This document shows, in pieces, positions 1-64,000 of a stretch of 64,000 nucleotides of DNA. The DNA is taken from NCBI GenBank assembly GCA_963694715.1, contig CAVOEB010000002.1, forward strand, positions 4,305 through 68,304, given 5' to 3'. Both the position numbers and the translations under genes were made by a program. The DNA is from Alphaproteobacteria bacterium. Its GTDB lineage: Bacteria > Pseudomonadota > Alphaproteobacteria > UBA828 > JAPUJA01. How positions within the stretch are numbered: the stretch's first letter is position 1; each line of letters opens with the position of its first letter. Below the pieces are notes generated by a model. It did not search any database. It had not been told where the DNA came from and worked only from the letters and a program-made list of their open reading frames with translations.

Positions 1-803
1 TGGGCGGAGCAGTCGTACCAGTCACCGGTGGTGGAATCGACACGGGTCAAAGCCTCTTCATACTGCAACAGCAGCGCTTCATGGCAGGTATGGAACTCGG
101 TCTCGCGGATCTGCGGCGTGGTCTCGGAATTAAGCCCGCAGGCGGCCATGAAGCTCAAGGTCTCCGACAGCCGGTTGGCAAGATCTTCGTACTGCGCGCC
201 CTGAGCGCTGCGCGCGACGAAGCCGAGATTCCAGCGGTGCACTTCATGGAGGTCGGCATAGCCGCCCTGGGAGAAGGCGCGCAGCAGGTTGAGCGTAGCC
301 GCGGATTGACCGTAGCCGCGCAACAGACGCGTGGGATTGGGCTCGCGCGCCTCTGCGGTAAAATCCATCGCGTTGACCATGTCGCCGCGATAGGACGGCA
401 ATGAGATACCGTCCCGCTCCTCCATATCGCCGGAGCGGGGCTTGGCGAACTGGCCGGCGAGCCGGCCCACCTTCACCACCGGGCAGGCCGCTCCGAAGGT
501 CAGCACGATGGCCATTTGGAGCAGCACCCGGAAGGTATCGCGAATGTTATCGGCGTGGAATTCGGCGAAGCTCTCGGCGCAATCGCCGCCCTGGAGCAGG
601 AAAGCGCGGCCCTCGGCAACCTCGGCAAGTCGCGCGCGCAGGCGACGCGCTTCGCCCGCGAAGACGAGAGGGGGCGAGCCGCGCAGCTCGGTCTCGGCAG
701 CGGCGAGCGCCTGTGCAGGCCACTCGGGCTGCTGCAGTATCGGGCGCGCACGCCAGCTGTCCGGGTTCCAAGCCCCCGGGGAGGATTTGGATTTTTTTGA
801 CAT
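1..803 (-). CDS. Class II 3-deoxy-7-phosphoheptulonate (DAHP) synthase, N-terminal ~267 aa; the 3-prime end runs off the window
   Basis: Reverse-strand translation from the ATG at 803-801 reads [29 protein letters not shown]...[12 protein letters not shown]...[16 protein letters not shown]...SYRGDMVNA, matching the class II (AroAII/Mtb AroG-type) DAHP synthase family. It is missing from the ORF track only because no stop lies inside the window. Confidence 0.85.
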
Positions 804-842
804 GGCGATTGGATATACGCGCAAACCGCCGAATTTTCCAGC

Positions 843-2207
843 CTATTCCGCGGCTTGTGCCACCGGCTCATAAAGGGTCACGAACTCTTCCGCCGAGGTC
901 GGGTGGACCGCCATGGTGGCATCGAACTGGGCCTTGGTCACCCCCGCCTTGACACAGATGCCGAAGATCTGGGCGATCTCGCCCGAGCTCGGGCCCAGCA
1001 TGTGGCAACCGACGACCCGGTCGCTCTCGGGCTCGACGATCAGCTTCATTAGGGTTTTTTCGTCGCGCTTCGTGATGGTGTGCTTGAGCGGACGGAAGCG
1101 GGTTTGGAAAATTTTCACGTCGCCGTATTCCGCCCGGGCCTCGGCCTCGGTCATGCCCACGGTGCCCATCTCGGGCTGAGTGAACACGGCGGTGGGCACG
1201 TCACGGTGATCGGGCGCCTGGGGATTGTCGTTGTAGAGGGTCTCGGCCAGGCAGCGGCCTTCGTGAACCGCCACGGGCGTCAGGTTAACCCGGTCGGTGC
1301 AGTCGCCGATGGCATAGATGTTCTCGACGTTGGTCCGCGACCACTGGTCGACCACGACCGCGCCCTTCTTGTTAAGCTCGATGCCGGCCTCGGCGAGGCC
1401 GATGCCATGGGTGTTGGGCGCCCGCCCGGTCGCGTACATGACCTGATCGGCCTTGAGCGTCTCGCCCTGGGTGGTGTGGGCAATCAGCCGGTCGCCGGAT
1501 TTTTCGATCGCCCCGACATTGTCCTTGAAGCGAATATCGACGCCGTTATTGCGCATCTCTTCGGCAAGGCAATTGCGCAGATCGTCGTCGAAGCCACGCA
1601 GGAACATCTCGCCGCGGTAAAGCTGCGTAGTTTCGACGCCCAGGCCGTTGAAAATTCCGGCGAACTCGCAGGCGATATAGCCGCCGCCCACGATGACGAC
1701 CTTGCCCGGCTTCTCGTCGAGCAGGAACGCCTCGTTCGAGGTGATGGCGTGCTCGATGCCTGGAATCTCCGGCACGGTGGGCCAGCCGCCCGTCGCGATC
1801 CAGATGGTCTTGGCGGTGTAGGTCTTATCACCGACCCGCACGGTGTGGGGATCGACGAGTTCGCCATGCTCGGGCAGATAGGTAACGTTCGATCCCTCGA
1901 GCAGACCATCATAGATGCCGTTCAAGCGATCGAGCTCGGCGTTTATGTTAGTCATCATGGTGGCCCAGTCGTGCCGGGTCTCGCCCACCGTCCAGCCGTA
2001 ATTGGCGGCATCGGCGAATTCCTCGTGGAAATGCGAGGCGTAGACCATCATTTTCTTGGGCACGCAGCCGCGGTTTACGCAGGTGCCGCCGATACGGCTC
2101 TCCTCGCAAATCGCGACGCGCGCGCCGTAAGAGCCCGCGCGCCGGCCGCCGGCGACGCCGCCCGAGCCCGCACCAAAAACAAAAAGATCGAAGTCGTAAC
2201 TGGCCAC
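843..2207 (-). CDS. gor: Glutathione-disulfide reductase
   Basis: 454-aa ORF with GxGxxG FAD motif, redox-active GGTCVNRGCVPKK disulfide and the C-terminal HPTSAEE signature typical of Gor. Probable GTG start. Confidence 0.85.
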   Translation of the reverse strand: MASYDFDLFVFGAGSGGVAGGRRAGSYGARVAICEESRIGGTCVNRGCVPKKMMVYASHFHEEFADAANYGWTVGETRHDWATMMTNINAELDRLNGIYDGLLEGSNVTYLPEHGELVDPHTVRVGDKTYTAKTIWIATGGWPTVPEIPGIEHAITSNEAFLLDEKPGKVVIVGGGYIACEFAGIFNGLGVETTQLYRGEMFLRGFDDDLRNCLAEEMRNNGVDIRFKDNVGAIEKSGDRLIAHTTQGETLKADQVMYATGRAPNTHGIGLAEAGIELNKKGAVVVDQWSRTNVENIYAIGDCTDRVNLTPVAVHEGRCLAETLYNDNPQAPDHRDVPTAVFTQPEMGTVGMTEAEARAEYGDVKIFQTRFRPLKHTITKRDEKTLMKLIVEPESDRVVGCHMLGPSSGEIAQIFGICVKAGVTKAQFDATMAVHPTSAEEFVTLYEPVAQAAE

Positions 2208-2320
2208 GGGTTTCCCTTTTTTTGGTCTTATTGAAGCCGCCAGGACTGTGCGCCGTGGCCAATAGCCGGGGGCTTATGATACTTGCTAGTTACTCCTCTT
2301 CATACTTCCAAAAGCATAAA

Positions 2321-3787
2321 TCAGCTATCGAGCCCGCCGACGCAGTGGTATTTGACCTCGAGGAACTCGTCGATGCCGTGATGGCTGCCCTCGCGGCCGA
2401 TGCCGGATTCCTTCATGCCGCCGAACGGGGCCTCGGGCGCTGAGATGATGCCTACATTGACGCCGATGATGCCGTATTCAAGCGCTTCGGCAACCCTCCA
2501 GACCTTGCCGATGTCGCGGCTGTAGAAATAGGCCGCGAGACCGAACTCGGTGTCGTTGGCGAGCCGGATCGCCTCGTCTTCGTCCTCAAAACGGAAGAGC
2601 GGCGCGACGGGGCCGAAGGTTTCCTCGCGCGCGACCTTCATCTGGGTATCGACCCCGGTGAGCACGGTGGGCTCGAAGAAGGTACCGCCGAGAGCGTGAC
2701 GTTTGCCGCCGGTGGCGACCTTGGCACCCTTCGAGACCGCATCCTCGATATGCTCCTCGACCTTTTCGACGCCCGCCATGTCGATCATCGGCCCCTGCTC
2801 GGAGCCGCCCTCGAGGCCGGGCGCTACCTTGAGCTTCGCCGCCGCCTTGGCGAAGGCGGTAGCGAACTTGTCGTAGACGCCATCCTGGACGAGAAAACGG
2901 TTCGCACAGACGCAGGTCTGGCCCGCGTTGCGGTATTTCGACTGCATTGCGCCGACGATGGCAGCGTCGATGTCGGCATCGTCGAACACGATGAAGGGCG
3001 CGTTGCCGCCCAGCTCCATCGAGACCTTCTTGACGGTGCTCGCGCATTGCTCGATCAGCTTTTTACCGACCTCGGTCGAGCCGGTGAAGGTCAGTTTGCG
3101 CACGATGGGGTTCGAGGTAAGCTCGCCGCCAATGGCGCCGGACGCACCGGTCACAACGGAGATGAGGCCCGCGGGAACCCCGGCACGCTCGGCCAGCTCG
3201 CACAGCGCCAGCGCCGAATAGGGTGTCGCAGTCGCGGGCTTGATGACCATCGGACAGCCCGCCGCCAGCGCGGGGCCCGCCTTGCGGGTGATCATGGCGG
3301 TCGGGAAATTCCACGGCGTGATCGCCGCGGTCACGCCGATGGGCTCCTTGGTCACGATGATGCGCCGGTCGGACAGGGCTGCGGGAATGGTCTCGCCGTA
3401 AACACGGCGCGCCTCTTCGGAGAACCAGTCGAGAAAGCCCGCGGCATAGGCAATCTCGCCCTTGGCCTCGGCGAGCGGCTTGCCCTGCTCGGCGGTCATG
3501 ATAACGGCGAGGTCTTCCTGGTTTGCCATCATCAGCTCGTACCAGTTGCGCAATATGACGCTGCGCTCCTTGGCCGAATTGGCGCGCCATGCCGGATAGG
3601 CCGCGCTGGCCGCCTCGATCGCGCGGCGGGTCTCGGCGGCGCCCATCTTGGGCACCGTACCCAGGACCGATCCGTCGGCCGGGTTTGTGACCTCGATGGT
3701 TTCGCCGGAATCGGCATCCTGCCATTCGCCGCCGATATAGCATTGCTGGCGAAACAGGCCCGAATCCTTCAGGTTCAGCGCGCTCAT
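2321..3787 (-). CDS. gabD: NADP-dependent succinate-semialdehyde dehydrogenase (aldehyde dehydrogenase family)
   Basis: 488-aa ORF with typical ALDH motifs (TFTGSTEVGK, ELGGNAP, catalytic Cys region QTCVCANR). The N-terminal pattern resembles GabD. Confidence 0.85.
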   Translation of the reverse strand: MSALNLKDSGLFRQQCYIGGEWQDADSGETIEVTNPADGSVLGTVPKMGAAETRRAIEAASAAYPAWRANSAKERSVILRNWYELMMANQEDLAVIMTAEQGKPLAEAKGEIAYAAGFLDWFSEEARRVYGETIPAALSDRRIIVTKEPIGVTAAITPWNFPTAMITRKAGPALAAGCPMVIKPATATPYSALALCELAERAGVPAGLISVVTGASGAIGGELTSNPIVRKLTFTGSTEVGKKLIEQCASTVKKVSMELGGNAPFIVFDDADIDAAIVGAMQSKYRNAGQTCVCANRFLVQDGVYDKFATAFAKAAAKLKVAPGLEGGSEQGPMIDMAGVEKVEEHIEDAVSKGAKVATGGKRHALGGTFFEPTVLTGVDTQMKVAREETFGPVAPLFRFEDEDEAIRLANDTEFGLAAYFYSRDIGKVWRVAEALEYGIIGVNVGIISAPEAPFGGMKESGIGREGSHHGIDEFLEVKYHCVGGLDS

Positions 3788-3869
3788 GATGCTTTCTCCC
3801 CTTCCAAATAGCGTGACGGGCGCGCACCGCGCGCCTCCGTGTTTCCAATCGTTATCGCGTGCAGCGGGC

Positions 3870-4769
3870 TCAGCTGTCGAGCAACTCGCTGATCTTGGTA
3901 CCCTCCCAGCCCTCGTTGCGCCGTGTCCAGTAGCTGTTGTGCAACTGGCTGGTGATCATGCCCGGCGCCCCGTTGCCCAGCGGCTTGTCGTCGATCGCCG
4001 TGACCGGCAGGACGCCGCCGGCAGACGAGGTCGCGAACGCTTCGTCGGCGTTACGCAGCTCGTCGGGATGGACCTTGCGGACCTCACAGGGAATGCCCTC
4101 GATCTCGCACAACTCGAGGGCGGTTCGGCGCGAAATGCCAAGCAGACAGTTTGCGTTGGGCGTCGCCGCCACGCCGTCCTTGACGACGAAGATGTTGAAG
4201 CCCGGCCCTTCCGAGAGATTGCCGTCGGGACCGCACAGCACCGCGTCGTCGCGGCCCGCCTCGTAGGCCTCGTACTGGCTCTGGATGAGATCGGCCCAGT
4301 GAAAATTCTTGTAGCGGGTGTCCACCGCCTTGCTCGAAATCCGCTCGATGCTCGACATGTGAATATTGACGCCCGCCTTGCTCTTCTCTTCACCCCACAG
4401 CCAGATATAGGGGCTGACGTAACAGGTGAACTGGTTCTCGCAAAGCCGGGGATCGCGCGTGCCCTCGGGGTACTGGCCGCGGGTGACGTGCATATGGATG
4501 AAGCCCGCGTCTTCGCATTCGGCGCGGCGCGTGCATTCGGCCAGCAGCTTTGCGGTCTCCTCGTCGGAATAGGGGTTTTTCAGGCGGAACCCGCCGCACG
4601 ACGCGCCGAAGCGCTCGAGATGCTCATCGAGCCTGAAAATCCAACCTTTCCAAGAAGTTGTGACGTCGTAAACGACGTCGGAGTGGAGGAATCCCGTGTC
4701 GAAGATAGAAATCTTGGCGTCTTCGAGAGAAACGAATTTGCCGCCGATGAACGCGCAGCCCATTGACAT
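3870..4769 (-). CDS. PLP fold-type IV aminotransferase (branched-chain / D-amino-acid aminotransferase family)
   Basis: ORF 3870..4799. I chose the internal start MSMGCAF at 4769 because it is preceded by AGGGAG, 7 nt upstream. The family fold is recognisable, but substrate specificity is not determinable. Confidence 0.7.
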   Translation of the reverse strand: MSMGCAFIGGKFVSLEDAKISIFDTGFLHSDVVYDVTTSWKGWIFRLDEHLERFGASCGGFRLKNPYSDEETAKLLAECTRRAECEDAGFIHMHVTRGQYPEGTRDPRLCENQFTCYVSPYIWLWGEEKSKAGVNIHMSSIERISSKAVDTRYKNFHWADLIQSQYEAYEAGRDDAVLCGPDGNLSEGPGFNIFVVKDGVAATPNANCLLGISRRTALELCEIEGIPCEVRKVHPDELRNADEAFATSSAGGVLPVTAIDDKPLGNGAPGMITSQLHNSYWTRRNEGWEGTKISELLDS

Positions 4770-4877
4770 CCGAGCATCTCCCTTTCCGATAACCGCCATG
4801 CAGTCTGTTGCGCTAATCTGAGGCCACGGTAGTCCACCGGCCGGGCCCTGACAAGCTCGCGCCGAGCGGCCCGAAGG

Positions 4878-6032
4878 TCAGCTGAGCGCGGCCTCGAAAT
4901 CAGCGATCAGCTCGGCGGCATCCTCGAGCCCGACGGAGCAGCGCACGAGGCCCGGGGTGATGCCCAGGGCCACGCGCTCGGCCTCCGGGACCAGCGCGTG
5001 CGAGGTGCGCACGGGAAGTGTTACGAGGGTTTCCGGGCCGCCCAGGCTGGGTGCGACGACGGGGATATCGAGCGCGGCGAGTAGCCGCTCAGCCGCCGAC
5101 TCGCCGGCCGCCATCTCGAACGCCAGCATCGCACCGAAACCGTCGAGCAGCGCGGCGGCGCGGGCATGATCGGGGTGGCTTTTCAGGCCGGGGTAACTGA
5201 CCCGGGAAACCGCAGGGTGGGCCTCAAGCGCGCGAGCCAGCGCAAGCGCGCTGGCTTCCTGCTGACGCAGGCGCAGTGCCAGCGTGGTCAGGCCGCGACG
5301 GACCAGGAAGCAGGCGTGGGGGTCGAGCGAGCCGCCCAGGCTCCACTGGGTGGCGCGCACCGTCTCGACCAGATCGGTGCGCCCGATCACGGCGCCCGCG
5401 ACGACGTCGGAATGGCCGTTGAGGTATTTCGTGGCGCTGTGGACCGAGAGGTCGTAGCCCGCCTCGGGGGGCCGGAAATTCGCCGGCGTGGCAAAGGTGT
5501 TGTCGATCACCGAGACCAGACCGTGGGTTTTGGCGAACTCAACGATACGGGGATGATCGGGAACCCGGACCAGGGGGTTGGTGACGGTCTCGACATAGAC
5601 TAGGCGGGTCTCGGGCGTGACGCGATCGGACCAGCCGTCGATGTCCTCGGCAGAGACCGGCGTGTTCGTAACCCCGTAGCGGGCAAGCAGGCCGTTGAGC
5701 AGGTCGTAGGTGCCGCCGTAGAGGCTGTCGAGTACCAGCATGTGATCGCCGGGCGAGACCAGAGACATCAGGGTGGTCGAAATCGCCGCCATGCCGCTTG
5801 AGGTGACCAACGCCGCCTCGGCGCCTTCGAGGGAGGCCAGGGCCTCGCCGAGCGCGAGCTGGTTGGGCGTATTGTTGTAGCGGATATAGCGCGTGCCGCG
5901 CGGATCGCCGACCCCGGTGGATTCGAACGTCGCGGTCTGAAAGATCGGCGTGATGACCGCGCCGTCGACACGCGGCTCAGGGGTGCCGCCATGAACGAGC
6001 TTGGTGGCGAAGGCCTTGGGTGGCTTCTTCAC
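4878..6032 (-). CDS. Cys/Met-metabolism PLP-dependent enzyme (cystathionine gamma-synthase / beta-lyase / methionine gamma-lyase family)
   Basis: 384-aa ORF with N-terminal TKLVHGG and the overall trans-sulfuration enzyme pattern, including the PLP-lysine region SATKYLNGHSD. Confidence 0.8.
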   Translation of the reverse strand: MKKPPKAFATKLVHGGTPEPRVDGAVITPIFQTATFESTGVGDPRGTRYIRYNNTPNQLALGEALASLEGAEAALVTSSGMAAISTTLMSLVSPGDHMLVLDSLYGGTYDLLNGLLARYGVTNTPVSAEDIDGWSDRVTPETRLVYVETVTNPLVRVPDHPRIVEFAKTHGLVSVIDNTFATPANFRPPEAGYDLSVHSATKYLNGHSDVVAGAVIGRTDLVETVRATQWSLGGSLDPHACFLVRRGLTTLALRLRQQEASALALARALEAHPAVSRVSYPGLKSHPDHARAAALLDGFGAMLAFEMAAGESAAERLLAALDIPVVAPSLGGPETLVTLPVRTSHALVPEAERVALGITPGLVRCSVGLEDAAELIADFEAALS

Positions 6033-6069
6033 GGAGGCGTCTCCTTACGAATTTGTCCGGTCGGGCCGG

Positions 6070-6921
6070 TCAGGCGCCGAGGACGGCTGCGTGGTGGCGC
6101 AGGTGATTCTCAATGAAACTGCTGATGAAATAATAGCTGTGGTCGTAGCCGTCCTGCAAGCGAAGCTCGAGCTTCTGGCCGCCTGCCTTGCACGCTGCGA
6201 GGAACGCGTCGGGCAGAAGCAGGCTGTCCTTGAACTCGTCGCCCGAGCCCTGATCGACGAGGAAGGTCAGATCGTCGCGCGCCGCGCCGAGTACCAACTC
6301 ACAGGCGTCATAGGCGCGCCACGCGGCCTCGTCCGGGCCCAGATAACCGGCGAACGCCTTTTGCCCGACCTCACAGCGGGTCGGGTTGCAGATCGGCGCA
6401 AAGGCCGAGCAGGAGCGGTAGAGATCGGGATTGCGCAGCGCGGCGACCAGCGCGCCGTGACCACCCATGGAATGGCCGAAGATGCCTTGGCGCTCTTCGT
6501 CGGCCGGAAAGTGCTCGGTGATGTAGGCGGGCAATTCCTGGGTGACGTAGGAGTACATCTGGTAATGGGCCGACCAGGGCGCTTGCGTCGCATCGCAATA
6601 AAACCCCGCGCCGGAGCCGAAATTCCACGCCTCGTCCTCGCCCGCGATGCCGGTGCCACGCGGGCTGGTGTCGGGGGCAACGATCATCAGGCCGAGCTCG
6701 GCCGCGACGCGCTGGGCACCCGCCTTGATCGTGAAGTTCTCCTCGGTGCAGGTCAGCCCGGAGAGGTAAGTGAGCACGGGCACGGGGCCCTGCTCGGCCT
6801 GGGGCGGGTGAAACACGGAAAATCGCATCTCGCCGGCGCAAGCGTCGGAGACGTGGCTGTAAAAGCGGGTCGCGCCGCCGAAATGGCGGTGCTCCTCGCG
6901 CAAAACGGGTGCGGCACTCAT
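6070..6921 (-). CDS. frmB: S-formylglutathione hydrolase (esterase D family)
   Basis: 283-aa ORF with the GHSMGGHGA serine-hydrolase motif and FghA-like N-terminus. It sits immediately downstream of frmA with no gap. Confidence 0.85.
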   Translation of the reverse strand: MSAAPVLREEHRHFGGATRFYSHVSDACAGEMRFSVFHPPQAEQGPVPVLTYLSGLTCTEENFTIKAGAQRVAAELGLMIVAPDTSPRGTGIAGEDEAWNFGSGAGFYCDATQAPWSAHYQMYSYVTQELPAYITEHFPADEERQGIFGHSMGGHGALVAALRNPDLYRSCSAFAPICNPTRCEVGQKAFAGYLGPDEAAWRAYDACELVLGAARDDLTFLVDQGSGDEFKDSLLLPDAFLAACKAGGQKLELRLQDGYDHSYYFISSFIENHLRHHAAVLGA

Positions 6922-8031
<1,110 letters not shown>

Positions 8032-8124
8032 GTCGTCTCCCCCTCGGCTGACCTGGTTTGGCTGGCCCCGACTATAGCCGCGCAGGACGGGTCCATCCAA
8101 GCCCCAAGACGGGGCCGGCACCGA

Positions 8125-9120
8125 TTATTCAAGGCGGAAGACGACCGGGACATCGACCACCGCCTGAACGGGCTGCCCGGCCACAAGCGCCGGTGCGAAA
8201 CGCCAGCGACGGACTGCGTCGAGCGCGGCCTCGTCGAGCAGGGCGTAACCGCTGCTGGTACGCAGCTCGACGGCGACGGGCGCACCATCGGCGAGCACCG
8301 TCACTGCGAGCAGGGCCTCGCCTTCCTGACCGCGCCGGCGCGCGAGACGCGGATAATCGGGCCACGGGTTGTCGAGCCCCGGAAGATCAAACAGCGGCGC
8401 GCGGTCCACGCCCGGCCCTGCGACGGCGGGCGCCGCACCGGGCTCCGCGTTAGCCACTCTCGGGGGGGCTTCGCTCGTGGTGCTCGCCGCCGTCTCGACG
8501 GCCTGTCCCAGTACGGATGAGGCAGAGGCCTCAACCAATTGCACCGAGGGTATGGCAACGGGACGAGTAGTGACTGGGGCGGCGCGCGCGGCAGCCAGTG
8601 CAGGCTTTGCCGTGAGCGTCAGCAGGGCGAGCGCGGCCAGGGTAGCTGTCGGGATTTCGGGCTCGGCGAGTTCGGGCTCGGATTCCAGTGGCGGCCCGGC
8701 GGTGGGCTCGATGGCGGCGAGCTCGGCGACGTGTGCGATCTCTAAGGCCGGCCCAACAACCGGTTCCGGTTCGGGGCGTACTATCGACGCTTCAACGACG
8801 ACGGGCTGGGCCGCAGGTGGTTCGATGACCGTCTCGACGGGGCTGACCTCGGCGGGGTTGGCGTTCTGCATCGCCGGTGGCGTTGCCGTCGCGGGCGTAT
8901 CGGCAGCGGCTTGCGGCGCGGCGCCGACGATCTCGACCACGAGGGCGGCGCCCTCCCCCGCCGCGTCGCGCGGCCCCGCGGCCGGCCACAGCAGAACCGC
9001 CGCGACGGCGGCATGGACCAGCAGGGAAATAGCGAGTGCTATTAGCATGACGCGCACGCGCCAACGCCGGGGCGAGGCCGCCTCGGCGACGATCCGGGGG
9101 CCGACGGCGAGCGTGGTCAT
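8125..9120 (-). CDS. tonB: Energy transducer TonB
   Basis: N-terminal membrane anchor, long Pro/Ala/Glu-rich spacer and a conserved TonB C-terminal domain. Last gene of the btu operon. Confidence 0.75.
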   Translation of the reverse strand: MTTLAVGPRIVAEAASPRRWRVRVMLIALAISLLVHAAVAAVLLWPAAGPRDAAGEGAALVVEIVGAAPQAAADTPATATPPAMQNANPAEVSPVETVIEPPAAQPVVVEASIVRPEPEPVVGPALEIAHVAELAAIEPTAGPPLESEPELAEPEIPTATLAALALLTLTAKPALAAARAAPVTTRPVAIPSVQLVEASASSVLGQAVETAASTTSEAPPRVANAEPGAAPAVAGPGVDRAPLFDLPGLDNPWPDYPRLARRRGQEGEALLAVTVLADGAPVAVELRTSSGYALLDEAALDAVRRWRFAPALVAGQPVQAVVDVPVVFRLE

Positions 9121-9917
9121 GGCGCAGTTTCCGGCCGCTCGGGAGCGAGACAGCGCCAGGGCAGGACATAGCCCTGGCCGTCGACCTCACCGCGCAAGGC
9201 AGCGATGCCGTAGGTCTCGCGCAAATTCTCTTCGGAGAGCACGGCCATGGGCGCCCCTTCGGCAACCGCATGGCCGTCGTTGAGCAACACGAGACGGTGG
9301 CAAAAACGGGCAGCCAGGGCGAGGTCGTGAAGCACAACCAGCACGCCGCCGCCCTTGGCCGCAACGCCGGCGATCAACTCCATGACCCGAAGCTGGTGGT
9401 AGGGATCGAGCGCGGTGACGGGCTCATCCGCCAGGAGCAGGCGCGGTTCGACCGCGAGCGCCCGGGCGATCAGGACGCGCATGCGCTCGCCGTCGGACAG
9501 CTCGGTTACCGGCCGCGCGGCAAACGCGGTGACGTCCGCCTCGCTCATGGCGCGCGCGATCGCCTCGCGGTCCGTCCGCGCCGGGCGCTGCCACGGGCCG
9601 AGATGGGGCAGGCGGCCCAGCGCCACGACGCGCTCGACGGCAAGCGGCCAATGCACGCCAGCGCCCTGCGCGAGATAGGCAACCTCGCGCGCCAACGCCC
9701 GGCGCCGACCGCGAGCCGGAGGCGCGCCGACGATCTCAAGCCGCGTGAACGTCGCCGGCACGAGCCCAGCCGACGCCTTGAGCAAGGAGGTCTTGCCCGC
9801 GCCGTTGGGTCCGATCAGGCCGACCACCTCGCCCGGCCTGACGTCGAGATCGACGGCGTCGAGCACGGTGTGCTCGCCGTAGCGGACGATCAGTGCGCGG
9901 GCGGTGAGCAGGCTCAT
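9117..9917 (-). CDS. btuD: ABC transporter ATP-binding protein (FecE/FhuC/BtuD family)
   Basis: Walker A GPNGAGKTSLL, LSDGERMRVLIARAL signature and Walker B. Overlaps neighbours by 4 nt. The B12 assignment is inferred from the upstream riboswitch. Confidence 0.75.
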   Translation of the reverse strand: MSLLTARALIVRYGEHTVLDAVDLDVRPGEVVGLIGPNGAGKTSLLKASAGLVPATFTRLEIVGAPPARGRRRALAREVAYLAQGAGVHWPLAVERVVALGRLPHLGPWQRPARTDREAIARAMSEADVTAFAARPVTELSDGERMRVLIARALAVEPRLLLADEPVTALDPYHQLRVMELIAGVAAKGGGVLVVLHDLALAARFCHRLVLLNDGHAVAEGAPMAVLSEENLRETYGIAALRGEVDGQGYVLPWRCLAPERPETAP

Positions 9918-10945
9918 AGCACCTCCCGGCGAACCTTGACGACGAGCCAGAGGAAGAACGGCGCGCCTACCAGGGCGGTAAAGACGCCGAGCCGAAGCTC
10001 GGGCCCGGTTGAGACCAGACGCACGGCGATGTCTGCGGCCAGGGTCAGCGACGCGCCGCCGAGCGCACTCGCGGGCAACAACACGCCCGGCCGGTGGCCG
10101 ACCAACGGGCGTAGGATGTGGGGCACGACCAACCCGATAAAGCCGATACTGCCCGCCACCGACACGGCTGCGCCGACGGCGAGAGCGACGCCGAGTACGA
10201 GACGCAGCCGCAGCCGCTTGAGATCGACGCCGAGCGTGCGCGCGGTCTCTTCGCCTAACGACAGGGCCTCAAGAGGCCGGCCCAACCCGGCTAATAAGAT
10301 CCAGCCCACCACCATGAAGGGGGCGGCGAGCTGGACATGCTCGAAGCTGCGGTCGGCCAGCGAGCCGAGCAGCCAGAACAGGATCTCCATCGCCGCGTAG
10401 GGATTGGGCGCGAGGCTGAGCGCCAGAGAAGTGAGCGCGGCGGCGAGGCTGTTGATGGCGATGCCCGCCAGGATCAGTGACAACCCACTGCTGCCGCGGC
10501 CCGCGAGCAGGTGGATCAGTACCACCGAGACGAGCGCGCCGGCCATGCCGCCGAGCGGCAAGGCGAGGGGAAAGGCGGCGGCGAACCCGAAATAAAACAT
10601 CACCACGGCGCCCAGCGCCGCCGAACCAGAAACTCCGATCAGCGAGGGCTCGGCCAGCGGATTGCGCAACAGGCCCTGGAGCGCCGCGCCGGCCAGCCCC
10701 AGGGTGGCGCCGATCATGGTGGCGAGGATCGCCCGGGGCAGGCGGATTTCCTGCAGGATCAGCGCCAGGACCGAGCCGTTGTCGGCAAACAGGTGGCCGT
10801 AGGATTCGATCAGCGGGATCGGCGCGCGGCCGACCCCGAGCGAAAGCAAGAAGAGGACCAGAACGAGCAAACTGAGGCCGGCGAACAGCCAGCCGTCGCT
10901 CCGCCCGGCGAGGCGGCCCGATGCGCTCGCCGCGGGGCCGCTCAC
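9914..10945 (-). CDS. btuC: FecCD-family ABC permease
   Basis: 343-aa polytopic membrane protein of the FecCD/BtuC family. Confidence 0.75.
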   Translation of the reverse strand: MSGPAASASGRLAGRSDGWLFAGLSLLVLVLFLLSLGVGRAPIPLIESYGHLFADNGSVLALILQEIRLPRAILATMIGATLGLAGAALQGLLRNPLAEPSLIGVSGSAALGAVVMFYFGFAAAFPLALPLGGMAGALVSVVLIHLLAGRGSSGLSLILAGIAINSLAAALTSLALSLAPNPYAAMEILFWLLGSLADRSFEHVQLAAPFMVVGWILLAGLGRPLEALSLGEETARTLGVDLKRLRLRLVLGVALAVGAAVSVAGSIGFIGLVVPHILRPLVGHRPGVLLPASALGGASLTLAADIAVRLVSTGPELRLGVFTALVGAPFFLWLVVKVRREVL

Positions 10946-11799
10946 GGCGCTTCTCCATCATTGACATCGAGCGCCGCGCGCGCCGCGTCGGCCAGAAACG
11001 CCACCGCCTCGGCGAGAAACTCGCCGCCGCAGATCCACAACCGCGAGGGCACGAACAGCGTGGGGCGCTGGGCGATCGCATGCTGGAGCGCGGGATGGCG
11101 CAACAGGGTCTGGCCGAGCGACGCGGCGCCGGGCCAGTAACGCTCCATGAGCAGGACGTCGGGGTCGGCCGCGAGCAGACGCTCGAGCGAGAGGTAGCCG
11201 CCCACGCCTAGTCCGACCCGGGGGGCGAGGTTGATCAACCCCGCCTGACCGAGCAGGTCGTCGATTAGGGACGGTGCGCCGATGGTATGGCCGTTGGTCT
11301 GATAGACGGCAGCCACGGGGCGCCAGGCGCCCACGGGCGGGGCCAGAGCGGCGAGCCGGGCGTCGAGCGCGGCAAGCAGCGCCTCCGCCCGCACCGCTTC
11401 GCCGATCGCGGCTCCGACCTCGCGGATCTGCTCGCGCACGTCGGCAAGACTTTGGGCAACGGGCAGCTCGAGCACCGGAACGTCCAAGCGGCGCAGCAGG
11501 TTGACAGTGGCGCGGGTACTCATCGTGCCCGCCAGGACCAGATCGGGATGGAGCAGCAGCACCTCGTCGGCGCTGCCGCGCACGACCGGGAAGCGCTCGG
11601 CTTCGGCCGCGTGGTAGGAAAGATAGGGATCGCGCGCCACGAAGCTAAGGGCCGCGATGTGTTCGGGCTCAGCCAGCTCGAGCAGGATTTGGTCGGCGCA
11701 AAGGTTGAGGGAGACGATGCGCTCGGACTTGGCAACTGCCGACTCCGCCAACAGGAGCAGCAGCAGTACCAGCGCCAGAATCACGGTTGCAAAACGCAT
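10942..11799 (-). CDS. btuF: Periplasmic substrate-binding protein (BtuF/siderophore-binding class)
   Basis: Signal peptide MRFATVILALVLLLLLLAESAVA followed by a class III SBP-like fold (IVSLNLCADQILLEL). Confidence 0.7.
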   Translation of the reverse strand: MRFATVILALVLLLLLLAESAVAKSERIVSLNLCADQILLELAEPEHIAALSFVARDPYLSYHAAEAERFPVVRGSADEVLLLHPDLVLAGTMSTRATVNLLRRLDVPVLELPVAQSLADVREQIREVGAAIGEAVRAEALLAALDARLAALAPPVGAWRPVAAVYQTNGHTIGAPSLIDDLLGQAGLINLAPRVGLGVGGYLSLERLLAADPDVLLMERYWPGAASLGQTLLRHPALQHAIAQRPTLFVPSRLWICGGEFLAEAVAFLADAARAALDVNDGEAP

Positions 11800-11825
11800 C
11801 GTCCCCCCTCCCTTCTCCCGCAGCG

Positions 11826-13763
11826 CTAGAAGTCGAACCCGACGCCGAACAGACCGGCGATGCCCGGGCGGGCGAATCCGTCGGCGATTTCGTAGTCGCG
11901 ATCAAACAGGTTTTCCACCCGGCCCTGCAGGTGCACGCCGTCACCCAAATCGTAGGCTGCCGCAACATCGACGACCGTGTAGCTCGCCATGCGCACGCCG
12001 CCCACATCTACGGTCGAGCCCGTGTGTAGGGTTGCGAAATTGACGGTCAGGAGATCGAGCGGATACCAGGTCAGATTGACCGACGCCTTGTGCTTTGGCC
12101 GGCGCAGCAAATCCTCGTTGATCGACGAATCGAACGCGCGGGTAAAGGTGTAGTCGAGAGCAACCAGAACCTCGGGCAACGGCTGCACCTCGATAAAGGT
12201 TTCGATCCCGCGGGTTTTCGCCTCGTCGACGTTGCGGGTGGTAAACAGACCGGCTCCGGCGTCGAACACGAAGCCATCGATCAACTCGTCGATGTCGTTC
12301 TCGAAATAGGTCGCGCCCAACACCAGGCGTCCTGCAAGCAGCTCCTGCTCGACCCCCGCATCCCAGCCGAAGCTCTTCTCCGGCACGAGATCGGCATTAC
12401 CGAAAAACAGTCCGCTCACGCCGCCGAACAGATCGACCAGCGACGGAGCCTTGAAGCCGGTGCCGACGCTGGCGCGAAATGTCGTCGCCGTCTCGAGATG
12501 GCGATAGCCAAGACTCGCGCCGTAGGTGGTTTCGGATTCGAAGTCCCGGTTGTTGTCGCCGCGCACGCCAAGCGTGCCGAATACGCGCTTCGCAAACTCG
12601 AATTGGTACTCGGCGAAGGCACTATAGGTGCGCGACTGATCGGCAAAATTGAAGAATGCGCCGCCTCCGCTCTCGCCCTGTTCACGGCGGGCCTCAAGCC
12701 CAAGCACCAGCGTGCCGAGTGGGGCAATCTGGAAATCGTTGAGCAGGGCCGCCTCCATGACCGTCCCGTCGAAGATCGAGCGGCTGGTCTCGCCGACCCC
12801 CGATTCGGGGGGATTGTCGTTCTGGAAATCCTGATCGTTGAACCCGCCCGTCAACCGGGCACCCCAGAGATCGTCAACGAGGTCGGCCTTAACGTCGAGC
12901 TGAGCCAGACGGATCGTTCTAGAATCTTCGGCGTTCACATCGTCCGCCCCGAAGCTATCGATTTCGGTGACAGCCCTGACATACTGGCCGTAGAGGTCGA
13001 CCGTCACGCTCTCAGTCGGTGAAAAACCCAAGGCGATAGACGCGACATCGTTGCGGAAGCCGTCGTTCTCGGGGTTGCCCTCATCGTCGGGTGCGATCGA
13101 GACGCCATCGGTCCTGAGCTTCGCCAGATTGAGCTGCATGGTCACCGGCCCGGCATCGCCTCCCAGCCCCCAACGGCCCGAGACGGTCCGAAAGCTTCCG
13201 GCTTCAACGTGAGCGGAACCGGTGATAGGTCCGCTGACCCGTTTGGTGATAACGTTAATCACCCCGCCGATGGCGTCGGAGCCGTACAATACGCTGCGCG
13301 GACCCCGGACGATTTCGATGCGCGCGATATTATCTACCAACAAAGATTGCGGATCGAACACTCCGCCCGATCCAGCCGGATCACCGGCCCGCCGGCCGTT
13401 GACGAGAAAGAGCACGTGATTCGACTCGGTGCCGCGCATGAAGATTGAGGTCGCCGTTCCAGCACCGCCCAACTGGACGAGATTGAGCCCGGGTACGCTT
13501 CGCAAAGCGTCGTTGACGGAGCGGTGCTGACGCTCCTCAATTTCCTCAGCCGTTATAATCGTGATGGAACTCGCGACGCTCGTCGCCGGGGTGGGCAGGC
13601 TGGTCGCGGTAACGACGACGGGAGACGTCGTCCGGGTTGCCGGCTCCGGGTCTGCGGCACCGACGGTCGAGCTGATCGAAAGGGCGGCAAGAAGCGACGC
13701 ACCGGCCGCGACAGCGAGGCGACGAGAGGGCAACGATCGAATAGAACGTGGTGATTCGGGCAT
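11826..13763 (-). CDS. btuB: TonB-dependent outer-membrane receptor, probable cobalamin receptor
   Basis: Start MPESPRS at 13763, preceded by GGAG. Signal peptide, TonB box SPVVVTATS, plug and barrel, C-terminal aromatic (…GFDF). Lies downstream of a cobalamin riboswitch. Confidence 0.8.
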   Translation of the reverse strand: MPESPRSIRSLPSRRLAVAAGASLLAALSISSTVGAADPEPATRTTSPVVVTATSLPTPATSVASSITIITAEEIEERQHRSVNDALRSVPGLNLVQLGGAGTATSIFMRGTESNHVLFLVNGRRAGDPAGSGGVFDPQSLLVDNIARIEIVRGPRSVLYGSDAIGGVINVITKRVSGPITGSAHVEAGSFRTVSGRWGLGGDAGPVTMQLNLAKLRTDGVSIAPDDEGNPENDGFRNDVASIALGFSPTESVTVDLYGQYVRAVTEIDSFGADDVNAEDSRTIRLAQLDVKADLVDDLWGARLTGGFNDQDFQNDNPPESGVGETSRSIFDGTVMEAALLNDFQIAPLGTLVLGLEARREQGESGGGAFFNFADQSRTYSAFAEYQFEFAKRVFGTLGVRGDNNRDFESETTYGASLGYRHLETATTFRASVGTGFKAPSLVDLFGGVSGLFFGNADLVPEKSFGWDAGVEQELLAGRLVLGATYFENDIDELIDGFVFDAGAGLFTTRNVDEAKTRGIETFIEVQPLPEVLVALDYTFTRAFDSSINEDLLRRPKHKASVNLTWYPLDLLTVNFATLHTGSTVDVGGVRMASYTVVDVAAAYDLGDGVHLQGRVENLFDRDYEIADGFARPGIAGLFGVGFDF

Positions 13764-13994
13764 GGCTGACTCCGTTGGGAAACGTGGAATCCGCTGACGC
13801 CGGACGAGAGACGGGGATCGCCCGGGTAACAACCGAGCAAAGCGCGGCACCCGGACGGATGATGAGACGATCGAGCTACGGAACTTGTGAGCGGCCACCC
13901 CGAACATCCCTACACGGCAACAGCAGTTCCCTGCGTCACCACATACGGATTAACCGTCCCGTCGGGAGTCCCCACCCAACGGGTATGCGACGCT

Positions 13995-14170
13995 ATCCGA
14001 CGGCAGGTCTCCTGGCTTGCGGGTCACCGCCCGACACCCGGCCTTCCCAGTTTCCCAGTGGCACACGAGGGGTGCGGACTCGCCGCTGACAGTTGCGGGG
14101 GCAGCCACGTTTCGGTCTCAATCCGACCGCACCGTGTTCCCTTTTCAGCCCGCAGAAGCGGGCACCGTCG
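13995..14170 (-). ncRNA. Cobalamin (AdoCbl) riboswitch in the btuB leader
   Basis: Minus-strand sequence reads GGTGCC…GGGAACACGGTGCGGTCGGATTGAGACCGAAACGTGGCTGCCCCCGCAACTGTCAGCGG…GTGCCACTGGGAAACTGGGAAGGCCGGG…AAGCCAGGAGACCTGCC. The B12-box and the conserved GCCACTG / GGGAAGGC elements of RF00174 are all present. Confidence 0.8.
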
Positions 14171-14188
14171 CTATAAGGACTATAGGCC

Positions 14189-14228
14189 AAAAAAAGCGGC
14201 GGAGTAATCTCATTTGCTCCGCCGCCTC
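14189..14228 (-). terminator. Rho-independent terminator after the GcvT-family gene, upstream of the riboswitch
   Basis: On the minus strand, hairpin GCGGCGGAGCAAATGAGATTACTCCGCCGC followed by TTTTTTT. Confidence 0.55.
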
Positions 14229-14265
14229 GTTTCCGGGGCGCACAACCGTGCGCCCGTTAGCGCGC

Positions 14266-15366
14266 TTACATCGCGTGCAAGCGCTCCTTTTTCGGATCGA
14301 CGAAGGGGATCGGCACCACGGTGGCCGAACAGCTGACGGTCTCGCCCTTGATCTCGACCGCAGTGCCGGTCGCGGCGTGGGCCGGAGCGACATGGCACAT
14401 GGCGATCGACTTGCCGAGCGCACGGGAGAAGGCGGGGCTGTTAACAACGCCGACCTTCTCGCCGCCGACCATGACGACGGCGCCGATATCGACGGCACCG
14501 TCGTGCTGCGCCTCGATCCCGCAGGTCACGACCTTTTCCTTGCCTTCAAGCTCGAACAGCGCCTTGCGGCCACGGAAATCACCCTTCTTGCGCGAGACGG
14601 CCCAGGCACAGGCGCATTCCCACGGCGTATGGTCGGGCGTCGCATCGCCGCCGTAGAACAGCAACGCGCTCTCGACGTGGAGGACGTCGATGCCGCCAAA
14701 GCTGATCGGCAGCAAGCCCATGGGCTTGCCGTTCTCGAAGATCTGGTTGTAGACGTCGACCGCGTTGGCCGCGTTCACCATCACCTCGTAGCCCCGCTCG
14801 CCGGAGAACCCGGTGCGCGAAATGCGGACGTCCACGCCATAAATTTTGGTGCTCATCTGGTGACAGAACGCTAGCTCGGCGATAGAATCCGCGGCATCCG
14901 CGCCTAGCAGATCGACCGACTTCGGCCCCTGCACGGAGAGCATGTGCAGATCGTCGTCGAGTTCAACAGCAGCATCCTTGCCGGCCGCGGACTCGTTCAC
15001 CCGCTCGACGCCCTCACCCCCGCCATGGACCACGAGGTAGTGGTTTTCGGCCAGGTTGTAGATATAGGCATCGTCGCAGAAATGCCCGTTGCCCAGAAGG
15101 ACGGGCGTGTAAGCCGACTTGCCGACGTAGATCTTGCTCATGTCGCGGGTGGCGAGATGATCGACCACCGCCAGGGCGTCGGGCCCACGGACATGAAGTT
15201 TCTTGAGCGCGGAGGTGTCCCACATGCCGACGCCGTTGCGCACTGCGTCCCGCTCGTCCTGAGAGTCGGTGGGGAAAGTGAAAGGAACATCCATGTCGTT
15301 CCATTCGCCCATTTCCGCGCCCAGTTCGCGCAAGCGTGCGTCGAGCGCCGATACCCGTTTGGCCAT
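14266..15366 (-). CDS. Aminomethyltransferase (GcvT/DmdA) family protein, probably folate-binding
   Basis: 366 aa from MAKRVSALDA at 15366. GcvT-family fold pattern. Starts 52 nt downstream of the TMADH stop on the same strand. Confidence 0.75.
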   Translation of the reverse strand: MAKRVSALDARLRELGAEMGEWNDMDVPFTFPTDSQDERDAVRNGVGMWDTSALKKLHVRGPDALAVVDHLATRDMSKIYVGKSAYTPVLLGNGHFCDDAYIYNLAENHYLVVHGGGEGVERVNESAAGKDAAVELDDDLHMLSVQGPKSVDLLGADAADSIAELAFCHQMSTKIYGVDVRISRTGFSGERGYEVMVNAANAVDVYNQIFENGKPMGLLPISFGGIDVLHVESALLFYGGDATPDHTPWECACAWAVSRKKGDFRGRKALFELEGKEKVVTCGIEAQHDGAVDIGAVVMVGGEKVGVVNSPAFSRALGKSIAMCHVAPAHAATGTAVEIKGETVSCSATVVPIPFVDPKKERLHAM

Positions 15367-15418
15367 AATCAAACTCCCTTTCTGTACTCGTTCAGCCGTC
15401 ACATTCAGCCGTTTGGCT

Positions 15419-17593
15419 CTAGCTCAGCTTCGGCATATTTTCCTGACCCCAGATCTGACGCTCACGAATGTAGGGCATCGGACGCTGAGGATTGGGGGAC
15501 TCGAACTCGCGGGCGATCCGGTGGCCCTCGAACACCGCGTCCGCGATGTAGCGCGGTGCGTAGGCGTCGCCCGAGAGATAGATCGCCTGGATCTCGTTTT
15601 CCTCCCACTCGGCCTTGCGGGCCTTAAGCTCGCGGAACAGGCCATCATTGGAGAGCCGCGCCGTACACAGCACGACGGTATCGACCATGAGATCCTCATG
15701 TTCGGTGCCCTGGGTGCGGGGCAGTTCGCCGACCCGCGGCTCGGTGGTGCGCCGATAGCCGTCACGCGAGAGATCGTAGGCCCGCACGCGAACCTCGTTG
15801 CCGACTTCGATCTCCTCGACCCAGTGACCGGTCATTTCCTTGATCTTCTTTTCGTGCAGCATGCGGTGCAGGTTCGGCCCCTCGAGGGTGAACTCGGTGT
15901 AGGGCGCAACCTCACCCAACTGGGTGATAATGGTCACGTCCTTGCCCTGGTCCTTGAGAAACTCGGCCATGCCGACACCGGTGAAATAGCCATCGGCATC
16001 GAGCACCACGACCCGGTCGCCCACTTCCTTGCCCGCCATGACCTGCTCGGGCGTGCAGAACTGCGCCTGCGAGGAATCAACGTTGGCGATGGTCTCGTGG
16101 TCGACGCAGTTGTGGCCGTTGCCGGCCCAGTAAGATCCGGTCGCAATGACGACCTTGTCCGCGCCGTAGCCCAGCACGTCGTCGGTCGACAGACGCGTCT
16201 TTGTGTGGACCTCGACATTCTTCAACTTGTCGAGCTGGAGCTCGCGGTAGGTCACGATGCGGCCCCACTCGGAGAGGCCGGGATAGCGCTGAATTTCCTT
16301 CATGGAGCCGCCGACCTCGGCGTCGGCCTCGACGAGATGAACCTCGAAACCGCGCATGCCGAGCACCCGCGCGCATTCCAGACCCGAAGGTCCGGCCCCG
16401 ACGACGAGCACCGACGCCTCCTCAGGCGCCTTCTCGAACTTCTCGGGATGCCAGCCGCGGCGGTATTCTTCCATCGCGGTGGCGTTCTGGGTGCAGATCA
16501 GCGGCGGACCGCCGATCTCCCAACGCGAGATGCACATGTTGCAACCGATGCATTCGCAGATGTCTTCGGGCCTGCCTTCCTCAATCTTCGTGGGCAGGAA
16601 GGGGTCGGCGATCGAGGGCCGCGCCGCACCGATGATATCGGCCTGGCCCGACTTGATGATCTCGACCATGTCGTCGGGGCTCGTGACACGCCCGACGGTG
16701 AGGACCGGCACGTTGGCCACGTCCTTGACGCCCTTGACCCATGGTCGCTGGTGGTTCGCCTTGTAGAAACGCGACGGCCCCGCATCCTCGCCCCACTCGG
16801 CGATGTCGGAAATATTGACGTCCCACAGATCGGTCAACCCCTCGCGGGTGACGAGCTCGACGAACTTCATGCCGTCCTCGCCCATTTCGACACCAGCCGA
16901 ACCGATGATGGTGTCGATGGCGAAGCGGGTGACGACGCCACAGTTCGCACCGACGGCGGTCTTCACGCCCTCAAGGCATTCCATCCAAAAGCGGGCGCGG
17001 TTCTCGATGTTGCCGCCATACTTGTCGGTGCGCTTGTTGTAGTACGTGGAGAGAAACTGCAGTGGCAGATAGCTGTGCGAGCCGTAAACGTAGATCAGAT
17101 CGAATCCGGCCTGCTCAGCGCGCTTGGCACCCTCGACATACATCTGAACGAGCTGCTTGACGTCGTCTTCGTCGGCCTCGTGAGGATAGGTCCGGTTTTC
17201 GAAGTTCGACGAAAAGGGCGACGGGCTCATGGGCACGTGGCGGGTGTCCATGCAGGGAGCATGGGGGCCGCCATGCCACATCTCGCAGCCGACCAACGCG
17301 CCGTGCTCGTGGCAGCTTTCGGTCAGGTGGCGCAGATTGATGACATCGCCGTCGTCCCACAGCCGCGCGTGGACGCGCGGCGTATCGTCGGAATCCGGAT
17401 CGATCGAGCAGTATTCGGTGCACACAGCGCCCCAGCCGCCCTCGGCGCGGATCGAACGAAAGCTCGCCTGGCCGCCCGGCTTATCGGATCCGGCTCCGAT
17501 ACAGTGGGGCACCTGGTAGAAGCGGTTCTTCATCGTCTTAGGCCCAATCTTGATGGGCTCGAACAGAATGTCGTATTTTGGATCGCGTGCCAT
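15419..17593 (-). CDS. tmd: Trimethylamine (or dimethylamine) dehydrogenase, FMN/4Fe-4S/ADP three-domain family
   Basis: 724 aa. N-terminus ARDPKYDILFEPIKIGPKTMKNRFYQVPHCIGAGSDKPG and the cluster motif CECIGCNMCISRWEIGGPPLICTQNATAMEEYRRGWHPEKF align almost residue for residue with the Methylophilus TMADH sequence as recalled. Preceded by GGGAG at -8. Confidence 0.85.
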   Translation of the reverse strand: MARDPKYDILFEPIKIGPKTMKNRFYQVPHCIGAGSDKPGGQASFRSIRAEGGWGAVCTEYCSIDPDSDDTPRVHARLWDDGDVINLRHLTESCHEHGALVGCEMWHGGPHAPCMDTRHVPMSPSPFSSNFENRTYPHEADEDDVKQLVQMYVEGAKRAEQAGFDLIYVYGSHSYLPLQFLSTYYNKRTDKYGGNIENRARFWMECLEGVKTAVGANCGVVTRFAIDTIIGSAGVEMGEDGMKFVELVTREGLTDLWDVNISDIAEWGEDAGPSRFYKANHQRPWVKGVKDVANVPVLTVGRVTSPDDMVEIIKSGQADIIGAARPSIADPFLPTKIEEGRPEDICECIGCNMCISRWEIGGPPLICTQNATAMEEYRRGWHPEKFEKAPEEASVLVVGAGPSGLECARVLGMRGFEVHLVEADAEVGGSMKEIQRYPGLSEWGRIVTYRELQLDKLKNVEVHTKTRLSTDDVLGYGADKVVIATGSYWAGNGHNCVDHETIANVDSSQAQFCTPEQVMAGKEVGDRVVVLDADGYFTGVGMAEFLKDQGKDVTIITQLGEVAPYTEFTLEGPNLHRMLHEKKIKEMTGHWVEEIEVGNEVRVRAYDLSRDGYRRTTEPRVGELPRTQGTEHEDLMVDTVVLCTARLSNDGLFRELKARKAEWEENEIQAIYLSGDAYAPRYIADAVFEGHRIAREFESPNPQRPMPYIRERQIWGQENMPKLS

Positions 17594-18057
17594 GAGATCG
17601 GCTCCCTTCCAGCTTGGGTTCGTTACCCGGCTTGGCCGGGCATTTTCATCTTCGCGCCGGGGTGACCCGACGGTAAATTTACAACGTGGGGCACATGGCC
17701 CCGAACATAATCAATCGAGCGAATATGGCGTCGATCGACCCGGCAGCCTTGATTCAAATCAAGCCCGCTTCGGGGCCCTCGCCCCGTCGGCGAACTCGAC
17801 GAACAGCTTATGACGCCGACAGACAGCCCGCGGAAACCTTCTTTTTCAGTATACAGCAATTCGTCCGCCAACGCGCCTTCCGGACGTCGGCGGTCTATAT
17901 TACTGCGCAGTTCACCAGTCTCTCCCATTCGATCCCCGGCGCCGTTCGCACTCGCTGTTTCCCGCCGCACAGGCTCGTTCCATGCCCGGCCTGTTTCATC
18001 GGAACCGGAACGCAACTTAGCCAAATTGGCCTATTGGTCCAACTATACCGATTATAT

Positions 18058-18576
18058 CTATTGGTTCTGCGTCATATAGCCATAATGCGAACTTACAATG
18101 GACCAATTATGAGTAACCGGTCTAGTTCGTGGCCGGATCCGATTTTTGTTCTCCCGCAAGCTCAACAGGGCTCGATGCAGCTGACCGGTCGAAGCAACGG
18201 GGCACCACCCCCCCCCTCCGTCGACTTCAACCATGAAGTAATAGCTGTCGCGCAGCGCGAGCTGATTGGTTCGATCAGGATCCTGCGCGCCGGTCACGGC
18301 TCCTGCCGCCAGCCAGGTGACGCCGATAATGGTGCCGAGATCGATCCGGGGCATATGGACGGAATTTGGCAGAGTGACGGAACGCTTGCCAACGGCGTCG
18401 CACAGAACCACCCGGCCGCTTGCGCCAAGACAGATAGTGTCGAACGCCGAGCCCGCCACAGCCGAGGACGATGCGCCCAGCGCCAGGACGGCGCCGAGGA
18501 TCACGATCCTTTGAGCGCGCCCTATTGACCGGCCGGCGGCAGGTTGGTGTTCCAGACGTCGAGCGCGATCTGCCAT
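18058..18576 (-). CDS. Hypothetical Cys-containing, possibly secreted protein (uncertain)
   Basis: 172-aa ORF with a hydrophobic N-region. Its 3-prime end lies in the low-GC palindrome-rich zone, so it may be spurious or shorter. Confidence 0.3.
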   Translation of the reverse strand: MADRARRLEHQPAAGRSIGRAQRIVILGAVLALGASSSAVAGSAFDTICLGASGRVVLCDAVGKRSVTLPNSVHMPRIDLGTIIGVTWLAAGAVTGAQDPDRTNQLALRDSYYFMVEVDGGGGWCPVASTGQLHRALLSLRENKNRIRPRTRPVTHNWSIVSSHYGYMTQNQ

Positions 18577-19010
18577 TTTCCGTTCGGTCCGCGCCGCCAG
18601 ACCAGCGCGTACTTGCCTTCATCGCTGATCTCAGCCCCGCCCCGGGGTGTAAAGGAGAGCGTGAAATCACCCCGCGACCAGCCCAGCGTGCCGTTGCGCT
18701 CGGCCTGGCTGTTGGTCAGGGTCAATTCGAAGGCATCCATGGCGCCGAAGAATCCATCCCAGAATTCGACGATGGCGTCACGGCCCTCAACGGGCCCGCC
18801 GTTCGGCGCCATGATGACACCGTCCTTCGCATAAAGCTGGCCGAGTACCGTGGCGTCGCCCACGTTGAAGGTCTCGACGAACCCGGCAATGCCATCCTCG
18901 ACCTTGCGCTCGAACCAGTCGGCACGGGCGGCGTTGGGCGTGGTGAGAAAACCCGCCGCGAGTACCACTGCGGCAAGCGCCAAAACGCGGCGGCGAAGCA
19001 AGTTAGTCAT
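18522..19010 (-). CDS. SnoaL-like / DUF4440 (NTF2-fold) periplasmic protein
   Basis: Signal peptide MTNLLRRRVLALAAVVLAAG, then an NTF2-like pattern (…GDATVLGQLYAKDGVIMAPNGGPVEGRDAIVEFW…KWQIALDVWN). Confidence 0.6.
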   Translation of the reverse strand: MTNLLRRRVLALAAVVLAAGFLTTPNAARADWFERKVEDGIAGFVETFNVGDATVLGQLYAKDGVIMAPNGGPVEGRDAIVEFWDGFFGAMDAFELTLTNSQAERNGTLGWSRGDFTLSFTPRGGAEISDEGKYALVWRRGPNGKWQIALDVWNTNLPPAGQ

Positions 19011-19161
19011 GGCAGGATCTCCCGGGATGGTGCGGCGGGATCAACCCGCCTTACGAGCATAATAGCAGACGATCCCAACGCGAGCGCACGACGGTCCGAG
19101 CTTCACGAGGCGGGCCCCGCCCGCCCCGGATGAGCTTCACGCCGGCATTGAGCCAGAGGAC

Positions 19162-19533
19162 CTAGCCGACGGTCTTGCCGTAATAGCAGATGACCTCGGA
19201 GAGAACGCCGGCGTCGGCGACCTTGATCAGGCCCGTGCCCTCGAAGGGAGTGCCGGCAATTGCCCACCAGCACCACACGGTGACCGTGCCGTCGTCCTCT
19301 TCCTTAGTGACCACTTCTGTTATGTCCATGAAGTTGTCGAACGCCTTGCCGGCGCGGATTTCGTCCACTGCCAACTTGAGCGCGGCAAAATAGGACTCGA
19401 AATCCGCCTTGGCGATCTTGCCCGCGTTGGGATCGTCGAAATAGAAACTGTCGGCGGTCGACTTCATGTGACAGCCGGAATCGCCGGTGACCCAGCCCTG
19501 AGCGTAGGTCCCGATGTGATCGGATATGGCCAT
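19162..19533 (-). CDS. Hypothetical small protein, possibly NTF2-like
   Basis: 123-aa ORF with protein-like composition. No specific family recognised. Confidence 0.5.
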   Translation of the reverse strand: MAISDHIGTYAQGWVTGDSGCHMKSTADSFYFDDPNAGKIAKADFESYFAALKLAVDEIRAGKAFDNFMDITEVVTKEEDDGTVTVWCWWAIAGTPFEGTGLIKVADAGVLSEVICYYGKTVG

Positions 19534-19753
19534 TGTCTTCTCCCCGTGTGTTTGTGGCGCCGTTCAGCGTGAGGCTCTGAATTACGCCAAGGCCCGCATG
19601 CCTGTCAAACGATAGGAATGGACGGACGGCCGGCTCCAATAAATATTTATCAGAACAGCGTATGGCGCTTGCCATGGCATCGATCAAAGATTCTATATAA
19701 TAGAAGACGTTTATTCCTACTGACTGGTGTCTCTACCTAGCGGAGCCGCATCT

Positions 19754-21382
19754 ATGGTGAGCTACGACTACGTGATTGTCGGCGCCGGTTCGGCGGGCTG
19801 CGTGCTGGCCAACAAGCTAAGCGCAGACGGCAAGAATTCGGTGCTCGTTCTGGAAGCCGGACCGATGGATCGCGGTTTGCTGATCCACATGCCGGCCGGC
19901 GTCTACCGTGCCCACGTGGATCCCCGAATTAACTGGAATTATGTGACCGAGGGCGAGCCGGAACTCTACGATCGTCAGATCGATATGCCCCGAGGCAAGG
20001 TCGTGGGCGGTTCCTCGTCGATCAACTCCATGGTTTACATGCGCGGCCAGCCTCAGGACTACGACCGTTGGGCCGACGAACTGGGCCTGACGGAATGGCG
20101 TTATGCCAATTGTCTACCCTATTTCAAGGCGGGTGAGACGAGCGACCGCGGAGTCGACGACTGGCGCGGCGGCGACGGGCCGCTGGGGGTGACCAAGGGG
20201 AATTTCCAGAACCCGCTCTACGACGCCTTTCTCGAGGCCGGCGAACAGGCCGGCCAAGGCGCCACGGACGATCCCAACGGCTTCAACCCAGAAGGCGTGA
20301 CGCGGCTCGACGCAACCAAGAAAAACGGTCGGCGCTGTAGCGCCGCCGTCGCGTTTCTCAAGCCCGCGCTTACTCGCCCCAACCTAACGCTGCTCGCGGG
20401 CGCGATGGTTCAAACGGTCATCTTTGACGATAACCGCGCCTCGGGCATCGCGTTCGATCACAAGGGCGAACGGCGAACCGTCGAGGCCGAAAAGGAGGTC
20501 ATTCTTTCGGGCGGTGCGATCAATTCGCCACAAACGCTCATGCTCTCCGGGATAGGTCCGGCCGATCATCTGCGTTCGCTCGGCATCGAACCGAGGCTCG
20601 ACCTGGCCGGGGTGGGCCAAAACCTGCAGGATCACGCGGCTATTCTCTTCCAGTTTGAGAGCAAGAAGTCGTTCCCCATGCACCGGGTCGACCGGCCGCT
20701 CAACAAACTTCTCGTCGGGGCCCAGTGGATGATCAACCGCACCGGCATGGCCTCGTCGAACGTATGGGAAGCTGGCGGCCTGATCCGGAGCAACGACCAT
20801 GTCGATTACCCGAACCTGCAATACCACTTTGCCCCTACGGGCTATGAGTACGAGGGCACGAAGATAAAACTGCTGCAGGCTTTCTGCATTCAGATCGACC
20901 AGCTGCGCCCGCGCAGCCACGGCCATATCGCGTTGAAGTCGGCCAATCCCAACGACAAGCCTGCGATGTTCTTCAATTACCTGTCGGACCCGTTCGATCT
21001 TGGGGAACTGGTCGAGGGCGTGAAGAAGATGCGCGAGTTGGTCGCGCAACCGGCCTTCGACGGCCTACGCGGCCGGGAAATCGGGCTCAGCCTCGACGCA
21101 AAGACCGATAAGGAAATCGAAGAAGCGGTCCGGCGCATGACGTCGACCGATTTCCATCCCTGCGGAACCTGCCGCATGGGCCACGACCCCGGTGCCGTGG
21201 TCGATGCGGAGTTGCGGGTTCACGGTATCGAGGCGCTGCGTGTGGTCGATGCTTCGGTTATGCCGCGCGTCATCAGCGCAAACCTGAACGCCCCGACCCA
21301 GATGATCGCCTCGCGCGCCGCTGACTACATCCTGGGGCGTGCGCCGCTTGCCCCCTTCGAGGCACGCTTTGCGTTTCAGTGA
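19754..21382 (+). CDS. betA: GMC-family oxidoreductase, choline dehydrogenase-like
   Basis: Start MVSYDYVIVGAGSAGCVLANKLS (FAD GxGxxG). GMC signatures and C-terminal HPCGTCRMG active-site region. The betA assignment is by family resemblance only; no betB or betI is nearby. Confidence 0.75.
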   Translation: MVSYDYVIVGAGSAGCVLANKLSADGKNSVLVLEAGPMDRGLLIHMPAGVYRAHVDPRINWNYVTEGEPELYDRQIDMPRGKVVGGSSSINSMVYMRGQPQDYDRWADELGLTEWRYANCLPYFKAGETSDRGVDDWRGGDGPLGVTKGNFQNPLYDAFLEAGEQAGQGATDDPNGFNPEGVTRLDATKKNGRRCSAAVAFLKPALTRPNLTLLAGAMVQTVIFDDNRASGIAFDHKGERRTVEAEKEVILSGGAINSPQTLMLSGIGPADHLRSLGIEPRLDLAGVGQNLQDHAAILFQFESKKSFPMHRVDRPLNKLLVGAQWMINRTGMASSNVWEAGGLIRSNDHVDYPNLQYHFAPTGYEYEGTKIKLLQAFCIQIDQLRPRSHGHIALKSANPNDKPAMFFNYLSDPFDLGELVEGVKKMRELVAQPAFDGLRGREIGLSLDAKTDKEIEEAVRRMTSTDFHPCGTCRMGHDPGAVVDAELRVHGIEALRVVDASVMPRVISANLNAPTQMIASRAADYILGRAPLAPFEARFAFQ

Positions 21383-21396
21383 TCAATTTAAAAAGC

Positions 21397-21472
21397 TGGC
21401 GTCCCCAGGGGGAGTCGAACCCCCGTTTTCGGCGTGAGAGGCCGACGTCCTAGGCCACTAGACGATGGGGAC
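21397..21472 (-). tRNA. tRNA-Glu (anticodon CUC)
   Basis: Minus-strand sequence GTCCCCATCGTCTAGTGGCCTAGGACGTCGGCCTCTCACGCCGAAAACGGGGGTTCGACTCCCCCTGGGGACGCCA folds as a cloverleaf. Anticodon loop CTCTCAC gives CUC. Close match to E. coli tRNA-Glu. Encoded CCA. Confidence 0.85.
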
Positions 21473-21623
21473 CAGCGGCAAGGGGGCATGTGATAGCCCA
21501 AGGTCGCGGGAAAATCAATTGCGCCGCGTAGCGTCGGGGCCGGATGGCGACACTGCGGACCAGGCGATTGTTCCACCGAAGGCCTCTTCGACCGTCTTAC
21601 CCACACTTGCCCGGCACAGCTTC

Positions 21624-22184
21624 GGGTGGCCTGTGTCGCTGCTGTGCGGCGCATTGGCGCTGAGCATAGCCGGTTGCTCCGACATTCACGCCGACGCGGT
21701 GACCGGCCTGAAGCAGATCGTCGCAGAAATCGACGACACGCCGTCGAACGACATGCTGCTCGCCGACCGGGGCCACAAGGCGCTGAGCGAGGCCAATTAC
21801 CGCGACGCCGAGGTCTATCTGACTTCGGCGCTGGAAGCCAACCCGTCGAATCCCCACGCGCTCCTCAACATGGGCGTCGTCTTCGAGAATACCCAGCGGA
21901 TCGATCAGGCCCGTGAGGTGTATGCCCGGGTCATCCTGATCGATCCTCCAACCGAAGCCGAAAAATCGACCGACGAGGGGATGACCGGCGCGTCGCTTAC
22001 CGAAATCGCACGCCAGAACCTGGTGCGGCTCAACGCGCGCACGGTGGTGCCCGACAAAACACCTCAGTTCTCGACCGGTGCCGCCCGTCTCGAGATTCTG
22101 AACAAAGTGCTAGCCGCCGGTCTGATAAGCACCGGAAAATTCGCCGCCCGGGCGCCGAGAGCCCGGCGCTGCCGCAGAACGTGA
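21624..22184 (+). CDS. TPR-repeat lipoprotein (intact N-terminal part)
   Basis: In-frame GTG at 21624 (the track ORF begins inside the tRNA, so the real start must be later). Lipobox LALSIAGCS, TPR-like repeats. The R-rich C-terminal tail suggests the true reading frame is lost near the 3-prime end. Confidence 0.5.
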   Translation, partial: GWPVSLLCGALALSIAGCSDIHADAVTGLKQIVAEIDDTPSNDMLLADRGHKALSEANYRDAEVYLTSALEANPSNPHALLNMGVVFENTQRIDQAREVYARVILIDPPTEAEKSTDEGMTGASLTEIARQNLVRLNARTVVPDKTPQFSTGAARLEILNKVLAAGLISTGKFAARAPRARRCRRT

Positions 22185-22310
22185 TCCCACCGCTAGCGAG
22201 CTAAATTATCGACCGGCTGTCGAGCCTCGAGCTTTACCGGCAAACCGAACTTATCACCAATCAGGTTTACGGCTTCGAGCGCAGCGCCCTGCTCGAGGCG
22301 TTGTTGCCCA

Positions 22311-22662
22311 TTGCGCCCGCTCCGGTTGCTCCCCGCGCCCCCAACACCCGACGCAAGCGCCCCCGATCCCCTCACGCCGACCCAGACGAGTGTGGCGCCC
22401 GCCGCCTCCAGCGGCGACATGCGCGTGCATATCGCCTCCTATCGCTCGGTCGAAGATACAAAAACGGGGCTGGGCGGAACTGCGCCAGGCCAATGAAGAT
22501 CTGCTGGGCCCTCTTTCGCTCGATATCGCCGAGATCGATCTCGGACCGGGCCAGGGGATATATTACCGGGCCCAGGCCGGCCCGGTTGGCGACATCTCCG
22601 CGGCACAGGCGCTGTGCGCCCAGCTCAAGTCCCGCGAGCTTTACTGCGTGCCGACGATCTGA
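22311..22662 (+). pseudogene. SPOR (peptidoglycan-binding) domain coding region split by a frameshift; probably the original C-terminus of the upstream TPR lipoprotein
   Basis: Track ORF 22311..22496 (frame 0) ends …PAASSGDMRVHIASYRSVEDTKTG. Track ORF 22390..22662 (frame +1) carries GWAELRQANEDLLGPLSLDIAEIDLGPGQGIYYRAQAGPVGDISAAQALCAQLKSRELYCVPTI. Together they form one SPOR domain with the junction at the AAAAACGGGG tract near 22461-22470. Confidence 0.45.
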
Positions 22663-22684
22663 CCTGCCCGCGCAGCGATCTCCA

Positions 22685-23728
22685 TCAAATTTCGAGAAGG
22701 CACCGGGTCGCCGCCAGCAGGGCCGTCACATCGGCGTCTGTGGTGTCGTGCGCACAGACCAACCGAATGGTGGGGCTGGTGGGCGAGCTTTCGGGCCAAC
22801 GATGGAACCCCGCACCCTCGGCCTCGAGCCCCGCGATCACCGGTTCGGGCAGGGTAACGAACATCTCGTTGCCCTCGACCACACCCTCGATATGCGCGCC
22901 CGGCAACGCCGCCAACTCTGCAGCGAGGCGCGCGGTCATGGCGTTCGCGTGGCGCCCCAGATCGAGCCACAACCCGTCCGCCAAATAGGCCTCGAGCTGG
23001 GCCGAGACAAAACGCATCTTTGAGACCAGTTGCCCGGCGCGCTTGCGGTAATAGGCAAGCGGCTCGGCCAGCTCGGTACGAAACAGCACGATCGCCTCGG
23101 CCGCCATGGCGCCGCCCTTGGTTGCGCCAAACGAGAGCATGTCGACGCCGGCCCGCCAGGTGACGTCGGCCGGGGCGCAGTCCAGCGCCGCAACAGCGTT
23201 AGCGAAACGGGCCCCGTCCATGTGGACCGTCATGGCGTGGCCGTGGGCGACATCTGCAAGAGCGGCGATCTGGTCGATGGCGTAGATGCCGCCAGTCTCG
23301 GTCTGCTGGGTCAGGCTGAGTGCGGCGGGCTGGGCGTGATGGACATCGCCGACACCTGAATTGGCGAGCGCGCCAGCCAGGACAACGGGATCGATCTTGC
23401 CCTGCTCGCCGGGCAGGAGTGCCAGCTTGGCTCCGCCCGTGAAGAGCTCGGGCGCGCCGCATTCGTCAGACTCAATATGGGCCGCTTCGTGGCAGTAGAT
23501 CGCCCCGTAGGGCGGGGTTGCCGCCGCAAGCGCCAGGGCGTTCGCTGCCGTGCCCGTGAGCACGGGAAGCACCCGGACCTCGGTCTCGAACAGCGCGCCG
23601 AACAGCCCGTCGAGCCGCGCGGTGATCTCGTCCTCGCCGTAGCCGGCGGCGGAGCGGGCGTTCGCCGCTACGATCGCGTCGAGGATCGCCGGCGCCACCG
23701 CGCCAACATTGTCGCTGCGAAAGTTCAT
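22685..23728 (-). CDS. ltaE: Low-specificity L-threonine aldolase
   Basis: True start MNFRSDNVGAVAPAILDAI at 23728. Threonine aldolase / beta-eliminating lyase family with PLP-lysine region SFGATKGG. Confidence 0.8.
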   Translation of the reverse strand: MNFRSDNVGAVAPAILDAIVAANARSAAGYGEDEITARLDGLFGALFETEVRVLPVLTGTAANALALAAATPPYGAIYCHEAAHIESDECGAPELFTGGAKLALLPGEQGKIDPVVLAGALANSGVGDVHHAQPAALSLTQQTETGGIYAIDQIAALADVAHGHAMTVHMDGARFANAVAALDCAPADVTWRAGVDMLSFGATKGGAMAAEAIVLFRTELAEPLAYYRKRAGQLVSKMRFVSAQLEAYLADGLWLDLGRHANAMTARLAAELAALPGAHIEGVVEGNEMFVTLPEPVIAGLEAEGAGFHRWPESSPTSPTIRLVCAHDTTDADVTALLAATRCLLEI

Positions 23729-24183
23729 GAGTTCTCCTCGTCGCTGCGCACGGGGTAAGCGGTCCAGTCGTCGGTGCGCAGGCCGGTGTCGTGAAACTGG
23801 CGGCCGCCCGCGTCCAGGGCATGGGCCGTCGAATGCACCGCCTGGCCGTCCTCGACCGCAACGATCAGCCAGACCAGATCCGGGTCCCAGGCGAGCTCGA
23901 GATCGGTCTCGGACGGTTGGGCGCGATGATCGCAATGGGAATGATAGACCCCAACGACCCGCTCCTCGGTGCCGCGCAGATCACGGCTGAGATCGATGAA
24001 CAGCTTCGAATCGACTTCGAAGCGGTCGGCCCGGCCGCTGCGGTCGAGATTGGCGCTGGGATGAACAGCGCGGACTTCGATGTCGCTGTCGGGACCACTG
24101 CGCCCGGCAAGGAGGCCGCAACATTCGCGCGGATAGGCGGCTTCGACAGCGTCGACGACCTGCTTGAGCTGGGCCCGGGACAT
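23725..24183 (-). CDS. JAMM/MPN+ (Mov34) family zinc metalloprotease
   Basis: EAAYPRECCGLLAG (E-x-x-G) and HSHCDHRAQPSETD (HxHx7Sx2D JAMM motif) are intact. The stop overlaps the ltaE start (ATGA). Confidence 0.7.
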   Translation of the reverse strand: MSRAQLKQVVDAVEAAYPRECCGLLAGRSGPDSDIEVRAVHPSANLDRSGRADRFEVDSKLFIDLSRDLRGTEERVVGVYHSHCDHRAQPSETDLELAWDPDLVWLIVAVEDGQAVHSTAHALDAGGRQFHDTGLRTDDWTAYPVRSDEENS

Positions 24184-24203
24184 GACCAACATGGCGCGCC
24201 CGC

Positions 24204-24563
24204 CTAGGGGGCGGCCTCGAGGTGGATCGCACCCAGCCGGGCGCCGCTCTCGAGATCGACAACAATCACCCGCTCGCCAGCGTCAGGCACGTCCACGACC
24301 AGGATGAGGCGGCGGCCCTCGATGCTCATGCTCTGGACCCAGCTTCCTGCGGGCAGGCCCAGCGCGCTCGACGCAAACCCGGTGGGTGGGGCGGCCTCGC
24401 TTCCGGGCAGAACCGGCGCAGGCGCGGGCGCGGCGGCGGACGGCGCGGCGCTGTCGCTGGAGACCAATTTCGAGCTGCGCGAGACGATGGTGTAACCCAG
24501 GATGCCGATACCGACGACGATCATGACACCCATGACGATGACGGCGACCTTGAGAAGTTGCAT
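24204..24563 (-). CDS. Hypothetical membrane-anchored protein
   Basis: N-terminal TM helix VAVIVMGVMIVVGIGILGYTIV, a Pro/Ala-rich linker, then a ~50-aa C-terminal domain. GGAGAG lies upstream of the start. First gene of a three-gene minus-strand operon. Confidence 0.45.
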   Translation of the reverse strand: MQLLKVAVIVMGVMIVVGIGILGYTIVSRSSKLVSSDSAAPSAAAPAPAPVLPGSEAAPPTGFASSALGLPAGSWVQSMSIEGRRLILVVDVPDAGERVIVVDLESGARLGAIHLEAAP

Positions 24564-24586
24564 GGTTTCGGTCCACTCTCCACGCT

Positions 24587-25573
24587 ATGACGACGACAAG
24601 CCATCACCAGCTCGATGCCGGGGCCGACGCGGCAGGGCAGCGGCTCGATGTTTTCCTGACCCAGGCGCTGCCCGACCTTTCGCGCTCGCGCCTCAAGGCG
24701 CTGATCCTCGACGGCCGCCTCTCGCGTGACGGCCAGACGATAGCGGACCCCGCATACCGGGTCAAACCGGGCGAGCGCTTCGATCTAGTTCTGCCCGAGG
24801 TGCGCCCCGCGACGCCCGAGGGCCAGGCGATGCCGCTCAGCGTGGTCTATGAAGACGAGGCGCTGATCGTGATCGACAAACCGGCGGGCATGGTCGTCCA
24901 CCCAGCGCCAGGCAACCCGGATCACACCCTGGTCAACGCCCTGATCGCCCATTGCGGCGCCAGCCTCTCGGGCATCGGCGGCGTGCGCCGGCCGGGCATC
25001 GTCCACCGCCTCGACAAGGACACCAGCGGCCTACTGGTCGCCGCCAAGACCGACACCGCCCATCACGGCCTGGCCGAACAGTTCGCCGCCCACAGCCTGA
25101 CCCGGGCCTATCAGGCGCTGGTGTGGGCGGTGCTGCGCCCGGCCGAGGGCGAGATCGAGGGTAATATCGGGCGCAGCCCTAGAAACCGGAAGAAAATGGC
25201 CATCGTGACGCGTGGCGGAAAGCCGGCCCTGACCCATTACCGCCGGTTGGAGACCTTCGGCACGACGCTGGCCTGCCTGACCGAATGCCGGCTCGAAACC
25301 GGGCGTACCCACCAGATTCGGGTTCACCTCACCAGCCTCGGACACCCGGTCATCGGCGATCGGCTCTACGGCCGGGGCCGGCGCCGCGCAGTTGCGAAGG
25401 AAGTGAGCGAAACCGTGCGAACTGCGCTGGCAGGCTTTCCCCGTCAGGCACTGCATGCCGGCCGACTTGGCTTTCGCCACCCCATCGACGACCGGGAGCT
25501 GGAATTCGAAAGCCCTCTGCCCGACGACATGGCCGGACTGCTGAGCGTGCTCCGCGACGCGTCGACCGGCTAG
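24587..25573 (+). CDS. rluD: 23S rRNA pseudouridine synthase, RluA family (RluD)
   Basis: S4 domain followed by the catalytic HRLDKDTSGLLVAAKTD motif. 328 aa. Confidence 0.85.
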   Translation: MTTTSHHQLDAGADAAGQRLDVFLTQALPDLSRSRLKALILDGRLSRDGQTIADPAYRVKPGERFDLVLPEVRPATPEGQAMPLSVVYEDEALIVIDKPAGMVVHPAPGNPDHTLVNALIAHCGASLSGIGGVRRPGIVHRLDKDTSGLLVAAKTDTAHHGLAEQFAAHSLTRAYQALVWAVLRPAEGEIEGNIGRSPRNRKKMAIVTRGGKPALTHYRRLETFGTTLACLTECRLETGRTHQIRVHLTSLGHPVIGDRLYGRGRRRAVAKEVSETVRTALAGFPRQALHAGRLGFRHPIDDRELEFESPLPDDMAGLLSVLRDASTG

Positions 25574-25584
25574 GGCGCGAGCGA

Positions 25585-25615
25585 AAAAAGAAAGGCGGCC
25601 GAAGCCGCCTTTTCC
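25585..25615. terminator. Bidirectional rho-independent terminator between rluD and the first cupin gene
   Basis: AAAAAAG-AAAGGCGGC-cgaa-GCCGCCTTT-TCC: a GC hairpin with A-run and T-run on opposite sides. Confidence 0.5.
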
Positions 25616-25699
25616 AGTCTGTTATCGATCGGTCCCTTCGGGCAAGCCTCCCAAGTACAGCTTCCCGTCGTTCGGCCCGGTTAAGGCCCCGCTCGTAGT

Positions 25700-26089
25700 C
25701 TATTCGGCAGCCACCGCGGCTTCGACCTGGTCGCCGGTGTAGATGAAGAACGCCTTGCGGACTTTGTCGCTGTGAATTGTCCAGGTCACGGTTTCGCCCT
25801 TCGTGGCGTAATGCGTATCGCCGGGGCCGAAGTTGTGCCCGGAGCCGTCGGGGAAGGTGATCGTGATGTTGCCTTCCAGAATGGTCGCCATCTCGTTCCA
25901 GGGATAGGTCGCCTTGAAACTTCCCTTGGTGCATTCCCAAACACCGACGATCAACGGAGTTTCAAGCGAGCCGTAATCGACACGACCGGATTGCTGCGGG
26001 GTGCCGTCAAGAAATTCGGCACCGCTCTCTTCGAGCGAAGGCCACGGATCGAGCCCGCTCTGGGACAGGTTTTGTGCATAATCAAGCAT
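25700..26089 (-). CDS. Cupin-fold protein (cupin_3/DUF861-like), paralog 1
   Basis: Start MLDYAQNL at 26089 with AAAGGA 6 nt upstream. About 80% identical to the next ORF. Confidence 0.7.
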   Translation of the reverse strand: MLDYAQNLSQSGLDPWPSLEESGAEFLDGTPQQSGRVDYGSLETPLIVGVWECTKGSFKATYPWNEMATILEGNITITFPDGSGHNFGPGDTHYATKGETVTWTIHSDKVRKAFFIYTGDQVEAAVAAE

Positions 26090-26213
26090 GGATTTATCCT
26101 TTGGGTTGGGGGCCCGCGACACGCTTCGTGCCGCTCGTTACGGGCCTGGACAGATTGTCGGATCGTCGGGCGCGGATGTCACATTCGGGCAGGACGTGGA
26201 AGCCACCACGCGA

Positions 26214-26241
26214 ACAAAAAAAGGCGGCTTCACGCCGCCTT
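26214..26241 (-). terminator. Rho-independent terminator after cupin paralog 2
   Basis: Minus-strand hairpin AAGGCGGCGTGAAGCCGCCTT followed by TTTTTTTGT. Confidence 0.5.
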
Positions 26242-26312
26242 CTGGATAGTCCCGGTCGTCTATGACCGTCCTGCAAGCCTCTCAAACCACTTGCTTCGTT
26301 TGTTTTTGCCGG

Positions 26313-26717
26313 TTATTCGGCCGCGACCGAAGCCTCGACCTGATCGCCGGTGTAGATGAAAAACGCCTTACGGACCTTCTCGCTGTGGATCGTCCAGGTC
26401 ACGGTATCGCCCTTCGTGGCGTAATGCGTGTCGCCGGGGCCGAAGTCGTGCGAAGAACCGTCCGGGAAGGTGATCGTGATATTGCCCTCAAGGATGGTGG
26501 CAAGCTCGTTCCAGGGATAGCTCACCTTGAAGCTGCCCTGGGTGCACTGCCAAACGCCAACGATCAACGGGGTCTCGAGCGAGCCGTAGTCGATGCGGCC
26601 GGACTGTGCGGGGCTGCCGCTCAGGATCTCGGCGCCGATCTCCTCGAGCGGATGCCACTGCTCTAGCCCATCCTGGGAAAGATTTTGTGCGTAATCAAGC
26701 ATAGGGGTCTCCCTCAA
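26313..26717 (-). CDS. Cupin-fold protein (cupin_3/DUF861-like), paralog 2
   Basis: 134 aa, near-identical to paralog 1 over most of its length (…GSLETPLIVGVW.CT.GSFK.YPWNE.ATILEGNITITFPDGS.H.FGPGDTHYATKG.TVTWTIHS.KVRKAFFIYTGDQVEA.VAAE). Confidence 0.7.
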   Translation of the reverse strand: MRETPMLDYAQNLSQDGLEQWHPLEEIGAEILSGSPAQSGRIDYGSLETPLIVGVWQCTQGSFKVSYPWNELATILEGNITITFPDGSSHDFGPGDTHYATKGDTVTWTIHSEKVRKAFFIYTGDQVEASVAAE

Positions 26718-26764
26718 TAAAAATTGCGTTCCGCGACGGATCGTCCGGGCGGAGTCTGCGGCGG

Positions 26765-26793
26765 ATTATGTTGCCGGACCCCTTGCCTGTCAA
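26765..26793 (-). promoter_or_regulatory. Sigma70-like promoter for cupin paralog 2
   Basis: Minus strand TTGACA-N17-CATAAT, about 75 nt upstream of the start. Confidence 0.35.
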
Positions 26794-26903
26794 CCGAGAA
26801 AACCACCACTCCGGCACATCATAATTTCTAAAAATCGTATGTTTTCAACGCCTTGATGATTTTAGAGACGCCGCTTCGTGTGCGGCCCGCTGTCGCAGGC
26901 GGG

Positions 26904-27287
26904 TCACGCCGCGGCGCGCGACGGCGCGACGTTCTGCAGACAGAATATCTTGCGGAAGGTCTCGGTCACCTCCCAGATTTCCGTGTCGCCCTTGGGTGTG
27001 AAAACCGTATCGCCGGGACCGACCTCGTAGGTTTGCCCCGCGGGATCGGTGATGCGCGCGCGGCCCGCGAGCACGATGTAGGTTTCGTCGCCCTGGCCGG
27101 TCCAACTCATGGTTCCCGGCGTGCATTCCCAGATCCCGACCTGTGTTGCGCTCTCGGCGGTGCCCACGTCGAGGCGGCCCGACTGGTGCGGATCGCCGGC
27201 GACTACCGCGGCATAATCAAGCTCGTCGAACGGTTCCCAGGCTTCGAGTTCGCCGCCATCGCGGCCATCGGCCCTGTATTGAAGCAT
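26904..27287 (-). CDS. Cupin-fold protein, divergent paralog 3
   Basis: 127 aa. Shares the …GSLETPLIVG(I)WECTPG…FTPKGDT..W…RK.F motif skeleton with paralogs 1 and 2 at roughly 35-40% identity. Confidence 0.6.
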   Translation of the reverse strand: MLQYRADGRDGGELEAWEPFDELDYAAVVAGDPHQSGRLDVGTAESATQVGIWECTPGTMSWTGQGDETYIVLAGRARITDPAGQTYEVGPGDTVFTPKGDTEIWEVTETFRKIFCLQNVAPSRAAA

Positions 27288-27495
27288 GATCCTCTCCCTC
27301 CCCTATTCTGCCGTTAAGCCCGCTCGATTGTCGGGCTCCCGTCGGGACGCTGTCAATGGAGCGGAACTGGACATTGGGATTTGTAGGTTCCCGGCTACTT
27401 TCCGTTCACGATTTATTGACCGGCTACGGGTCACAATTCCGCCGCGTCCCCCCATATAACAGGCGTCCAAGGGCGTTGTGCGATGTGCAATTTCC

Positions 27496-27525
27496 TTGAC
27501 AAATTGAGAACAAAGCGGGTAGATT
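27496..27525 (+). promoter_or_regulatory. Sigma70-like promoter of rpoH
   Basis: TTGACA (27496-27501), 18-nt spacer, TAGATT (27520-27525). Confidence 0.4.
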
Positions 27526-27550
27526 AGCACTCGATAGGCGAGAGTGCCAA
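27524..27550. promoter_or_regulatory. CIRCE-like inverted repeat (HrcA operator) overlapping the rpoH -10 region
   Basis: TTAGCACTC-gataggcga-GAGTGCCAA versus consensus TTAGCACTC-N9-GAGTGCTAA: 1 mismatch, correct 9-nt spacer. Confidence 0.45.
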
Positions 27551-27585
27551 TAATCCCGCCGGTCAGAATAGAACAGGTGAAAATC

Positions 27586-28491
27586 ATGGCTGTCGCACGC
27601 GTTCCCAGCATCTCCTCGGACACCGGTCTGTCGCAATATCTGCGCGAGATCCGCAAGTTTCCGATGCTTGAGCCAGGTCAGGAGTATGCGCTGGCCAAGC
27701 GGTTTCAGGAGGACGGCGACGTCGACGCGGCCCACCAGCTGGTGACCAGCCATCTGCGCCTGGTGGCTAAGATCGCGATGGGCTTTCGCGGCTATGGCCT
27801 GCCGGTCAACGAGCTGATCTCCGAAGGCAATGTCGGCATGATGCAGGCGGTTAAGCGTTTCGACCCGGAACGCGGCTTTCGCCTCGCGACCTACGCCATG
27901 TGGTGGATCCGCGCCTCGATCCAGGAATATGTCCTGCGGTCCTGGTCGCTCGTGAAGATGGGGACCACGGCGGCGCAGAAGAAGCTGTTCTTCAATCTGC
28001 GCAAGATCAAGGGCGAGCTCAAGGCCTTGGATGCGGGCGATCTGACGCCTGAGCATACGCGTCAAATCGCCGAACGCCTTGGCGTCTCGGAGACCGAGGT
28101 GACCAACATGAACCGCCGGCTGTCCGGCCCAGACCAGTCGCTTAATGCGCCGCTCCGCGAAAACGGCGAGGGCGAATGGCAGGATTGGCTGGAGGAGAGC
28201 TCGGTCGATCAGGAAACCCAACTGGGCGAATTCCAGGAGACGGCCCAGCGCCGGCGCATGTTGAACGACGCCATGGCAGACCTCAAGGATCGTGAGCGCC
28301 ACATCCTGGTCGAGCGGCGCCTGAGCGAGGAGCCCAAGACCCTGGAGGAGCTCAGCCAGCAATACGGCATCTCGCGCGAACGCGTGCGCCAGATCGAGGC
28401 CCGTGCCTTTGAGAAACTCCAGAAGGCCATGGTCGCCTCCGAAGCGGAAGAACGCCGACAGGCCCGCGAGGCGATTCCGCCCGCGTCCTAA
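27586..28491 (+). CDS. rpoH: RNA polymerase sigma-32 (heat-shock sigma factor)
   Basis: Start MAVARVPSISSDTGLSQYLREIRKFPML. RpoH box region QRKLFFNLRKIKGEL and regions 2-4 all present. Confidence 0.85.
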   Translation: MAVARVPSISSDTGLSQYLREIRKFPMLEPGQEYALAKRFQEDGDVDAAHQLVTSHLRLVAKIAMGFRGYGLPVNELISEGNVGMMQAVKRFDPERGFRLATYAMWWIRASIQEYVLRSWSLVKMGTTAAQKKLFFNLRKIKGELKALDAGDLTPEHTRQIAERLGVSETEVTNMNRRLSGPDQSLNAPLRENGEGEWQDWLEESSVDQETQLGEFQETAQRRRMLNDAMADLKDRERHILVERRLSEEPKTLEELSQQYGISRERVRQIEARAFEKLQKAMVASEAEERRQAREAIPPAS

Positions 28492-28526
28492 ACCGTAGCG
28501 CTCGAAAAACGTTGTTTCGGAATGAT

Positions 28527-28557
28527 CGGGGCCGGCCTTACGCCGGCCCTTTATTTT
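28527..28557. terminator. Terminator hairpin between convergent rpoH and the 28551 membrane-protein gene
   Basis: GGGGCCGGC-ctta-CGCCGGCCC followed by TTTATTTT. Confidence 0.45.
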
Positions 28558-29066
28558 AAGATCTCGGTCTTGTCGCGTAGAGCTAAATCCCAACCCTGTT
28601 CGAGTGCCGCGTCTTCGGCACGTAGCCGGTTAGCGAGATATTGCAGCATGGTCTGGACAAATACGGTGGTCAGGATCGGCGCGAGCCAGACGAGGCCCCA
28701 GCCGATCGCTGCCGCTCCGTACATGGCAAAAAAATTGAACGGGTTAATGAGGTGGGCCACGGTGCGGTCCATGCCGAGGCCGCCCTGCCAGAGCCCCAGC
28801 ACCACGGGCGCAACGCCCGCGGAATTCAGCGTCGCAACACATTGAAAGGTGTGCCGCCCCGGCCGGTTCTCGACGACGAAAGCAACGATCGCCGGCAGCA
28901 TGCCAGCCAGAACCGTCAAGACCATGGGCATCGAGACCATCGATCCGAGCCCGGTGGCAACCATAAGTATCGAAATCACCGTAAAGGCGCGTAGCGGCCG
29001 GCCAGTCGGTCGCGCCACTGTTGCCGCTCCGCGGCGGGGCGCTCCCAAGGCGCCCGACTTACTCAC
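28551..29066 (-). CDS. Hypothetical polytopic membrane protein
   Basis: 171 aa with 4 predicted hydrophobic helices. Its start overlaps the stop of the upstream ORF (ATGA). Confidence 0.5.
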   Translation of the reverse strand: MSKSGALGAPRRGAATVARPTGRPLRAFTVISILMVATGLGSMVSMPMVLTVLAGMLPAIVAFVVENRPGRHTFQCVATLNSAGVAPVVLGLWQGGLGMDRTVAHLINPFNFFAMYGAAAIGWGLVWLAPILTTVFVQTMLQYLANRLRAEDAALEQGWDLALRDKTEILK

Positions 29067-29509
29067 GGCATTCCCCGAAAGGCGAAACCGAACACAGCGA
29101 TAGCCAAAAGCAGGTAGAAGGTGCCCGTCGCAATCCGGTGACCGTAATATTCGGCGATCGCCTGGGGTGCGTCATCCTGCTTGTCGATCCGGGCGATCTC
29201 CGCTCGGATCTGGGGCCGGCGCGCCACCGCAGCGCGAAAACCTTGCCGGCCACGCTGTGCGCGCACGGGATTGGTCGCGGCATGAAACAGCCGGGCCAGC
29301 GAACCGTTCGATGCGGCAACCGCGAGATCCTGCTTGAGCTGACGGCGCAGCCCGCGATTGCGCAAGTTCTCAGCCGCTCTGGCCAGGCGCGCCGCCAGCC
29401 AACGGGCCAGGTTGGGAAGCTTGCGTACGCCGGAGCGCTGCTGAACTAGCGCGAGTACGGTAAGCGCAGCGACTGCGTCGCGCCCCGTATCGGCAGCGGT
29501 CGGGCCCAT
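29063..29509 (-). CDS. Hypothetical protein with a C-terminal transmembrane anchor
   Basis: 148 aa with an Arg/Ala-rich soluble part and the terminal helix TFYLLLAIAVFGFAFRG. Translationally coupled to the downstream membrane protein. Confidence 0.45.
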   Translation of the reverse strand: MGPTAADTGRDAVAALTVLALVQQRSGVRKLPNLARWLAARLARAAENLRNRGLRRQLKQDLAVAASNGSLARLFHAATNPVRAQRGRQGFRAAVARRPQIRAEIARIDKQDDAPQAIAEYYGHRIATGTFYLLLAIAVFGFAFRGMP

Positions 29510-29674
29510 CGCCTGCAGTTCTTCCTGATCGGGAATGGTGAGCCGGCTGCCGATGAAGGCAGCGACCTGCTTGTCGAACGGACTGACCTTGGGATCATAA
29601 GATTTCGCCGCGGCCTCGAGGCCTTCAAGCAGGCTATCGAAATCGTCGGCCCAGCGACCCTCGAGAAGCGGCGT

Positions 29675-30773
29675 CTAGCAGGGCAGCGACGGATTGAGTT
29701 CGTAAAGGCAGCGCTCGACGCCGTAACCACATCCCCGGTCACGCAGCATGGCTTCAAGCTTAATGAAGCTGCTATGGAACGTCGCCAGCCGGGTCTGTCC
29801 ATCGGGCCGCTCCTCGATCGAGCGCGCGGCGAGCCCGCTGGCAATTACCTGCCCGGCAATCTGAACCGCCTCGTCGGACCCTTCGGTCACGGCTTCAGCC
29901 AACGCGGGCCCGAAACCGTCGAGATTTGCGGCGAAGCTCTTGTAGCGGACCGGCCCCTCAGGATCGAGGATCACACAGATGCGCCCAACCAACTCGTCTT
30001 CGCTGAGCGGCTGGCATCCCCCCGTGCCACGCTCGGCCGCATCGAGCACGGCGACGACGGACCGGGCCATCTCGGTATTGTTGACGGAACGATCAAGCCA
30101 GAGGGCGAGGCGGCCTTCGCGCACGGCTCGATGGGCCGCATCCCAGTGGCACCCAAACGCACAGGCCAAGGCCCGCGGATGGTCATAGCCGGTTCCAAGG
30201 AATTCGTAGGGTTGGTGCGAGCGGCGTCGGGGTTCGGCGAAGGACGGGCCGCCGCGGCGTCCCGCGAGCCAGCCCTGCAGCCGCTCGAGCGTCCAGCGGT
30301 ATTTCGGAACGTCGGTGAGCAACCCGGCCAGCAACTCTGTCATCGCGAGGGTCGCGTTGCACAACCCCGCGATGGCCTCGAGCGATCCGACGGCGAGACG
30401 CCGGGCAATCACCGTGTCGTCGTCAACGCCGGCCAGGGGGTGACGCCCGGCCAGAAGCGCCACAAGTGTGACGCCCAGCGCAAAAAAATCAGCCTCGGGC
30501 GTCCCCTCGCCCCGGCCGGACGGTTGCGCCATGGCGCTCTCGATGGGCTCGTAGGCGAGAGGCTGACTGCGCCCGGGCGCCGCCGCTCGCGCACCCGCCT
30601 ATAACGACCCGGCTGCCCTTATCATCAAGAGAATAGATGGTTTCCGGACGCAGCGAGCGGTGAACGAGACCGCGGCCGTGCAACACCGCCAAGCCCTCCA
30701 CCAGAGCCGGCAGCACGCCGCGGACTAATTCGTCTTCTGACCACGGCTTGGGCGGCCCTTCGGCCGGAAACAA
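29675..30773 (-). pseudogene. Ser/Thr protein-kinase-like gene, frameshifted and catalytically degenerate
   Basis: Track ORF 30489..30773 holds the hinge and catalytic loop (…LAVLHGRGLVHRSLRPETIYSLDD…). Track ORF 29675..30532 (different frame) holds the APE/subdomain IX-XI region (PLAYEPIES…GEGTPEADFFALGVTLVALLAGRHPLAG…). The HRD Asp is replaced by Ser, no DFG, no recognisable Gly-loop upstream. One frameshift lies near 30550-30590. Confidence 0.5.
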
Positions 30774-30943
30774 CGCGCCGCCGACAGGCCAATCGAGGAC
30801 GAGGAGGCGCGACTGGCGTCCGCTGCGCGGCTGGGGACAACGATACTGTGCGCCGCCAGCCGCAGCGGGCAGCGGTGGCGCAGTGTACGCAAGGTTTCCA
30901 GGGCTTCGCCCCGGACGGGTGCGCCCGTCCGGCAGATCAGACC

Positions 30944-31117
30944 TTACAGCGAGGCGTTGGAGTCCTCGGGATCGACAACCTCGAACGCTTCGGCAAACGG
31001 GGGGTCAAGCTCGGGCAAGCGGCGATCGAAGCAGATGCGATAGCAACCTTCCAAATTTCGCGATTCACCTGCCCGTTCGCCATCGTCGACCCGGGCTTGT
31101 ATAGATTCTCGTGTCAT
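30944..31117 (-). CDS. Small ORF (57 aa) with a strong ribosome-binding site, function unknown
   Basis: AGAGGA 5 nt upstream of ATG. MTRESIQARVDDGERAGESRNLEGCYRICFDRRLPELDPPFAEAFEVVDPEDSNASL. Lies in a lower-GC pocket and is not in the ORF track (shorter than 60 aa). Confidence 0.3.
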   Translation of the reverse strand: MTRESIQARVDDGERAGESRNLEGCYRICFDRRLPELDPPFAEAFEVVDPEDSNASL

Positions 31118-31215
31118 TTCAATCCTCTACAGGACGCACTGCGTGCACCACATAAAACATTGGAGGTTGCAAGGGATCGGTTAACACTTAGAAGAAATCT
31201 CGTCCGATTCGGGGC

Positions 31216-32505
31216 TCAATCGGCGAAGGGATCGGTCACCAGGATAGTGTCTTCGCGCTCGGGGCTGGTCGAGAGCAGGGCGACAGGCACCCCGATAAAC
31301 TCTTCGAGGCGGCGGATGTATTTGACGGCCGTGGCCGGAAGCTGGGCCCAACTGCGCGCCCCGCGGGTGCTATCGGACCAGCCTTCCATGGTCTCGTAAA
31401 TCGGCTCGACCGCCGCCTGCAGGGCACTGCAGGCGGGCAGGTAGTCGAGTGTCTCACCAGCGCAATTGTAGCCGACACAAACCTTCAATTCCTCGACCCC
31501 GTCCAACACGTCGAGCTTGGTCAGAGCTATCCCCGAGATGCCGCCGATCTTGACCGCCTGGCGAACCAGCACCGCGTCGAACCAGCCGCACCGCCGTTTG
31601 CGCCCCGTGACCGTGCCAAACTCGCGACCGCGCTCGCCCAGACCCTGGCCGACGGCATCGGTCAGTTCGGTCGGAAACGGACCGCCGCCGACGCGCGTCG
31701 TGTAGGCCTTGGTAATGCCCAGCACGTAACCGACCGTGCCCGGCCCCACTCCGGCGCCGGCGCAGACCTGCCCCGCCACCGTGTTCGACGAGGTGACGAA
31801 GGGATAGGTTCCGTGATCGATGTCGAGCATCATTCCCTGCGCGCCCTCGAAGAGCACGCGCTCCCGATTGCGCCGGGCGTCGTCGAGCCGCCTCCAGGCC
31901 GGACCGGCATAGGACAGGACACGCGGCGCGATCTCGTCAAGTTGGGCTATGAGCGCGGCGCCGTCGACCTCCTCGACACCCAAGCCGCGGCGCAACGCGT
32001 TATGGTGGAGCAGAAGCTCGTCGAGTTGTGCGCGCAAACGCTCGGGGTTTGCGAGATCGCATACCCGGACGGCGCGACGCGCCACCTTATCTTCGTAGGC
32101 GGGACCGATCCCCCGACCGGTTGTCCCGATCTTGGCTTCGCCTCGCGCCGCCTCGCGAATTTGGTCGATCTCGGGATGCAGCGGCAGGATGAGCGCGGCG
32201 TTCTCCGCGACGAGCAGCTTGTCGGGACCGACCGGGTAACCACGCTCGGCCAAGCGGTCGATCTCGCCCAGCAAGGCCCAGGGATCGATCACCACACCGT
32301 TGCCGATAACGGAAAATTTGCCCCGTACCGCGCCCGAGGGCAGCAGGCTGAGATGAAATTCCTCGTCGCCAACGACCAGGGTGTGACCCGCATTATGGCC
32401 GCCCTGGAAGCGCGCGACGACATCCGCCCGGCGGGCAAGCCAGTCGACAATCTTACCCTTTCCTTCGTCGCCCCACTGGGCGCCGACGACAACAACATTG
32501 GCCAT
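31216..32505 (-). CDS. purA: Adenylosuccinate synthetase
   Basis: [21 protein letters not shown]… with full-length strong conservation. Confidence 0.9.
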
Positions 32506-32508
32506 ACT

Positions 32509-33669
32509 TTAACTCTCCGTCGATTCGAGCGCCCGGGCCGCGGCGCCATCCCACACCCAGCCACAGCGCATGAGGGCAGCCTCGGCGCCCGTATCGCCAG
32601 CGGCTTGAAGACCCGCGATGGTGATCCAGCCTTCGGCTCTCAGACCGGCACCGACGGCGAGATCGGTGCCGAGGGGAAGGAAAATGCGCCGTCCGTCGGG
32701 CGGCGGCGAAAGGGCACGCAACACCGTGTGCATGTAAAGGCTGGCGCCGGTGGCGGATTCGCCGCTTGCCGGATCGCCGACGTTGTAACGCCCGCCCCGA
32801 CCGAGTTCCGCCGCCTCGGCACGAGCAAAAATGGAGAAGCTCACACCACTGTGATACTCGAACCCGCGGTGCTCGACCGCATCGACCGTCAAGCCCAGGT
32901 CGGGAATCGCGGTCGCAACCAGTTCGGCCACCGCGCCGAGCTCAGCGGCGCTTTGTCGCGCGCCATCGGGCAGATCGAGTTTGGCCAAGGCCGGTAGGGC
33001 CGTGTGCGCCGGTCCACCGACCGCGAGCAGCGCAGCGAGCAAGGCTCCCGCTTCTCCGCCCAACGCTTCAACGGCGGCCGCATCCTTGCGATCAAGTGCG
33101 CGCCGGGCGACCTGGGCGGCACCGCCCTCCAAACCGAGCGCCGCGCATACTAAAGGCACTAGCGTCGGTGCGTTGAGGTCTATGGTCAGGTCTGCGACGC
33201 CCACCGCCGCAAGGCCCTCGGCGACGAGGCGCACGACCTCGGCGTCGCCCTCGGGCGTGGCGTTGCCGATGAGTTCGAAGCCGACCTGAGCGAACTCGCG
33301 CTCGGGACGCAAGCCGCCGCCTTTCACCCGCAACACCTCGCCCGCGTAGCTCAAGCGCAAGGGACGGGGCGCCGTCGCCAAACGGCTCCGGGCGATGCGC
33401 GCGACCTGCAGCGTCATGTCGGCACGCACGCCCATCATGCGGCGCGAGACCGGATCCATGACCCGGAAAATATCCATCGCCATGGCCTGGCCGCTACCCT
33501 CGATCAGATTTTCCTCGAACTCGACCAGAGGGGGCTTGACCCGTTCGTAGCCATGGCCGGCCAGCTCGGCCAGCACGCGTTCGATGACCGCTGCCTCGAA
33601 CGCGGCATCAGGCGCCAGGACATCTTTCAGCCCGGCAGGCAGCAGCCCTAATTCCTTGCCTTCGACCAT
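32509..33669 (-). CDS. hisZ: ATP phosphoribosyltransferase regulatory subunit
   Basis: HisRS-like class II aaRS core lacking the anticodon domain (LPAGLKDVLAP…). The purA-adjacent placement is typical. Start is uncertain (33669 or 33702). Confidence 0.8.
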   Translation of the reverse strand: MVEGKELGLLPAGLKDVLAPDAAFEAAVIERVLAELAGHGYERVKPPLVEFEENLIEGSGQAMAMDIFRVMDPVSRRMMGVRADMTLQVARIARSRLATAPRPLRLSYAGEVLRVKGGGLRPEREFAQVGFELIGNATPEGDAEVVRLVAEGLAAVGVADLTIDLNAPTLVPLVCAALGLEGGAAQVARRALDRKDAAAVEALGGEAGALLAALLAVGGPAHTALPALAKLDLPDGARQSAAELGAVAELVATAIPDLGLTVDAVEHRGFEYHSGVSFSIFARAEAAELGRGGRYNVGDPASGESATGASLYMHTVLRALSPPPDGRRIFLPLGTDLAVGAGLRAEGWITIAGLQAAGDTGAEAALMRCGWVWDGAAARALESTES

Positions 33670-33723
33670 GAAGCGGCCCGTCCCCGTCAACCCTAGCGCC
33701 ACGCCCGGCGGCGCACAACGCGG

Positions 33724-35301
33724 TCAGAAATGAAGCGCCTTGGCCTGAATAACATGTGGCAGGGCGCGAACTCTTTTGAGTACCCCATCGGGTACTGGAT
33801 CGTCCACCTGAATGAGGCCGATGGCATCGCCTTTCGGCGCGGCGCGACCAAGATGGAAGGTCGCGATGTTGACGCCCGCGTCGCCGAGGATCTGCCCGAG
33901 AGCACCGATCAGACCTGGTTTGTCCTCGTTGGTCACGTAGAGCATATGGGGCGAAAGCTCGGCCTCGATGGGGATGCCCTTGACCTCGACCAAACGCGGC
34001 CGGGAGCCGGCGAACAGGGTTCCGGCCACGGTTTGCTCCTGGCGCTCGGTGACCACGGTGAGCCGGATCAAGGTCTGGTAGTCGCTTGGCCGGTCGTGAC
34101 GCACCTCGGAAACGTCGATGCTGCGTTCGCGCGCGACCACCGGAGCGTTGACCATGTTGACCGATTCCATCAGCGGGCTTAGCAGGCCTTCGAGGCAGAT
34201 CGCCGTCAGCGGCTTGGTGTTAAGCCCGGCAACATGGCCCTCGTACTCGATCCGTGCCGCGCGCAGGCCGCGTTCGGTCAGCTGGCCGACGAAGCTCCCG
34301 AGCTGCTTGGCGAGCTGAAGATAGGGTTTTAGCCGCGGCGCCTCCTCGGCACTGACCGAAGGCATGTTGAACGCGTTGCTGGCCGCGCCGGTCAGCAGAA
34401 AATCCGAAATCTGCTCGGCGATCTGTCCGGCGACGCTGTCCTGGGCCTCCGCGGTCGCGGCACCGAGATGGGGCGTGGCGACGAATTCGTCCATGCCGAA
34501 CAGGGGGTTGTCGGTGGCAGGCTCGGTTTCGAACACGTCGAATGCGGCGCCGGCGAGATGGCCGCTTTCGAGCGCGGTCTTGAGCGCCGCCTCGTCAACC
34601 AGACCGCCGCGCGCGCAGTTGAGCAGCCGGGCACCGGGCTTCATTCGCCCGATCACCGCAGCATCGATCAGGTGCCGGGTCTGGTCCGTCAGCGGCGTGT
34701 GCAGGGAGACCACGTCGGCGCGCGCCAGAAGCTCGTCAAATTCGACCTTTTCGACGCCTAGCGCCTGGGCGTGCTCCGGAGATAGATAAGGATCGTAGGC
34801 GATGGCCCGCATGCGCAAGCCCTGGGCGAGACGTGCCACGATCGAGCCGATATTACCGCACCCGACGATGCCCAGCACCTTCTGGCACAACTCGACCCCC
34901 ATGAACCGTGACTTTGCCCATTCGCCTGCCTGGGTCGAGCGGTCGGCCTGGGGGATCTGGCGGGCCAGCGCCATCAACATCGCGATAGTGTGCTCGGCCG
35001 TGGTTATCGAATTGCCGTACGGCGTGTTCATCACGACGATGCCGCGCGCGGTGGCCGCCGCGAGATCGACATTGTCGATCCCTATCCCGGCGCGGCCCAC
35101 GACCTTGAGATCGGGGGCGGCGGCCAAGAGCTCGGCGGTGACCTGTGTGCTCGAGCGCACGACCAGTCCGTCGGCACCGGCCAGGGCAGCGGCCAACGCG
35201 CTCGCGTCAAGACCGGGGCGCATCTCGGCCTCGATGCCCCGCTCGGCAAACATCTCGAGACACCGGGGGCTGAGCTTGTCGGAAATAAGAACCTTGGGCA
35301 T
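33724..35301 (-). CDS. serA: D-3-phosphoglycerate dehydrogenase with C-terminal ACT domain
   Basis: 525 aa. NAD-binding GxGxxG (GIVGCGNIG), catalytic R/E/H positions and an ASB/ACT C-terminus. Confidence 0.9.
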   Translation of the reverse strand: MPKVLISDKLSPRCLEMFAERGIEAEMRPGLDASALAAALAGADGLVVRSSTQVTAELLAAAPDLKVVGRAGIGIDNVDLAAATARGIVVMNTPYGNSITTAEHTIAMLMALARQIPQADRSTQAGEWAKSRFMGVELCQKVLGIVGCGNIGSIVARLAQGLRMRAIAYDPYLSPEHAQALGVEKVEFDELLARADVVSLHTPLTDQTRHLIDAAVIGRMKPGARLLNCARGGLVDEAALKTALESGHLAGAAFDVFETEPATDNPLFGMDEFVATPHLGAATAEAQDSVAGQIAEQISDFLLTGAASNAFNMPSVSAEEAPRLKPYLQLAKQLGSFVGQLTERGLRAARIEYEGHVAGLNTKPLTAICLEGLLSPLMESVNMVNAPVVARERSIDVSEVRHDRPSDYQTLIRLTVVTERQEQTVAGTLFAGSRPRLVEVKGIPIEAELSPHMLYVTNEDKPGLIGALGQILGDAGVNIATFHLGRAAPKGDAIGLIQVDDPVPDGVLKRVRALPHVIQAKALHF

Positions 35302-35425
35302 TATGGGACCCCCTCTTCCGCCCGGCTATTACGGCGGCGCCAAGATCGCCAAAAGCGGTTGGCAAGCCGGGATCAGCTAACATAGGATGACACTGTGAGA
35401 AAAGACACACTCGGGGATAAGCTCA

Positions 35426-35809
35426 ATGACGGACGCATCGTCCGGGCCTCTCTACCACAGCCTCGGCGGCTATGACGCGGTCGCATCCGTCGTCAGCGCA
35501 TTCGCCGCCCCCGAGACCGCAGTTTTTTTTCGCGGTCATAGCCGCCAGAACCGCCAACGAATCGTGCAGCGCACGGTCGATTTCTTCTGCGCGCTTGCGG
35601 GCGGCCCGGCGATCCACACGGGCGCGGACATGGTAAGCGCCCGTGATGGGCTGGCGTTAACCGAACGCGACTGGCACGCCACCGGCGCCCACTTGGTTGG
35701 CGCGCTCGACGCTCACGCTGTGGCGGAGACCGAAAAGAACGAATCGCTCGAGCTGATCACGCGCTACAAGGAGGAGATCGTCGCGCCGACGAAGAATGGA
35801 GCCGGATGA
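35426..35809 (+). CDS. Truncated (2/2) hemoglobin family protein
   Basis: PLYHSLGGYDAVASVV…F pattern of the trHb globin fold. 127 aa. Confidence 0.65.
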   Translation: MTDASSGPLYHSLGGYDAVASVVSAFAAPETAVFFRGHSRQNRQRIVQRTVDFFCALAGGPAIHTGADMVSARDGLALTERDWHATGAHLVGALDAHAVAETEKNESLELITRYKEEIVAPTKNGAG

Positions 35810-36597
35810 TTGTCGAACAGATCTGGACCGGAAACGCGTATCGCAATTTCAATTATCTCATCGCCTGCCCCGAGACTGGCGAAGCGCTCGCGATCGACCC
35901 TCTCGATCACCGCAAATGCCTTGCCCGGGCGGCGGACAAGGGCTGGAGCGTCACCCAGGTGCTCAATACGCACGAGCATGGCGACCACACGGGTGGCAAC
36001 GCCGCGATGATCGAGGCCACAGGGGCGACGCTGCTCGCGCATAAGAACGCGAAGGATGCGATCCCCGGGCTCGACTGCGGGCTCGACGCCGGCGATGTAG
36101 TCCGGGTCGGGCGCAGCGTCGAGCTTGAGGTGCTTGACACACCGGGCCACACCATGAGCCATGTCTGCCTGCTCACCCACACGGACGAACCCGCGCTGTT
36201 TTGCGGCGACACCCTGTTCAACGCAGGCGCGGGAAACTGCCACAATGGGGGCCATCCCCACGAGCTCTACGTGAGCTTCGAAACCCAGCTCGCGCGCCTG
36301 CCCGACGCGACGCGGATCTTCCCGGGCCACGATTACATCGCCAACAATTTGCGCTTTACCCTCGACCGGGAGTCCGGTAACGCGCCCGCGGCGGCGCTCT
36401 TGGCCACGATCGAGTCGCAAGACCCGGACGACGCCCTGGTGACGACTCTGGGCCAGGAAAAGGACGTCAACAGCTTCTTCCGGCTCTCCAGTCCGACGAT
36501 TATCACGCGGCTGCGCGAGGCCTTTCCCGACCTGGGTGACGAGCCCGACCCCGAGGCGGTGTTCCTGTGCCTGCGCGAACTGCGCAATTCGTGGTAG
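35806..36597 (+). CDS. gloB: Hydroxyacylglutathione hydrolase (glyoxalase II)
   Basis: THEHGDHTGGN and DTPGHT metal-binding motifs. Its start overlaps the hemoglobin stop (ATGA). Confidence 0.85.
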   Translation: MIVEQIWTGNAYRNFNYLIACPETGEALAIDPLDHRKCLARAADKGWSVTQVLNTHEHGDHTGGNAAMIEATGATLLAHKNAKDAIPGLDCGLDAGDVVRVGRSVELEVLDTPGHTMSHVCLLTHTDEPALFCGDTLFNAGAGNCHNGGHPHELYVSFETQLARLPDATRIFPGHDYIANNLRFTLDRESGNAPAAALLATIESQDPDDALVTTLGQEKDVNSFFRLSSPTIITRLREAFPDLGDEPDPEAVFLCLRELRNSW

Positions 36598-37898
36598 GCG
36601 CGATTCCCAAGACCCGAATTATCCGTTCATTGCGCCGCTCCGCTGTGCTGGGGATCTGCTTCGCGTTCGCCGTGTTGCTGGCGAGCCCGGCCGACGCGGG
36701 CGGCAGCGCCAGCAGCGATCCCATGGTGGCGGAGGCCCGCGCCATTCACGAGCGGGTCTTCACCCTCGATTCCCACGTCGATATTCCGTTCGTCTTCGGC
36801 ACCGATCTGGCCGATCCGGGCGACGACGGCAGTTGGCAGGTCGACCTGCCCAAGATGGCCGCTGGCGGTCTCGATGGCGCGTTCTTCGTGGTCTATGTCG
36901 GCCAGCGGGAACGGACGATCGAGGGCTACGGCCGGGCGACCACCGACGCGCTGGTCAAGTTCGAGGCGATCGGCAGGATGACCGAGGATTACGCCGAGCA
37001 GATCGGCCTTGCCGACACGGCGGCCGAGGCGCGCCGTCTGCACGAAGCCGGACGCCTGGTGGCGCTGATCGGGATCGAGAACGGCTTCGTGATCGGCGAG
37101 GATATAGCGTTGCTCGCACGCTACCGCGAACTCGGCGCGCGCTACATGACGCTGACCCATAACGGCCATAACGCGATCGGCGATTCCGCCCAGCCCGACT
37201 CCGAACTGGGCGACGAAGACGCGGAGCATGGCGGGCTCTCGGAATTCGGCCGCCAGGTGGTCGGCGAAATGAACCGGCTCGGCATCCTGATCGACGTCTC
37301 GCATATCGCGCCCGCGACCCTGATTGATGCCATCGCCGCATCAGCGGCTCCGGTGATCGCGTCGCACTCAAATGCCCGCGCGCTGATCGACCATCCGCGC
37401 AACCTCGACGACGAACAGCTCAGGGCCATCGCCGCGAGCGGCGGCGTGATCCAGACGGTCGCGTATCCGACCCACCTGATCACTTACCCGCCCGAGCAGA
37501 CGGAGGCCGACTGGGCGTTCCACGAGGAGTGGGGCCTGATGGGCCATGACGACTGGCGAGTGCTGGAGCGCGACGAGCCGCACCGGGTCGCCTACGAGGC
37601 GGCCTACGACGCGCTGATGGCCCGGTGGCCCGAGCCTTCGGTGGCCGACCTGGTCGATCACATTGACCATATGGTCGGCGTCGTCGGGGTCGACCATGTG
37701 GGGATCAGTTCAGACTTTGGCGGCGGCGGCGGCGTCGCCGGCTGGCGCCACGCCGGCGAGGGCTTCAACGTTACCCTCGAGCTGGCGCGCCGGGGCTATT
37801 CGGAGGCGGAGATCGCCAAGCTGTGGGGCGGCAACCTGCTGCGCGCCCTCGAAGATGCCGAACGGATCAGTACCGATCTTCAGGAAACGGTGAACTAG
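36567..37898 (+). CDS. Membrane/renal dipeptidase family (peptidase M19), secreted
   Basis: Signal peptide. Motifs [16 protein letters not shown] and DVSHIAPA of M19 dipeptidases. The alternative GTG start at 36591 would reduce the overlap with gloB. Confidence 0.8.
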
Positions 37899-39058
37899 CC
37901 GGCGCGAACCTGCGCCCAGGCCCAGTCGAGCCAAGGAAACAACGCTTCTAGATCTGCCGTTTCGACGGTCGCGCCCGCCCATAGCCGTAAGCCGGGCGGG
38001 GCGTCGCGGTAGGCGGCGATATCGAAGGCCACCCCTTCCGCCTCGAGAAATTTCGCCAAGGACTTGGCGAGGACTGCCTGGTCATTGACCGGGCGGGCGG
38101 CGATTTCCGGGTCGGCGAACCGCAGACAGACCGAGGTGCAGGAGCGCGCCGCTGGATCCGCGGCGAGGAACTCAATCCACCTGGTGCGCGCAACCCAGGT
38201 CTCGATGGCGTCGAGATTGGTCCGGCTGCGCGCGATCAACGCCTCCAGCCCGCCGATCGATTCCGCCCAACCGAGAGCGTCGAGCGCGTCTTCGACGCAC
38301 AGCATCGAAGGCGTATTGATGGTCGCGCCTTCGAAAATTTCCTCGTTGAGCCGTCCGCCCTTGGTCAAACGAAAGAGCTTCGGCAGTGGCCAGGGTGGCG
38401 CATAGCTTTCGAGCCGCTCGACGGCGCGCGGTCCCAGAACCAGCATGCCGAGCCCGGCCTCGCCACCTAGCGCCTTCTGCCAGGAGAAAGTGACGACATC
38501 GAGCGCCGCCCAGGGCAGCGCCATGGCGAACGCGGCCGAAGTCGCATCGCAGATCGTCAACCCCTCACGGTCCGCCGCGATCCAGTCGCCGTCGGGCAAG
38601 GCAACCCCCGAGGTCGTACCGTTCCAGACGAACACCACGTCGCGCGCGAAATCGACCGCGCCCAGATCGGGCAGGCCGCCGTAGGCGGCATCGAAACTGC
38701 GAACGTCGTCGAGCTTCAATTGCTTGATCACGTCGCTCGCCCACCCAGCGCCGAAGCTCTCCCACACCAGAAGGTCGACGCCACGCGGCCCCAGCAACGA
38801 CCACAGCGCCATTTCGACCGCCCCCGTGTCCGAAGCCGGCACGATGGCGATGCGCCAGCCCTCGGGCACCCCGAGTAGCGCCCCGGTGCGCTCGATCAGC
38901 GCCTTGAGGCGCGCCTTGCCGGCGGCGGACCGATGGGAGCGCCCAAGCAGGGCGCTGTTCAGGGTCTCGGGCGTCCAGCCGGGGCGCTTGGCACAGGGGC
39001 CCGACGAGAAACACGGGTTGGCCGGGCGGACGGTGGGCGTTTCGATAGATGGGTTCAT
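37895..39058 (-). CDS. serC: Phosphoserine aminotransferase (long alpha-type SerC)
   Basis: Start [28 protein letters not shown] at 39058. PLP-lysine region [12 protein letters not shown]. Confidence 0.85.
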
Positions 39059-39086
39059 GGCGCTGGCCGCAAGCCGCTCCCGCCGC

Positions 39087-39866
39087 TCAGAGAGTAATTT
39101 CGCCGTCGAGGTAGAGCGCGACACGCCCCTCGATGCGCACCCGTGCGCCTTGAAGCTCGCAGGTGAGCACGCCACCACGCGCGGAAATCTGGCGCGCCTC
39201 CAACCGGGTCTTGCCCAAGCGCTCCGCCCAGTAGGGCGTCAGCAGGCAGTGGGCCGAACCGGTCACCGGGTCTTCGGCGATGCCCGCCCGGGGCGCGAAG
39301 AAGCGCGAGACGAAGTCGACGCTCTGGCCGGGCGCGGTGGCGATCACGCCGCGCCGGTCGAGGCGCGTAAGCGCCGCCATGTCGGGTGCCAGCGCCGCCA
39401 CGTCGGCTTCGGAGGCGAACACGGCTAGGTAGTCCATCTCCGCCAGTACCACATCAGGCTCGGTGCCCAGGCCGGCGACGAGGTCGGCCGGGGCAGCGCA
39501 CGGCTCAGGCGGCAGGGCGGGGAAATCCATCGCCAGAGAATCGCCAGCGCGGCTGACCGTGAGCGGGCCGCTAGCGCTCGAAAAGGTCACGCTCTCGCGG
39601 GTAGGGTCGAGAATCGTGAGCACCACATGGCCGGACGCGAGAGTGGCGTGGCCGCACAACTCTACCTCGATTGCCGGGGTAAACCAGCGCAACGCGAAGC
39701 CGTCGCCTTCGGGTACAAAAAACGCCGTCTCGGAAAGATTGTTCTCGGCCGCGATCGCCTGCAGCACGGCGTCGTCGAGCCAGCTCTCAAGCGGGCAAAC
39801 CGCCGCCGGATTGCCCGCGAAAACCCGGCTCGTAAAGGCGTCGACCTGGAACAGACGGAGCTTCAT
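39087..39866 (-). CDS. PhzF-family (phenazine-biosynthesis-like) isomerase
   Basis: Start [23 protein letters not shown] at 39866. DAP-epimerase-like fold with conserved E and the C-terminal pattern. Confidence 0.75.
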
Positions 39867-40005
39867 GCCCTTTTGTCTCACCCGCATTCCACCGACGCAA
39901 CCCCGGAGGCGAGGGGACGGTTGAGAACAATGTTTTTCCCCGCCGAAACGAACGCTATCATCGACAAAAAACAGGGGCGGCCTAGCCGCCTGCGGGAGAT
40001 GTGGT

Positions 40006-41382
40006 GTGACGAGGACAATCCGACAACGCGCCGGCCGGCTGGGCGGGGCGGTGGTGCTGGCAGCCATGGTCGTGGGCGTGGCAGCGCCCGCGAACGCGGA
40101 TTTCGCCGCCGGGTGGAGCGCAGCTCGCAGCGACGATCTTGAAACCGCGCACGACGAATGGCTGGTGCTCGCCAACCGGAGCGACGTCGACGTTCAGTAC
40201 AACATGGCCGTGCTCCACGAGCAGGGCGTCGACGGCGAGCCCGACCTGGTCATGGCCCGCGAGTGGTATCGTCGTGCCGCTGATCGGGGCTTCGCCCCCG
40301 CAGCCTTCCGGCTGGCCCAGTAATACAAATTGGGGCTGGACGGCGAAGCCGGCCTGTCGCGTATCATCGAATACACGGTCCGCGCCGCCCAGCGCGGTCA
40401 CGCCAAGGCCCAATTTGCGCTGGCGATCGCCTAAGAGCATGGCCAAGGCGTCCTGCAGGACTTTCACCGAAGCCGTCGATATTTGTACCGCCTGGCTGCC
40501 GGATAGGGCCTGATGGAAGCGCAGTACAACCTCGCGCACCTCTACGAATCAGGGCTCGGCGTGCCGAAAGACGTCGGTCAGGCGATCGGCTGGTATAGCG
40601 ACGCCGCCGAGCAAGGCTGTACCGATGCTCAGAATAACCTCGGCTATCTCTATGAGCATGGCGTCGGGGTCAAGCGTGATCCCTCGATCGCGGTGCGCTG
40701 GTACTGCCAGGCCGCCGAGCTGGGCCATGCTCTCGCCCAGGCCAATCTCGGTATCCTCTACAACTACGGCCAGGGCGTGAACCACGACTATCTGGCGGCC
40801 GCGCACTGGTATCACGAGGCGGCGGCCCAGGGCGAACCGCTCGCGCAGAACAATCTGGGCCTGATGTACGCCAACGGGCTAGGCGTCGAGAAAGACTTCG
40901 TCGAGTCCTACAAACGGTTCCATCTTGCCGCCCAGGGCGACGACGCCAAGGTGGCCAGCACCGCCGAAGACAACCGCCAGCGGCTGGCCGAAAACATCGG
41001 CCCCGAAACGCTCGCCTGGGCCCAGACCATTGCAGCCAACGCCGTGGGCCGCCAGATCGTCGAGCTGGCCGCCATCGCGCCGGCAGGCGGCGTCGAGCTG
41101 ATGCGCACCGCCGATTTCGGCCAACTCGTGGTAACCGTGCAGCGCCGCCTCGACCAGTTGGACTTCTTCAAAGGCGCGATCGACGGCTTGCTCGGGCCGC
41201 TGACCACCGAGGCCGTCATGGCCTATCAGAAGGCCCAGGACATGGAAGCGACCGGCGAGATCGACGAGACGCTCCTCGCCCGGCTGTTGGCCGAGCGCGA
41301 ACAGGGCCCTCGCCCGATTACTAGACTAAATATAGGGTTTTCTCCTGGTTCGGGGTCCAAAACAGGGCTGGATGTGCGGTGA
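40006..41382 (+). pseudogene. Sel1-repeat protein with C-terminal peptidoglycan-binding domain, interrupted by three in-frame stop codons
   Basis: Track ORFs 40006..40323 (signal peptide + Sel1) and 40513..41382 (Sel1 repeats + PG_binding_1-like LQRRLDQLDFFKGAIDGLLGPLTTEAVMAYQ) share a frame. The 190 nt between them continue the 36-aa Sel1 periodicity but contain TAA (40321), TAA (about 40436) and TAG (about 40504), plus an apparent compensated local frame slip near 40465-40500. Confidence 0.55.
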
Positions 41383-41488
41383 ATTTTAGGCCTATAGTGG
41401 CGTCTTATTGGGAATGCTCGGCTCGAACCTAATCAGGCGCGCGGGCATACGGGAGAACAACCAGCCAAGTTCAGAAAGTGAGCATAGA

Positions 41489-42907
41489 ATGACAGATCAA
41501 GCTGCGAGGAACGTCAGCCTCGAGCAGATGGACACGGACACTACGCTTCATGCGTATACCGCGCTCGACGAGCACCTGAAGAACGGACCCGAACGCATCA
41601 TCGCGAGCGGCAACGGAATTTACATCACCGATACCCAGGGCCGTACCTACATCGACTCCATGGCGTCGTTGTTCTGCGTCAACGTCGGCTATGGCCGTTC
41701 AGAGGTCGCCGACGCGATCTCCGAGCAGGCCCACAAGATGGCCTACTTCCATACCTTCTGCGGCAACGCCAACGAGCCCCAGATTTTGCTCGCCGACCGG
41801 CTGCTCAACGGCCTCCTGCCGCAGAACATGAGCAAGATCCTGTTTGCAAGTTCGGGCTCCGAAGCCAACGACGCGAACGTCAAGCTGGCCTGGAACTACC
41901 AGATTTTCCGGGGCAAGCCCAAGAAGCGCAAGATCATCGCCCGCGAGGGGGGCTATCATGGCGTAACCGTCATGGGGGCAAGCCTATCGGGCCTGCCGAT
42001 CATGCATCAGGCTTTTGGCCTGCCGCTGGATTGCGTGATCCATACGGATAAGCCGCATTACTTCTGGGGCGGCAATCCCGGCGAGTCGGAGTTGGATTAT
42101 TCCAAGCGCCTGGCCAAGAACCTCGACGAGCTGATCCAACGCGAAGATCCCGAGACCGTCTGTGCCTTCATCGCCGAGCCGGTGATGGGCGCGGCCGCTG
42201 CGGTCTGCCCTCCGGAAGGCTACTTCCAGGAGATCCAGAAGGTTCTCGACAAGCACGACGTGCTGTTCATCGCCGACGAGGTAATCACCGGCTTCGGTCG
42301 TCTGGGCGCCTGGTTTGGTTCCGAGCTCTACGGTATTGAACCCGATCTGATGACGCTCTCGAAGGGCATCACCAGCGCCTACATGCCGAGCTCGGCGTCG
42401 GTCGTCTCCAAGAAGGTGTGGGACGTGATCAGCGCGACTCATCCCGAGATGCCGATGTTCGCATCGGGATCGACTGCGGCGGGCCATCCGATCGCCTGCG
42501 CAGCCGCACTTGCCTGCCTCGACATCTATGAGAACGAAAATCTCATCAACAACGCCAAGGTGGTCGGCAAATACTTCAAGGACCAGCTGAACGAGCGCAT
42601 CGGCGATCACCCGCTGATGGGCGAAGTTCGGGGCGAGGGCCTGATGCTCGCAGTCGAGCTGGTGGCCGACAAGGACACCAAGGAAGTGCTCAATCTCGAG
42701 TGGGATTGCTCGCACCGCCTGTTTGATCTCTGCCTTGAGGAGATGCTGATCACGCGCGGCTTCTTCGGGCACAACTCGTCGTCGTTCGCGCCGCCGTTGA
42801 CCATCACCACGAGCGAGGTCGACGACATCATCGGTCGCTTCGAGAAAGGCCTGAACAAGCTGGCCGACGAGCTCGTTGCCGATGGCCGCTGGAAGCCGAA
42901 AAATTAG
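41489..42907 (+). CDS. Class III (omega) PLP aminotransferase, paralog 1
   Basis: Start MTDQAARNVSLEQMD. Fold-type I class III aminotransferase with PLP-lysine in the TLSKGITSAY region. About 60% identical to the paralog at 44144. Confidence 0.8.
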   Translation: MTDQAARNVSLEQMDTDTTLHAYTALDEHLKNGPERIIASGNGIYITDTQGRTYIDSMASLFCVNVGYGRSEVADAISEQAHKMAYFHTFCGNANEPQILLADRLLNGLLPQNMSKILFASSGSEANDANVKLAWNYQIFRGKPKKRKIIAREGGYHGVTVMGASLSGLPIMHQAFGLPLDCVIHTDKPHYFWGGNPGESELDYSKRLAKNLDELIQREDPETVCAFIAEPVMGAAAAVCPPEGYFQEIQKVLDKHDVLFIADEVITGFGRLGAWFGSELYGIEPDLMTLSKGITSAYMPSSASVVSKKVWDVISATHPEMPMFASGSTAAGHPIACAAALACLDIYENENLINNAKVVGKYFKDQLNERIGDHPLMGEVRGEGLMLAVELVADKDTKEVLNLEWDCSHRLFDLCLEEMLITRGFFGHNSSSFAPPLTITTSEVDDIIGRFEKGLNKLADELVADGRWKPKN

Positions 42908-42945
42908 AAACGCTTAAAGCCGCTCCGCCCATTCGGGCGGGAGGG

Positions 42946-42990
42946 TCGAAAATCAAGGCCGGTCCGGAAGCCCCGGGCCGGCTTATTTTT
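42946..42990. terminator. Hairpin plus T-run between convergent aminotransferase and folD
   Basis: GGCCGGTCCGGAAGCCCCGGGCCGGC followed by TTATTTTTT. Confidence 0.45.
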
Positions 42991-42999
42991 TAGCCGATG

Positions 43000-43923
43000 T
43001 CAGGGACGCTGCGCGGTGCCGGGAAGGACGGCGCCGGTCTGACCGAATTCGGATTCGTAATGGGCCCGCTGTCGCTGAGCGGCAATCACCGTGTTGCGCA
43101 TCAGGATTGATACCGTGACGGGGCCAACGCCGCCCGGCACGGGCGTGATCCATCCGGCCACCTCGCGGCAGGACTCGTAATCCACGTCGCCCACGGTGAT
43201 CAAGCGGCCATCTTCGTCCTCGATCCGGTTGATCCCGATATCGATTACGACAGCGCCCGGCTTGATCATCTCGGCCGTTATCATGCGCGGCTTGCCGACG
43301 GCGACGAACAGCGCGTCCGCCTGGCGTGAATGTACGGCGAGATTTCGTGTCATATGGTGACAGACGGTGACCGTAGCGCCTTCCGCCATGAGCAGAAAGG
43401 CAATCGGCTTGCCGACGATCTCGGAGTGCCCGACGATGACCGCGTCCAGTCCCTCCAACGCAACCCCCGTACGCCGGAGCATCTCGACCGACGCGGCGGC
43501 CGTACAAGGGGCGAGCTCAATCTCGTTGTAGACGATGTTACCGATCGAGGCTGGGTGCATGCCTTCGACGTCTTTAAGCGGATGCACCGCGCTTTGCAGC
43601 TCCTTGATGCTGAGCGGCTTGGGCACCGGACGCTGGACGATGATCCCCGTGACCCGGGGATCGACATTCAAGGTCGCAATTGCCGCTAGGATTTCACCGC
43701 GGGTCACGTCGGCCGGAAAATGACGTTCCTCGAAGGCGATACCCGCCGTCTCGGCGCGCCGGCGCTGATTGCGGACATAGACTTCGACCGGCGCCGTATC
43801 GCCGATGGTGATCGAGACAAGCCGCGATGGCCAGCCGGTAGAGACAAGGGCCTGGGCCGCGTCGCGCACCTGACCGAGGATTTCCTCGGATACGGCCTTA
43901 CCGTCAATGTCTTTGTGATGCAT
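43000..43923 (-). CDS. folD: Bifunctional methylene-THF dehydrogenase / methenyl-THF cyclohydrolase
   Basis: Start MHHKDIDGKAVSEEI at 43923. Motifs GKPIAFLL and PVPGGVGPVTVSIL. Confidence 0.9.
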   Translation of the reverse strand: MHHKDIDGKAVSEEILGQVRDAAQALVSTGWPSRLVSITIGDTAPVEVYVRNQRRRAETAGIAFEERHFPADVTRGEILAAIATLNVDPRVTGIIVQRPVPKPLSIKELQSAVHPLKDVEGMHPASIGNIVYNEIELAPCTAAASVEMLRRTGVALEGLDAVIVGHSEIVGKPIAFLLMAEGATVTVCHHMTRNLAVHSRQADALFVAVGKPRMITAEMIKPGAVVIDIGINRIEDEDGRLITVGDVDYESCREVAGWITPVPGGVGPVTVSILMRNTVIAAQRQRAHYESEFGQTGAVLPGTAQRP

Positions 43924-44143
43924 GCGTTCTCGTAGGGAATACAGTTTCTGCCCCGTCCGGGCGTACACACCATAAGTAATGGCGCCAACGAACTACCACT
44001 GTTTTAAATTCCATGGTAGAGACGATGGTACTGGTACCGCGCGCTAATTCACGCGATAGTCAGGGTAAGAGCTCCACTTTTTTCTACTGTCATGGCAGCG
44101 AAAGGTGATGGGCACGATTATTGCATATTTGGAGACCAAAACC

Positions 44144-45550
44144 ATGACGGCTCATATTGGACGCAACCTATCGTTGGAGGAGATGGACAAGCAGAGCCAC
44201 CTCCATCCTTATTCCTCTCTCGCCGACAATCTAGAGACCGGCCCGAAGGTGTGGAGCGGCGCCAAGGGCATCATGCTCACGGACACACAGGGCAACGAGT
44301 TCATCGACGGTATGGCCGGGTTGTGGTGTGTCAATATCGGCTACAGCCGCGATGAAATTGCCGATGCTGTCGCGGCCCAGATGAAGCAGATGAGCTATTA
44401 CCACAGCTTCGCGACCGCCTCGAACGAACCGGTCATTCGTCTTGCCGATCGCCTTCTGGGCCTATTGCCGGACAACATGAGCAAGATATTCTTCGGCAAT
44501 ACAGGATCGGATGCGAACGACACGAACGTTAAGTTCGTCTGGTATTACAGCAACCTGCGCGGCAAGCCCGAAAAGAAGAAGATCATTTCGCGCGAGCGCG
44601 GCTATCACGGCGTGACCATCGCCGCCTCCAGCCTCACCGGTCAGCCGTTGCTGCACAACGCGTTCGACCTGCCAATCAACAACATCATCCATACCCTGCC
44701 CAACCATTATTACCGCCAGGCCGAACCGGGTATGAGCGAGTTGGAGTTTTCCAAGCATCTCGCCGCCGAGCTCGACGCCTTGATCGAGCGCGAGGGCCCC
44801 GAGACCGTGGCCGCCTTCATCGCCGAGCCCGTGATGGGCGCGGGCGGAGTGATCACGCCGCCGGAGGGCTACTTCCCGGAAATCCAAAAAGTGCTCGATA
44901 AGCACGATGTGCTGATGATCGCCGACGAAGTCATCTGCGGCTTTGGGCGGTTGGGAAAATGGTTCGGCACCTACGCCTACGACATCAAGCCCGATATAAT
45001 AACCATGGCGAAGGGCCTGACCAGCGCATACATCCCGATGTCCGCGTCGGCCATATCCCAGCGGGTGTGGGACGTGCTCGTCGAAGGTTCGCCCAAGATT
45101 GGGCCGTTTGGCCACGGCTATACCTACGGCGCCCACCCGGTTGCCGCAGTCGCCGCGATGGCGAACCTCGACGTCATCGAACGCGAGAATCTGGTCGACA
45201 ACTCGGACAAGGTCGGCGGCTATATGCAGGAACGGCTCCGGGCCCGCCTGGCGGATCATCCGTTGGTCGGTGAGATCCGCGGCCGCGCCCTGATTGCTGC
45301 GGTCGAGCTGGTCAAGAACAAGGCGACCAAGGAGGAATTCGACCTCGGTCTCAAGGTCGGCCCCCAGATGATCGCCGCCTGCATGGACGAAGGCCTCGTT
45401 ATCCGCTCGCTGATGGGGACGAATTCCACGGCCTTTTCGCCGCCGCTCGTCGTCAACGAATCGGATATCGACGAAGTCCTGGACCGCTACAGCCGCGCCC
45501 TCGACAAGGTGGCCGGCGACCTCAAGAAGGACGGTCACTGGAACGGCTGA
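44144..45550 (+). CDS. Class III (omega) PLP aminotransferase, paralog 2
   Basis: Start MTAHIGRNLSLEEMD, chosen by alignment to paralog 1. PLP-lysine in TMAKGLTSAY. Confidence 0.8.
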   Translation: MTAHIGRNLSLEEMDKQSHLHPYSSLADNLETGPKVWSGAKGIMLTDTQGNEFIDGMAGLWCVNIGYSRDEIADAVAAQMKQMSYYHSFATASNEPVIRLADRLLGLLPDNMSKIFFGNTGSDANDTNVKFVWYYSNLRGKPEKKKIISRERGYHGVTIAASSLTGQPLLHNAFDLPINNIIHTLPNHYYRQAEPGMSELEFSKHLAAELDALIEREGPETVAAFIAEPVMGAGGVITPPEGYFPEIQKVLDKHDVLMIADEVICGFGRLGKWFGTYAYDIKPDIITMAKGLTSAYIPMSASAISQRVWDVLVEGSPKIGPFGHGYTYGAHPVAAVAAMANLDVIERENLVDNSDKVGGYMQERLRARLADHPLVGEIRGRALIAAVELVKNKATKEEFDLGLKVGPQMIAACMDEGLVIRSLMGTNSTAFSPPLVVNESDIDEVLDRYSRALDKVAGDLKKDGHWNG

Positions 45551-45568
45551 CGCAATACCAACACGCGA

Positions 45569-45598
45569 TTCCAAGGCCCGCCTTACGGCGGGCCTATT
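45569..45598 (+). terminator. Rho-independent terminator after aminotransferase paralog 2
   Basis: AGGCCCGCC-ttac-GGCGGGCCT followed by ATTTTTTA. Confidence 0.55.
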
Positions 45599-45710
45599 TT
45601 TTACGACTTCGCCCAAGGGACATCCGAATTTCCAGAGAATTCATCGCGTCCCAGCCCTTCGCTCCGATAGTCTCATTGAAGTTGGACTCGCCGAAAGAGG
45701 CCGCGATCAG

Positions 45711-46598
45711 ATGTCCGAGCGAGAGGGAGGCTCCACCGTGACAGCGGTAGTGAATAGTTTTCTTCACGAGCGTACCTACACCATCACCCACTTGGTCTCA
45801 GACCCAGATACGGGCCGCGCCCTCATCATCGATTCGGTGCTCGATTTCGATTCGCGCGCGCTGCGAACCACGACCGAAGCCGCCGACCGGATCATCGCCC
45901 ATGTCGGAGAATGCGGGCTAAACGTGGACTGGATTCTCGAGACCCACGTCCACGCCGACCACATGAGCGCGGCGCCCTATCTGCGAGAGGCACTCGGAGG
46001 ACAAACGGCCATCGGCGAGCATGTCCGTGAGGTCCAGAATACCTTTGCCGGGCTGTACAACGCCGGACCCGAGCTTGCGACCGACGGATCGCAATTCGAC
46101 CATCTTCTGGCGGACGGCGAGAAACTGGCGATCGGGAATCTCGAACTCGAGGTCATGAGTACCCCAGGTCATACGCCGGCCTGCGCGAGCTATCGGGTCG
46201 GCGACGCGCTGTTCGTCGGCGATACGATCTTGATGGAGGATTTCGGCACCGCGCGCTGTGACTTTCCGGGCGGCGATGCGCGCACCCTCTATCAGTCGAT
46301 CCAGCGCCTGCTCAGCCTGCCCGAGGAGACGCGGATGTTTCTATGCCACGACTACGGGCCGAACGGGCGGGCCATCGCGTGGGAGACCACGGTCGGCGCC
46401 CAGCGCCGCGGGAATATCCATGTCAAGGAAGGCATCTCGGAAGACGAGTTTTCCGCCAAGCGCGAGGCGCGTGACGCCAAGCTGGAGTTACCGGAGCTGC
46501 TTTTTCAATCGGTTCAGGTCAACATGCGCGCGGGCCAGCTGCCGCCGTCTGAATCGAACGGCGTGACTTACCTGAAGATACCGATCAACGCGCTTTAA
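45711..46598 (+). CDS. MBL-fold metallo-hydrolase (glyoxalase-II / persulfide-dioxygenase-like)
   Basis: THVHADH and TPGHT motifs. 295 aa. Confidence 0.75.
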   Translation: MSEREGGSTVTAVVNSFLHERTYTITHLVSDPDTGRALIIDSVLDFDSRALRTTTEAADRIIAHVGECGLNVDWILETHVHADHMSAAPYLREALGGQTAIGEHVREVQNTFAGLYNAGPELATDGSQFDHLLADGEKLAIGNLELEVMSTPGHTPACASYRVGDALFVGDTILMEDFGTARCDFPGGDARTLYQSIQRLLSLPEETRMFLCHDYGPNGRAIAWETTVGAQRRGNIHVKEGISEDEFSAKREARDAKLELPELLFQSVQVNMRAGQLPPSESNGVTYLKIPINAL

Positions 46599-46614
46599 AC
46601 CCCAGACAAACGAA

Positions 46615-46643
46615 ACGGGGCCCGGCATCAAGCCGGGCCCCGT
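46615..46643 (-). terminator. Terminator hairpin downstream of groEL
   Basis: ACGGGGCCCGGC-ttgat-GCCGGGCCCCGT followed on the minus strand by TTCGTTTGTCTGG. Confidence 0.5.
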
Positions 46644-46675
46644 CACATCTCAGGCTAGCGAGGTTGGAGGTAGGA

Positions 46676-48415
46676 TTACATCCCCATTCCGCCCATTCCG
46701 CCCATTCCGCCCATTCCGCCCATTCCGCCCATTCCGCCCATTCCGCCCATTCCGCCCATTCCACCCGGGGGACCAGCACCGGGTCCACGGCCCATCGGCG
46801 GCGCTGCCGGCGGCTCCTTGGGCACATCGGGCGATTCCGTAATCATCGCCTCGGTGGTGAGCATGCGGGCGGCAACCGAGGCTGCATCTTCCAGCGCGCA
46901 GCGGACCACCTTGGTTGGGTCGATGATGCCGGCCTTGAAGAGATCCTCGTAGGTACCGGTTTCGGCGTTGAAGCCGATCGCCGGGTCCTTAGCGTCCATG
47001 CACTTCTGCACCACGACCCAGCCGTGCTCGCCCGCGTTTTCTGCGATCTGGCGTATCGGTTCCTGGAGAGCCTCGCGGACGATGTTGGCCCCGACGCGCT
47101 GGTCAGAATTTGGAAGCTCTATCTTGTCGAGAGCCTTGCGCGCTCGCAGCAATGCCAGGCCGCCGCCCGACACAACTCCCTCGGCAATCGCCGCACGGGT
47201 CGCGTTGAGCGAGTCGTTGACCCGATCCTTGCGTTCACGAACCTCGGTCTCCGTCGTGCCGCCGACACTGATGACTGCGACGCCCGAGGACAGTCGCGCG
47301 AGCCGCTCGTTGAGCTTCTCGTAATCGTAGGACGCTTTGGTGACCTCCATGGTCTTGCGGATTTCCTCGCACCGCTTCTTGAGATCTGCCTTCTTGCCTT
47401 TGCCGCCGATGATGGCGCAGTCGTCCTTGCGCACGACCACCTTGTCGACCCGGCCCAGCATGTCGAGGGTGACGTTTTCCAGCTTTTCGCCAGCGTCCGC
47501 ACTAACGTAATGAGCACCGGTGAGGATCGCGATGTCACGGAGCGATTCCTTGCGCCGGTCACCGAAACCCGCCCCCTTGACCGCAACGCACTTTAGGCCG
47601 CCCTGGACCTTGTTGGTCACCAGCGTCGCCAGGGCCTTGCCCTCAACGTCCTCGGCCACGATAAGGAGCGGCTTCTTGGCCTTGATGACGAGCTCGAGCA
47701 GTGGCACGAGAGCCGGAATCGCGTCGATCTTGGCTTCGAAGCACAGGACTAGCGCGTTGTTGTACTCACAGACCATCTGCTTGGGATCGGTGACGAAATG
47801 CGATGACAAATAGCCGCGATCCCATTTCATGCCCTCGGTCAGCTTGATTTCGGTCGTAAGGGACTTGCCCTCGTCGACACTAACGAGACCGTCGGTGCCC
47901 ACCGTCGTCATCGCCTCGGCGATCCACTCGCCAACCTCGCTATCGTTGTTGGCCGCAATGGTCGCAACCCGCGCGATCTCGTCGCGTTTTCCGATGGTGC
48001 GGCTCTGCTTCTTGAGCTCGTTGGCCACGGCCTTGGTCGCCGCGTCGATCCCCCGCTCGAGATCGATCGGGTTCATCCCGGCCGCCACGGCCTTGATCCC
48101 CTCACGCGCGATGCAGTGGCTAATCACCGTCGCCGTCGTGGTGCCATCGCCCGCCACATCGTTGGTACGCATCGCGACATCGCGAATCAGGCGCGCGCCC
48201 ATATTCTCGAACTTGTCTTCGAGCTCGACTTCCTTGGCGACGGTCACACCGTCCTTGGTGACCCGCATGCCCATGCTGAACGACTTAGTCAGCAGCACAT
48301 TACGCCCCTTCGGGCCGAGCGTTATCGCCACCGCCCTGTTCAGGATCTCGACCCCTCGAATCATGCGCTCACGGGCCTCCGCGGAAAACACGATATCCTT
48401 CCAGGATTCGGCCAT
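46676..48415 (-). CDS. groL: Chaperonin GroEL (divergent paralog with (GGM)9 tail)
   Basis: Start MAESWKDIVFSAEARERMIRGVEIL at 48415. GDGTTTATV and the equatorial/apical domain pattern. Only about 50% identical to canonical GroEL by eye. Confidence 0.85.
   Translation of the reverse strand: MAESWKDIVFSAEARERMIRGVEILNRAVAITLGPKGRNVLLTKSFSMGMRVTKDGVTVAKEVELEDKFENMGARLIRDVAMRTNDVAGDGTTTATVISHCIAREGIKAVAAGMNPIDLERGIDAATKAVANELKKQSRTIGKRDEIARVATIAANNDSEVGEWIAEAMTTVGTDGLVSVDEGKSLTTEIKLTEGMKWDRGYLSSHFVTDPKQMVCEYNNALVLCFEAKIDAIPALVPLLELVIKAKKPLLIVAEDVEGKALATLVTNKVQGGLKCVAVKGAGFGDRRKESLRDIAILTGAHYVSADAGEKLENVTLDMLGRVDKVVVRKDDCAIIGGKGKKADLKKRCEEIRKTMEVTKASYDYEKLNERLARLSSGVAVISVGGTTETEVRERKDRVNDSLNATRAAIAEGVVSGGGLALLRARKALDKIELPNSDQRVGANIVREALQEPIRQIAENAGEHGWVVVQKCMDAKDPAIGFNAETGTYEDLFKAGIIDPTKVVRCALEDAASVAARMLTTEAMITESPDVPKEPPAAPPMGRGPGAGPPGGMGGMGGMGGMGGMGGMGGMGGMGGMGM
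46685..46765 (-). repeat. Nine tandem copies of a 9-nt unit (CATTCCGCC on the plus strand) encoding the (GGM)n C-terminal tail of GroEL
   Basis: Eight perfect and one imperfect unit, read directly from the sequence. Confidence 0.9.
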
Positions 48416-48452
48416 CGGATTCTCTCTCCCTTGGTTTCGGGGCAGCCCGGCG

Positions 48453-48740
48453 TCAGGCGACCACCGCAAGAATGTCGTTTTCGCGTACGATCAGCATATC
48501 CTTGCCATCGAGCTTGACCTCGGTGCCCGAATATTTTCCGTAGAGCACGCGGTCGCCAGATTTAACCGTCAGTTTGATCAGCTTGCCGTTCTCGTCGCGC
48601 ACGCCCGAACCGACGGACACAACCTTGCCCTCGCTGGGCTTTTCCTGCGCCGTATCGGGAATAATGATGCCACCGGCGGTCTTTTCCTCGCTCTCAAGCG
48701 GCTTAATTAGCACGCGATCATGAAGAGGTCTGAATTTCAT
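48453..48740 (-). CDS. groS: Co-chaperonin GroES
   Basis: [35 protein letters not shown]…. Confidence 0.9.
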
Positions 48741-48812
48741 TGGTCACTCCCACCCTTCGAACGCCCCGGTTGGGGCAGAAATCCTTGAAAACTAGAGCTT
48801 TTCCCTAGTTTG

Positions 48813-48839
48813 TTAGCACTCGTTGCTTGTGAGTGCCAG
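48813..48839. promoter_or_regulatory. CIRCE element (HrcA operator) in the groES leader
   Basis: TTAGCACTC-gttgcttgt-GAGTGCCAG. Perfect left arm, 9-nt spacer, right arm 2 mismatches from GAGTGCTAA. Confidence 0.6.
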
Positions 48840-48840
48840 A

Positions 48841-48869
48841 TATGTAGGAGAATGCGCGCCGCCTGTCAA
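48841..48869 (-). promoter_or_regulatory. Sigma70-like promoter of groES-groEL
   Basis: Minus strand TTGACA-N17-TACATA immediately upstream of the CIRCE element. Confidence 0.45.
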
Positions 48870-48973
48870 GAACACACCCTGTTAATCGCCGGCAATCTTA
48901 GCGTTAACAGCCGGCTAGCCATTTCAAGCGAAGCTCATTTCCACTCAGAATTCAAGCGAAGATGGTCCTTGCG

Positions 48974-49648
48974 ATGTCCTTGCTGACGGTACGCGACGTG
49001 CTTAGCCATGACGAAGTGCGTGAGATTACCGACCGGCTGGCCGCCGGCGAATTCATCGATGGTTCCCTCACGACCCGAAACGCGCCCGCCACTCTCAAGC
49101 TCAATCAGGAGCTCCAGGCCGACGACACCCGCAAGCAGCTTGCGACCTCGGCAATCGACGCGCTCAACCGCAGCGATGCGATCCGCACCCACGCCTATCC
49201 CAACAGGTTTTCCTGCCCCATCTTCAGCCGCTACCAGGAAGGCGTGTATTACGGCTATCACACGGACGGCGCGATCCCGAACTGGGGTCATCCCAACGCG
49301 GTACGCAGCGACTTGTCGTGCACCGTATCTCTTAGCGAACCGGATAGCTACGACGGCGGCAAACTGACCATTCATGCCGGCTCCGAGCCGATTCAGCTCA
49401 AGATTCCCGCGGGCAGCGCCGCGATTTATCCGACCCCGAACCTGCACCGGGTCGAGACCGTGACCCGCGGCGAGCGGCTGGCCGCCGTGCTCTGGGTGCA
49501 TAGCTATGTGCGCGATCCGGCCCGTCGCGACATCCTCGCCAAATGCAACGACCTGGTCGAACGTCCGGGCGCAAAGGACATGAACGACGAGGCGACCCTC
49601 GAATCGAACGTTCTGCACGATCTGTTGCGCCAGTGGGCGGAGACTTGA
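48974..49648 (+). CDS. PKHD-type Fe(II)/2-oxoglutarate-dependent hydroxylase (PiuC/YbiX family)
   Basis: Start MSLLTVRDVLS. HxD…H facial triad pattern (HTDG…H) and 2OG-binding R near the C-terminus. Confidence 0.75.
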   Translation: MSLLTVRDVLSHDEVREITDRLAAGEFIDGSLTTRNAPATLKLNQELQADDTRKQLATSAIDALNRSDAIRTHAYPNRFSCPIFSRYQEGVYYGYHTDGAIPNWGHPNAVRSDLSCTVSLSEPDSYDGGKLTIHAGSEPIQLKIPAGSAAIYPTPNLHRVETVTRGERLAAVLWVHSYVRDPARRDILAKCNDLVERPGAKDMNDEATLESNVLHDLLRQWAET

Positions 49649-49661
49649 GCGCCGGGACGCA

Positions 49662-51071
49662 TCAATCTGCGAAAATCACGCCCGGGTTCATGATGCCGTT
49701 GGGATCGAGGGTTCGTTTGAGCCGGCGCATCAGCGCGATCTCTTCTTCCGTGCGACAAAGCCCGAGATAGTCCCGCTTCATAATACCGATTCCGTGCTCG
49801 GCGCTGATGCTGCCTTCGGCGTCGGCCACGAGGGTGTAGATGCGCTCTGCAAGGGGAGCGCCCTTCGCCCGGAACGTCTCGTCGGGCGCCTCGCGCTTCT
49901 GCACCATGTTGACGTGCAGATTGCCGTCGCCGAGATGGCCGTATACCAGGCAAAGCACGCCGCCGATGGCTTGGGCAATCGCGTCGAGTTTGGGCAGGAC
50001 CTCCGGGATCCGGCCGGGCGGCACGGTGACGTCGAACTTATGGGTCAGACCCTCGCGGCTGATCGCCTCGGTCACACCTTCGCGTAGCTGCCACAGTGCC
50101 GCCGCCTGGTCCTCCGATTCCGCGATCACGGCATCGACGGCATGCCCAGCCTCCAGGGCTGCCGCGAGAGCGTCCAGGAACCCCTCGCGTTCGCCCGCGC
50201 CCGCGCCGGATTCCGCCTCGACCAGGACGAGCAGAGGATAGATCGTGGCAAAGGGCCGGCGCGCCGCGGCATTATGCCGGAACAACAGCTCGATCGCCTC
50301 GCACCTGATCATCTCGAGCGACGAGAGCCCGGGCAGACCCTGGCGTAAGACTTCCAACAGACCGATGGCGGCAGTTGCAGTCTCGACCCCGAACAGCGCC
50401 GTGTGCCGGGCGGCGGGCCGGGGATGGGCCTGGAGTACGAGACGGGTGATCACGCCGAGAATGCCCTCGGATCCGATGAACAGCTGCTTGAGATCGAGGC
50501 CGGTGTTGTTTTTCCGCAGCTTGTTGAGCCCGCTCACCACGGTGCCGTCGGCCAGGACCGCCTCAATGCCGCGAATCTGGTCGCGCACATGGCCGTAGCG
50601 GATCACCTTGACGCCGCCCGCATTGGTCGACGCCATGCCGCCCAGCTGACAGGACCCGCGGGCCCCGAGATCGACGGGAAATACCTGCTCCCGCTCCGCG
50701 AGATACCGGTGCAAATTTTCCAGCACGACGCCGGCCTGGACCCGGACCGTGCCCGATGCGCTATCGAACTCTTCGATCGCGTTGAGCCGCGCAAGGCTGA
50801 GTACAACCTCGCCGTCGCGCGGCACCGAGCCGCCGACCAGCCCCGTGTTGCCGCCCTGGGGCACGACCGCGATACCATGGGCATCGCAGGCGCGCAGCAA
50901 CGTGCTGACCTGCTCGATGCTGTTGGGGCGAGCAACGAGGGCGGGCCGGCCGCTGAACTTGCGGGTCCAGTCGACGCCATAGGGGGCGACCTCGTCGGGC
51001 CCGGTCAGATACAATCCGGGCTCGTCGAGTGCCCCACGTAGCCGGCCCTCGATGTCGGTCATGACTTGCAC
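49662..51071 (-). CDS. FAD-linked oxidase (GlcD / D-lactate / D-2-hydroxyglutarate dehydrogenase family)
   Basis: 469 aa with PCMH-type FAD-binding domain (…VVPQGGNTGLVGGS…). Confidence 0.8.
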   Translation of the reverse strand: MQVMTDIEGRLRGALDEPGLYLTGPDEVAPYGVDWTRKFSGRPALVARPNSIEQVSTLLRACDAHGIAVVPQGGNTGLVGGSVPRDGEVVLSLARLNAIEEFDSASGTVRVQAGVVLENLHRYLAEREQVFPVDLGARGSCQLGGMASTNAGGVKVIRYGHVRDQIRGIEAVLADGTVVSGLNKLRKNNTGLDLKQLFIGSEGILGVITRLVLQAHPRPAARHTALFGVETATAAIGLLEVLRQGLPGLSSLEMIRCEAIELLFRHNAAARRPFATIYPLLVLVEAESGAGAGEREGFLDALAAALEAGHAVDAVIAESEDQAAALWQLREGVTEAISREGLTHKFDVTVPPGRIPEVLPKLDAIAQAIGGVLCLVYGHLGDGNLHVNMVQKREAPDETFRAKGAPLAERIYTLVADAEGSISAEHGIGIMKRDYLGLCRTEEEIALMRRLKRTLDPNGIMNPGVIFAD

Positions 51072-51138
51072 CTTCTCAGCGGAGCCCTAAACTTAGCGCC
51101 GCCAGCTCGAAACTGCACTTGCGAAAGCGCTGCTCCCT

Positions 51139-51801
51139 GTGAATCCGACGATCTTGTTTCTCGATTTCGACGGCGTCGTCGCCGACAGTATGCCGGCCAA
51201 GACCGATGCCTTCATCAAGGCGTTCGAGGGCTGCGGCTTTGCCCCCGACGCGATCGGCCGACTCTATCGTCGATTCTCAGGCAGCGGTCGGGACCGCATT
51301 TTTACCCTCGTCTTCGAGGAATTGGCCGCGCGCGCCATGACGGACGCGGAGCACAGCCGGGCGCAGGCGATCTTCGCCCGACTGGAAACGCAAGCCACAC
51401 CGGGACTGGCGCTATTTCCCGGGGTTGGGGATTTTTTGGCCCACGAGGCGACGCGACGCAGCCTCGTACTGGTGACGGGAACGCCCGCCGGGGTGATTGA
51501 TGCGATCCTTGAAAGCCTCGGCATAGCCGGTCATTTTACCGCCGTCTACAGCGCCACGCTCAACAATCCCAAAGAGCGCCATATGGCCGAAGAGCTCGAA
51601 TTCACCAACGTCTCGGCCGCCAACGCCCTGATGGTCGGCGATTCACTGGTCGACATGGAGGCCGCAAAGGCCGCGAACGTCGCCTTCGTCGGTGTCGGCG
51701 ACCCGGAATTCTTCGCTGGTGGAACGGCCGTTGCGATCATCGACAACCTGCCTGATATCGGCGCCCGGTTCGACGGGGCATGGCAAGAGAAGCCGGGGTG
51801 A
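51139..51801 (+). CDS. HAD-superfamily phosphatase (phosphoglycolate-phosphatase/beta-PGM-like)
   Basis: N-terminal DxDG motif LFLDFDGVVADS. Confidence 0.75.
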   Translation: MNPTILFLDFDGVVADSMPAKTDAFIKAFEGCGFAPDAIGRLYRRFSGSGRDRIFTLVFEELAARAMTDAEHSRAQAIFARLETQATPGLALFPGVGDFLAHEATRRSLVLVTGTPAGVIDAILESLGIAGHFTAVYSATLNNPKERHMAEELEFTNVSAANALMVGDSLVDMEAAKAANVAFVGVGDPEFFAGGTAVAIIDNLPDIGARFDGAWQEKPG

Positions 51802-52673
51802 TGTTCGAAGGCTTCGAACAGCGGACCATCGAGACCGACGGCGCAGCCATCGATCTCGTGGTGGGCGGCGACGGGCCGTCGGTCCTGCTGCTTCACGGCT
51901 ATCCCCAGACCCGCGCCATGTGGCACGCCGTTGCGCCGAAGCTGGCAGAACGTTACCGGGTGGTGGTGCCCGACCTGCGCGGTTACGGCGACAGCACGAA
52001 GCCGCCAGGCGGCCCCGACCACGCGGGATACTCCAAACGCGCCATGGCCGCCGACCAAGTCGCCGTCATGGCCGCGTTGGGCGCGGACCGCTTCGCGGTT
52101 CTGGGCCACGACCGGGGCGCACGGGTGGGACACCGGATGGCGCTCGACCACCGGGACCGGGTGGAGCGGCTTGCGGTGCTCGATATCGTGCCCACGCTGG
52201 CGGTGTTCAGCCAGCTTAGCCAGGGCGTCGCGACGGGCTACTACCACTGGTTCTTCCTGATCCAGGACGAGCCGCTGCCCGAGCGGCTGATCGGCAACGA
52301 TCCGAAATTTTACCTGCACTGGTGCCTTGCCCGGCTCGGCGGCAGCCTCGAGATGTTCCACCCGGACGCGCTGGCCGAATACGAGCGCTGCTTCACTGCC
52401 GAGACCATCCATGCGAGCTGCGAGGACTATCGCGCTGCGGCATCGATCGACCTCGATCACGACCGGGCCGATCTCGACCGAATCCTCACCTGCCCGGTGC
52501 TCGCCCTGTGGGGCGCCCAGGGGCGGGTTCACCAGTGGTACGACGTGCTTGCATGTTGGCGCGAACGCGCCGAACAGGTATCGGGTAACGCGATCGATGC
52601 CGGCCATTTTCTGGTCGAGGAGCGTGCCTCCGGGGTCGGCGACGCCCTGCTCGACTTTCTCGGAACAGGCTGA
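51801..52673 (+). CDS. Alpha/beta-hydrolase, fluoroacetate/haloacetate dehalogenase (DehH1/FAcD) family
   Basis: Start MFEGFEQRTIE overlaps the HAD stop (TGATG). LHGYPQT…DLRGYGDSTKP…PDHAGYS, nucleophile region GHDRGARVGHRMALDH, halide-pocket HW in YYHWFF, and SCEDYRAAASID all mirror FAcD signatures as recalled. Confidence 0.7.
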   Translation: MFEGFEQRTIETDGAAIDLVVGGDGPSVLLLHGYPQTRAMWHAVAPKLAERYRVVVPDLRGYGDSTKPPGGPDHAGYSKRAMAADQVAVMAALGADRFAVLGHDRGARVGHRMALDHRDRVERLAVLDIVPTLAVFSQLSQGVATGYYHWFFLIQDEPLPERLIGNDPKFYLHWCLARLGGSLEMFHPDALAEYERCFTAETIHASCEDYRAAASIDLDHDRADLDRILTCPVLALWGAQGRVHQWYDVLACWRERAEQVSGNAIDAGHFLVEERASGVGDALLDFLGTG

Positions 52674-52676
52674 ACC

Positions 52677-53915
52677 GTGAAGATCCTCGTGCTTGGAGCC
52701 GGCATCGTCGGCGTGACGTTGGCCTGGTTTCTCGCCCAGGACGGCCACGAGGTCACGGTGATCGAGCGGCGCGAGGGCGCGGGGTTGGAGACCAGCTTTG
52801 CCAACGGTGGCCAGCTCGCGAGCAGTTCCGCCGAGCCTTGGGCGAACCCGGCGGCGATCCGCACCGCGCTATCCTCCATCGGCCGCGAGGACGGAACGCT
52901 GATCATGCGCCTGCGCGCCGATCCCGCCATGTGGCTCTGGTGTCTGCAGTTTTTACGCAACTGCACAACCGCACGCGCCCGGCGCAACCGGATACCCCTG
53001 ATCAGGCTGGGCCTGCATTCCCGCGCCATGATGGAAACCGTGCTGGCCGAGACCACGATCGCGTTCGACGAGGAACGCCGTGGAATTCTCGATCTCGTGG
53101 CCGACCCCCGCACGCTCGAGCGTGAAGCCCGTCATGGCGACGATGGCACCGGGCGCGAGGTCGTCGATCACGCCCGTTGCCTAGCCATCGAGCCCGCGCT
53201 CGAAGACTGCCGGGACAAATTCGCCGGCGGGCTTTACTTCCCGACCGACCGCAGCGGCGACGCGCATCGCTTTACCCACTCGCTGGCCGCAGATTGCGAA
53301 CGCCTTGGAGTCGAGTTTCGCTACGAAACCGCAATTTCGAGAATCCGCACTCAAGGCGACATGGTTTCTTCGGTCGAGACGAGCGCCGGCTCACTCACGG
53401 CGGATGCCTACGTCCTGTGCCTGGGCAGTGAAAGCCGCCGCCTGGCCCGCCCGCTTGGCCTGCGCCTGCCAATCTACCCGGTGAAGGGTTATTCCGTGAC
53501 CATCCCCACAGCGGGAGCCAACCGGGCGCCCCGGGTCAGCCTGTCCGATGAAACTCGGAAAATCGTTATTTCGCGCCTGGGCGACCGGCTGCGCGCTGCC
53601 GGCACCGCCGAGCTTGCGGGCGACGATAGAACCCTAAATCCGGTGCGCAGCCGCGCCGTGCTGAACGCACTGATGGACCTGTTCCCCAACGGCGGCGATG
53701 CCGAGCAGGCGGAGTTCTGGACTGGTTTGCGCCCCATGACGCCCGACGGTGCCCCGATTTTGGGGCCAAGTACGCATCTCAACCTGTTCCTCAACACCGG
53801 TCACGGCACGCTCGGCTGGACCACGGCCTGCGGCACCGCCGAACTGCTGGTCGACATCATCGCCGGCCGGTCCCCGGCCATCGAGCTGAACGGACTGACC
53901 CTGGCCCGCTTCTAG
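52677..53915 (+). CDS. dadA: D-amino-acid dehydrogenase small subunit (FAD)
   Basis: MKILVLGAGIVGVTLAWFLAQDGHEVTVIER… and overall DadA pattern. Confidence 0.8.
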   Translation: MKILVLGAGIVGVTLAWFLAQDGHEVTVIERREGAGLETSFANGGQLASSSAEPWANPAAIRTALSSIGREDGTLIMRLRADPAMWLWCLQFLRNCTTARARRNRIPLIRLGLHSRAMMETVLAETTIAFDEERRGILDLVADPRTLEREARHGDDGTGREVVDHARCLAIEPALEDCRDKFAGGLYFPTDRSGDAHRFTHSLAADCERLGVEFRYETAISRIRTQGDMVSSVETSAGSLTADAYVLCLGSESRRLARPLGLRLPIYPVKGYSVTIPTAGANRAPRVSLSDETRKIVISRLGDRLRAAGTAELAGDDRTLNPVRSRAVLNALMDLFPNGGDAEQAEFWTGLRPMTPDGAPILGPSTHLNLFLNTGHGTLGWTTACGTAELLVDIIAGRSPAIELNGLTLARF

Positions 53916-53997
53916 GGTCGCTTCAGGGGGCGATTGCCCGCGCGGCGTACTCCGCTAGAATGACGACTTCATTGGATGAAGAGGGAGCGCGCGGGCT

Positions 53998-55227
53998 ATG
54001 GCAGAGACAATAGAGATCAACCGCGATCGCCTGATCAGCCGGCTCAACGAGCTGGCTAAAATCGGCGCGACGCCGGCGGGCGGCGTGCACCGACTTGCCT
54101 ATACGGACGAGGACAAGGCGGGCCGCGATCTTTTCGTGCGCTGGTGCGAAGACGCCGGGCTCGCGGTACGGGTCGACGAGATGGGCAATATTTTTGCCCG
54201 TCACGGCGACGCCGACGGTGCGCCGGTATTCGCCGGCTCTCATCTCGACAGCCAACCCAAGGGCGGACGCTACGACGGCGCCTACGGCGTGCTGGGCGCA
54301 TTGGAGGCCGTGCAATCCATCAAGGAGGCCGGCCACGCCCTCGCCCACCCCGTCGAGGCCGTGGCCTGGAGCAACGAGGAAGGCAGCCGCTTTCCCCCCT
54401 CCATGATCGGATCGGGCGTGTTCGCCGGACACTTTACCCTGGACTACGCCTATGGCTGCACCAGCCGCGACGGCAAGACCCAGGGCGGAGAGCTTGAACG
54501 CATCGGCTACAAGGGCGACGTGCCGTGCAAGGCGGGGGCGTTGCACCGCTATTTCGAGTTACATATCGAGCAAGGCCCTATTCTCGACGCCGAGGAAATT
54601 CGGCTCGGCGTCGTCGAAGGCGTCTATGGCCTCTACTGGCTTGAGCTGCGCCTCAAGGGCCAGGCCAACCACGCCGGCTCGACGCCCATGGAGTTGCGCC
54701 GCGACACGCTGATGGCCGCCGCCGAAATCTTTCTCGCGGCCGAGAAGCTACCCACGGAGATGGGCGACGGCAACCGCCTGACCGTAGGCTATATCGAGGT
54801 CGTTCCCAACTCGGTCAATGTGATCCCCGGCGATCTTACCTGCACCTTCGATCTGCGCTCGCAAGATCCGGCGACACTCGATGGAATGCGCGAACGCCTG
54901 GCCGCCATCATCGAGGAGATCGCGGCGCGGCGCTCCCTGGAGCACGAAATCGTCGAGCTTTCGGCGAACCCCATGGTGACTTTCGCACCCTCCTGCCAGG
55001 ACGTCGTCGAACAGGCGGCTCAAGCCCTCGGCCTGTCCAACCAGCGCATGTATTCCGGCCCCGGGCACGACGCCGTGTGGGTCTCGACGGTGTGCGACAC
55101 AGGCATGATCTTTGTGCCCAGCATCGGCGGTATCAGCCATGCCGAGATCGAGGACACCCTCGACGACGATCTCGCCGCCGGGGCGCGCGTGCTGGCAACC
55201 GCCATGTGGAAGAGCGCGGCCGGCTGA
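53998..55227 (+). CDS. M20-family amidohydrolase (N-carbamoyl-L-amino-acid hydrolase / allantoate amidohydrolase type)
   Basis: 409 aa. Pattern …GSHLDSQPKGGRYDGAYGVLGALEAV… typical of AmaB/AllC. Confidence 0.8.
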   Translation: MAETIEINRDRLISRLNELAKIGATPAGGVHRLAYTDEDKAGRDLFVRWCEDAGLAVRVDEMGNIFARHGDADGAPVFAGSHLDSQPKGGRYDGAYGVLGALEAVQSIKEAGHALAHPVEAVAWSNEEGSRFPPSMIGSGVFAGHFTLDYAYGCTSRDGKTQGGELERIGYKGDVPCKAGALHRYFELHIEQGPILDAEEIRLGVVEGVYGLYWLELRLKGQANHAGSTPMELRRDTLMAAAEIFLAAEKLPTEMGDGNRLTVGYIEVVPNSVNVIPGDLTCTFDLRSQDPATLDGMRERLAAIIEEIAARRSLEHEIVELSANPMVTFAPSCQDVVEQAAQALGLSNQRMYSGPGHDAVWVSTVCDTGMIFVPSIGGISHAEIEDTLDDDLAAGARVLATAMWKSAAG

Positions 55228-55269
55228 CGGCGCGTAAACAGGCTCGAAAGCCCGCGGAATAATGCACCG

Positions 55270-55737
55270 ATGCTGACCATCTTCCTGATCGCCTTCGTGA
55301 CCGTCGCTTACGCGGGCTACAACCTGTTCGTCAAGGTGGCCGCCGATCACCTGCCCGCTACAACGACTACGACAGTGCTGGCAACGCTGTCGATGCAGGT
55401 TATGACGTTGATCCCCACCCTCGGCTTGCTTGCCATCCTATCGATCCAGGGTGGACACAACTTCAAGCTGAATTTGGGCACCGTTAAGTGGGCGATGATC
55501 GCGGGCTTGTGTATCGGCAGTGCGGAGGTCGCCTACTACTATCTTTTTTCCGGGTTGGGCGGCGGCCGGACAATGCCCGCCAATGTCGTCATTCCCATCG
55601 TCGTCTGCGGCACCGTGGTGATTACAGCCCTCGTGTCTTTCTTCCTTTTTCGCGAAAGCTTTTCCTGGCCGCAGATCCTGGGCTCGGCACTGGTGATCGG
55701 CGGCGTGTTTTTGATTCTCTGGGGCCCGCGTTCGTGA
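55270..55737 (+). CDS. Small EamA/ArnE-like 4-TM membrane protein
   Basis: 155-aa hydrophobic protein. Directly upstream of a GT2 glycosyltransferase. Confidence 0.55.
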   Translation: MLTIFLIAFVTVAYAGYNLFVKVAADHLPATTTTTVLATLSMQVMTLIPTLGLLAILSIQGGHNFKLNLGTVKWAMIAGLCIGSAEVAYYYLFSGLGGGRTMPANVVIPIVVCGTVVITALVSFFLFRESFSWPQILGSALVIGGVFLILWGPRS

Positions 55738-55762
55738 GGAGGCTCCCGGCAGGTAGCGTGGC

Positions 55763-56881
55763 GTGAGCGGGATGATCTTCGCCGCAGCCAGCGCGGCAAT
55801 CTGGCTCGTTATCCTGCTCTTGCCGTGGCGGCCCTGGAGCACCCGCGAAACCCTCGATGCGACACCGGGCGAACCTGCGCCCGACCTCTCCGACCTGACC
55901 GTTTTGATCCCGGCCCGTAACGAAGCGAGCGTCATAGGCGAAGTGCTCGCCGCGCTCGGCGCGCAAGGTTCGCACTTACGAATCGTCCTGATCGACGACC
56001 AATCCGACGACGGCACGGCAGCGGCGGCCCGCGCCGGCTCACCCGAGGGTCTGGAGATCGTCAACGGCGAGCCACTTCCGGAGGGCTGGAGCGGCAAGCT
56101 CTGGGCTCTCGAACAGGGTCGAAAGCACGCCAACACGGCGCTTCTTCTGTTGCTCGATGCGGACATCCGACTTGAGCCCGGAACCATTCCAGCGTTGTTG
56201 CGCCGGCGGGGCGAGAGCGGCGCCGCGTTCGTGTCGCTGATGGCCCAGCTGCGTATGGTCAGCGGATGGGAAATCCTGCTGATGCCGGCGTTCGTTTATT
56301 TCTTCAAGCTGCTCTACCCCTTCGCACTCTCGAACGCGGCGCGCGGCTCCATCGCGGCGGGCGCGGGAGGCTGCATCCTGGTCGAGGCTCAGGCGATTGA
56401 AAAAATCGGCGGCTTTGGCGCCATCCAGGGCGCGTTGATCGACGATTGCGCGCTGGCACGTGCCATCAAACATGACGGCCAGCGCACCTGGATTGGCCTG
56501 ACCCATTCCGCCGTCAGTCTCCGCTCCTACCGCGTACTGGGCGAAATCTGGGGCATGGTTGCCCGCAATGCCTTTACCCAGTTGCGTTACTCACCCGTTC
56601 TCTTGTTGCTCGTCACCGCCGTCTTCGCGCTGGCCTGCGCCATGCCCCTGCTGGCCCTCGTCGCCTTTCCCGGCGTGGGCGTCAAGATTCTCGGAGGCCT
56701 TGGTCTCGCCGCCATGATCGTGAGCTACATCCCGACGCTCCGCTATTACGGGCTTTCACCCCTGCTTGCCCTTTCCATGCCGGTTATCGGGGCGCTCTAC
56801 CTGGCGATGACCTGGAGTTCGGCGTTCCGCTATTGGCGGGGGCACCGTTCGCGATGGAAGGGGCGCGTCTACCGTCGCTGA
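55763..56881 (+). CDS. Family 2 glycosyltransferase with C-terminal membrane domain (possibly HpnB-like)
   Basis: N-terminal TM, GT-A motifs PARNEA…DDQSDDGT…DAD, multiple C-terminal helices. Confidence 0.7.
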   Translation: MSGMIFAAASAAIWLVILLLPWRPWSTRETLDATPGEPAPDLSDLTVLIPARNEASVIGEVLAALGAQGSHLRIVLIDDQSDDGTAAAARAGSPEGLEIVNGEPLPEGWSGKLWALEQGRKHANTALLLLLDADIRLEPGTIPALLRRRGESGAAFVSLMAQLRMVSGWEILLMPAFVYFFKLLYPFALSNAARGSIAAGAGGCILVEAQAIEKIGGFGAIQGALIDDCALARAIKHDGQRTWIGLTHSAVSLRSYRVLGEIWGMVARNAFTQLRYSPVLLLLVTAVFALACAMPLLALVAFPGVGVKILGGLGLAAMIVSYIPTLRYYGLSPLLALSMPVIGALYLAMTWSSAFRYWRGHRSRWKGRVYRR

Positions 56882-56991
56882 ACCTCGAAGCCACTCTTTT
56901 GATGGAGTGATTGTCCCGTGCCCCGAATTGCGCTAAGCCTGCGCCTGCACCGCGCAACGCGGCGTGGCAAAAGACAACGGCCATCGGGCAC

Positions 56992-57288
56992 ACCATGACG
57001 GACGCGCTGTTCCGGCGCCTCGCTGACACCGACCGGAAACGGGTGGTTATCGTCGTCGACGGCGAGCCGGTCGAAGCCCTGGCCGGCGACACCCTTCTCA
57101 CGGCCCTGCTCACCACCGGCCATCACTTAAGAGATTCCGAATTCGGCGACGGGCCCCGCGCCGGATTTTGTCTGATGGGCGCCTGCCAGGATTGCTGGAT
57201 CAACCTCGAAGCGGGCGGACGGGTTCGGGCCTGCAGCACCTTCGTCTCCGACGGCCTACGAGTGCGCAGGCCCAAATCGACCTCATGA
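56992..57288 (+). CDS. Small [2Fe-2S]-binding subunit (HcnA / sarcosine-oxidase-alpha N-terminal type)
   Basis: Start MTDALFRRLA inferred. Pattern V.VDGEP..A..GDTLL.ALL…F.C.MG.CQDCW…G..R.C. Confidence 0.6.
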   Translation, partial: TMTDALFRRLADTDRKRVVIVVDGEPVEALAGDTLLTALLTTGHHLRDSEFGDGPRAGFCLMGACQDCWINLEAGGRVRACSTFVSDGLRVRRPKSTS

Positions 57289-58652
57289 CGGGCCCTCGTG
57301 TCCTGATCGTTGGCGCTGGGCCGGCCGGCAGCCGCGCCGCCGCCGTCCTCGCCGCTGCGGGCTTGCGGCCGGTCGTCGTTGATGAAGCGCCGCGCAGCGG
57401 GGGCCAGGTATATCGTCGTCCGCCACGGGATTGCCACCGCCCGGCCAAGGATCTCTACGGTTTCGAGGCGGCCAAGGCCCTCGACCTGCACCGAGCCTTC
57501 GATGGCCTGGGCGAGGCCGTCGACTACCGGCCCGAGACCCTGGTCTGGAACGTCCATGACGGCGAGGCCTGCACGCGCCACAGTGACGGCACCCTGGAGC
57601 GTATTCCCTACGACGCAGCCCTGCTTGCTACCGGCGCCATGGACCGGATCATCCCCTTCCCCGGCTGGACGACACCGGGCGTCTACACCCTCGGCGCCGC
57701 GCAGATCGCCTACAAATACCAGGGTTGCGCCATCGGCAGCTGCGTCGCGCTGCTCGGCACCGGCCCGCTTCTCTACCTCGTTGCCTATCAATACGCGACG
57801 CACGGCGCGGAGGTCGCCGTCGTGCTCGATACCGCCCGCCTGAGCGACGGGGTGCGCGCCCTGCCCGACTTGCTGTGGGGCGGGGCGACCTTCGCGAAGG
57901 GCCTTTATTACCGAAGCTGGCTCGCGCTACACGGTATTCCCCTGCGCAACGGGGTGACGCCGATCGGCGTCGACGGCGAAGACCGCGTGCGTGCCCTTCG
58001 CTATCGGGACAGCCGCGGGCGTGAACACCATCTCGCCTGCGATGCACTGGCCTTCGGCTACAGTTTGCGTTCCGAAACCCAGCTTGCCGATCTTTTGGGC
58101 TGCGCCTTCGAGTTCGATCCGCTGGGCTATCAGTGGCGGCCCCGGGCAGACGGCGATGGTCGCGCCAGCATCAAAAGCGTCTACCTCGCCGGAGACGGTG
58201 CCGGGATTTCGGGAGCAGACGCCGCCGATCGGCGGGGCGAACTCGCGGCACTTGCCCTGCTTGCGGATCACGGCCAGGCCGTGGATACGCGTCGGGTGGC
58301 GCGCTTGCGCCGGGAACTTGCCCGCCTGCAACGTTTTCGCCGTGGTCTCGAGACCGCATTTCCCTTTCCGCGACGTCTCGCGGAAGGCCTCGGCGATGAC
58401 GTCCTGCTGTGCCGCTGCGAATCCATCAAGGCCGGAGAATTTCGCGCCCAGGCACACGGTCTCGGCGCCGCCGAGGTGAATCGCGCGAAGGCTTTCAGCC
58501 GCGTCGGCATGGGCCGCTGCCAGGGCCGGGTCTGCCACACCGCAGCGGCCGAAGTTCTGGCGGAACAACTGGGCTGCGAGGCAGCGGCGGTCGGCCGACT
58601 GCGCGGCCAGGCGCCGATCAAACCTTTACCCATCCCGGGGCAGGGCTCATGA
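57285..58652 (+). CDS. FAD/NAD(P)-binding oxidoreductase subunit (HcnB / opine-oxidase subunit A type)
   Basis: Start MTGPRVLIVGAGPAGSRAAAVLAAAG overlaps the upstream stop (ATGA). Cys-rich C-terminal region CRCE…C.GRVC. Confidence 0.75.
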   Translation: MTGPRVLIVGAGPAGSRAAAVLAAAGLRPVVVDEAPRSGGQVYRRPPRDCHRPAKDLYGFEAAKALDLHRAFDGLGEAVDYRPETLVWNVHDGEACTRHSDGTLERIPYDAALLATGAMDRIIPFPGWTTPGVYTLGAAQIAYKYQGCAIGSCVALLGTGPLLYLVAYQYATHGAEVAVVLDTARLSDGVRALPDLLWGGATFAKGLYYRSWLALHGIPLRNGVTPIGVDGEDRVRALRYRDSRGREHHLACDALAFGYSLRSETQLADLLGCAFEFDPLGYQWRPRADGDGRASIKSVYLAGDGAGISGADAADRRGELAALALLADHGQAVDTRRVARLRRELARLQRFRRGLETAFPFPRRLAEGLGDDVLLCRCESIKAGEFRAQAHGLGAAEVNRAKAFSRVGMGRCQGRVCHTAAAEVLAEQLGCEAAAVGRLRGQAPIKPLPIPGQGS

Positions 58653-59776
58653 GCCGGATTGAGACCGAGGTCGCCATTATCGGCGGCGGTATCGCGGGAT
58701 GCTCCGCTGCGCTGCATCTTGCCCGCCGGAACGTTCCGGTCATGCTTTTCGATAAGGGATTCGCCGGGGCCGGAGCAAGCGGCGTGAATTTCGGCGGCGT
58801 GCGGCGAAACGGCCGCCATATCGAAGAGATGGCTCTCGCCACACGTTCGCTGGCCGATTACTGGCACAAGCTTGAGGACTGGCTGGGCACGGACTGCGAA
58901 TTCACGGTCACCGGCCAACTGAAGTTGGCCCGCAACGCCGACGAGCTTGCCCTTCTCGATGCTTACGCCGAAGCGGCGGCCCCTTACGACCTCGGCCTCG
59001 AACCGCTGAACCGCAACGCGCTGATGGAGCGCTACGACTGGGTCGGAGAATGGGCCTTTGCGGCCTGGCACTGCCCGTCCGACGGCCACGCAAACTCTAG
59101 GCTCGTCGGCCCCGCCTTTGCCAAGGCCGCCCGGGCCGCCGGCGCGGACTTGCGTGAACACGAATCGGTCGTTCACGCCGAAACGCTTGGCGACGGCTTC
59201 GAGATCGCCACGAAATCCGGACTGGCGGTCCGGGCCAATCGCCTGCTCAACTGTGCGGGCGGCTGGGGTGCCGAGATCGCGGCCCTGTTCGGCGAGCAGG
59301 TGCCGATCGTGCCCCTCGCCCCGCAAATGGCCGTGACCGAGCCTTGCCCCTATTTTCTCGAGCCCGTGCTGGGGATGGTGGGCGGCGAGCTTTATGTCCG
59401 CCAGATCCCGCGGGGCAACATCATCCTTGGAAACGGCGGCGGCGGCGAGGTCGATCTCGCGAGCGGACGAACCAAGGTTCGCCCCGCCGATACGCTTGCT
59501 AGCCTTGCCGACGCGGTCAAGCTGGTGCGCCCGCTCGCCAACGTCAACGTGATCCGCACCTGGACCGGCATCGAGGGCAAGACGCCGGACGGCTACCCGA
59601 TCATCGGACCGAGCGCGACGACGACAGGGCTATTTCACGCCATCGGGTTTTCGGGCCACGGCTTCCAGCTCGGACCGGCGACCGGCGCCGTGTTGGCCGA
59701 GCTAGCCCTGGACGACGCGACCCCGACCGACATATCGGCCATGAGCATTAAGCGCTTTACGGCGCCGGCGACTTAG
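58649..59776 (+). CDS. FAD-dependent oxidoreductase subunit (HcnC / DAO / sarcosine-oxidase-beta type)
   Basis: Start MSRIETEVAIIGGGIAGCSAALHLA overlaps the upstream stop (ATGA). Confidence 0.75.
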   Translation: MSRIETEVAIIGGGIAGCSAALHLARRNVPVMLFDKGFAGAGASGVNFGGVRRNGRHIEEMALATRSLADYWHKLEDWLGTDCEFTVTGQLKLARNADELALLDAYAEAAAPYDLGLEPLNRNALMERYDWVGEWAFAAWHCPSDGHANSRLVGPAFAKAARAAGADLREHESVVHAETLGDGFEIATKSGLAVRANRLLNCAGGWGAEIAALFGEQVPIVPLAPQMAVTEPCPYFLEPVLGMVGGELYVRQIPRGNIILGNGGGGEVDLASGRTKVRPADTLASLADAVKLVRPLANVNVIRTWTGIEGKTPDGYPIIGPSATTTGLFHAIGFSGHGFQLGPATGAVLAELALDDATPTDISAMSIKRFTAPAT

Positions 59777-60789
59777 CGCTCCGGGCGCACCACGACTTTG
59801 CCGAAATGGGTGCCCGCATCGAGATGGCGGATCGCGTCGACACCCTCGCTCAACGGAAACATCCGGTCGATGACCGGTTCGATTTGATGCTGGTTGACCA
59901 TCTCGAGCATCGCCCGACATTCCGCCGTATTGCCCATGGTGGTGCCGCGAATGCTGATCCAGTGCAGAAACACGTAGGCCAAATCGATCTCGACGATATC
60001 GCCCGCCGTCGCGCCGAACACCACCAGCCGACCGCCCTGGCGCAGGCACGCGACCGATTGATTCCAGGTCGGCGCACCCACGGATTCGATGACCAGATCG
60101 GCGCCCGCGCCGCCGGTAAGCTTGCGCACCGCCGGCGCCCACTCGGCATCGCTGGCAAGAGCCAGGTCGGCGCCGAGCGCTCGCGCCCGCTCGCCTTTTT
60201 CCGGGCTTCGCGAGGTCACCACGACCCGCGCCCCAGCCGCCTTGGCAAGCTGGAGCGCCATGATCGAGGTGCCCGCGCCAATCCCGGGAATGACAACCAT
60301 CTGGCCGCTCTGCAACTCCCCCTCGGTAAACAGCGCCCGGTAGGTCGTAATTCCGACCAACGGCACGGCCGCAGCCTGTTCCCAACTCAGATGGGCGGGC
60401 TTGGGCTCGACATTCGCACGCGGCACCACGGCATATTCCGCGAGTGTGCCGTCCGTGGGATAGCCGATGAGCAACCCGTCATAGCCGCCACGGGGCGGGC
60501 CGCTGCGCTCGTCGGGCCAATCGAGGGTCGGGTTGACGACGACCTCCGCACCCTCGTCGATATCCTCGACCCCGGGGCCGCGGCCGGCAATCACGCCGGC
60601 ACCATCCGAGCCGAGAATGGCGGCGGGCTTGTCCAGATCCCGGCCCAGACAGGTCCAGATATCCCGGTGGTTGAGCGCCGCGGCACGGATTTCGAGCAAC
60701 ACCTCGCCCGGACCGGGAACGGGGATCGGTCGATCCGCCAGGGTCAGGCCATCCAACCCGGGTACCTTTTCGTGAATCACGCAGCGCAT
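59773..60789 (-). CDS. Zinc-binding MDR-family dehydrogenase / quinone oxidoreductase
   Basis: Start MRCVIHEK. Motifs GSDGAGVI and GAGTSIMALQLAKAAGARVV. Confidence 0.75.
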   Translation of the reverse strand: MRCVIHEKVPGLDGLTLADRPIPVPGPGEVLLEIRAAALNHRDIWTCLGRDLDKPAAILGSDGAGVIAGRGPGVEDIDEGAEVVVNPTLDWPDERSGPPRGGYDGLLIGYPTDGTLAEYAVVPRANVEPKPAHLSWEQAAAVPLVGITTYRALFTEGELQSGQMVVIPGIGAGTSIMALQLAKAAGARVVVTSRSPEKGERARALGADLALASDAEWAPAVRKLTGGAGADLVIESVGAPTWNQSVACLRQGGRLVVFGATAGDIVEIDLAYVFLHWISIRGTTMGNTAECRAMLEMVNQHQIEPVIDRMFPLSEGVDAIRHLDAGTHFGKVVVRPER

Positions 60790-60857
60790 CGCATAATCTC
60801 CCTCCAAGGCGCGCGTAGCACGCATGCCCGATTTAACCAGCTTTTAGGTCACGAAAC

Positions 60858-61589
60858 CTATTTAGACCGCCCGTGCCGCTTGACCACCCGATCGAACCAA
60901 CGCTCGCCGAGCGTCGTGGTAAGCGGCCCGTGGACCTCGCCGCACAACTCCATTTCGGCGTCGAGCTCGGCAAGCACTTCAGGGTGATCCTTCAGGAACG
61001 CCGCGCCCGGCCCCTGGTAGAGCCAGGTCCGAAGTCCCTCCGGCGATATTTCGAAATGAGGCTGGAAGCCGTAGGTGGACTCACCCATGCGGAACGCCTG
61101 ATTGTCGTAATTATCGCCGCGCATGAGCCGCACGGCGCCGTCGGGCAAATCGAACGTGTCGAGGTGAAATTGCAGGGTCCGGAACCCCGCCTCGGAGATC
61201 GGCGGCAAAAGCGGATCGAGCGCCGCATCGGCGGTCGGATAGACCCGATGGATGCCGAGCTCGGCGATCGGGCCCTTGTAGCAGCGCCCGCCCAGAGATG
61301 CCGCGATCAACTGCGCGCCGAGGCAGATGCCGAGAATAGGCTTGTCTGCTTTATGAAAGCACCGGATAAGGTGGTCGCACCGGCGCAGGAACGGATGCTC
61401 GACGAATTCGTAAGCGCTCTGCGGTCCCCCCAGGATTATCAGGCCGTCATGCTCGGATTCGTCGGTCGGCAAATCGTCGCCGTCGGGCGGGATGCGCGCA
61501 TCGATCGTGACCCCAAATTTAGCGGCCGACGCATCGAGATAGACGTCGGGCGGCCCCCATCGGGCGCCGAGCACGGCCAGTACCTTCAT
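60858..61589 (-). CDS. Class I glutamine amidotransferase-like hydrolase (PuuD/GMP-synthase-like), paralog A
   Basis: ICLGAQ catalytic Cys motif and His near the C-terminus. 243 aa. Confidence 0.7.
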   Translation of the reverse strand: MKVLAVLGARWGPPDVYLDASAAKFGVTIDARIPPDGDDLPTDESEHDGLIILGGPQSAYEFVEHPFLRRCDHLIRCFHKADKPILGICLGAQLIAASLGGRCYKGPIAELGIHRVYPTADAALDPLLPPISEAGFRTLQFHLDTFDLPDGAVRLMRGDNYDNQAFRMGESTYGFQPHFEISPEGLRTWLYQGPGAAFLKDHPEVLAELDAEMELCGEVHGPLTTTLGERWFDRVVKRHGRSK

Positions 61590-62311
61590 GTCTCAGCCCG
61601 CCGGACAGCCAGACCAAACCAACCATCGCCAAACGCCAGGGCGAGCGGTCGATGCACTTCGTCGCACAGATGGGTCTCGGCGTCGATTTCGGCCCAGGCC
61701 TCGGGAATTCGCTCCCGGTAGCCGACGCCCGGCCCCGTATGCAGCCAGGCATCCAGATGGTCGGTCGTTGCCTCGATGTGAGGCTGAAACCCGTAGGTCA
61801 CATCACCAAGGCGAAACGCCTGATTTTCGTAAATCTCGCCGCGCATCAGGCGGGCCGCGCCGTCGGGCAACTCGAAACTGTCGCGGTGAAACTGCAACAG
61901 GCGCAATCCATCACCGGGAATTGGCGGCAGCAACGGACCGCCCACCGCTTCTGCGGTGGCGTAGATGCGAGGAAAGCCCCGCTCCGGCTCCGGGCCCTCA
62001 TAGCACCGCGCCCCGAACGCGCCGGCTATAATCTGCGCCCCCAGGAAAATCCCCAGGATCGGCTTACCGGCATCGTGAAAGCAATGGACCAGTTGATCCG
62101 AGCCTTGCAGAAAGGAATCTGAATCACGGTTGTATGCACTTTGCGGCCCGCCGAGAACGATTAACCCGAGATAGTCGCTGTCGTCGGGCGGCATGTCATC
62201 GCCGTCGGGAGGAATTCGCGATTCGACGGCCACCTCGTGACGAGCCGCACAGGCTTCTAAAATCATACCGGGCGGATCGGGCACGTCGGGCCCGATGGCG
62301 AGGATTTTCAC
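61586..62311 (-). CDS. Class I glutamine amidotransferase-like hydrolase, paralog B
   Basis: 241 aa, co-linear with paralog A (IFLGAQ). 4-nt overlap. Confidence 0.7.
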   Translation of the reverse strand: MKILAIGPDVPDPPGMILEACAARHEVAVESRIPPDGDDMPPDDSDYLGLIVLGGPQSAYNRDSDSFLQGSDQLVHCFHDAGKPILGIFLGAQIIAGAFGARCYEGPEPERGFPRIYATAEAVGGPLLPPIPGDGLRLLQFHRDSFELPDGAARLMRGEIYENQAFRLGDVTYGFQPHIEATTDHLDAWLHTGPGVGYRERIPEAWAEIDAETHLCDEVHRPLALAFGDGWFGLAVRRAET

Positions 62312-62378
62312 CGGCGGACCTCGACGCTGTGTGCCAACTCAAGCCTACCCCTCGATGGATACGTTCCCGAAACAGCGC

Positions 62379-63176
62379 CTATCGGGCGTGCCGGCGGCGC
62401 ATCAGGATCAACGCGAAGAAGCCGCCAAAGGTAAGCACCGCGACGGCGGCAATTATCAGAGAGCCGATGGCCGGAATCATCGGCGTATAGGACCCAACCA
62501 TCTTGCCAAAAATCCATTCGGGCAAGGTCGAGTCCGCCCCTGTTGTAAAGGCCGAGAGCGGGAAATTTCCCCACGAGAGCAGGAAACCCCACAAACCTCC
62601 CGAGATCACGCCCGGCGCTAGCACGGGCAGGGTTACTTCCCAATAGACCTGCCAGCGTTTCGCTCCGAGGTCGTAGGCCGCCTCCTCCATCGAGGCATCG
62701 AACCCGTACATCTGGATCGAGATCACCAGGATAACGATGGGCACGATCCAGACCAGGTGGGCGAGTACCGCCGTCCACCAGTTCGGGATGATGCCAACAT
62801 AGGTGAACCAGAGCAGAAGCGCCAACCCGAGCACCGCCTGGGGAAAGAAGATCGGCAGCAGGATCATCTTCTGATAGATTTTCTGGCCCTTCCAGTCGTA
62901 GCGCACGAAGGCCAGGGCGCCCAAAAAACCCAACACTATAGCAAAGCCCGCGACCACGCCGCCGATCTGCAGCGAGTTGCTTAGAAAGCCCTCGACCGCG
63001 GGCGAAGCGAAGGTTTTATCGTACCACTTGGTGGTGAAATCGCTGTAGGGGAACTTGAAGAAGCGCGACTTGCTGAACGACGCCATTATGACGCAGATGA
63101 TCGGCACATAGAGGAAAAGCACGAGGAAGGCCGTCCAGCTGCCGACCAGCCATTTCATCCAGCACGGGGTCTTCAT
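62379..63176 (-). CDS. ABC transporter permease (PotC/PotI-like)
   Basis: 6-TM BPD-transporter fold with EAA-like loop. Confidence 0.8.
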   Translation of the reverse strand: MKTPCWMKWLVGSWTAFLVLFLYVPIICVIMASFSKSRFFKFPYSDFTTKWYDKTFASPAVEGFLSNSLQIGGVVAGFAIVLGFLGALAFVRYDWKGQKIYQKMILLPIFFPQAVLGLALLLWFTYVGIIPNWWTAVLAHLVWIVPIVILVISIQMYGFDASMEEAAYDLGAKRWQVYWEVTLPVLAPGVISGGLWGFLLSWGNFPLSAFTTGADSTLPEWIFGKMVGSYTPMIPAIGSLIIAAVAVLTFGGFFALILMRRRHAR

Positions 63177-63178
63177 CG

Positions 63179-64000
63179 CTACTTTCTCCCCAACAGAGCG
63201 TCGAGGTCGAGCCGGCCCATCACGAAGGTCACGATCACGGCGACAACCCCGATCATGATGGTTGCCAGCGCCGAGCCCATAGGCCAGTTCTGGGCATAGG
63301 TGAATTCATGCTGGATTTCATTGGCGATGGTGATGACCGACATGCCGCCCAACACCTTGGATTCGGAGATGGCGCCCACCGCCAGGACGAAGCTGAGAAG
63401 GCCGCCGACCAGAATACCGGGCATGGCAATCGGGATCTCGATTTCCCGGAAAATCTGGAACCGCGAGGCACCCAGATCGCGAGCCGATTCCACTAGATCT
63501 TTCGGGATCATCGCAATGCCGAGTGTCATCGGAAACAGTACGAACGGCAGGTAGACGTAAACCAGGCCAAAGATGATCGAAGTCGGTGTGTAGAGGAGAG
63601 TGCCGATGTCCTCAGCACCGAAGACCTCCCGTATGATGCCGGCAAGTACGCCCGATCTCGGCAAATGGAAGAGAAACCAGCCGAACAGACGGACGTTCTC
63701 GGAAACGAACATCGGCATCAGAAACAGGAAGGTGACGATGATCGACCATTTACCGAACAGCTTGGCCATACCGTAGGCTGCCGGGTAGCAGACGACGAGT
63801 AGAATCGCGACGGTCAGGGCGGCCATGCCGAACGACCAGAGGTAGGAAATGTAGAACGTCTCGCTGAAAATCCGCTCGAAATTCTCAAGCGTCCAGGTGC
63901 CGTGATACCCGAACGTCCGGGACGGCAAGAAGCTGAACTCCATCACGATAATCAGAGGCGCCCCGAAGCCGGTAACGAAGAGCACTAAAACCGGGAGCGC
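63179..64000 (-). CDS. ABC transporter permease (PotB/PotH-like); 5-prime end beyond the window
   Basis: The ORF continues in frame to the window edge (…ALPVLVLFVTGFGAPLIIVMEF…). Confidence 0.8.
   Translation of the reverse strand, partial: ALPVLVLFVTGFGAPLIIVMEFSFLPSRTFGYHGTWTLENFERIFSETFYISYLWSFGMAALTVAILLVVCYPAAYGMAKLFGKWSIIVTFLFLMPMFVSENVRLFGWFLFHLPRSGVLAGIIREVFGAEDIGTLLYTPTSIIFGLVYVYLPFVLFPMTLGIAMIPKDLVESARDLGASRFQIFREIEIPIAMPGILVGGLLSFVLAVGAISESKVLGGMSVITIANEIQHEFTYAQNWPMGSALATIMIGVVAVIVTFVMGRLDLDALLGRK

What the first reader, a model, noticed from the sequence alone, without database searches (positions are those of the whole stretch)
14266..17593. Trimethylamine-dehydrogenase-family gene coupled to a GcvT-family aminomethyltransferase: a possible folate-linked formaldehyde-capture pair
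The flavin/4Fe-4S TMADH-family enzyme releases formaldehyde during oxidative N-demethylation. Here a 366-aa GcvT-family (folate-binding aminomethyltransferase-like) gene starts only 52 nt downstream on the same strand. The arrangement is reminiscent of the fused GcvT-like domain of TMAO demethylase and the THF site of sarcosine oxidase. A two-protein system that hands formaldehyde to tetrahydrofolate would be a less-described route than the glutathione-dependent frmAB genes at 6070-8031. The window also carries folD, ltaE, serA/serC and betA, all consistent with a C1/methylamine lifestyle.
Basis: partly seen in the sequence, partly recalled or inferred. Interest (0 to 1): 0.6.

Follow-up and report, generated by a model that had tools for sequence, protein, structure and literature searches.

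The report
Trimethylamine dehydrogenase with folate-binding partner
A two-gene operon pairs a trimethylamine-dehydrogenase-type enzyme, which releases toxic formaldehyde, with a small folate-binding protein of the DmmD type that most likely traps that formaldehyde on tetrahydrofolate; this pairing recurs in many bacteria but I found no paper describing it.

Summary
On the minus strand, a 724-aa TMADH-family gene (15419-17593) is followed after 52 nt by a 366-aa GcvT-family gene (14266-15366). Together they form a discrete bicistronic unit.

- **The dehydrogenase.** It is 57% identical to the solved TMADH of Methylophilus W3A1. It keeps Cys30, the 4Fe-4S cysteines, the Y60/W264/W355 aromatic bowl and the Y169/H172/D267 triad. 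It lies outside the clade holding the W3A1 TMADH and the DMADH-signature sequences, and it has His74 and E344/R442 where W3A1 has S74 and V344/Y442.
- **The partner.** It is not GcvT, DmdA or Tdm. It belongs to the clade of standalone proteins that includes DmmD of dimethylamine monooxygenase. It shares three THF-contact residues with the Tdm folate domain and lacks the GcvT-specific His, Asn and Arg.
- **The linkage.** It is strongly conserved: 22 of 23 proteobacterial loci of this enzyme type have the partner, against 0 of 21 paralogues lacking the catalytic pair. It occurs in several gene orders, including tmd-etfD-etfBA-gcvT-like operons, one of them in cultured Paracoccus aminovorans.

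The folate-linked formaldehyde-capture reading is therefore well supported by genomics but biochemically unproven. The idea has a precedent in DmmD and Tdm, so this is a new variant of a known kind.

The parts
15419..17593 (-). tmd-like gene: 724-aa FMN / 4Fe-4S / ADP-binding amine dehydrogenase of the trimethylamine dehydrogenase family
   Evidence: Pfam. PDB 1djn E 6e-276. 57% identity to W3A1 TMADH. C30, Y60, W105, Y169, H172, Y174, R222, W264, D267, W355 and C345/348/351/364 are conserved; S74 is His; V344/Y442 are E/R.
15367..15418 (-). 52-nt intercistronic spacer with Shine-Dalgarno AAGGGAG (15380-15374), 7 nt before the ATG
   Evidence: Sequence read directly.
14266..15366 (-). DmmD-like standalone GcvT-family (tetrahydrofolate-binding) protein, 366 aa
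   Evidence: Pfam GCV_T + GCV_T_C. Below all NCBIfam equivalog cut-offs. AlphaFold model pLDDT 93.9, TM 0.90-0.92 to T-proteins, DMGDH, SoxA and DmdA. Falls in the DmmD-like clade. Folate-site residues conserved.
14190..14255 (-). Two GC-rich hairpins (14255-14236 and 14228-14193, the second running into a U-run at 14196-14190): intrinsic terminator closing the two-gene operon
   Evidence: RNA fold -40.4 kcal/mol, z = -4.32, 0 of 200 shuffles as stable. The pattern scan missed it because of the long loop.
13985..14184 (-). Cobalamin riboswitch that starts the neighbouring, unrelated B12-uptake operon (boundary marker, not part of the system)
   Evidence: Rfam RF00174, 116.7 bits against a gathering score of 31.5.

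Best explanation
The two genes form an operon for oxidative N-demethylation of trimethylamine, or a very similar small methylated amine, with built-in one-carbon salvage.

- **Step 1 (inferred from a fully conserved active site).** The TMADH-type enzyme binds the alkylammonium head group in its Y60/W264/W355 aromatic bowl and oxidises a methyl C-N bond at the covalently bound FMN. Electrons pass through the 4Fe-4S cluster to an electron-transfer flavoprotein encoded elsewhere in the genome. The iminium product hydrolyses to the demethylated amine plus formaldehyde.
- **Step 2 (inferred from family membership, conserved folate-site residues and conserved gene linkage).** The co-translated DmmD-like protein binds tetrahydrofolate in a T-protein cloverleaf. 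It converts the formaldehyde, or the iminium itself, to 5,10-methylene-THF. This is what the C-terminal domain of TMAO demethylase does, and what is proposed for DmmD of dimethylamine monooxygenase.
- **Step 3 (inferred).** Methylene-THF is then oxidised through FolD (a folD gene lies at 43000-43968) or used for serine synthesis.

Formaldehyde that escapes would be handled by the glutathione-dependent FrmA/FrmB encoded 6 kb away. Whether the two proteins dock physically is unknown.
For: Enzyme identity:
- Full-length match to TMADH structures.
- All cofactor, catalytic and substrate-bowl residues are conserved.

Partner identity:
- High-confidence T-protein fold.
- Below the cut-offs for GcvT (224.8 against 300), DmdA (147.8 against 410), Tdm and SoxA.
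- In an NJ tree it sits on a long stem (0.49) with R. etli DmmD, which lies next to annotated dmmA, a PDR/VanB oxidoreductase and DUF3445. It is separate from the E. coli, B. subtilis and T. maritima GcvT and from the Tdm C-terminal domains.
- The DD motif (E. coli D97) and the SRTG(Y/F)(S/T)GE.GYE motif are invariant in 49 clade members. So are the counterparts of Tdm R480, F672 and K782 (window R74, W255, K360). The GcvT-specific His of VSHM, Asn113 and Arg223 are lost, exactly as in Tdm (THF contacts from PMC13619132).

Linkage:
- The partner lies within 10 kb in 22 of 23 proteobacterial loci of the same enzyme type, against 0 of 21 paralogues lacking Y169/H172.
- The arrangements differ: directly downstream; tmd, EtfD-EtfB fusion, etfA, gcvT-like; etf and gcvT-like upstream of tmd; divergent (L018); and downstream of DMADH-type Q60/T74/F105 genes (L035, L047, L049).
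- Cultured P. aminovorans JCM7685 carries tmd, an Hdr-like FeS protein, an LRV protein, etfB, etfA and an aminomethyltransferase-family gene.
- The partner phylogeny does not mirror the enzyme phylogeny, which points to repeated recruitment.

Precedent:
- Tdm channels formaldehyde to its THF domain (PMC13619132).
- DmmD is needed for normal growth on methylated amines (PMC5520151, PMC4543880).
Against: - No biochemical data exist for this protein, for any TMADH-linked homologue, or even for DmmD itself; its role is a hypothesis in the cited papers.
- The window enzyme lies outside the well-supported clade that holds the W3A1 TMADH and the DMADH-signature (Q60/T74/F105) sequences. It has His at specificity position 74 and E344/R442 at the W3A1 ETF-docking positions, so substrate and redox partner may differ.
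- No ETF, transporter or downstream methylamine genes lie in the 64-kb window.
- No natural TMADH-GcvT fusion was found among the best 120 hits to a concatenated query.
- Some canonical TMADH loci (Ferrovum L028, Hyphomicrobium L039, Pseudomonadales L106) lack the partner, so it is an accessory, not a requirement.
- Formaldehyde also reacts with THF spontaneously, and the genome has a glutathione route.
- The linkage statistic is not corrected for shared ancestry, and deep nodes of both trees are poorly supported.
Confidence: 0.62

Rival explanations
1. The pair works as proposed, but the dehydrogenase's physiological substrate is not trimethylamine. It could be another secondary or tertiary methylated amine, for example dimethylamine or an N,N-dimethyl compound. 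The DmmD-like protein still captures the C1 unit.
For: - The enzyme is only 57% identical to W3A1 TMADH and lies outside the clade holding the W3A1 TMADH and the DMADH-signature sequences.
- It has His74 instead of Ser (TMADH) or Thr (DMADH-type) at a specificity position.
- Genomes carry up to five paralogues with varied residues at positions 60, 74 and 105 (L020, L022).
- DmmD-like genes also follow 671-687-aa OYE/FeS enzymes.
Against: Y60, W105, W264, W355, Y169, H172, Y174, D267 and R222 are identical to TMADH. Most clade members have Ser74, as TMADH does.
Confidence: 0.25
2. The GcvT-family protein is itself a THF-dependent demethylase or methyltransferase, like DmdA or LigM. It would act on a methylated substrate in a separate pathway step rather than capturing formaldehyde made by the dehydrogenase.
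For: - The GCV_T fold includes true methyl-transfer enzymes: DmdA 3tfh at TM 0.90 and LigM at TM 0.73.
- Close homologues (52-59% identity) sit next to a glycosyltransferase-like protein plus two cupins instead of a dehydrogenase. The family is therefore not tied to one partner.
Against: - DmdA model score is 147.8 against a cut-off of 410; the LigM and DesA models give only E 1e-11 to 1e-15.
- The protein shares residues specifically with the Tdm formaldehyde-capture domain.
- Its known or annotated partners (TMADH and DMADH types, DmmABC) all release formaldehyde.
- Unactivated methylamines are poor methyl donors (established chemistry; my own knowledge).
Confidence: 0.1
3. The 366-aa protein is the ordinary glycine-cleavage T protein, and its position next to tmd is incidental.
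For: The best NCBIfam hit by E-value is a GcvT subfamily model (1.5e-66). The fold is closest to the B. subtilis and T. maritima T proteins.
Against: - Scores are below every GcvT cut-off: 224.8 against 300, 175 against 236, 167 against 459.
- No gcvH or gcvP lies in the window or in any related locus.
- It is separated from GcvT by a long branch.
- The GcvT-invariant His, Asn113 and Arg223 are absent.
- Linkage to tmd is conserved.
Confidence: 0.03

Closest known systems
DmmD, the GcvT-like fourth gene of dimethylamine monooxygenase dmmDABC (R. pomeroyi SPO1579, M. silvestris Msil_3605, P. aminophilus; PMC5520151, PMC4543880)
   Same: It is a standalone GCV_T + GCV_T_C protein of about 366-377 aa. 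It falls in the same clade as the R. etli p42e dmmD-position protein, at 42% identity. It is encoded beside an enzyme that N-demethylates a methylamine and releases formaldehyde. The proposed role is the same: formaldehyde plus THF gives methylene-THF.
   Different: The partner here is an ETF-linked FMN/FeS dehydrogenase, not the NADPH-dependent DmmABC monooxygenase. No dmmABC lies in the window. The window protein sits in a different sub-clade from R. etli DmmD.
C-terminal THF-binding domain of TMAO demethylase Tdm (PDB 9q59; PMC13619132)
   Same: It is the best sequence match among solved structures (E 2e-46). It shares R480, F672 and K782 equivalents and the loss of the GcvT His, Asn113 and Arg223. 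Conversion of enzyme-generated formaldehyde to methylene-THF is experimentally shown for Tdm.
   Different: In Tdm the domain is fused to the DUF1989 Zn catalytic core and is fed by an internal tunnel. Here it is a separate polypeptide, and nothing is known about docking. Tdm F582 lies in an insertion that is absent here.
Trimethylamine dehydrogenase of Methylophilus methylotrophus W3A1 (PDB 2tmd, 1djn; complex with ETF 1o94)
   Same: Same three-domain architecture, covalent-FMN cysteine, 4Fe-4S motif, aromatic bowl and catalytic triad.
   Different: Identity is 57%, and the window enzyme lies outside the clade holding the W3A1 TMADH and the DMADH-signature sequences. It has S74H and V344E/Y442R. 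Of the two betaproteobacterial and Hyphomicrobium loci sampled from the W3A1-type clade (Ferrovum L028, Hyphomicrobium L039), neither has a GcvT-like gene within 10 kb.
Dimethylglycine dehydrogenase/oxidase and heterotetrameric sarcosine oxidase alpha subunit
   Same: These are amine-oxidising flavoenzymes whose formaldehyde or iminium product is captured by a GcvT-fold THF domain. Structural match TM 0.89-0.92.
   Different: They have a different catalytic domain (DAO-type FAD), and the THF domain is fused rather than separate. Sequence identity is only 23-24%.

Membership tests
Trimethylamine/dimethylamine dehydrogenase family (EC 1.5.8.2 / 1.5.8.1) | Three-domain architecture: N-terminal OYE-type FMN barrel plus two ADP-binding-type domains, about 725-735 aa | tested here: met
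   Pfam PF00724 + PF22620 + PF07992. End-to-end alignment with 1djn, residues 2-721 against 1-719.
Trimethylamine/dimethylamine dehydrogenase family (EC 1.5.8.2 / 1.5.8.1) | Cys30 (6-S-cysteinyl FMN) and the 4Fe-4S ligands C345, C348, C351, C364 | tested here: met
   All five cysteines are present in the MAFFT alignment with W3A1 TMADH.
Trimethylamine/dimethylamine dehydrogenase family (EC 1.5.8.2 / 1.5.8.1) | Substrate aromatic bowl Y60/W264/W355 and catalytic Y169-H172-D267, Y174, R222 | tested here: met
   All are identical to W3A1. The roles of these residues are from my own knowledge of the TMADH literature.
Trimethylamine/dimethylamine dehydrogenase family (EC 1.5.8.2 / 1.5.8.1) | Specificity triplet: Y60/S74/W105 for TMADH, Q60/T74/F105 for DMADH | tested here: inconclusive
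   Y60 and W105 are TMADH-type, but position 74 is His in the window, L043 and L001.
Trimethylamine/dimethylamine dehydrogenase family (EC 1.5.8.2 / 1.5.8.1) | Falls inside the clade of biochemically characterised enzymes | tested here: not met
   The W3A1 TMADH together with the DMADH-signature (Q60/T74/F105) sequences forms a 100%-supported clade that excludes the window enzyme. Deeper nodes are unresolved. No sequence of a characterised DMADH was included.
Trimethylamine/dimethylamine dehydrogenase family (EC 1.5.8.2 / 1.5.8.1) | ETF as electron acceptor, docking at V344/Y442 | tested here: inconclusive
   The window has E344/R442 and no etf gene. Relatives with the same E/R pair do have etfBA and an EtfD-like gene in the operon.
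Trimethylamine/dimethylamine dehydrogenase family (EC 1.5.8.2 / 1.5.8.1) | Oxidative demethylation of TMA or DMA with release of formaldehyde | not testable with these tools
   Needs an enzyme assay.
DmmD-like standalone THF-binding proteins | Single-polypeptide GCV_T + GCV_T_C of about 366-377 aa that clusters with dmmD-position proteins and apart from GcvT and Tdm | tested here: met
   Pfam. NJ tree with a stem branch of 0.49; bootstrap values for that node were unreliable after rerooting.
DmmD-like standalone THF-binding proteins | Encoded next to dmmABC | tested here: not met
   No DmmA, DmmB or DmmC homologue in the window. The neighbour is a TMADH-type gene instead.
DmmD-like standalone THF-binding proteins | Folate-site residues (DD motif, GE.GYE, and R/W/K equivalents of Tdm R480/F672/K782) | tested here: met
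   D98, D99, E190, Y193, E194, R74, W255 and K360 are conserved in at least 47 of 49 clade members.
DmmD-like standalone THF-binding proteins | Binds THF and forms methylene-THF from formaldehyde | not testable with these tools
   Not shown experimentally even for DmmD (PMC5520151).
Glycine cleavage T protein (GcvT) | Reaches the curated model cut-off | tested here: not met
   NF001567 224.8 against 300; TIGR00528 175.1 against 235.85; NF010093 167.1 against 459.
Glycine cleavage T protein (GcvT) | Genomic association with gcvH and gcvP | tested here: not met
   No tblastn hit for E. coli GcvH or GcvP in the window or in the TMADH loci L001-L065.
Glycine cleavage T protein (GcvT) | GcvT-invariant His (VSHM), Asn113 and Arg223 (E. 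coli numbering) | tested here: not met
   These are replaced by Ala, a 3-residue deletion and Ile respectively, as in Tdm. The functional roles of these residues are from my own knowledge.
DMSP demethylase DmdA | Reaches the curated model cut-off | tested here: not met
   NF009133 147.8 against 410.
TMAO demethylase Tdm | N-terminal DUF1989 Zn catalytic domain fused to the THF domain | tested here: not met
   Only profile positions 386-762 of 763 match (224 against 1100). The protein is 366 aa long.

The most novel reading that the evidence does not exclude
DmmD-like proteins are a general plug-in formaldehyde or iminium-capture module that physically docks onto unrelated N-demethylating enzymes, including ETF-linked TMADH and DMADH-type dehydrogenases. 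The classic 'free formaldehyde' product of TMADH would then in vivo be channelled straight into the folate pool. By extension, the glycosyltransferase-like protein plus two cupins that accompanies the closest environmental homologues would be an undescribed methylamine-demethylating enzyme. That could be relevant to the reported marine dimethylamine bottleneck (PMC5520151).
Probability: 0.2. Interest if true: 0.7.

Novelty: new variant of a known kind. Interest (0 to 1): 0.45.

Why it matters
TMADH is a textbook enzyme for flavin/FeS electron transfer, and its formaldehyde product has been treated as released free. The recent P. aminovorans TMA-degradation preprint routes it only through formaldehyde dehydrogenase and glutathione pathways (10.64898/2026.04.15.718846).

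A conserved operon partner that loads this carbon onto tetrahydrofolate would change three things:
- how carbon and toxicity are budgeted in dehydrogenase-type methylamine catabolism;
- which genes are used as markers for methylated-amine turnover in metagenomes;
- how TMA-degrading strains are engineered.

It also extends the DmmD/Tdm principle from monooxygenase and demethylase routes to the ETF-linked route. A cultured, genetically tractable test system exists: P. aminovorans JCM7685 plasmid IV, genes RS17160 to RS17135.

Tried and rejected
- **Natural fusions.** I searched the 5.8-billion-protein collection with a concatenated TMADH + GcvT-like query. All 120 best hits are 702-732-aa single TMADH-type proteins, with no fusion.
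- **Supporting genes in the window.** tblastn with EtfA, EtfB, the EtfD-like protein, DmmA/B/C, Tmm, GmaS and the HAAT-type binding protein found nothing. Tdm hit only the GcvT-like gene. GcvH and GcvP found nothing.
- **Literature.** Searches combining trimethylamine or dimethylamine dehydrogenase with GcvT, aminomethyltransferase, tetrahydrofolate or dmmD found no paper describing the pairing. Only open-access papers are covered.
- **Gene-less 930 bp upstream of tmd (17594-18521).** No Pfam or NCBIfam hit. Amino-acid identity to L043 is below nucleotide identity. No Rfam family matched. The promoter scan gave no more than chance. I treat it as non-coding.
- **TonB receptor and ABC genes downstream.** I first considered them part of the system. 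I rejected this because they sit behind a terminator and a cobalamin riboswitch, and they are syntenic only in the closest relative, L043.
- **dmmABC next to the closest homologues.** I assumed the 53-59% homologues would sit next to dmmABC. They do not; they sit next to a GT-like protein plus two cupins.
- **Identity to W3A1.** My first by-eye estimate of 63% was wrong. The alignment gives 57%.
- **Tree runs.** A first tree run timed out. In the NJ trees, some bootstrap values after rerooting are unreliable.


Full report
**1. What is in the sequence**

Both genes lie on the minus strand. The ORF at 15419-17593 encodes 724 aa with Oxidored_FMN (E 1e-91), the OYE-like second alpha/beta domain and Pyr_redox_2. 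The ORF at 14266-15366 encodes 366 aa with GCV_T (E 3e-61) and GCV_T_C (E 7e-14).

- After the second stop codon come two GC-rich hairpins and a U-run at 14190-14255 (-40.4 kcal/mol, z = -4.3).
- Immediately beyond lies a cobalamin riboswitch at 13985-14184 (116.7 bits).
- That riboswitch heads a TonB-dependent receptor (11826-13907) and a periplasmic-binding-protein / FecCD / ABC / TonB cluster (8125-11799).

The pair is therefore a self-contained bicistronic operon, and the downstream genes are an unrelated B12-uptake unit. Upstream lies about 930 bp without a conserved ORF. Beyond that come a SnoaL/DUF4440 gene and a 123-aa gene, both conserved in the two closest relatives.

**2. The dehydrogenase**

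It aligns end to end with trimethylamine dehydrogenase of M. methylotrophus W3A1 (1djn/2tmd, E 6e-276) at 57% identity. Histamine dehydrogenases score far lower, at E 1e-165 and 1e-153.

In an alignment of 73 family members, the window enzyme keeps:
- Cys30;
- the four 4Fe-4S cysteines;
- the aromatic bowl Y60/W264/W355;
- Y169/H172/D267, Y174, R222 and W105.

It differs in two respects:
- His replaces Ser74. This is seen only in the window and its two closest relatives.
- E344/R442 replace the V344/Y442 of W3A1. To my knowledge those are ETF-docking residues.

In an NJ tree, the W3A1 enzyme, P. aminovorans and the Rhodobacteraceae TMADH sequences form a 100%-supported clade with the Q60/T74/F105 (DMADH-signature) sequences. 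That clade excludes the window enzyme. The window enzyme sits among other Y60/E344/R442 lineages, and the deep order of those lineages is unresolved. It is thus a bona fide TMADH-type amine dehydrogenase. It has not been shown to be an orthologue of the characterised TMADH, so TMA is the most likely substrate but an unproven one.

**3. The GcvT-family protein**

It is below every curated cut-off: GcvT 224.8 against 300, DmdA 147.8 against 410, and Tdm and SoxA through their C-terminal domains only. Its best solved relative by sequence is the THF-binding C-terminal domain of Paracoccus TMAO demethylase (9q59, E 2e-46), narrowly ahead of B. subtilis GcvT. An AlphaFold model (pLDDT 93.9) superposes at TM 0.89-0.92 on T proteins, DMGDH, DMGO, SoxA and DmdA.

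The decisive comparison came from annotated plasmids.
- In R. etli CFN42 p42e, a 42%-identical 'aminomethyltransferase family protein' sits directly upstream of annotated dmmA, a PDR/VanB oxidoreductase and a DUF3445 protein.
- The same cluster holds folD, purU, a type III glutamine synthetase (gmaS-like), an FAD monooxygenase and a DUF1989 (tdm) gene.
- This is the canonical dmmDABC neighbourhood.

In a tree, the window protein, this DmmD and all TMADH-linked proteins share a long stem branch (0.49). They lie apart from the E. coli, B. subtilis and T. maritima GcvT and from the Tdm C-terminal domains.

Across 49 clade members:
- The DD motif (E. coli D97) and the GE.GYE motif are invariant.
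- The equivalents of three of the four THF contacts named for Tdm are conserved: R480, F672 and K782 correspond to window R74, W255 and K360. The fourth, F582, lies in a Tdm-specific insertion.
- The GcvT-invariant His of VSHM, Asn113 and Arg223 are replaced or deleted, exactly as in Tdm (PMC13619132).
- No gcvH or gcvP is nearby.

The protein is therefore a DmmD-type standalone THF-binding protein, not a glycine-cleavage T protein.

**4. Conserved linkage**

A scan of one genome per species returned 65 loci with TMADH-family genes.

| Enzyme type | Loci with a DmmD-like gene within 10 kb |
|---|---|
| Proteobacterial, window signature (Y60, Y169, H172, E344, R442) | 22 of 23 |
| Paralogues lacking Y169/H172, same flank sizes | 0 of 21 |
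| DMADH-type | 3 of 7 |
| Canonical TMADH | 3 of 8 |
| A60-type paralogues | 2 of 7 |

Fisher's test on the first two rows gives p = 3e-9, uncorrected for phylogeny.

The arrangements differ:
- directly downstream of tmd, as in the window (18 loci);
- tmd, then a membrane Fer4/CCG 'EtfD-like' protein fused to EtfB, then etfA, then the gcvT-like gene (L012, L013, L016, L017, L107);
- EtfD-EtfB, etfA and the gcvT-like gene upstream of tmd, in a gammaproteobacterial MAG;
- divergent (L018);
- downstream of DMADH-type genes and followed by an APC permease (L035, L047, L049).

Cultured Paracoccus aminovorans JCM7685 has, on plasmid IV, a canonical TMADH (74% identical to W3A1). It is followed by a heterodisulfide-reductase-like FeS protein, an LRV-repeat protein, etfB, etfA and an aminomethyltransferase-family protein that is 44% identical to the window's. 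Actinobacterial loci carry a more distant 474-486-aa GCV_T protein in the same kind of operon.

The partner tree does not mirror the enzyme tree. The window's partner groups with proteins linked to other modules. The partners of the 70%-identical enzymes group with R. etli DmmD. This points to repeated recruitment rather than one inherited accident.

There are negative cases: Ferrovum, Hyphomicrobium and a Pseudomonadales MAG lack the partner. No natural fusion was found.

**5. Mechanism**

The best-supported reading has three steps.
- The dehydrogenase oxidatively demethylates TMA, or a close analogue, and passes electrons to an ETF encoded elsewhere.
- The co-expressed DmmD-like protein converts the formaldehyde or iminium product to 5,10-methylene-THF.
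- FolD (43000-43968) or serine synthesis consumes the methylene-THF.

FrmA (TIGR02818, 605 against 544) and FrmB (TIGR02821, 434 against 282) at 6070-8031 provide a parallel glutathione route for escaped formaldehyde.

What is shown: gene structure, family placement, residue conservation, fold and linkage. What is inferred: substrate, THF binding, formaldehyde capture and any physical docking.

**6. Comparison with what is known, and novelty**

- The idea that a separate GcvT-like protein conjugates formaldehyde from methylamine demethylation with THF was proposed for DmmD (PMC5520151; PMC4543880). Those papers attribute it to Zhu et al. 2014, which I did not read.
- Channelling to a fused THF domain has now been demonstrated for Tdm (PMC13619132).
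- What I could not find in six literature searches is any link between TMADH or DMADH and such a protein.
- A 2026 preprint on TMA degradation by P. aminovorans routes TMADH-derived formaldehyde only through formaldehyde dehydrogenase and glutathione enzymes.
- Databases name the partner generically as 'aminomethyltransferase family protein'.

This is therefore a new variant of a known kind: a DmmD-type module attached to the ETF-linked dehydrogenase route.

**7.

- The analogy to Tdm and sarcosine oxidase is apt, but DmmD is the closer precedent.
- The 'C1/methylamine lifestyle' argument is weak. serA, serC, folD, purA, hisZ, groEL and the aminotransferases are housekeeping genes.
- The GMC oxidoreductase passes the choline-dehydrogenase subfamily cut-off (686 against 605) but not the betA equivalog cut-off (643 against 732).
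- No dedicated methylamine genes other than the pair are in the window.

**8. Verdict**

Interest is moderate (0.45). The result is testable in a cultured organism, it extends a known principle, and it comes with one side lead worth following: the GT-like-plus-cupin module.

Noticed in passing
window 8125-14184 (-): A cobalamin riboswitch (13985-14184) is followed by a TonB-dependent receptor (11826-13907), a Peripla_BP_2 binding protein, a FecCD permease, an ABC ATPase and a TonB_C protein. This is a complete B12-type uptake operon directly downstream of the pair. It is syntenic in L043 but not in L001.
   Followed up: partly
L066-L072, L081-L105 (not in the window): The closest large group of homologues of the window's GcvT-like protein (52-59% identity, mostly marine or sediment metagenomes) is almost always divergently adjacent to a conserved cluster. 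The cluster holds a 429-aa UDPGT/Glyco_tran_28_C-like protein, two Cupin_3 proteins of about 115 aa and a Peripla_BP_6 ABC transporter. In L068 an FMO-like gene and folD lie nearby. There is no DmmABC. This may be an undescribed demethylating module.
   Followed up: partly
L012, L013, L016, L017, L061, L020, L107 (about 1000-1070 aa ORFs): These are natural fusions of a membrane Fer4/CCG heterodisulfide-reductase-like protein (EtfD-like) with an ETF beta subunit. They are followed by etfA, inside TMADH-type operons. In P. aminovorans and Rhodobacteraceae the same parts are separate genes, with an LRV-repeat protein between them.
   Followed up: partly
L020 and L022 (Alphaproteobacteria MAGs): These loci hold arrays of four to five TMADH-family paralogues within about 12 kb. 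They vary at substrate positions 60, 74, 105 and 174 (A/L/W, A/L/M, A/L/V, and others). This suggests a diversified set of amine dehydrogenases of unknown specificity.
   Followed up: no
window 17594-18521: About 930 bp between the SnoaL-like gene and tmd has no conserved ORF. Amino-acid identity to L043 is 52-59%, against 85% at the nucleotide level. There is no Rfam match. This is unusually long for an intergenic region in this genome.
   Followed up: partly
window 18522-19533 (-) and L078: A SnoaL/DUF4440 protein (162 aa) and a 123-aa protein without family hits precede tmd in the window, L043 and L001. In metagenome contig L078, a SnoaL/DUF4440 gene directly precedes a 62%-identical GcvT-like gene with no TMADH between them.
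   Followed up: no
window 6070-8031 (-): S-formylglutathione hydrolase (TIGR02821) and S-(hydroxymethyl)glutathione dehydrogenase (TIGR02818) both pass their equivalog cut-offs. A glutathione-dependent formaldehyde route therefore lies 6 kb from the putative folate-linked one.
   Followed up: yes
L040, L057, L045 (Actinomycetota / Thermoleophilia MAGs): TMADH-type genes with the full TMADH active-site signature sit in operons with etfB, etfA and an EtfD-like gene. In L040 and L057 the operon also holds a longer (474-486 aa) GCV_T protein. That protein branches near the Tdm C-terminal domains rather than with the DmmD-like clade.
   Followed up: no
window 21400-21472 (-): A tRNA gene (Rfam RF00005, 62.6 bits) lies between the choline-dehydrogenase-like gene and a TPR protein gene.
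   Followed up: no

Follow-up and report, generated by a model that had tools for sequence, protein, structure and literature searches.

The window examined here is a 64-kb stretch of DNA from an uncultured marine lineage of Alphaproteobacteria. It carries a canonical rpoH gene, which encodes the heat-shock sigma factor sigma32, at 27586-28491 on the + strand. The protein of 301 residues scores 371.8 bits on the equivalog model TIGR02392 (rpoH_proteo), for which the cut-off is 323.1, and matches the Pfam domains Sigma70_r1_2, r2, and r4. The RpoH-box-like stretch AQKKLFFNLRK is present in the translation. A Shine-Dalgarno sequence, AGGTGA, can be read at 27575-27580 (+), 5 nt before the ATG at 27586. 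Since a hairpin with a T-run, resembling an intrinsic terminator, comes after the gene at 28528-28550 (+), rpoH is probably monocistronic. Further RpoH paralogues are possible elsewhere in the genome.

As in other Alphaproteobacteria, rpoH adjoins rluD, which lies at 24587-25573. In the window lineage, three genes on the opposite strand have been inserted between the two. These are tandem Cupin_3 (EutQ-like) genes, found at 25700-27287 (-); in other lineages rluD lies directly before rpoH.

The proximal rpoH promoter predicted by a promoter scan is of the sigma70 type. Its -35 hexamer TTGACA lies at 27496-27501 (+) and its -10 hexamer TAGATT at 27520-27525 (+), with 18 nt between them, and 10 of the 12 hexamer positions match. 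In most relatives the -10 reads TAAATT.

A search with the CIRCE consensus places a putative HrcA operator directly on this promoter. The element is an inverted repeat of 27 bp at 27524-27550 (+), made up of the left arm TTAGCACTC (27524-27532), the spacer GATAGGCGA (27533-27541), and the right arm GAGTGCCAA (27542-27550). Compared with the consensus TTAGCACTC-N9-GAGTGCTAA, it agrees at 17 of 18 arm positions and has the canonical spacer of 9 nt. CIRCE begins with the final two bases of the -10, and the predicted transcription start, about 7 nt past the -10 at approximately 27531-27533, would fall within the element. From CIRCE to the rpoH ATG the distance is 36 nt. CIRCE here occupies the classic position of a repressor site, on the -10. 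An earlier note on this DNA had described a near-consensus CIRCE with an N9 spacer over the putative -10 of the sigma32 gene, and this description holds, with one mismatch to the consensus and an overlap of two bases. The range given there, 27496-27550, includes the promoter as well; CIRCE proper is only 27524-27550.

When the whole window is searched with up to 3 mismatches allowed, only two CIRCE sites are found, one at rpoH and one at groESL (48813-48839). In 100 shuffles of the window that preserve dinucleotides, the mean is 0.01 sites per window, and two sites occur in 0 of the 100. The probability that the rpoH repeat is a chance inverted repeat is negligible. Nothing but its small size speaks for such an origin, whereas 0.01 sites are expected per window, the repeat is kept in relatives, and sites of this kind are enriched about 150-fold upstream of rpoH. 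Chance is thus refuted by the shuffles, by the conservation, and by the enrichment.

The intergenic region of 298 bp that holds CIRCE is common to rpoH and to a divergent cupin gene (26904-27287, -), which might therefore be the regulated gene in place of rpoH. This is very improbable. The distance from CIRCE to the cupin start is 237 bp, as against 36 bp to the rpoH ATG, and the cupin gene has a promoter-like site of its own at 27356-27327. Moreover, lineages without the cupin gene, in which a co-directional rluD is the neighbour, still have CIRCE before rpoH; in the window lineage CIRCE stayed with rpoH when the cupin genes came in between. The cupin gene was rejected as a target on account of its own promoter-like site and of the rluD neighbour elsewhere.

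The second CIRCE of the window belongs to the chaperonin genes. These are groES (48453-48740, -; 95 residues; Pfam Cpn10, and NCBIfam GroES above the curated cut-off) and groEL (46676-48415, -; 579 residues with a long GGM tail; TIGR02348 at 715.7 bits against a cut-off of 582.1). The CIRCE in the groES leader that had been reported at 48813-48839, TTAGCACTCGTTGCTTGTGAGTGCCAG, is real and has 2 mismatches. In the orientation of the genes it reads CTGGCACTC-N9-GAGTGCTAA. Directly abutting it, a putative promoter can be read at 48840-48870 (-), consisting of CTTGAC(A), 17 nt, and CTACATAT. The -35 is a perfect TTGACA and the -10 resembles CCCCATNT; a sigma70 scan of the groESL strand found no promoter. 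Whether this promoter is sigma32-like or sigma70-like is ambiguous. The ten contigs with an identical GroES also have identical upstream DNA, so that they provide no comparative footprint for it.

The two elements of the window had been said to have the same right arm. This is true if both are taken on the + strand, but not in the orientation of the genes, since groESL is on the minus strand. There, groESL has its variant half-site on the promoter-proximal side and rpoH on the promoter-distal side.

The surroundings of groESL have some further features. Between the CIRCE of groESL and the start of groES there is another small palindrome, AAACTAG-N9-CTAGTTT, at 48780-48810 (-). The GroEL of the window still scores as GroEL, although its N-terminus, MAESWKDIVFSAEARERM, is atypical and its proline-rich linker with the (GGM)n tail is unusually long. 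Among contigs of the same population the length of groEL varies from 540 to 579 residues, with some of the genes ended by contig edges; a variable repeat tail may be the reason.

Elsewhere in the window, a cobalamin riboswitch (Rfam RF00174, 116.7 bits) is found at 13985-14184 (-), upstream of an ORF of 693 residues (11826-13907). Downstream of this ORF are genes for a periplasmic binding protein (10942-11799), a FecCD permease (9914-10945), and TonB (8125-9120). Together, the riboswitch and the transport genes look like a locus for B12 uptake. A tRNA-Glu gene (CTC) is located at 21397-21472 (-).

Close relatives of the window lineage show how the rpoH element has changed over time. The exact RpoH protein of the window is found on metagenome contigs only, and all of these carry CIRCE. 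One of them, L001, has one change in the CIRCE spacer and another in the spacer of the promoter. Protein searches and contig look-ups provided five further relatives, whose RpoH proteins are 94% (L171), 93% (L175), 92% (L177), 85% (L173), and 81% (L172) identical to that of the window. CIRCE is present at the homologous position in 5 of 5. Its left arm is unchanged in these relatives and its right arm differs at position 25 only.

An alignment of seven sequences (A1) can be divided into fixed and changing parts. The pattern CCTTGAC...GAGAACAAA...GGTA[A/G]ATTAGCACTC is invariant, as is the right arm AGAGTGC[C/T]AA, and the AGGTG of the Shine-Dalgarno sequence is conserved. The seven spacers all differ, namely GATAGGCGA in the window, GACAGGCGA, GATAGGTGA (L171), GATAGGTAA (L177), GACAGGAGA (L175), GGTCGGCGA (L173), and TTCCCTTGA (L172). 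Between CIRCE and the ATG there are substitutions as well as indels. Because these indels are not multiples of 3, the stretch is non-coding. Fixed arms with a changing spacer and changing flanks are what one would expect if a protein binds the palindrome on a promoter. Judged from these sequences, the CIRCE arms are under purifying selection and the spacer drifts. The comparison of rpoH upstream regions that the earlier note had proposed therefore speaks for its reading: the element is kept in place with intact arms and different spacers in five relatives at 81-94% identity. Among more incomplete or more distant sequences, L174 has no CIRCE within its 67 nt of upstream DNA, and L176, with an RpoH of 74% identity, has none upstream of rpoH.

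The right arm of the window had been interpreted as a lineage-specific variant of the HrcA site. The relatives argue against this, since four of the five nearest have the perfect consensus arm GAGTGCTAA at rpoH, and GAGTGCCAA is found only in the window population and in L173. The variant is a T-to-C change at position 3/25 of CIRCE, which is commonly variable, and it recurs in the unrelated loci L011, L017, L064, and L124. It is also on opposite sides of the element at rpoH and at groESL. The same change is known from groESL sites of Desulfovibrio, which read cTgGCACTC-N9-GAGTGCcAA (PMC545781, Table 8), so the G/C variant at position 3/25 appears to be commonly tolerated. By this comparison, the right-arm variant of the window is a single recent substitution and not a lineage-specific recognition sequence.

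The region 3' of rpoH has also changed among the relatives. In L171, two transposase genes (DDE_Tnp_1 and Transposase_mut, at 3530-4942) lie just after rpoH, where the window has hypothetical genes.

A second conserved block is found upstream of the proximal promoter in alignment A1. It lies at 27400-27461 (+) and consists of TTCCGTTCACGATTTATTGACC ... CACAATTCCGCCGC ... CCCCCCATATAACA, the middle part of which is invariant. Inspection and a promoter scan of this block found no pair of sigma70 or sigma32 hexamers at a workable spacing. It may serve a regulator, or another sigma factor as a distal promoter of rpoH. Since it may be another promoter, control of rpoH by HrcA could be partial.

The occurrence of CIRCE at rpoH was also followed in other Alphaproteobacteria. 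Relatives of RpoH were taken from collections of species-representative genomes and of metagenomes, with identities of approximately 64-75% among the matches listed. Upstream DNA was long enough in 151 loci; a locus was counted as positive if the 400 nt before rpoH held a CIRCE with N9 spacing and no more than 3 mismatches. Among the matches listed, 15 of the 151 rpoH loci are positive and about 135 lack the element. In the same loci, the rpoH-upstream DNA (61.7 kb) contains 15 CIRCEs, compared with 1 in the remaining 646 kb. Because most of the alphaproteobacterial rpoH loci examined have no CIRCE, this wiring is optional.

The positive loci were placed on a neighbour-joining tree of RpoH proteins. 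The clade of Reyranella, Enhydrobacter, and Vineibacter has CIRCE in all of its loci (11 of 11 among the matches listed). The other positive loci belong to four scattered lineages: L017 (Stella sp.), L155, L064, and L124, the last two of which adjoin an Acetobacteraceae-type group. L017 is the one positive case of several Stella/Stellaceae loci examined. Among the matches listed, no rpoH CIRCE is found in Caulobacterales, Sphingomonadales, Parvibaculum/Rhodobiaceae, Azospirillum, or most Stellaceae loci.

The arrangement of the promoter is similar throughout. In every positive lineage, CIRCE overlaps or directly follows a promoter of the TTGAC.../TA.A.T type, and in L017 (Stella) and L155 the -10 and CIRCE share two bases, exactly as in the window. 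In 7 of the 7 positive loci checked outside the window lineage, the immediate upstream gene is a co-directional pseudouridine synthase of the RluD type. Since this gene is co-directional, rpoH is the only possible target of CIRCE in those seven loci.

Some sites do not fit the search pattern. L061, a sister of the positive L155, has a CIRCE-like site before rpoH at 2422-2447, TTAGCGCTC-N8-GTGTGCTAA, with a spacer of 8 nt and 2 arm mismatches. This is possibly a decaying or variant operator. Because of its 8-nt spacer, scans restricted to N9 will undercount such sites. L144 (Sphingomonas-type) has a CIRCE-like site with 3 mismatches at a distance of 1.1 kb before rpoH; it is not present in 11 related loci and is probably due to chance.

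The spacers contain a hint about the origin of the wiring. That of the window, GATAGGCGA, and that of L021, a Rhodospirillales MAG (2432-2440), GATGGGCGA, share 8 of their 9 positions, and the two RpoH proteins are about 72% identical. Either the sites have a common origin or there is an unrecognised constraint on the spacer. The near-identity suggests a single old CIRCE with repeated losses, and not convergent gains.

Another motif was observed near these promoters. Among the matches listed, 17 of 151 loci have the sequence [CT]TAGT[AC]GG in the 300 nt before rpoH, compared with 0 of 151 in the in-gene control. It lies approximately 8-12 nt upstream of the rpoH -35 in L008, L010, L012, L021, L022, L029, L031, L088, L090, L113, and others. 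Reyranella-type loci with CIRCE and Stellaceae loci without CIRCE both have it, and it is absent from the window.

An inverted repeat in a 5' leader might also act as RNA. In this case, the rpoH leader would form a hairpin that affects the stability or translation of the mRNA, for instance as a thermosensor. The 27-mer does fold, with an energy of -9.1 kcal/mol and a z-score of -3.2. For leaders of the Reyranella type, pairing of 8-10 bp is possible between the CIRCE spacer and the 9 nt past the right arm, and RNAalifold prefers this hairpin to the one formed by the two arms. In the window lineage, CGCC can pair with GGUG of the Shine-Dalgarno sequence; this stem is weak, and 2 of its pairs have changed on both sides in the 7 sequences.

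Nevertheless, an RNA function is quite unlikely. With the -10 at 27520-27525, transcription is predicted to start inside the left arm or the spacer, and because the start would be inside the element, the transcript would lack part of the CIRCE hairpin. Folding of the 5' leader (27532-27610) is no better than that of its shuffles (z = 0.17), the site has no Rfam match at the gathering threshold, and the spacer/downstream stem of Reyranella is without any pair that has changed on both sides.

The arms are kept as sequence and show no compensatory changes. In all sites of the Reyranella clade, TTAGCAGTC stands opposite GAGTGCTAA, which makes position 7 non-complementary (G-G). The T-to-C change in the right arm of the window is likewise uncompensated in the left arm (A-C). 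The retained G-G clash and the uncompensated change indicate that CIRCE is recognised as a sequence and not by pairing. Across the 19 distinct rpoH CIRCEs, 14 of the 18 arm positions have 2.0 bits of information, compared with 0.2-1.4 bits per spacer position.

The alternative hairpin of the Reyranella clade can be described separately. There, the spacer GACGGGTGA has its complement in ACGCCCGTT, the 9 nt that immediately follow the right arm. The loci concerned are L010, L012, L021, L022, L029, L031, L092, L106, L110, and L115, in the region from CIRCE to +20. The structure is unproven.

A DNA operator thus remains the preferred reading, and it is quite probable that the 27-bp repeat serves as a functional CIRCE operator for HrcA on the core promoter of a canonical rpoH. 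One might instead suppose that the palindrome is read by a regulator other than HrcA, or that HrcA binds without effect on rpoH, so that the site is neutral or decaying. No hrcA was found in the 64 kb of the window, either by a motif search in six frames or by Pfam scans of 20 of its ORFs (285-427 aa). The distribution is patchy across lineages, and L061, with its 8-nt spacer and 2 arm mismatches, shows that sites can decay. Such a reading is nonetheless unlikely. The site has 17 of the 18 positions of the HrcA consensus and the same motif is on groESL; its arms are unchanged across 81-100% RpoH identity, while the flanks and the spacer change; and its place on the -10 is classic for a repressor.

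If HrcA does act here, the following circuit can be proposed. A dimer of HrcA at -10/+1 of the rpoH promoter would block either the binding of RNA polymerase or the formation of the open complex, and rpoH transcription would be low at normal temperature. Under stress, unfolded proteins would titrate GroEL, a step modelled on B. subtilis. HrcA would then become inactive and both rpoH and groESL would be derepressed. The rise in sigma32 would in turn switch on the sigma32 regulon. Newly made GroEL would finally reactivate HrcA, which would shut off rpoH and groESL again.

In such a circuit, HrcA and GroEL would stand above sigma32. If the groESL promoter depends on sigma32, then HrcA, sigma32, and groESL would form a coherent feed-forward loop onto groESL. 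HrcA binding at rpoH, its dependence on GroEL, and the position of the start are all parts of the model that we infer. The earlier note had suggested that an HrcA site on rpoH couples the two heat-shock regulons hierarchically. With a CIRCE that appears to be selected at rpoH both in relatives and in other lineages, this is a reasonable reading.

The balance tips slightly towards a still wider proposal, in which HrcA/GroEL would control the synthesis of sigma32 at the step of transcription initiation, making HrcA the master switch of the heat-shock response in several alphaproteobacterial lineages. These would be the uncultured marine lineage of the window, the whole Reyranella/Enhydrobacter/Vineibacter clade, L017, and the MAGs near Acetobacteraceae.

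Where a bacterium has both heat-shock systems, the usual description is that sigma32 and HrcA act in parallel on overlapping sets of chaperone genes. If HrcA has an operator on the rpoH core promoter, the two systems would become hierarchical, and the availability of chaperonin would set the level of sigma32. In the comparative data, CIRCE at rpoH is not a one-off but is selected and recurs across several alphaproteobacterial lineages. If HrcA acts there as proposed, predictions of regulons in these organisms should treat genes with sigma32 promoters as indirectly dependent on HrcA. Cultured carriers of the arrangement exist, for example Reyranella and Enhydrobacter.

Parts of the proposed circuit are familiar from Bacillus subtilis. 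Its class I heat-shock operons, dnaK and groE, have a sigmaA promoter followed by CIRCE, and the activity of HrcA is modulated by GroE. Mogk et al. reportedly described in 1997 that HrcA of Bacillus subtilis needs GroEL/GroES to stay active. The window resembles these operons in having CIRCE at -10/+1 of a promoter for the housekeeping sigma factor, and the mechanism of GroEL titration is borrowed from there. It differs in its target, which is the gene of a sigma factor and not a chaperone operon. To our knowledge, B. subtilis has no sigma32, and groESL is a universal target of HrcA.

Among Alphaproteobacteria, the groESL operons of Caulobacter, Bradyrhizobium, Agrobacterium, and rhizobia have a heat-shock promoter and CIRCE. 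We know of no report of a CIRCE at rpoH in these model organisms. Examples of CIRCE at rhizobial groESL operons have been summarised (PMC3989490). The groESL genes of the window are similar to those of the models, with a promoter and a CIRCE that abuts the -10-like CTACATAT.

In E. coli, rpoH is controlled by multiple promoters and by a thermosensor in its mRNA, and DnaK/J and GroEL/S feed back on the activity and stability of sigma32. Negative feedback of chaperone availability on sigma32 is also what is proposed here. However, the feedback in E. coli is post-transcriptional and works without HrcA or CIRCE, whereas that of the window would act on the initiation of transcription. Also unlike E. 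coli, no thermosensor-like structure was detected in the rpoH leader of the window.

The remaining system for comparison is Geobacter sulfurreducens, whose rpoH gene is said to have been characterised by Ueki and Lovley in 2007 (Microbiology 153:838). A consensus CIRCE was predicted at -51 of rpoH in this organism by Rodionov et al. 2004, together with CIRCEs on groESL and on hrcA-grpE-dnaKJ (PMC545781, Table 8). G. sulfurreducens is the only organism in that survey with CIRCE at rpoH (PMC545781). In the literature searched on HrcA, CIRCE, and rpoH, no CIRCE at rpoH was found besides this prediction, and none for Alphaproteobacteria, for which the arrangement is apparently unreported. The treatment of the rpoH CIRCE as unusual is therefore justified in part: an HrcA operator on rpoH is supported, but its novelty was overstated in view of the prediction for G. 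sulfurreducens (PMC545781). Because the same wiring was predicted there twenty years ago, the advance is modest.

The two cases are alike in several respects. Both have a consensus N9 CIRCE before the rpoH start (at -51 in G. sulfurreducens and at -62 here), a CIRCE on groESL in the same genome, and a logic in which HrcA would stand above sigma32. Unlike G. sulfurreducens, which belongs to the Deltaproteobacteria (Desulfuromonadales), the window is alphaproteobacterial. In Geobacter, CIRCE also controls hrcA-grpE-dnaKJ, and the wiring seen in the window is conserved across several lineages.

Follow-up and report, generated by a model that had tools for sequence, protein, structure and literature searches.

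A two-gene operon for a tail-anchored pseudokinase and a small membrane protein, probably inactivated recently in an alphaproteobacterium

Introduction

Bacterial pseudokinases form a small and almost unstudied class, for which the current bSTK atlas distinguishes seven families, ActPs1-3, GLW, CP1, DYD and DLHK (PMC12599244; bioRxiv 10.1101/2025.01.12.632604). In the GLW pseudokinases, the motif GLW replaces HRD and a poly-Leu/Trp stretch replaces the beta3 Lys (PMC12599244). The Mycobacterium MviN/MurJ-linked pseudokinase (ActPs3) is fused to a large flippase (PMC12599244). EssB/YukC, as summarised in the atlas, is a membrane pseudokinase that belongs to type VII secretion in Firmicutes, with an extracellular domain following its helix and a gene located in a T7SS cluster (PMC12599244).

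The family described here shares with the Hanks-type kinases of PF00069 (PknB, WNK, CaMK) the bilobal fold and the His and Arg of the catalytic loop, and it keeps the APE Glu (E189), the alpha-F Asp (D209) and the subdomain-XI Arg (R273), whereas the Gly-rich loop, the beta3 Lys, the HRD Asp and the DFG Asp are missing and the Pfam score lies at or just below threshold. Like the pseudokinases of the atlas, it is a conserved bacterial family in which all three triad positions are degraded. Compared with those families through their published descriptions, it has no COG3899, helicase, PAS or PQQ domains, and it carries an unannotated domain of ~390 aa, a terminal anchor and an obligate downstream membrane-protein gene. 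Membership of GLW was rejected, as the catalytic loop keeps H-R, followed by [AGS]-I-R-P, and beta3 has the pattern A-x-A-[FY]-A-A and not poly-Leu. With EssB/YukC, as the atlas summarises it, the family has in common an N-terminal cytoplasmic pseudokinase whose triad is degraded, one transmembrane helix and a presumed role as a scaffold with membrane partners; we rejected identity, as the protein here has its helix at the very C-terminus, keeps its extra domain in the cytoplasm and is encoded among purA, hisZ, rpoH and rluD. ActPs3 likewise places a non-ATP-binding kinase-fold domain at the membrane in a role that is regulatory rather than catalytic (PMC12599244), but the protein described here is a separate, tail-anchored one encoded beside a small protein of ~4 helices.

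Here we report on a locus of this family within a stretch of 64,000 nucleotides of alphaproteobacterial DNA (the window). We consider it probable (about 0.8) that the locus represents a two-gene operon, for a ~682-aa tail-anchored pseudokinase and a ~170-aa polytopic membrane protein, that was inactivated recently.

Results

An initial annotation of the region, covering 28551-30900, had described a kinase-like gene with two small membrane-protein genes downstream of it. The true start of the kinase-like gene lies outside that range, at 31117, and comparison with relatives gave the following features.

29063..31117, minus strand: pseudogene of a ~682-aa tail-anchored pseudokinase, from the ATG at 31117 to the TGA at 29065-29063
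30944..30946, minus strand: lesion 1, an in-frame TAA in place of the TAC (Tyr58) of relatives, from DNA alignment with L001 and L003 and from tblastn
30835..30836, minus strand: lesion 2, a +2 frameshift caused by an extra CC in the run CCCC (30836-30833), from MAFFT alignment with L001 and L003
30580..30590, minus strand: lesion 3, a +1 frameshift caused by an extra G, placed at 30584 inside GCGGCGGCG, from alignment with L001 and L003
30017..30019, minus strand: in-frame 3-nt insertion GGA, non-disabling, from alignment with L001 and L003
29675..29677, minus strand: lesion 4, an in-frame TAG in place of the CGG or CAG (Arg/Gln ~479) of relatives, from tblastn and DNA alignment
29063..29509, minus strand: residual 148-aa ORF, the C-terminal pseudogene fragment downstream of the TAG, in frame 0 with the upstream part

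In tblastn searches, the intact 682-aa homologues P0001-P0003 were covered from residue 1 to residue 682 by three collinear segments that lie in two frames and contain two in-frame stops. The frame-corrected translation was 77-84% identical to P0001-P0004 over 100% of the length (E = 0). Since this translation aligns with the 682-aa homologues from end to end, 31117..29063 on the minus strand is best read as a single gene and not two, the decayed orthologue of the ~682-aa protein. That orthologue is intact, and always a single ORF, in 87 of 87 related loci, among which no split version was found. The 148-aa tail-anchored protein, previously listed as a gene in its own right, is the C-terminus of the pseudogene, in the same frame as the upstream part, with only the TAG interrupting the reading frame between them. 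In alignments it matches residues ~535-682 of the intact homologues (P0001), and its ATG stems from a window-specific Leu-to-Met change (QAMG, where homologues have QALG). What had been described as a three-gene arrangement is a two-gene module.

Lesions were mapped against the orthologous DNA of L001 and L003, which occupies the same position between purA and rpoH. The one indel previously placed near 30550-30590 is indeed there, as the extra G at ~30584, but the disabling lesions number four in total, two of which are base substitutions that create stop codons. Together, the +2 and +1 shifts add to +3, and the outer parts of the gene therefore lie in a common frame. The segment between the two frameshifts is conserved in its own frame, as would be expected if two simple insertions were their origin.

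The N-terminal part of the corrected protein carries the kinase-like region.

30260..31060, minus strand: kinase-fold (pseudokinase) domain, about residues 20-285, from profile and structure matches
30639..30662, minus strand: catalytic-loop remnant HRSLRPET, read directly; the family consensus is H-R-[AGS]-I-R-P-[DTN]-N

The Pfam Pkinase model (PF00069) scored 31.2 bits on the frame-corrected window protein, the gathering threshold being 31.7, and PF00069 matches are precomputed for several intact homologues. A profile of the family matched PDB kinases with E = 2e-12, and a Foldseek search with the AF2 model of P0001 retrieved WNK3, PknB and BRAF (E = 1e-10, target-normalised TM at most 0.75).

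Direct reading agreed with the initial description of a minus-strand kinase-like frame in which HRSLRPET replaces HRDLKPEN and which has neither a DFG (the window reads IGGC) nor a Gly loop. These degenerate motifs do not indicate decay; they turned out to be the conserved state of the intact family. Across 166 diverse members, the position of the HRD Asp is occupied by A in 106, G in 26, S in 15 and N in 10 and by D in none, the window having Ser, and the position of the catalytic-loop Lys is Arg in 153. The DFG site follows the pattern L-G-[ED]-C, with the G present in 165 of the 166. No conserved Lys was found in the N-lobe or beta3, where no N-lobe column exceeded 30% Lys over the same members, and GxGxx[GAS] occurred in only 23 of them, scattered in the variable N-terminal tail, with no conserved GxGxxG. 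Frame correction might have brought back a catalytic Asp, as the initial annotation had allowed, and restored none. Judged by its sequences and the structural model, the whole family is predicted to consist of pseudokinases that retain a full kinase fold without the catalytic-triad residues. Because every catalytic-triad residue and the Gly loop are absent, the intact protein most likely does not phosphorylate.

A different view of the intact family would make it an atypical enzyme or a nucleotide-binding switch with a rearranged active site, comparable to SelO or SidJ, so that the window would have lost an enzyme. 'Pseudokinases' with alternative chemistry provide a precedent (PMC6858067, PMC8548325), and strongly conserved polar residues surround the dead active site here (H152, R156, N159, E/D174, R201 and a GRGxG motif). 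N159 is kept in 159 of 166 members, G173-[ED]174, E189 and R201 (in GRGxG) are near-invariant, and together with H152 and R156 these residues line the former cleft and activation segment. Such a protein would, however, be without a Gly loop, a beta3 Lys or an alternative conserved N-lobe Lys to hold nucleotide phosphates. Moreover, P0001-P0004, intact proteins from the clade of the window, carry Thr in place of the conserved Asn; this speaks against the residue being essential for catalysis. We regard this view of the family as unlikely, while giving it some weight, and favour a pseudokinase that would act as a scaffold or conformational switch.

The remainder of the module, and the sequence that follows it, comprise four further features.

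29135..30259, minus strand: family-specific helical domain with no known relative, ending in a helix of ~65 residues
29078..29134, minus strand: C-terminal transmembrane anchor IATGTFYLLLAIAVFGFAF, ending four residues before the stop, from hydropathy
28551..29066, minus strand: intact 171-aa membrane-protein gene with about four hydrophobic helices and a GTG start, from the ORF listing and hydropathy
28528..28550, unstranded: GC-rich, terminator-like hairpin separating rpoH from the convergent small gene, from a consensus scan

The ~390-aa C-terminal domain gave nothing above noise in Pfam or NCBIfam, and no solved structural relative was found. Its family motifs are LDPxGPxRY, GYGxERCxYELNP and DRHxAAF, the last of which has decayed to DKQVAAF in the window. 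Hydropathy of the window protein peaks at 2.05 in the final 24 residues, and a hydrophobic C-terminus is kept in 17 of 17 aligned homologues, with the helix ending 2-4 residues before the stop.

Directly downstream lies the 171-aa hydrophobic ORF that had been recognised initially, running 29066..28551 with roughly four helices. Its GTG start (29066-29064) overlaps the pseudokinase TGA (29065-29063) as GTGA, so that the junction is not the ATGA first reported. The GTGA is also kept in the relatives L003, L091 and L093, whose orthologues are 80-84% identical to the whole 171-aa protein, with the N-terminus that begins at the GTG included. Conserved residues of the partner are P47, P58, N81, G84, W93, G122, W123, P130 and W159; the protein gave nothing above noise in Pfam or NCBIfam and no detectable relation to MurJ. 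Homologues that never stand beside the membrane gene would have spoken against the module; instead, 86 of 87 loci have a ~170-aa partner directly downstream in the same orientation, the lone exception being a contig end, and in most loci the spacing is -4 to +22 nt. In the closest relative, the sister lineage L001, the pseudokinase is intact and the partner is split by an IS remnant of ~330 bp. Gene order across these loci indicates that pseudokinase and small membrane protein are an obligate gene pair forming a two-gene operon. In the consensus scan, the hairpin was a single site of 9 pairs on the plus strand with a T-rich tail, a consensus match at a frequency no higher than in shuffled sequence; no sigma-70-like promoter site was found upstream, a scan that is uninformative for an alphaproteobacterium.

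We considered whether the pseudokinase gene has undergone fission, with its fragments, and especially the 148-aa stalk and anchor piece, now working separately while still coupled to the small membrane gene. That ORF does possess an ATG through its window-specific substitution and keeps both the anchor and the GTGA junction, and the partner gene has a dN/dS of ~0.25. Against fission, no relative among the 87 loci is split, no convincing ribosome-binding site precedes the 148-aa ATG by eye, and the invariant DRH just upstream of the fragment has decayed to DKQ while D622G falls within it. Three further lesions in the N-terminal two thirds of the gene point to decay and not to a tidy split. Fission is improbable on this evidence, and inactivation of the pseudokinase gene as a whole accounts better for the pattern.

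We also asked whether the lesions are real. Contig L088 (JGI 3300010883) is 100% identical to the window over 4201 nt and L089 (Logan assembly, SRR9019762) over 3658 nt, and both contain all four lesions; L090 (JGI 3300009706) has 1 mismatch in 2876 nt and contains lesions 1-3, the contig ending before lesion 4. Gene callers cut the gene in L088-L090 likewise, into 57 + 285 + 148 aa. One of these three contigs may be the source of the window, so we count two independent confirmations and not three. Since the lesions recur base for base in assembled contigs of three metagenome datasets, they do not appear to be assembly errors. Sequencing or assembly error in a gene that is intact in the organism would fit the error-prone contexts of two lesions, a C homopolymer and a GCG repeat, and the nonsynonymous-to-synonymous (N:S) count of 34:64 on the window branch, which resembles that of a gene under selection. 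It would not explain why contigs from one Logan assembly and two JGI metagenomes are identical at the lesions, why two of the four are stop substitutions, or why all seven lesions in an 18-kb syntenic block are confined to two genes while 17 genes have none. The second gene of that block that is not intact encodes a TPR/SPOR protein. We judge an artefact highly improbable. Programmed recoding, by frameshifting or stop read-through, would profit from the restored outer frame but is extremely improbable. Four separate events would be required, among them read-through at the TAA and again at the TAG, at sites found in no relative, and the middle segment is conserved in its own frame.

Inactivation of the operon's first gene seems to be recent. 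Pairwise dN/dS was 0.23 for the window against L001 and 0.20 for L001 against L003, values that are compatible with a very recent inactivation without being positive evidence for it. Since the window branch shows no higher an N:S ratio than intact relatives do, either the gene has evolved neutrally for a short time only or some fragments are still constrained. Extra changes in the window at family positions conserved at >=90% are only two, H516Q and D622G. The source genome may contain a second, intact copy elsewhere.

Finally, we examined the distribution of the family, which comprises at least 1277 clusters (50% identity) at E <= 1e-30, with matches in 262 species genomes. Upstream of the pseudokinase gene lies purA in 73 of 82 loci, and the neighbours are serA, hisZ, purA, rpoH, cupins and rluD, with no secretion genes. 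The conserved order suggests vertical inheritance of the operon, which lies between purA and rpoH/rluD in many Rhodospirillales-type Alphaproteobacteria. A defence-island context was rejected, the locus being a conserved core-genome position, as was an anti-phage defence kinase: the PADLOC models MkoA, Mad6 and PD-T4-6 gave at most 41 bits over partial profiles, and the small protein had no match. Partial kinase-domain matches to NCBIfam LanL, Mad6 and AfsK fell far below the cut-offs. Family members bear the public names 'hypothetical protein' or 'protein kinase domain-containing protein', and we found no published description of the family in the literature and none in Pfam or NCBIfam.

Discussion

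Two possibilities had been raised for this region, a decaying signalling gene and a pseudokinase-based membrane module that had not been described, and each holds at a different level. At this locus the gene is a multi-lesion pseudogene, with intact orthologues in close relatives and lesions that recur in other datasets; the undescribed module is the intact family, given a catalytic Asp in 0 of 166 members, the partner in 86 of 87 loci and the lack of a description in the sources searched. Read from its sequence, the locus itself is an ordinary recent pseudogene of an uncharacterised pseudokinase/membrane-partner operon.

In our preferred account, the intact pseudokinase would serve as a cytoplasmic scaffold or conformational switch. 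Its C-terminal helix and long stalk helix would hold it at the inner membrane, possibly as a dimer, where it may form a complex with the small partner, translated in a coupled fashion from the same mRNA, as gene order suggests. With two nonsense codons and two frameshifts, the full-length pseudokinase would no longer be made, and the function of the module would be lost at this locus, although the partner ORF is still intact.

More broadly, we put forward, at even odds, an undescribed bacterial pseudokinase family in which a tail-anchored, triad-less kinase fold with a ~390-aa cytoplasmic domain of new fold works only in complex with a co-translated protein of ~4 helices, encoded at purA-X-Y-rpoH/rluD across Rhodospirillales-type Alphaproteobacteria. 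If this is true, the reciprocal loss of the pseudokinase in the window and of the partner in L001 would provide genetic evidence from nature that both belong to one functional unit, which became dispensable in this clade. For annotation, the region becomes a pseudogene and an intact gene in place of the three or four 'hypothetical proteins' of automatic callers. The occurrence of the family in cultured hosts, namely Magnetospirillum, Paramagnetospirillum, Elstera and Oleispirillum, makes direct testing feasible, and the two sister lineages with natural knock-outs offer a starting point in the search for conditions that make the module dispensable. Beyond the seven families of the atlas, the locus points to a further, large family of bacterial pseudokinases.

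One interrupted gene beside a membrane partner

Three-frame translation of the minus strand reveals one frame that opens with an ATG at 31117, closes with a TGA at 29065-29063, and is broken by a TAA (30946-30944) and a TAG (29677-29675), with the protein-like reading passing to another frame from about 30836 to 30584; as a result of these two stops and the frame change, the ORF listing contains separate pieces of 57, 94, 285 and 148 aa. In a protein search the joined translation matched four intact 682-aa homologues from the same clade (P0001-P0004) at 77-84% identity and 100% query coverage, together with 15 more full-length relatives at identities down to 30%, and tblastn of intact homologues against the window returned three collinear segments in two frames with two in-frame stops. 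The kinase-like gene and the 148-aa tail-anchored protein, which the initial annotation had described as separate genes, are therefore a single gene. Translation really begins 217 nt upstream of where the initial interval (28551-30900) ended, and the gene's junction with the next gene, described as an ATGA overlap, reads GTGA. The ATG of the residual 148-aa ORF (29507..29509) arose through a Leu-to-Met change (QALG to QAMG) specific to the window. No clear ribosome-binding site precedes this ATG; re-initiation there could express a fragment of stalk and anchor that stays coupled to the partner gene.

Lesions were placed by aligning the gene with orthologous DNA from the closest relative (L001) and a related locus (L003).

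Features of the pseudogene and its surroundings
31117..29063, minus strand: pseudokinase pseudogene
30946-30944, minus strand: TAC to TAA, codon 58
30836-30835, minus strand: extra CC in a C-run
about 30584, minus strand: extra G in GCGGCGGCG
30019-30017, minus strand: in-frame GGA, harmless
29677-29675, minus strand: CAG or CGG to TAG, about codon 479
28551..29066, minus strand: partner gene, 171 aa
21465..22662, plus strand: TPR/SPOR lipoprotein gene, a second multi-lesion pseudogene
21609-22106, plus strand: its TPR part, intact
22142-22306, 22302-22469 and 22462-22662, plus strand: its SPOR part, over three frames, with an in-frame stop near 22205

An exact-sequence lookup found the purA product of the window on seven contigs, three of which we fetched: a 157-kb JGI contig (3300010883; L088) 100% identical to the window over 4201 nt, a Logan assembly contig (SRR9019762; L089) 100% identical over 3658 nt, and a second JGI contig (3300009706; L090) with 1 mismatch over 2876 nt. 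All lesions within the covered span are present in each of these assembled contigs, one of which may be the window's own source, and gene calls on them yield identical fragments of 57, 285 and 148 aa. The 18 kb that are syntenic with L003 contain 17 full-length, collinear genes, and the only other broken gene there is the TPR/SPOR gene, with its own stop and two frameshifts. Such restriction of seven lesions to two genes is unlike random consensus error, and since the lesions also recur in the three contigs we treat the pseudogene as real, although some doubt remains. The TPR/SPOR orthologue is one 361-aa protein in the related locus L002, and is called as two genes in L003 too.

The intact family as a pseudokinase

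Across residues ~54-285 the family profile aligns with kinases of solved structure (E = 2e-12). AlphaFold2, given 17 sequences, modelled P0001 with confidence (pLDDT 86.6, pTM 0.81), and the N-terminal domain of the model superposes on WNK3, PknB, BRAF and Aurora, reaching a target-normalised TM of up to 0.75. Across 166 family members sharing at most 50% identity, the catalytic loop consensus is H-[RG]-[AGSN]-I-R-P-[DTN]-N; the HRD Asp occurs in 0/166, the catalytic-loop Lys is replaced by Arg in 153/166, and the DFG position reads L-G-[ED]-C, while no N-lobe column is Lys-rich and no conserved Gly loop was found. Because catalytic residues are absent across these 166 members, the motifs initially called degenerate represent the conserved state of the family, which these columns indicate to be a genuine pseudokinase, and not decay of the window copy. 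It seems unlikely that the intact family is instead an atypical enzyme or ligand-binding protein: the 166-member columns show a GRGxG motif and polar residues that are invariant about the cleft, which speak for such an activity, whereas the Thr that intact proteins of the window's clade carry at the conserved Asn argues against an essential role for that Asn.

This catalytic-loop Asn (159/166 members) is Thr throughout the window's clade, including P0001-P0004 (window 30639..30641; HRSLRPET against HRAIRPDN); the clade also carries A59G. Both substitutions represent clade-specific drift at near-invariant positions, predating pseudogenisation.

A helical domain at residues ~290-682 carries the invariant motifs LDPxGPxRY, GYGxERCxYELNP and DRHxAAF and ends in a helix of ~65 residues whose last ~20 are hydrophobic. 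This domain had no Pfam match and no meaningful match in a PDB sequence search. The protein has a kinase fold without catalytic residues and would perform no phosphotransfer. It carries a C-terminal anchor and may be a scaffold or switch at the inner membrane; its anchor and stalk helix may bind the small partner protein in a complex, with the long helix possibly permitting dimerisation.

An obligate partner and a conserved neighbourhood

HMMs of both proteins were run over stop-to-stop ORFs from 87 loci. The pseudokinase is one uninterrupted ORF in all 87, and the partner gene lies directly downstream on the same strand in 86, the contig of the sole exception stopping 120 nt past the pseudokinase. 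Nearly all loci space the two genes by -4 to +22 nt, measured from the pseudokinase stop to the start of the partner. The membrane partner is thus obligate and adjacent, with translational-coupling geometry. The small protein, of about four hydrophobic helices, has P47, P58, N81, G84, W93, G122, W123, P130 and W159 as near-invariant residues and matched no Pfam family. Its GTG start is common to the window and the related loci L003, L091 and L093. Automatic calls place the start at internal ATGs, giving 124-148 aa (L088 6542..6955; L091 6181..6555; L093 2346..2753; L003 10103..10549). Peptide conservation that reaches back to the GTG, which overlaps the stop codon of the pseudokinase, indicates that the real form in this clade has 166-171 aa.

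Neighbourhood clustering of 82 loci placed purA immediately upstream in 73, with hisZ in 52, and downstream rluD in 56 and rpoH in 30; given this conserved neighbourhood, the pair is a vertically inherited core-genome feature. In the divergent locus L004 the pair is kept together in a different, prophage-adjacent context. The pair of the most divergent member examined (P0017; L004/L005/L006 1..7908) lies away from purA, after a run of phage-like genes for a terminase large subunit, an S24 peptidase/repressor and a methyltransferase, either as a relocated copy or with a prophage inserted upstream. The family comprises at least 1277 representative clusters at E <= 1e-30, with matches in 262 species genomes, mostly Rhodospirillales-type Alphaproteobacteria including the cultured genera Magnetospirillum, Paramagnetospirillum, Oleispirillum and Elstera, under the names "hypothetical protein" or "protein kinase domain-containing protein". 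The alphaproteobacterial locus also occurs in MAGs labelled Comamonadaceae, Actinomycetota and Candidatus Marinimicrobia (L017, L024, L035, L045, L051, L057, L066, L068, L081, L083), most likely through mis-binned or mis-labelled contigs, not horizontal transfer.

Elsewhere in the window, three tandem Cupin_3 paralogues (25703..27287, minus strand) lie between rluD and rpoH; the triplet is also present in L002 and L003, with one copy fragmented in L001 and L091. An Rfam search of the whole window at the gathering threshold returned only a cobalamin riboswitch (13985..14184, minus strand, 116.7 bits) and one tRNA gene (21400..21472, minus strand).

Probable recent inactivation and reciprocal loss

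Pairwise dN/dS was 0.23 between the window and L001, 0.19 between the window and L003, and 0.20 between the intact L001 and L003 genes. Single-step changes on the window branch number 34 (non-synonymous) and 64 (synonymous), compared with 22 and 32 on the L001 branch, so the ratio on the window branch is not higher. At the 48 positions that are at least 90% conserved in the 166 members, the window has only two private changes, D622G and H516Q, the latter in the invariant DRH motif; E174G, at the DFG-equivalent position, is likewise private. This pattern suggests purifying selection through most of the gene's history, followed by recent inactivation.

In L001 (84% identity) the pseudokinase is intact, but a DDE_Tnp_1_4 transposase remnant of ~330 bp (10277..10606) interrupts the partner gene beyond residue 75; an IS66-family element (12066..13514) adjoins rpoH. 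Both genes are intact in L003, L091 and L093. Two sister lineages have therefore lost different halves of the pair, which fits the two genes being one working unit that may have become dispensable in this clade. The clade seems to harbour active or recent IS elements along with decaying genes.

Relation to described pseudokinases

The current atlas recognises seven bacterial pseudokinase families, ActPs1-3, GLW, CP1, DYD and DLHK (PMC12599244; bioRxiv 10.1101/2025.01.12.632604), whose descriptions set them apart from the present family in motif, architecture or taxon. By taxon and membrane association GLW comes closest, but it is defined by GLW in place of HRD and a poly-Leu beta3 strand (PMC12599244), neither of which occurs here. 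EssB/YukC and the MviN-linked domain, which differ in context and topology, are analogous in function only.

Taken together, the initial annotation was partly confirmed in its observation, a broken kinase-like gene next to a small membrane-protein gene, and partly supported in its interpretation, with the separate 148-aa gene set aside. Taken alone, the locus is an ordinary pseudogene, probably of recent fixation, beside an intact partner gene. The wider interest lies in the operon behind it, a widely conserved pairing of pseudokinase and membrane partner that is uncharacterised and apparently undescribed.

Follow-up and report, generated by a model that had tools for sequence, protein, structure and literature searches.

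A Sel1-repeat, peptidoglycan-binding protein gene of an alphaproteobacterium is very probably a young pseudogene fixed in the sampled population

Introduction

A stretch of 64,000 nucleotides from an alphaproteobacterium (GCA_963694715.1, CAVOEB010000002.1:4305-68304), referred to below as the window, carries on its forward strand, at positions 40006-41382, a locus of unusual structure. Its conceptual translation in a single frame comprises a signal-peptide-like N-terminus, a series of Sel1 repeats, a linker and a PG_binding_1 domain, and this frame is interrupted by several nonsense codons that lie close together. The question raised by this organization is whether the locus represents one gene that has recently been inactivated, two working genes separated by a spacer, a gene whose stops are artefacts or are read through, or a segment that is subject to programmed hypermutation, and, if the gene was inactivated, why the inactivating lesions lie so close to each other.

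Organization of the locus

The translated frame contains exactly three stops (TAA, TAA and TAG; Table 1), in agreement with the initial reading of the locus, made from the sequence alone, which had described N-terminal and C-terminal open reading frames (ORFs) in the same frame with these three codons between them. A mechanical ORF map yields three ORFs in this common frame, of 105 aa (40006-40323), 34 aa (40330-40434) and 289 aa (40513-41382), the first of which is annotated by public gene callers as a separate 'Sel1' gene in related contigs. The start codon of the locus is GTG, located 6 nt after a GGGAGA motif, and the leader of the 105-aa ORF is first basic and then hydrophobic, ending in AAPANA followed by DF; a signal peptide is absent from the C-terminal ORF itself. 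The promoter and terminator scan gave nothing informative for the Sel1 gene itself.

The Sel1 repeats were recognized by Pfam (PF08238) in six stretches with an E-value of 1.4e-53 and a score of 177.9 bits, against a gathering cut-off of 30.7, while seven repeats of 36 residues can be counted by eye in the alignment with the homologues. The PG_binding_1 domain (PF01471; E=4e-13, 49.7 bits, gathering cut-off 23) occupies residues 372-427 of the conceptual translation.

Table 1. Features of the Sel1/PG_binding_1 locus, with positions counted from the first nucleotide of the window.
Feature	Position	Strand	Evidence and remarks
Shine-Dalgarno-like GGGAGA	39994-39999	+	Read from the sequence; kept in L001 and L007; putative function
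N-terminal remnant ORF, 105 aa: leader, Sel1 repeat 1, beginning of repeat 2, stop 1	40006-40323	+	ORF map, Pfam
Sec-type signal-peptide-like leader	40006-40098	+	Predicted from sequence features only
Nonsense codon 1, TAA; ancestral codon TAT (Tyr), as in L001	40321-40323	+	In all 16 related contigs
Nonsense codon 2, TAA; ancestral codon TAT (Tyr)	40432-40434	+	Tyr in six of seven aligned homologues
Compensated frame slip: +1 at ~40461 and +2 (AT) at 40479-40480	40461-40480	+	Gaps in L001, two alignments
G-to-T change beside the +2 insertion: Sel1-repeat Trp (TGG) to Leu (TTG)	40484	+	Alignment
Nonsense codon 3, TAG; ancestral codon CAG (Gln)	40504-40506	+	Alignment, contigs
C-terminal remnant: Sel1 repeats 4-7, linker, PG_binding_1; open from ATG 40513	40513-41301	+	ORF map, Pfam
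Part coding for PG_binding_1 (PF01471)	41119-41286	+	Pfam, E=4e-13
Loss of the ancestral stop: CAG in the window, TAG in L007 and L001	41302-41304	+	Alignment
Read-through tail: 25 codons of formerly intergenic DNA and new stop TGA (41380-41382)	41305-41382	+	G+C ~0.51-0.59

Comparison with an intact relative and with distant homologues

A scan of the GTDB species genomes provided one close relative, an alphaproteobacterial MAG (L001; contig of 1.74 Mb), which is collinear with positions 35021-44005 of the window at ~84% nucleotide identity and with unchanged gene order. Its copy of the gene is one uninterrupted ORF of 431 aa, with the same start and leader as in the window, and at the three stop sites it reads TAT (Tyr), TAT (Tyr) and CAG (Gln). 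Compared with L001, the window has one extra base at ~40461, which is either a C or, if the present GAT was first GAC, one T of a TTT run, and two extra bases at 40479-40480; as a consequence of the two insertions about six codons are misread and one codon is gained (DFTEAVDWY becoming DFHRSRRYLY), while imposing the L001 frame on the slip gives DFTEAVDLY against the DFTEAVDWY of L001. A further difference of several bases was found at 40327-30, where L001 has CGCC and the window AAAT. The sequence-only reading had placed the stops at positions where Tyr or Gln would be expected and had noticed a short compensated frame slip, and both observations are borne out by this alignment.

Six distant full-length homologues (P0003, P0006, P0012, P0020, P0043 and P0048; 421-447 aa, 36-48% identity) could be aligned from end to end with the repaired window protein, show the same architecture, and carry Tyr, Gln and hydrophobic residues at the sites hit by the lesions. 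Since L001 and these six homologues are intact and aligned over their length, the single intact gene is, as judged from this comparison, the ancestral state, and the lesions arose in the lineage of the window.

Both flanks of the interrupted segment had been described as intact, which is correct insofar as they are open, but they also carry damage of their own. Derived substitutions are found at family-conserved positions (W303R, G385D, P54V, R233C and G43D), and W303R, G385D, P54V and G43D fall well outside the stop cluster. In addition, the stop codon that ends the gene in L001 is changed from TAG to CAG in the window, resulting in a tail of 26 aa that extends up to the next TGA; this stop loss constitutes a sixth lesion that had previously been overlooked. 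When residue changes were polarised with the outgroups, 29 were derived in the window and 16 in L001 (p=0.07).

Distribution of the lesions in environmental contigs

Sixteen contigs that cover the locus were fetched from different ENA, JGI and Logan metagenome assemblies, and in each of the 16 every lesion covered is present. Eleven of them (L008-L018) agree with the window at 100% identity, each showing no more than one mismatch along 1.3-6.9 kb, and the other five (L007 and L019-L022) represent haplotypes with 1-12 SNPs in the Sel1 locus, L007 being the most divergent (0.6% over 5.1 kb). Database records list the exact 289-aa product for 17 contigs, and the 105-aa product and its G59 variant for others. 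Because 16 contigs that were assembled independently of each other carry the same lesions, sequencing error is not the source of the stops, in line with the initial reading, which had taken the kind of changes involved to argue against homopolymer error, and the pseudogene is fixed across the sampled population, which is strikingly homogeneous and widely sampled. The names of the metagenome records suggest that this population is marine. The 11 contigs L008-L018, from separate metagenome assemblies, show this very high homogeneity within window positions 36006-44382.

The only lesion specific to the window-type allele is the stop loss at 41302. The L007 haplotype retains the TAG, and its C-terminal ORF measures 263 aa as compared to 289 aa for the window allele; the stop loss in one and the TAG in the other therefore account for the presence in public databases of two 'different' C-terminal proteins that stem from one and the same pseudogene. 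No allele carrying part of the lesion set was found among the 16 contigs, the five lesions being common to all alleles that cover them. Exact-pattern and protein-guided scans of JGI metagenome contigs for intermediate relatives returned nothing closer than 60% identity, and a search of 5.8 billion proteins returned only the same species and homologues of at most 50% identity.

Past and present selection

Measured against L001, the N-terminal part of the gene has a dN/dS of 0.18, the stop-bearing middle one of 0.16 and the C-terminal part one of 0.14, with dS ~0.6, as compared to 0.08-0.22 for six neighbouring genes (encoding peptidase M19, SerC, a PhzF-family protein, a class-III aminotransferase, FolD and a metallo-beta-lactamase-fold protein). 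The middle segment, with dS 0.68 and dN 0.106, is close to its flanks (dS 0.58-0.60, dN 0.082-0.106). Since all parts have a dN/dS like that of the neighbours, the whole gene, including the middle, was subject to normal purifying selection during almost the entire period that followed the split from L001.

Within the species the picture is different. The pseudogene contains four synonymous and nine non-synonymous SNPs, against 13 synonymous and two non-synonymous SNPs in four flanking genes (SerC, PhzF-family, aminotransferase and FolD), a difference that is significant in spite of the small counts (Fisher p=0.0056), and the nine include a change from Tyr to His at a family-invariant Tyr (40594, in L022) as well as the stop loss. 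For the C-terminal ORF by itself the counts, also small, are 0 synonymous to 6 non-synonymous (five missense changes and the stop loss at 41302; p=0.0005 compared to the neighbours), and for the N-terminal 105-aa ORF, which has only few SNPs, they are 2 to 1. Selection has thus shifted, and these polymorphisms indicate that purifying selection is now relaxed and that the gene is drifting along its whole length. The proposal of a very recent pseudogenisation is well supported by the intact syntenic gene of L001, by the low dN/dS, and by the contrasting SNP counts of the gene and its neighbours.

A very probable young pseudogene

Taken together, the locus is very probably a young pseudogene of a secreted Sel1-repeat, peptidoglycan-binding protein that has become fixed in the sampled population. 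The ancestor would have been a periplasmic protein of ~431 aa in which a signal peptide preceded seven Sel1-like repeats and PG_binding_1 formed the C-terminal domain; the repeats may have served as a protein-binding scaffold and the C-terminal domain as a tether to the cell wall. The gene was knocked out in repeats 2-3 by three nonsense substitutions (TAT to TAA twice, and CAG to TAG) and a pair of +1 and +2 insertions, after which drift spread damaging missense changes over the gene, with the window allele also losing its original stop. At most, the 105-aa leader fragment, for which export is predicted, may still reach the periplasm. The 289-aa downstream ORF does not appear to be a working gene, because it has neither an export signal nor a sign of purifying selection, and all function of the ancestral protein was presumably lost. 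Some observations weigh against this reading: the SNPs of the 105-aa ORF are too few to demonstrate a lack of function, the SNP counts are small in general, and only one intact relative is available. As far as can be seen from a coarse ORF map, the 64-kb window contains no other obviously broken gene, its genes being dense and intact.

The locus resembles the pseudogenes described for Salmonella (PMC2916853) in that it is disrupted relative to an intact syntenic orthologue, contains premature stops and insertions of less than 10 bp, shows relaxed selection, and has remnant ORFs that are called as genes. It differs from them in having five lesions that are tightly clustered and, unlike strain-specific pseudogenes, it is fixed and shows hardly any variation among a large number of environmental samples, and has not yet been deleted.

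Clustering of the disabling lesions

The five disabling lesions, located in repeats 2-3, span only 186 of the 1296 bp of the gene, and four of them lie inside 75 bp (40432-40506). When three nonsense changes, weighted by the possible sites, and two indels were placed at random in the repaired gene, a span of 186 bp was reproduced in 0.24% of 200,000 trials (p=0.0024, for a clustering that was noticed post hoc). Only ~4% of random substitutions in the gene would be nonsense, and, apart from the three stops, the middle segment is almost free of extra substitutions. The +1 and +2 insertions, 18 nt apart, restore the frame, and the gene could still have been under selection at the time of the second one. 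The packing of the lesions is not what plain neutral decay would predict; chance, a single error-prone synthesis event, and selection for earlier termination are possible causes of the clustering. That the lesions did not come from slow neutral decay, but from a burst of error-prone synthesis or from selection to silence a harmful truncated periplasmic product, is a proposition that we consider unlikely. If true, a free-living marine bacterium would have preserved, in this fixed and widespread pseudogene, the natural trace of mutations that arose as a cluster or of adaptive silencing by multiple hits. The clustering is a small curiosity, and would tell something about mutation clusters or about selection on pseudogene products only if intermediate genomes allowed the lesions to be ordered.

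A single localised event could have produced most of the lesions at once, through a short tract of error-prone repair or of translesion synthesis, or through template switching at a quasi-palindrome. It would account for the concentration within 186 bp of the five lesions together with the adjacent Trp-to-Leu change and the CGCC/AAAT difference, and for the lack of a matching excess of ordinary substitutions in the segment, which is not what a long neutral build-up would leave; moreover, a perfect palindrome of 12 nt (GTCCTGCAGGAC, 40450-40461) directly adjoins the +1 insertion. On the other hand, no mutational signature is common to the changes, which comprise two T>A, one C>T and one G>T substitution besides the insertions of C or T and of AT; the clustering was noticed post hoc among many genes; and no intermediate alleles point to a joint origin. 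Several of the changes touch inverted repeats, namely the palindrome of 12 nt where the +1 base was gained, a repeat of 11 nt at stop 2 and one of 9 nt at the CGCC-to-AAAT change, but the test for templating by inverted repeats was not significant, 31% of the positions of this G+C-rich gene being located in inverted repeats of at least 9 nt; the repeat of 11 nt located at the +2 insertion is itself ancestral, and, should the Asp codon have been GAC originally, the palindrome could be older than the insertion. Templating by a quasi-palindrome or inverted repeat was rejected for these reasons and for the ambiguity of one of the alignments, and a single event of any of these kinds is judged unlikely.

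Stepwise positive selection would provide another route, either with a harmful truncated product favouring stops further and further upstream or with the gene being switched off, restored and switched off again under fluctuating selection. The +1/+2 pair, with its spacing of 18 nt, resembles an intragenic suppressor, and nonsense changes are over-represented in a segment that has almost no other excess. It has been argued that young bacterial pseudogenes can be deleterious, and a young pseudogene with five hits is uncommon, if not without precedent, since 346 of 378 curated Salmonella pseudogenes have a single inactivating mutation (Kuo and Ochman 2010, PMC2916853). However, in about one case out of three two random indels will cancel each other's frame, the five lesions are common to all alleles and hence no order can be read from them, and the counts are small. 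We consider such a course of events improbable.

Alternative readings of the locus

A separate proposal is that of gene fission, in which the 105-aa ORF and the 289-aa ORF starting at ATG 40513 would both be functioning genes, separated by 190 bp of decaying spacer. Both ORFs are indeed open and are called separately in every public assembly, the ATG is found 7 nt after the third stop with a weak purine stretch (GGA/AGGG) upstream, and the disabling lesions are limited to the spacer, as would be expected from selection on both halves. But a PG_binding_1 protein needs export, for which the C-terminal ORF has no signal peptide; this ORF has acquired exclusively non-synonymous SNPs, including the stop loss and the change of the invariant Tyr to His, in contrast to the predominantly synonymous SNPs of its neighbours, and W303R and G385D affect conserved positions within it. 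The supposed spacer has no excess divergence, its dS and dN being those of its flanks. Finally, the sequence-only reading had considered that orthologues might show two separate genes with an intergenic spacer, and in L001 there is one gene. Fission is therefore regarded as very improbable, and the young pseudogene remains the preferred reading.

Even less credence can be given to a sequencing or assembly artefact, or to a recoding or read-through of the stops that would restore the full-length protein. Each stop is one base away from the ancestral sense codon, and TGA is not among them, but identical lesions are present in 16 contigs that come from separate samples, were built with different assemblers and were taken from different repositories. 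TAA and TAG terminate 28 of the 58 other likely genes in the window (TAG 19 and TAA 9), including the adjacent SerC and aminotransferase genes, the sole tRNA in the window is a normal tRNA-Glu, the part downstream of the stops is without purifying selection and has lost its own stop, and a comparison with Rfam gave no match at the locus, either at the gathering thresholds or at E<=1. An altered genetic code or a suppressor was likewise rejected, the stop usage being normal and no unusual tRNA being encoded in the window.

The last proposal, that of programmed local hypermutation, for instance of the target of a diversity-generating retroelement or a similar cassette, has in its favour that the lesions are clustered inside a repeat protein, but its probability is practically nil: only self matches were obtained when positions 40280-40540 (blastn) and the repaired protein (tblastn) were searched against the whole 64-kb window for a template copy or paralogue, the segment is no more diverged from L001 than its flanks, both in a sliding divergence plot and in the dN and dS of each segment, it is invariant across the 16 contigs except for four SNPs, which is the opposite of hypervariable, and the changes are not restricted to adenines. 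The clustering concerns the disabling lesions alone, and the locally hypermutated segment that had been proposed as the alternative to recent pseudogenisation is not supported.

Ancestral function and related proteins

Sel1-like repeat (SLR) proteins are located in the cell envelope, where they serve as adaptors that bind other proteins. The best PDB match of the intact orthologue is EsiB/c5321 of E. coli (4BWR; E=5e-103), and several unnamed Sel1 proteins were also matched. With EsiB/c5321, H. pylori HcpC (1OUV), IltA/PA3978, ExoR, MotX and AlgK the ancestral protein shares the type of repeat, and it is itself predicted to have been exported; unlike these characterised SLR proteins, it has a C-terminal PG_binding_1 domain, and it is inactivated in the present genome. 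In P. aeruginosa, IltA/PA3978 binds and inhibits the lytic transglycosylase MltF (PMC10746161). None of the NCBIfam equivalog cut-offs was reached by the intact orthologue (in bits, against the cut-off: MerG 158/350, MotX 65/330, ExoR 62/450 and AlgK 58/700).

A closer resemblance is found with alphaproteobacterial proteins that combine Sel1 repeats and PG_binding_1 (P0003 and others), which have the same length class, signal-peptide-like N-terminus and domain order. In contrast to the window copy, these homologues are intact; they are functionally uncharacterised and have no specific name in the sources. By analogy, the ancestral protein may have been a periplasmic adaptor that was tethered to the peptidoglycan via its C-terminal domain. 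The neighbouring genes (SerC, PhzF-family, aminotransferase and FolD) gave no functional clue.

Other features of the window

The intergenic region at 41383-41488, upstream of the class-III aminotransferase gene, contains blocks that are almost identical to L001 (~6380-6490) in surroundings that are ~16% diverged. These conserved blocks read ATTTT.GGCCTATAGTGGCG.CTT.TTGGGAATG and CCAAAACA; they had no Rfam match, and could be a promoter or a binding site for a regulator.

At 39976-39990, on the reverse strand, a G+C-rich hairpin (GGCGGCTAGGCCGCC) followed by CCTGTTTTTT is terminator-like and largely conserved in L001. The PhzF-family gene and the Sel1 pseudogene are divergent, and the hairpin sits in the intergenic region that separates them, a short distance upstream of the ribosome-binding site of the pseudogene.

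Within the Sel1 locus, the palindrome GTCCTGCAGGAC at 40450-40461 includes a PstI site and ends with the base that is the putative +1 insertion. Its counterpart in L001 is a 10-nt palindrome, TCTTGCAAGA, with two symmetric differences that are both synonymous.

Further away from the locus, a cobalamin riboswitch (Rfam RF00174, 116.7 bits) was found on the reverse strand at 13985-14184, upstream of a 693-aa ORF (11826-13907, reverse strand). The only tRNA in the window is a tRNA-Glu with anticodon CTC (21397-21472, reverse strand). Approximately 930 bp at 17594-18521 are without a convincing ORF and gave no Rfam match at the gathering thresholds, and the G+C content drops to 0.49-0.52 around 17900-18200, as compared to ~0.65 elsewhere.

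Implications

For annotation, the two or three remaining ORFs (of 105 and 34 aa, and of either 289 or 263 aa), which are called as separate 'Sel1' genes, should be merged and flagged as one pseudogene; beyond annotation the significance of the finding is small. As to the biology of the organism, a widespread and nearly clonal alphaproteobacterium would be living without a Sel1 adaptor tethered to its cell wall, while its sister lineage retains one.
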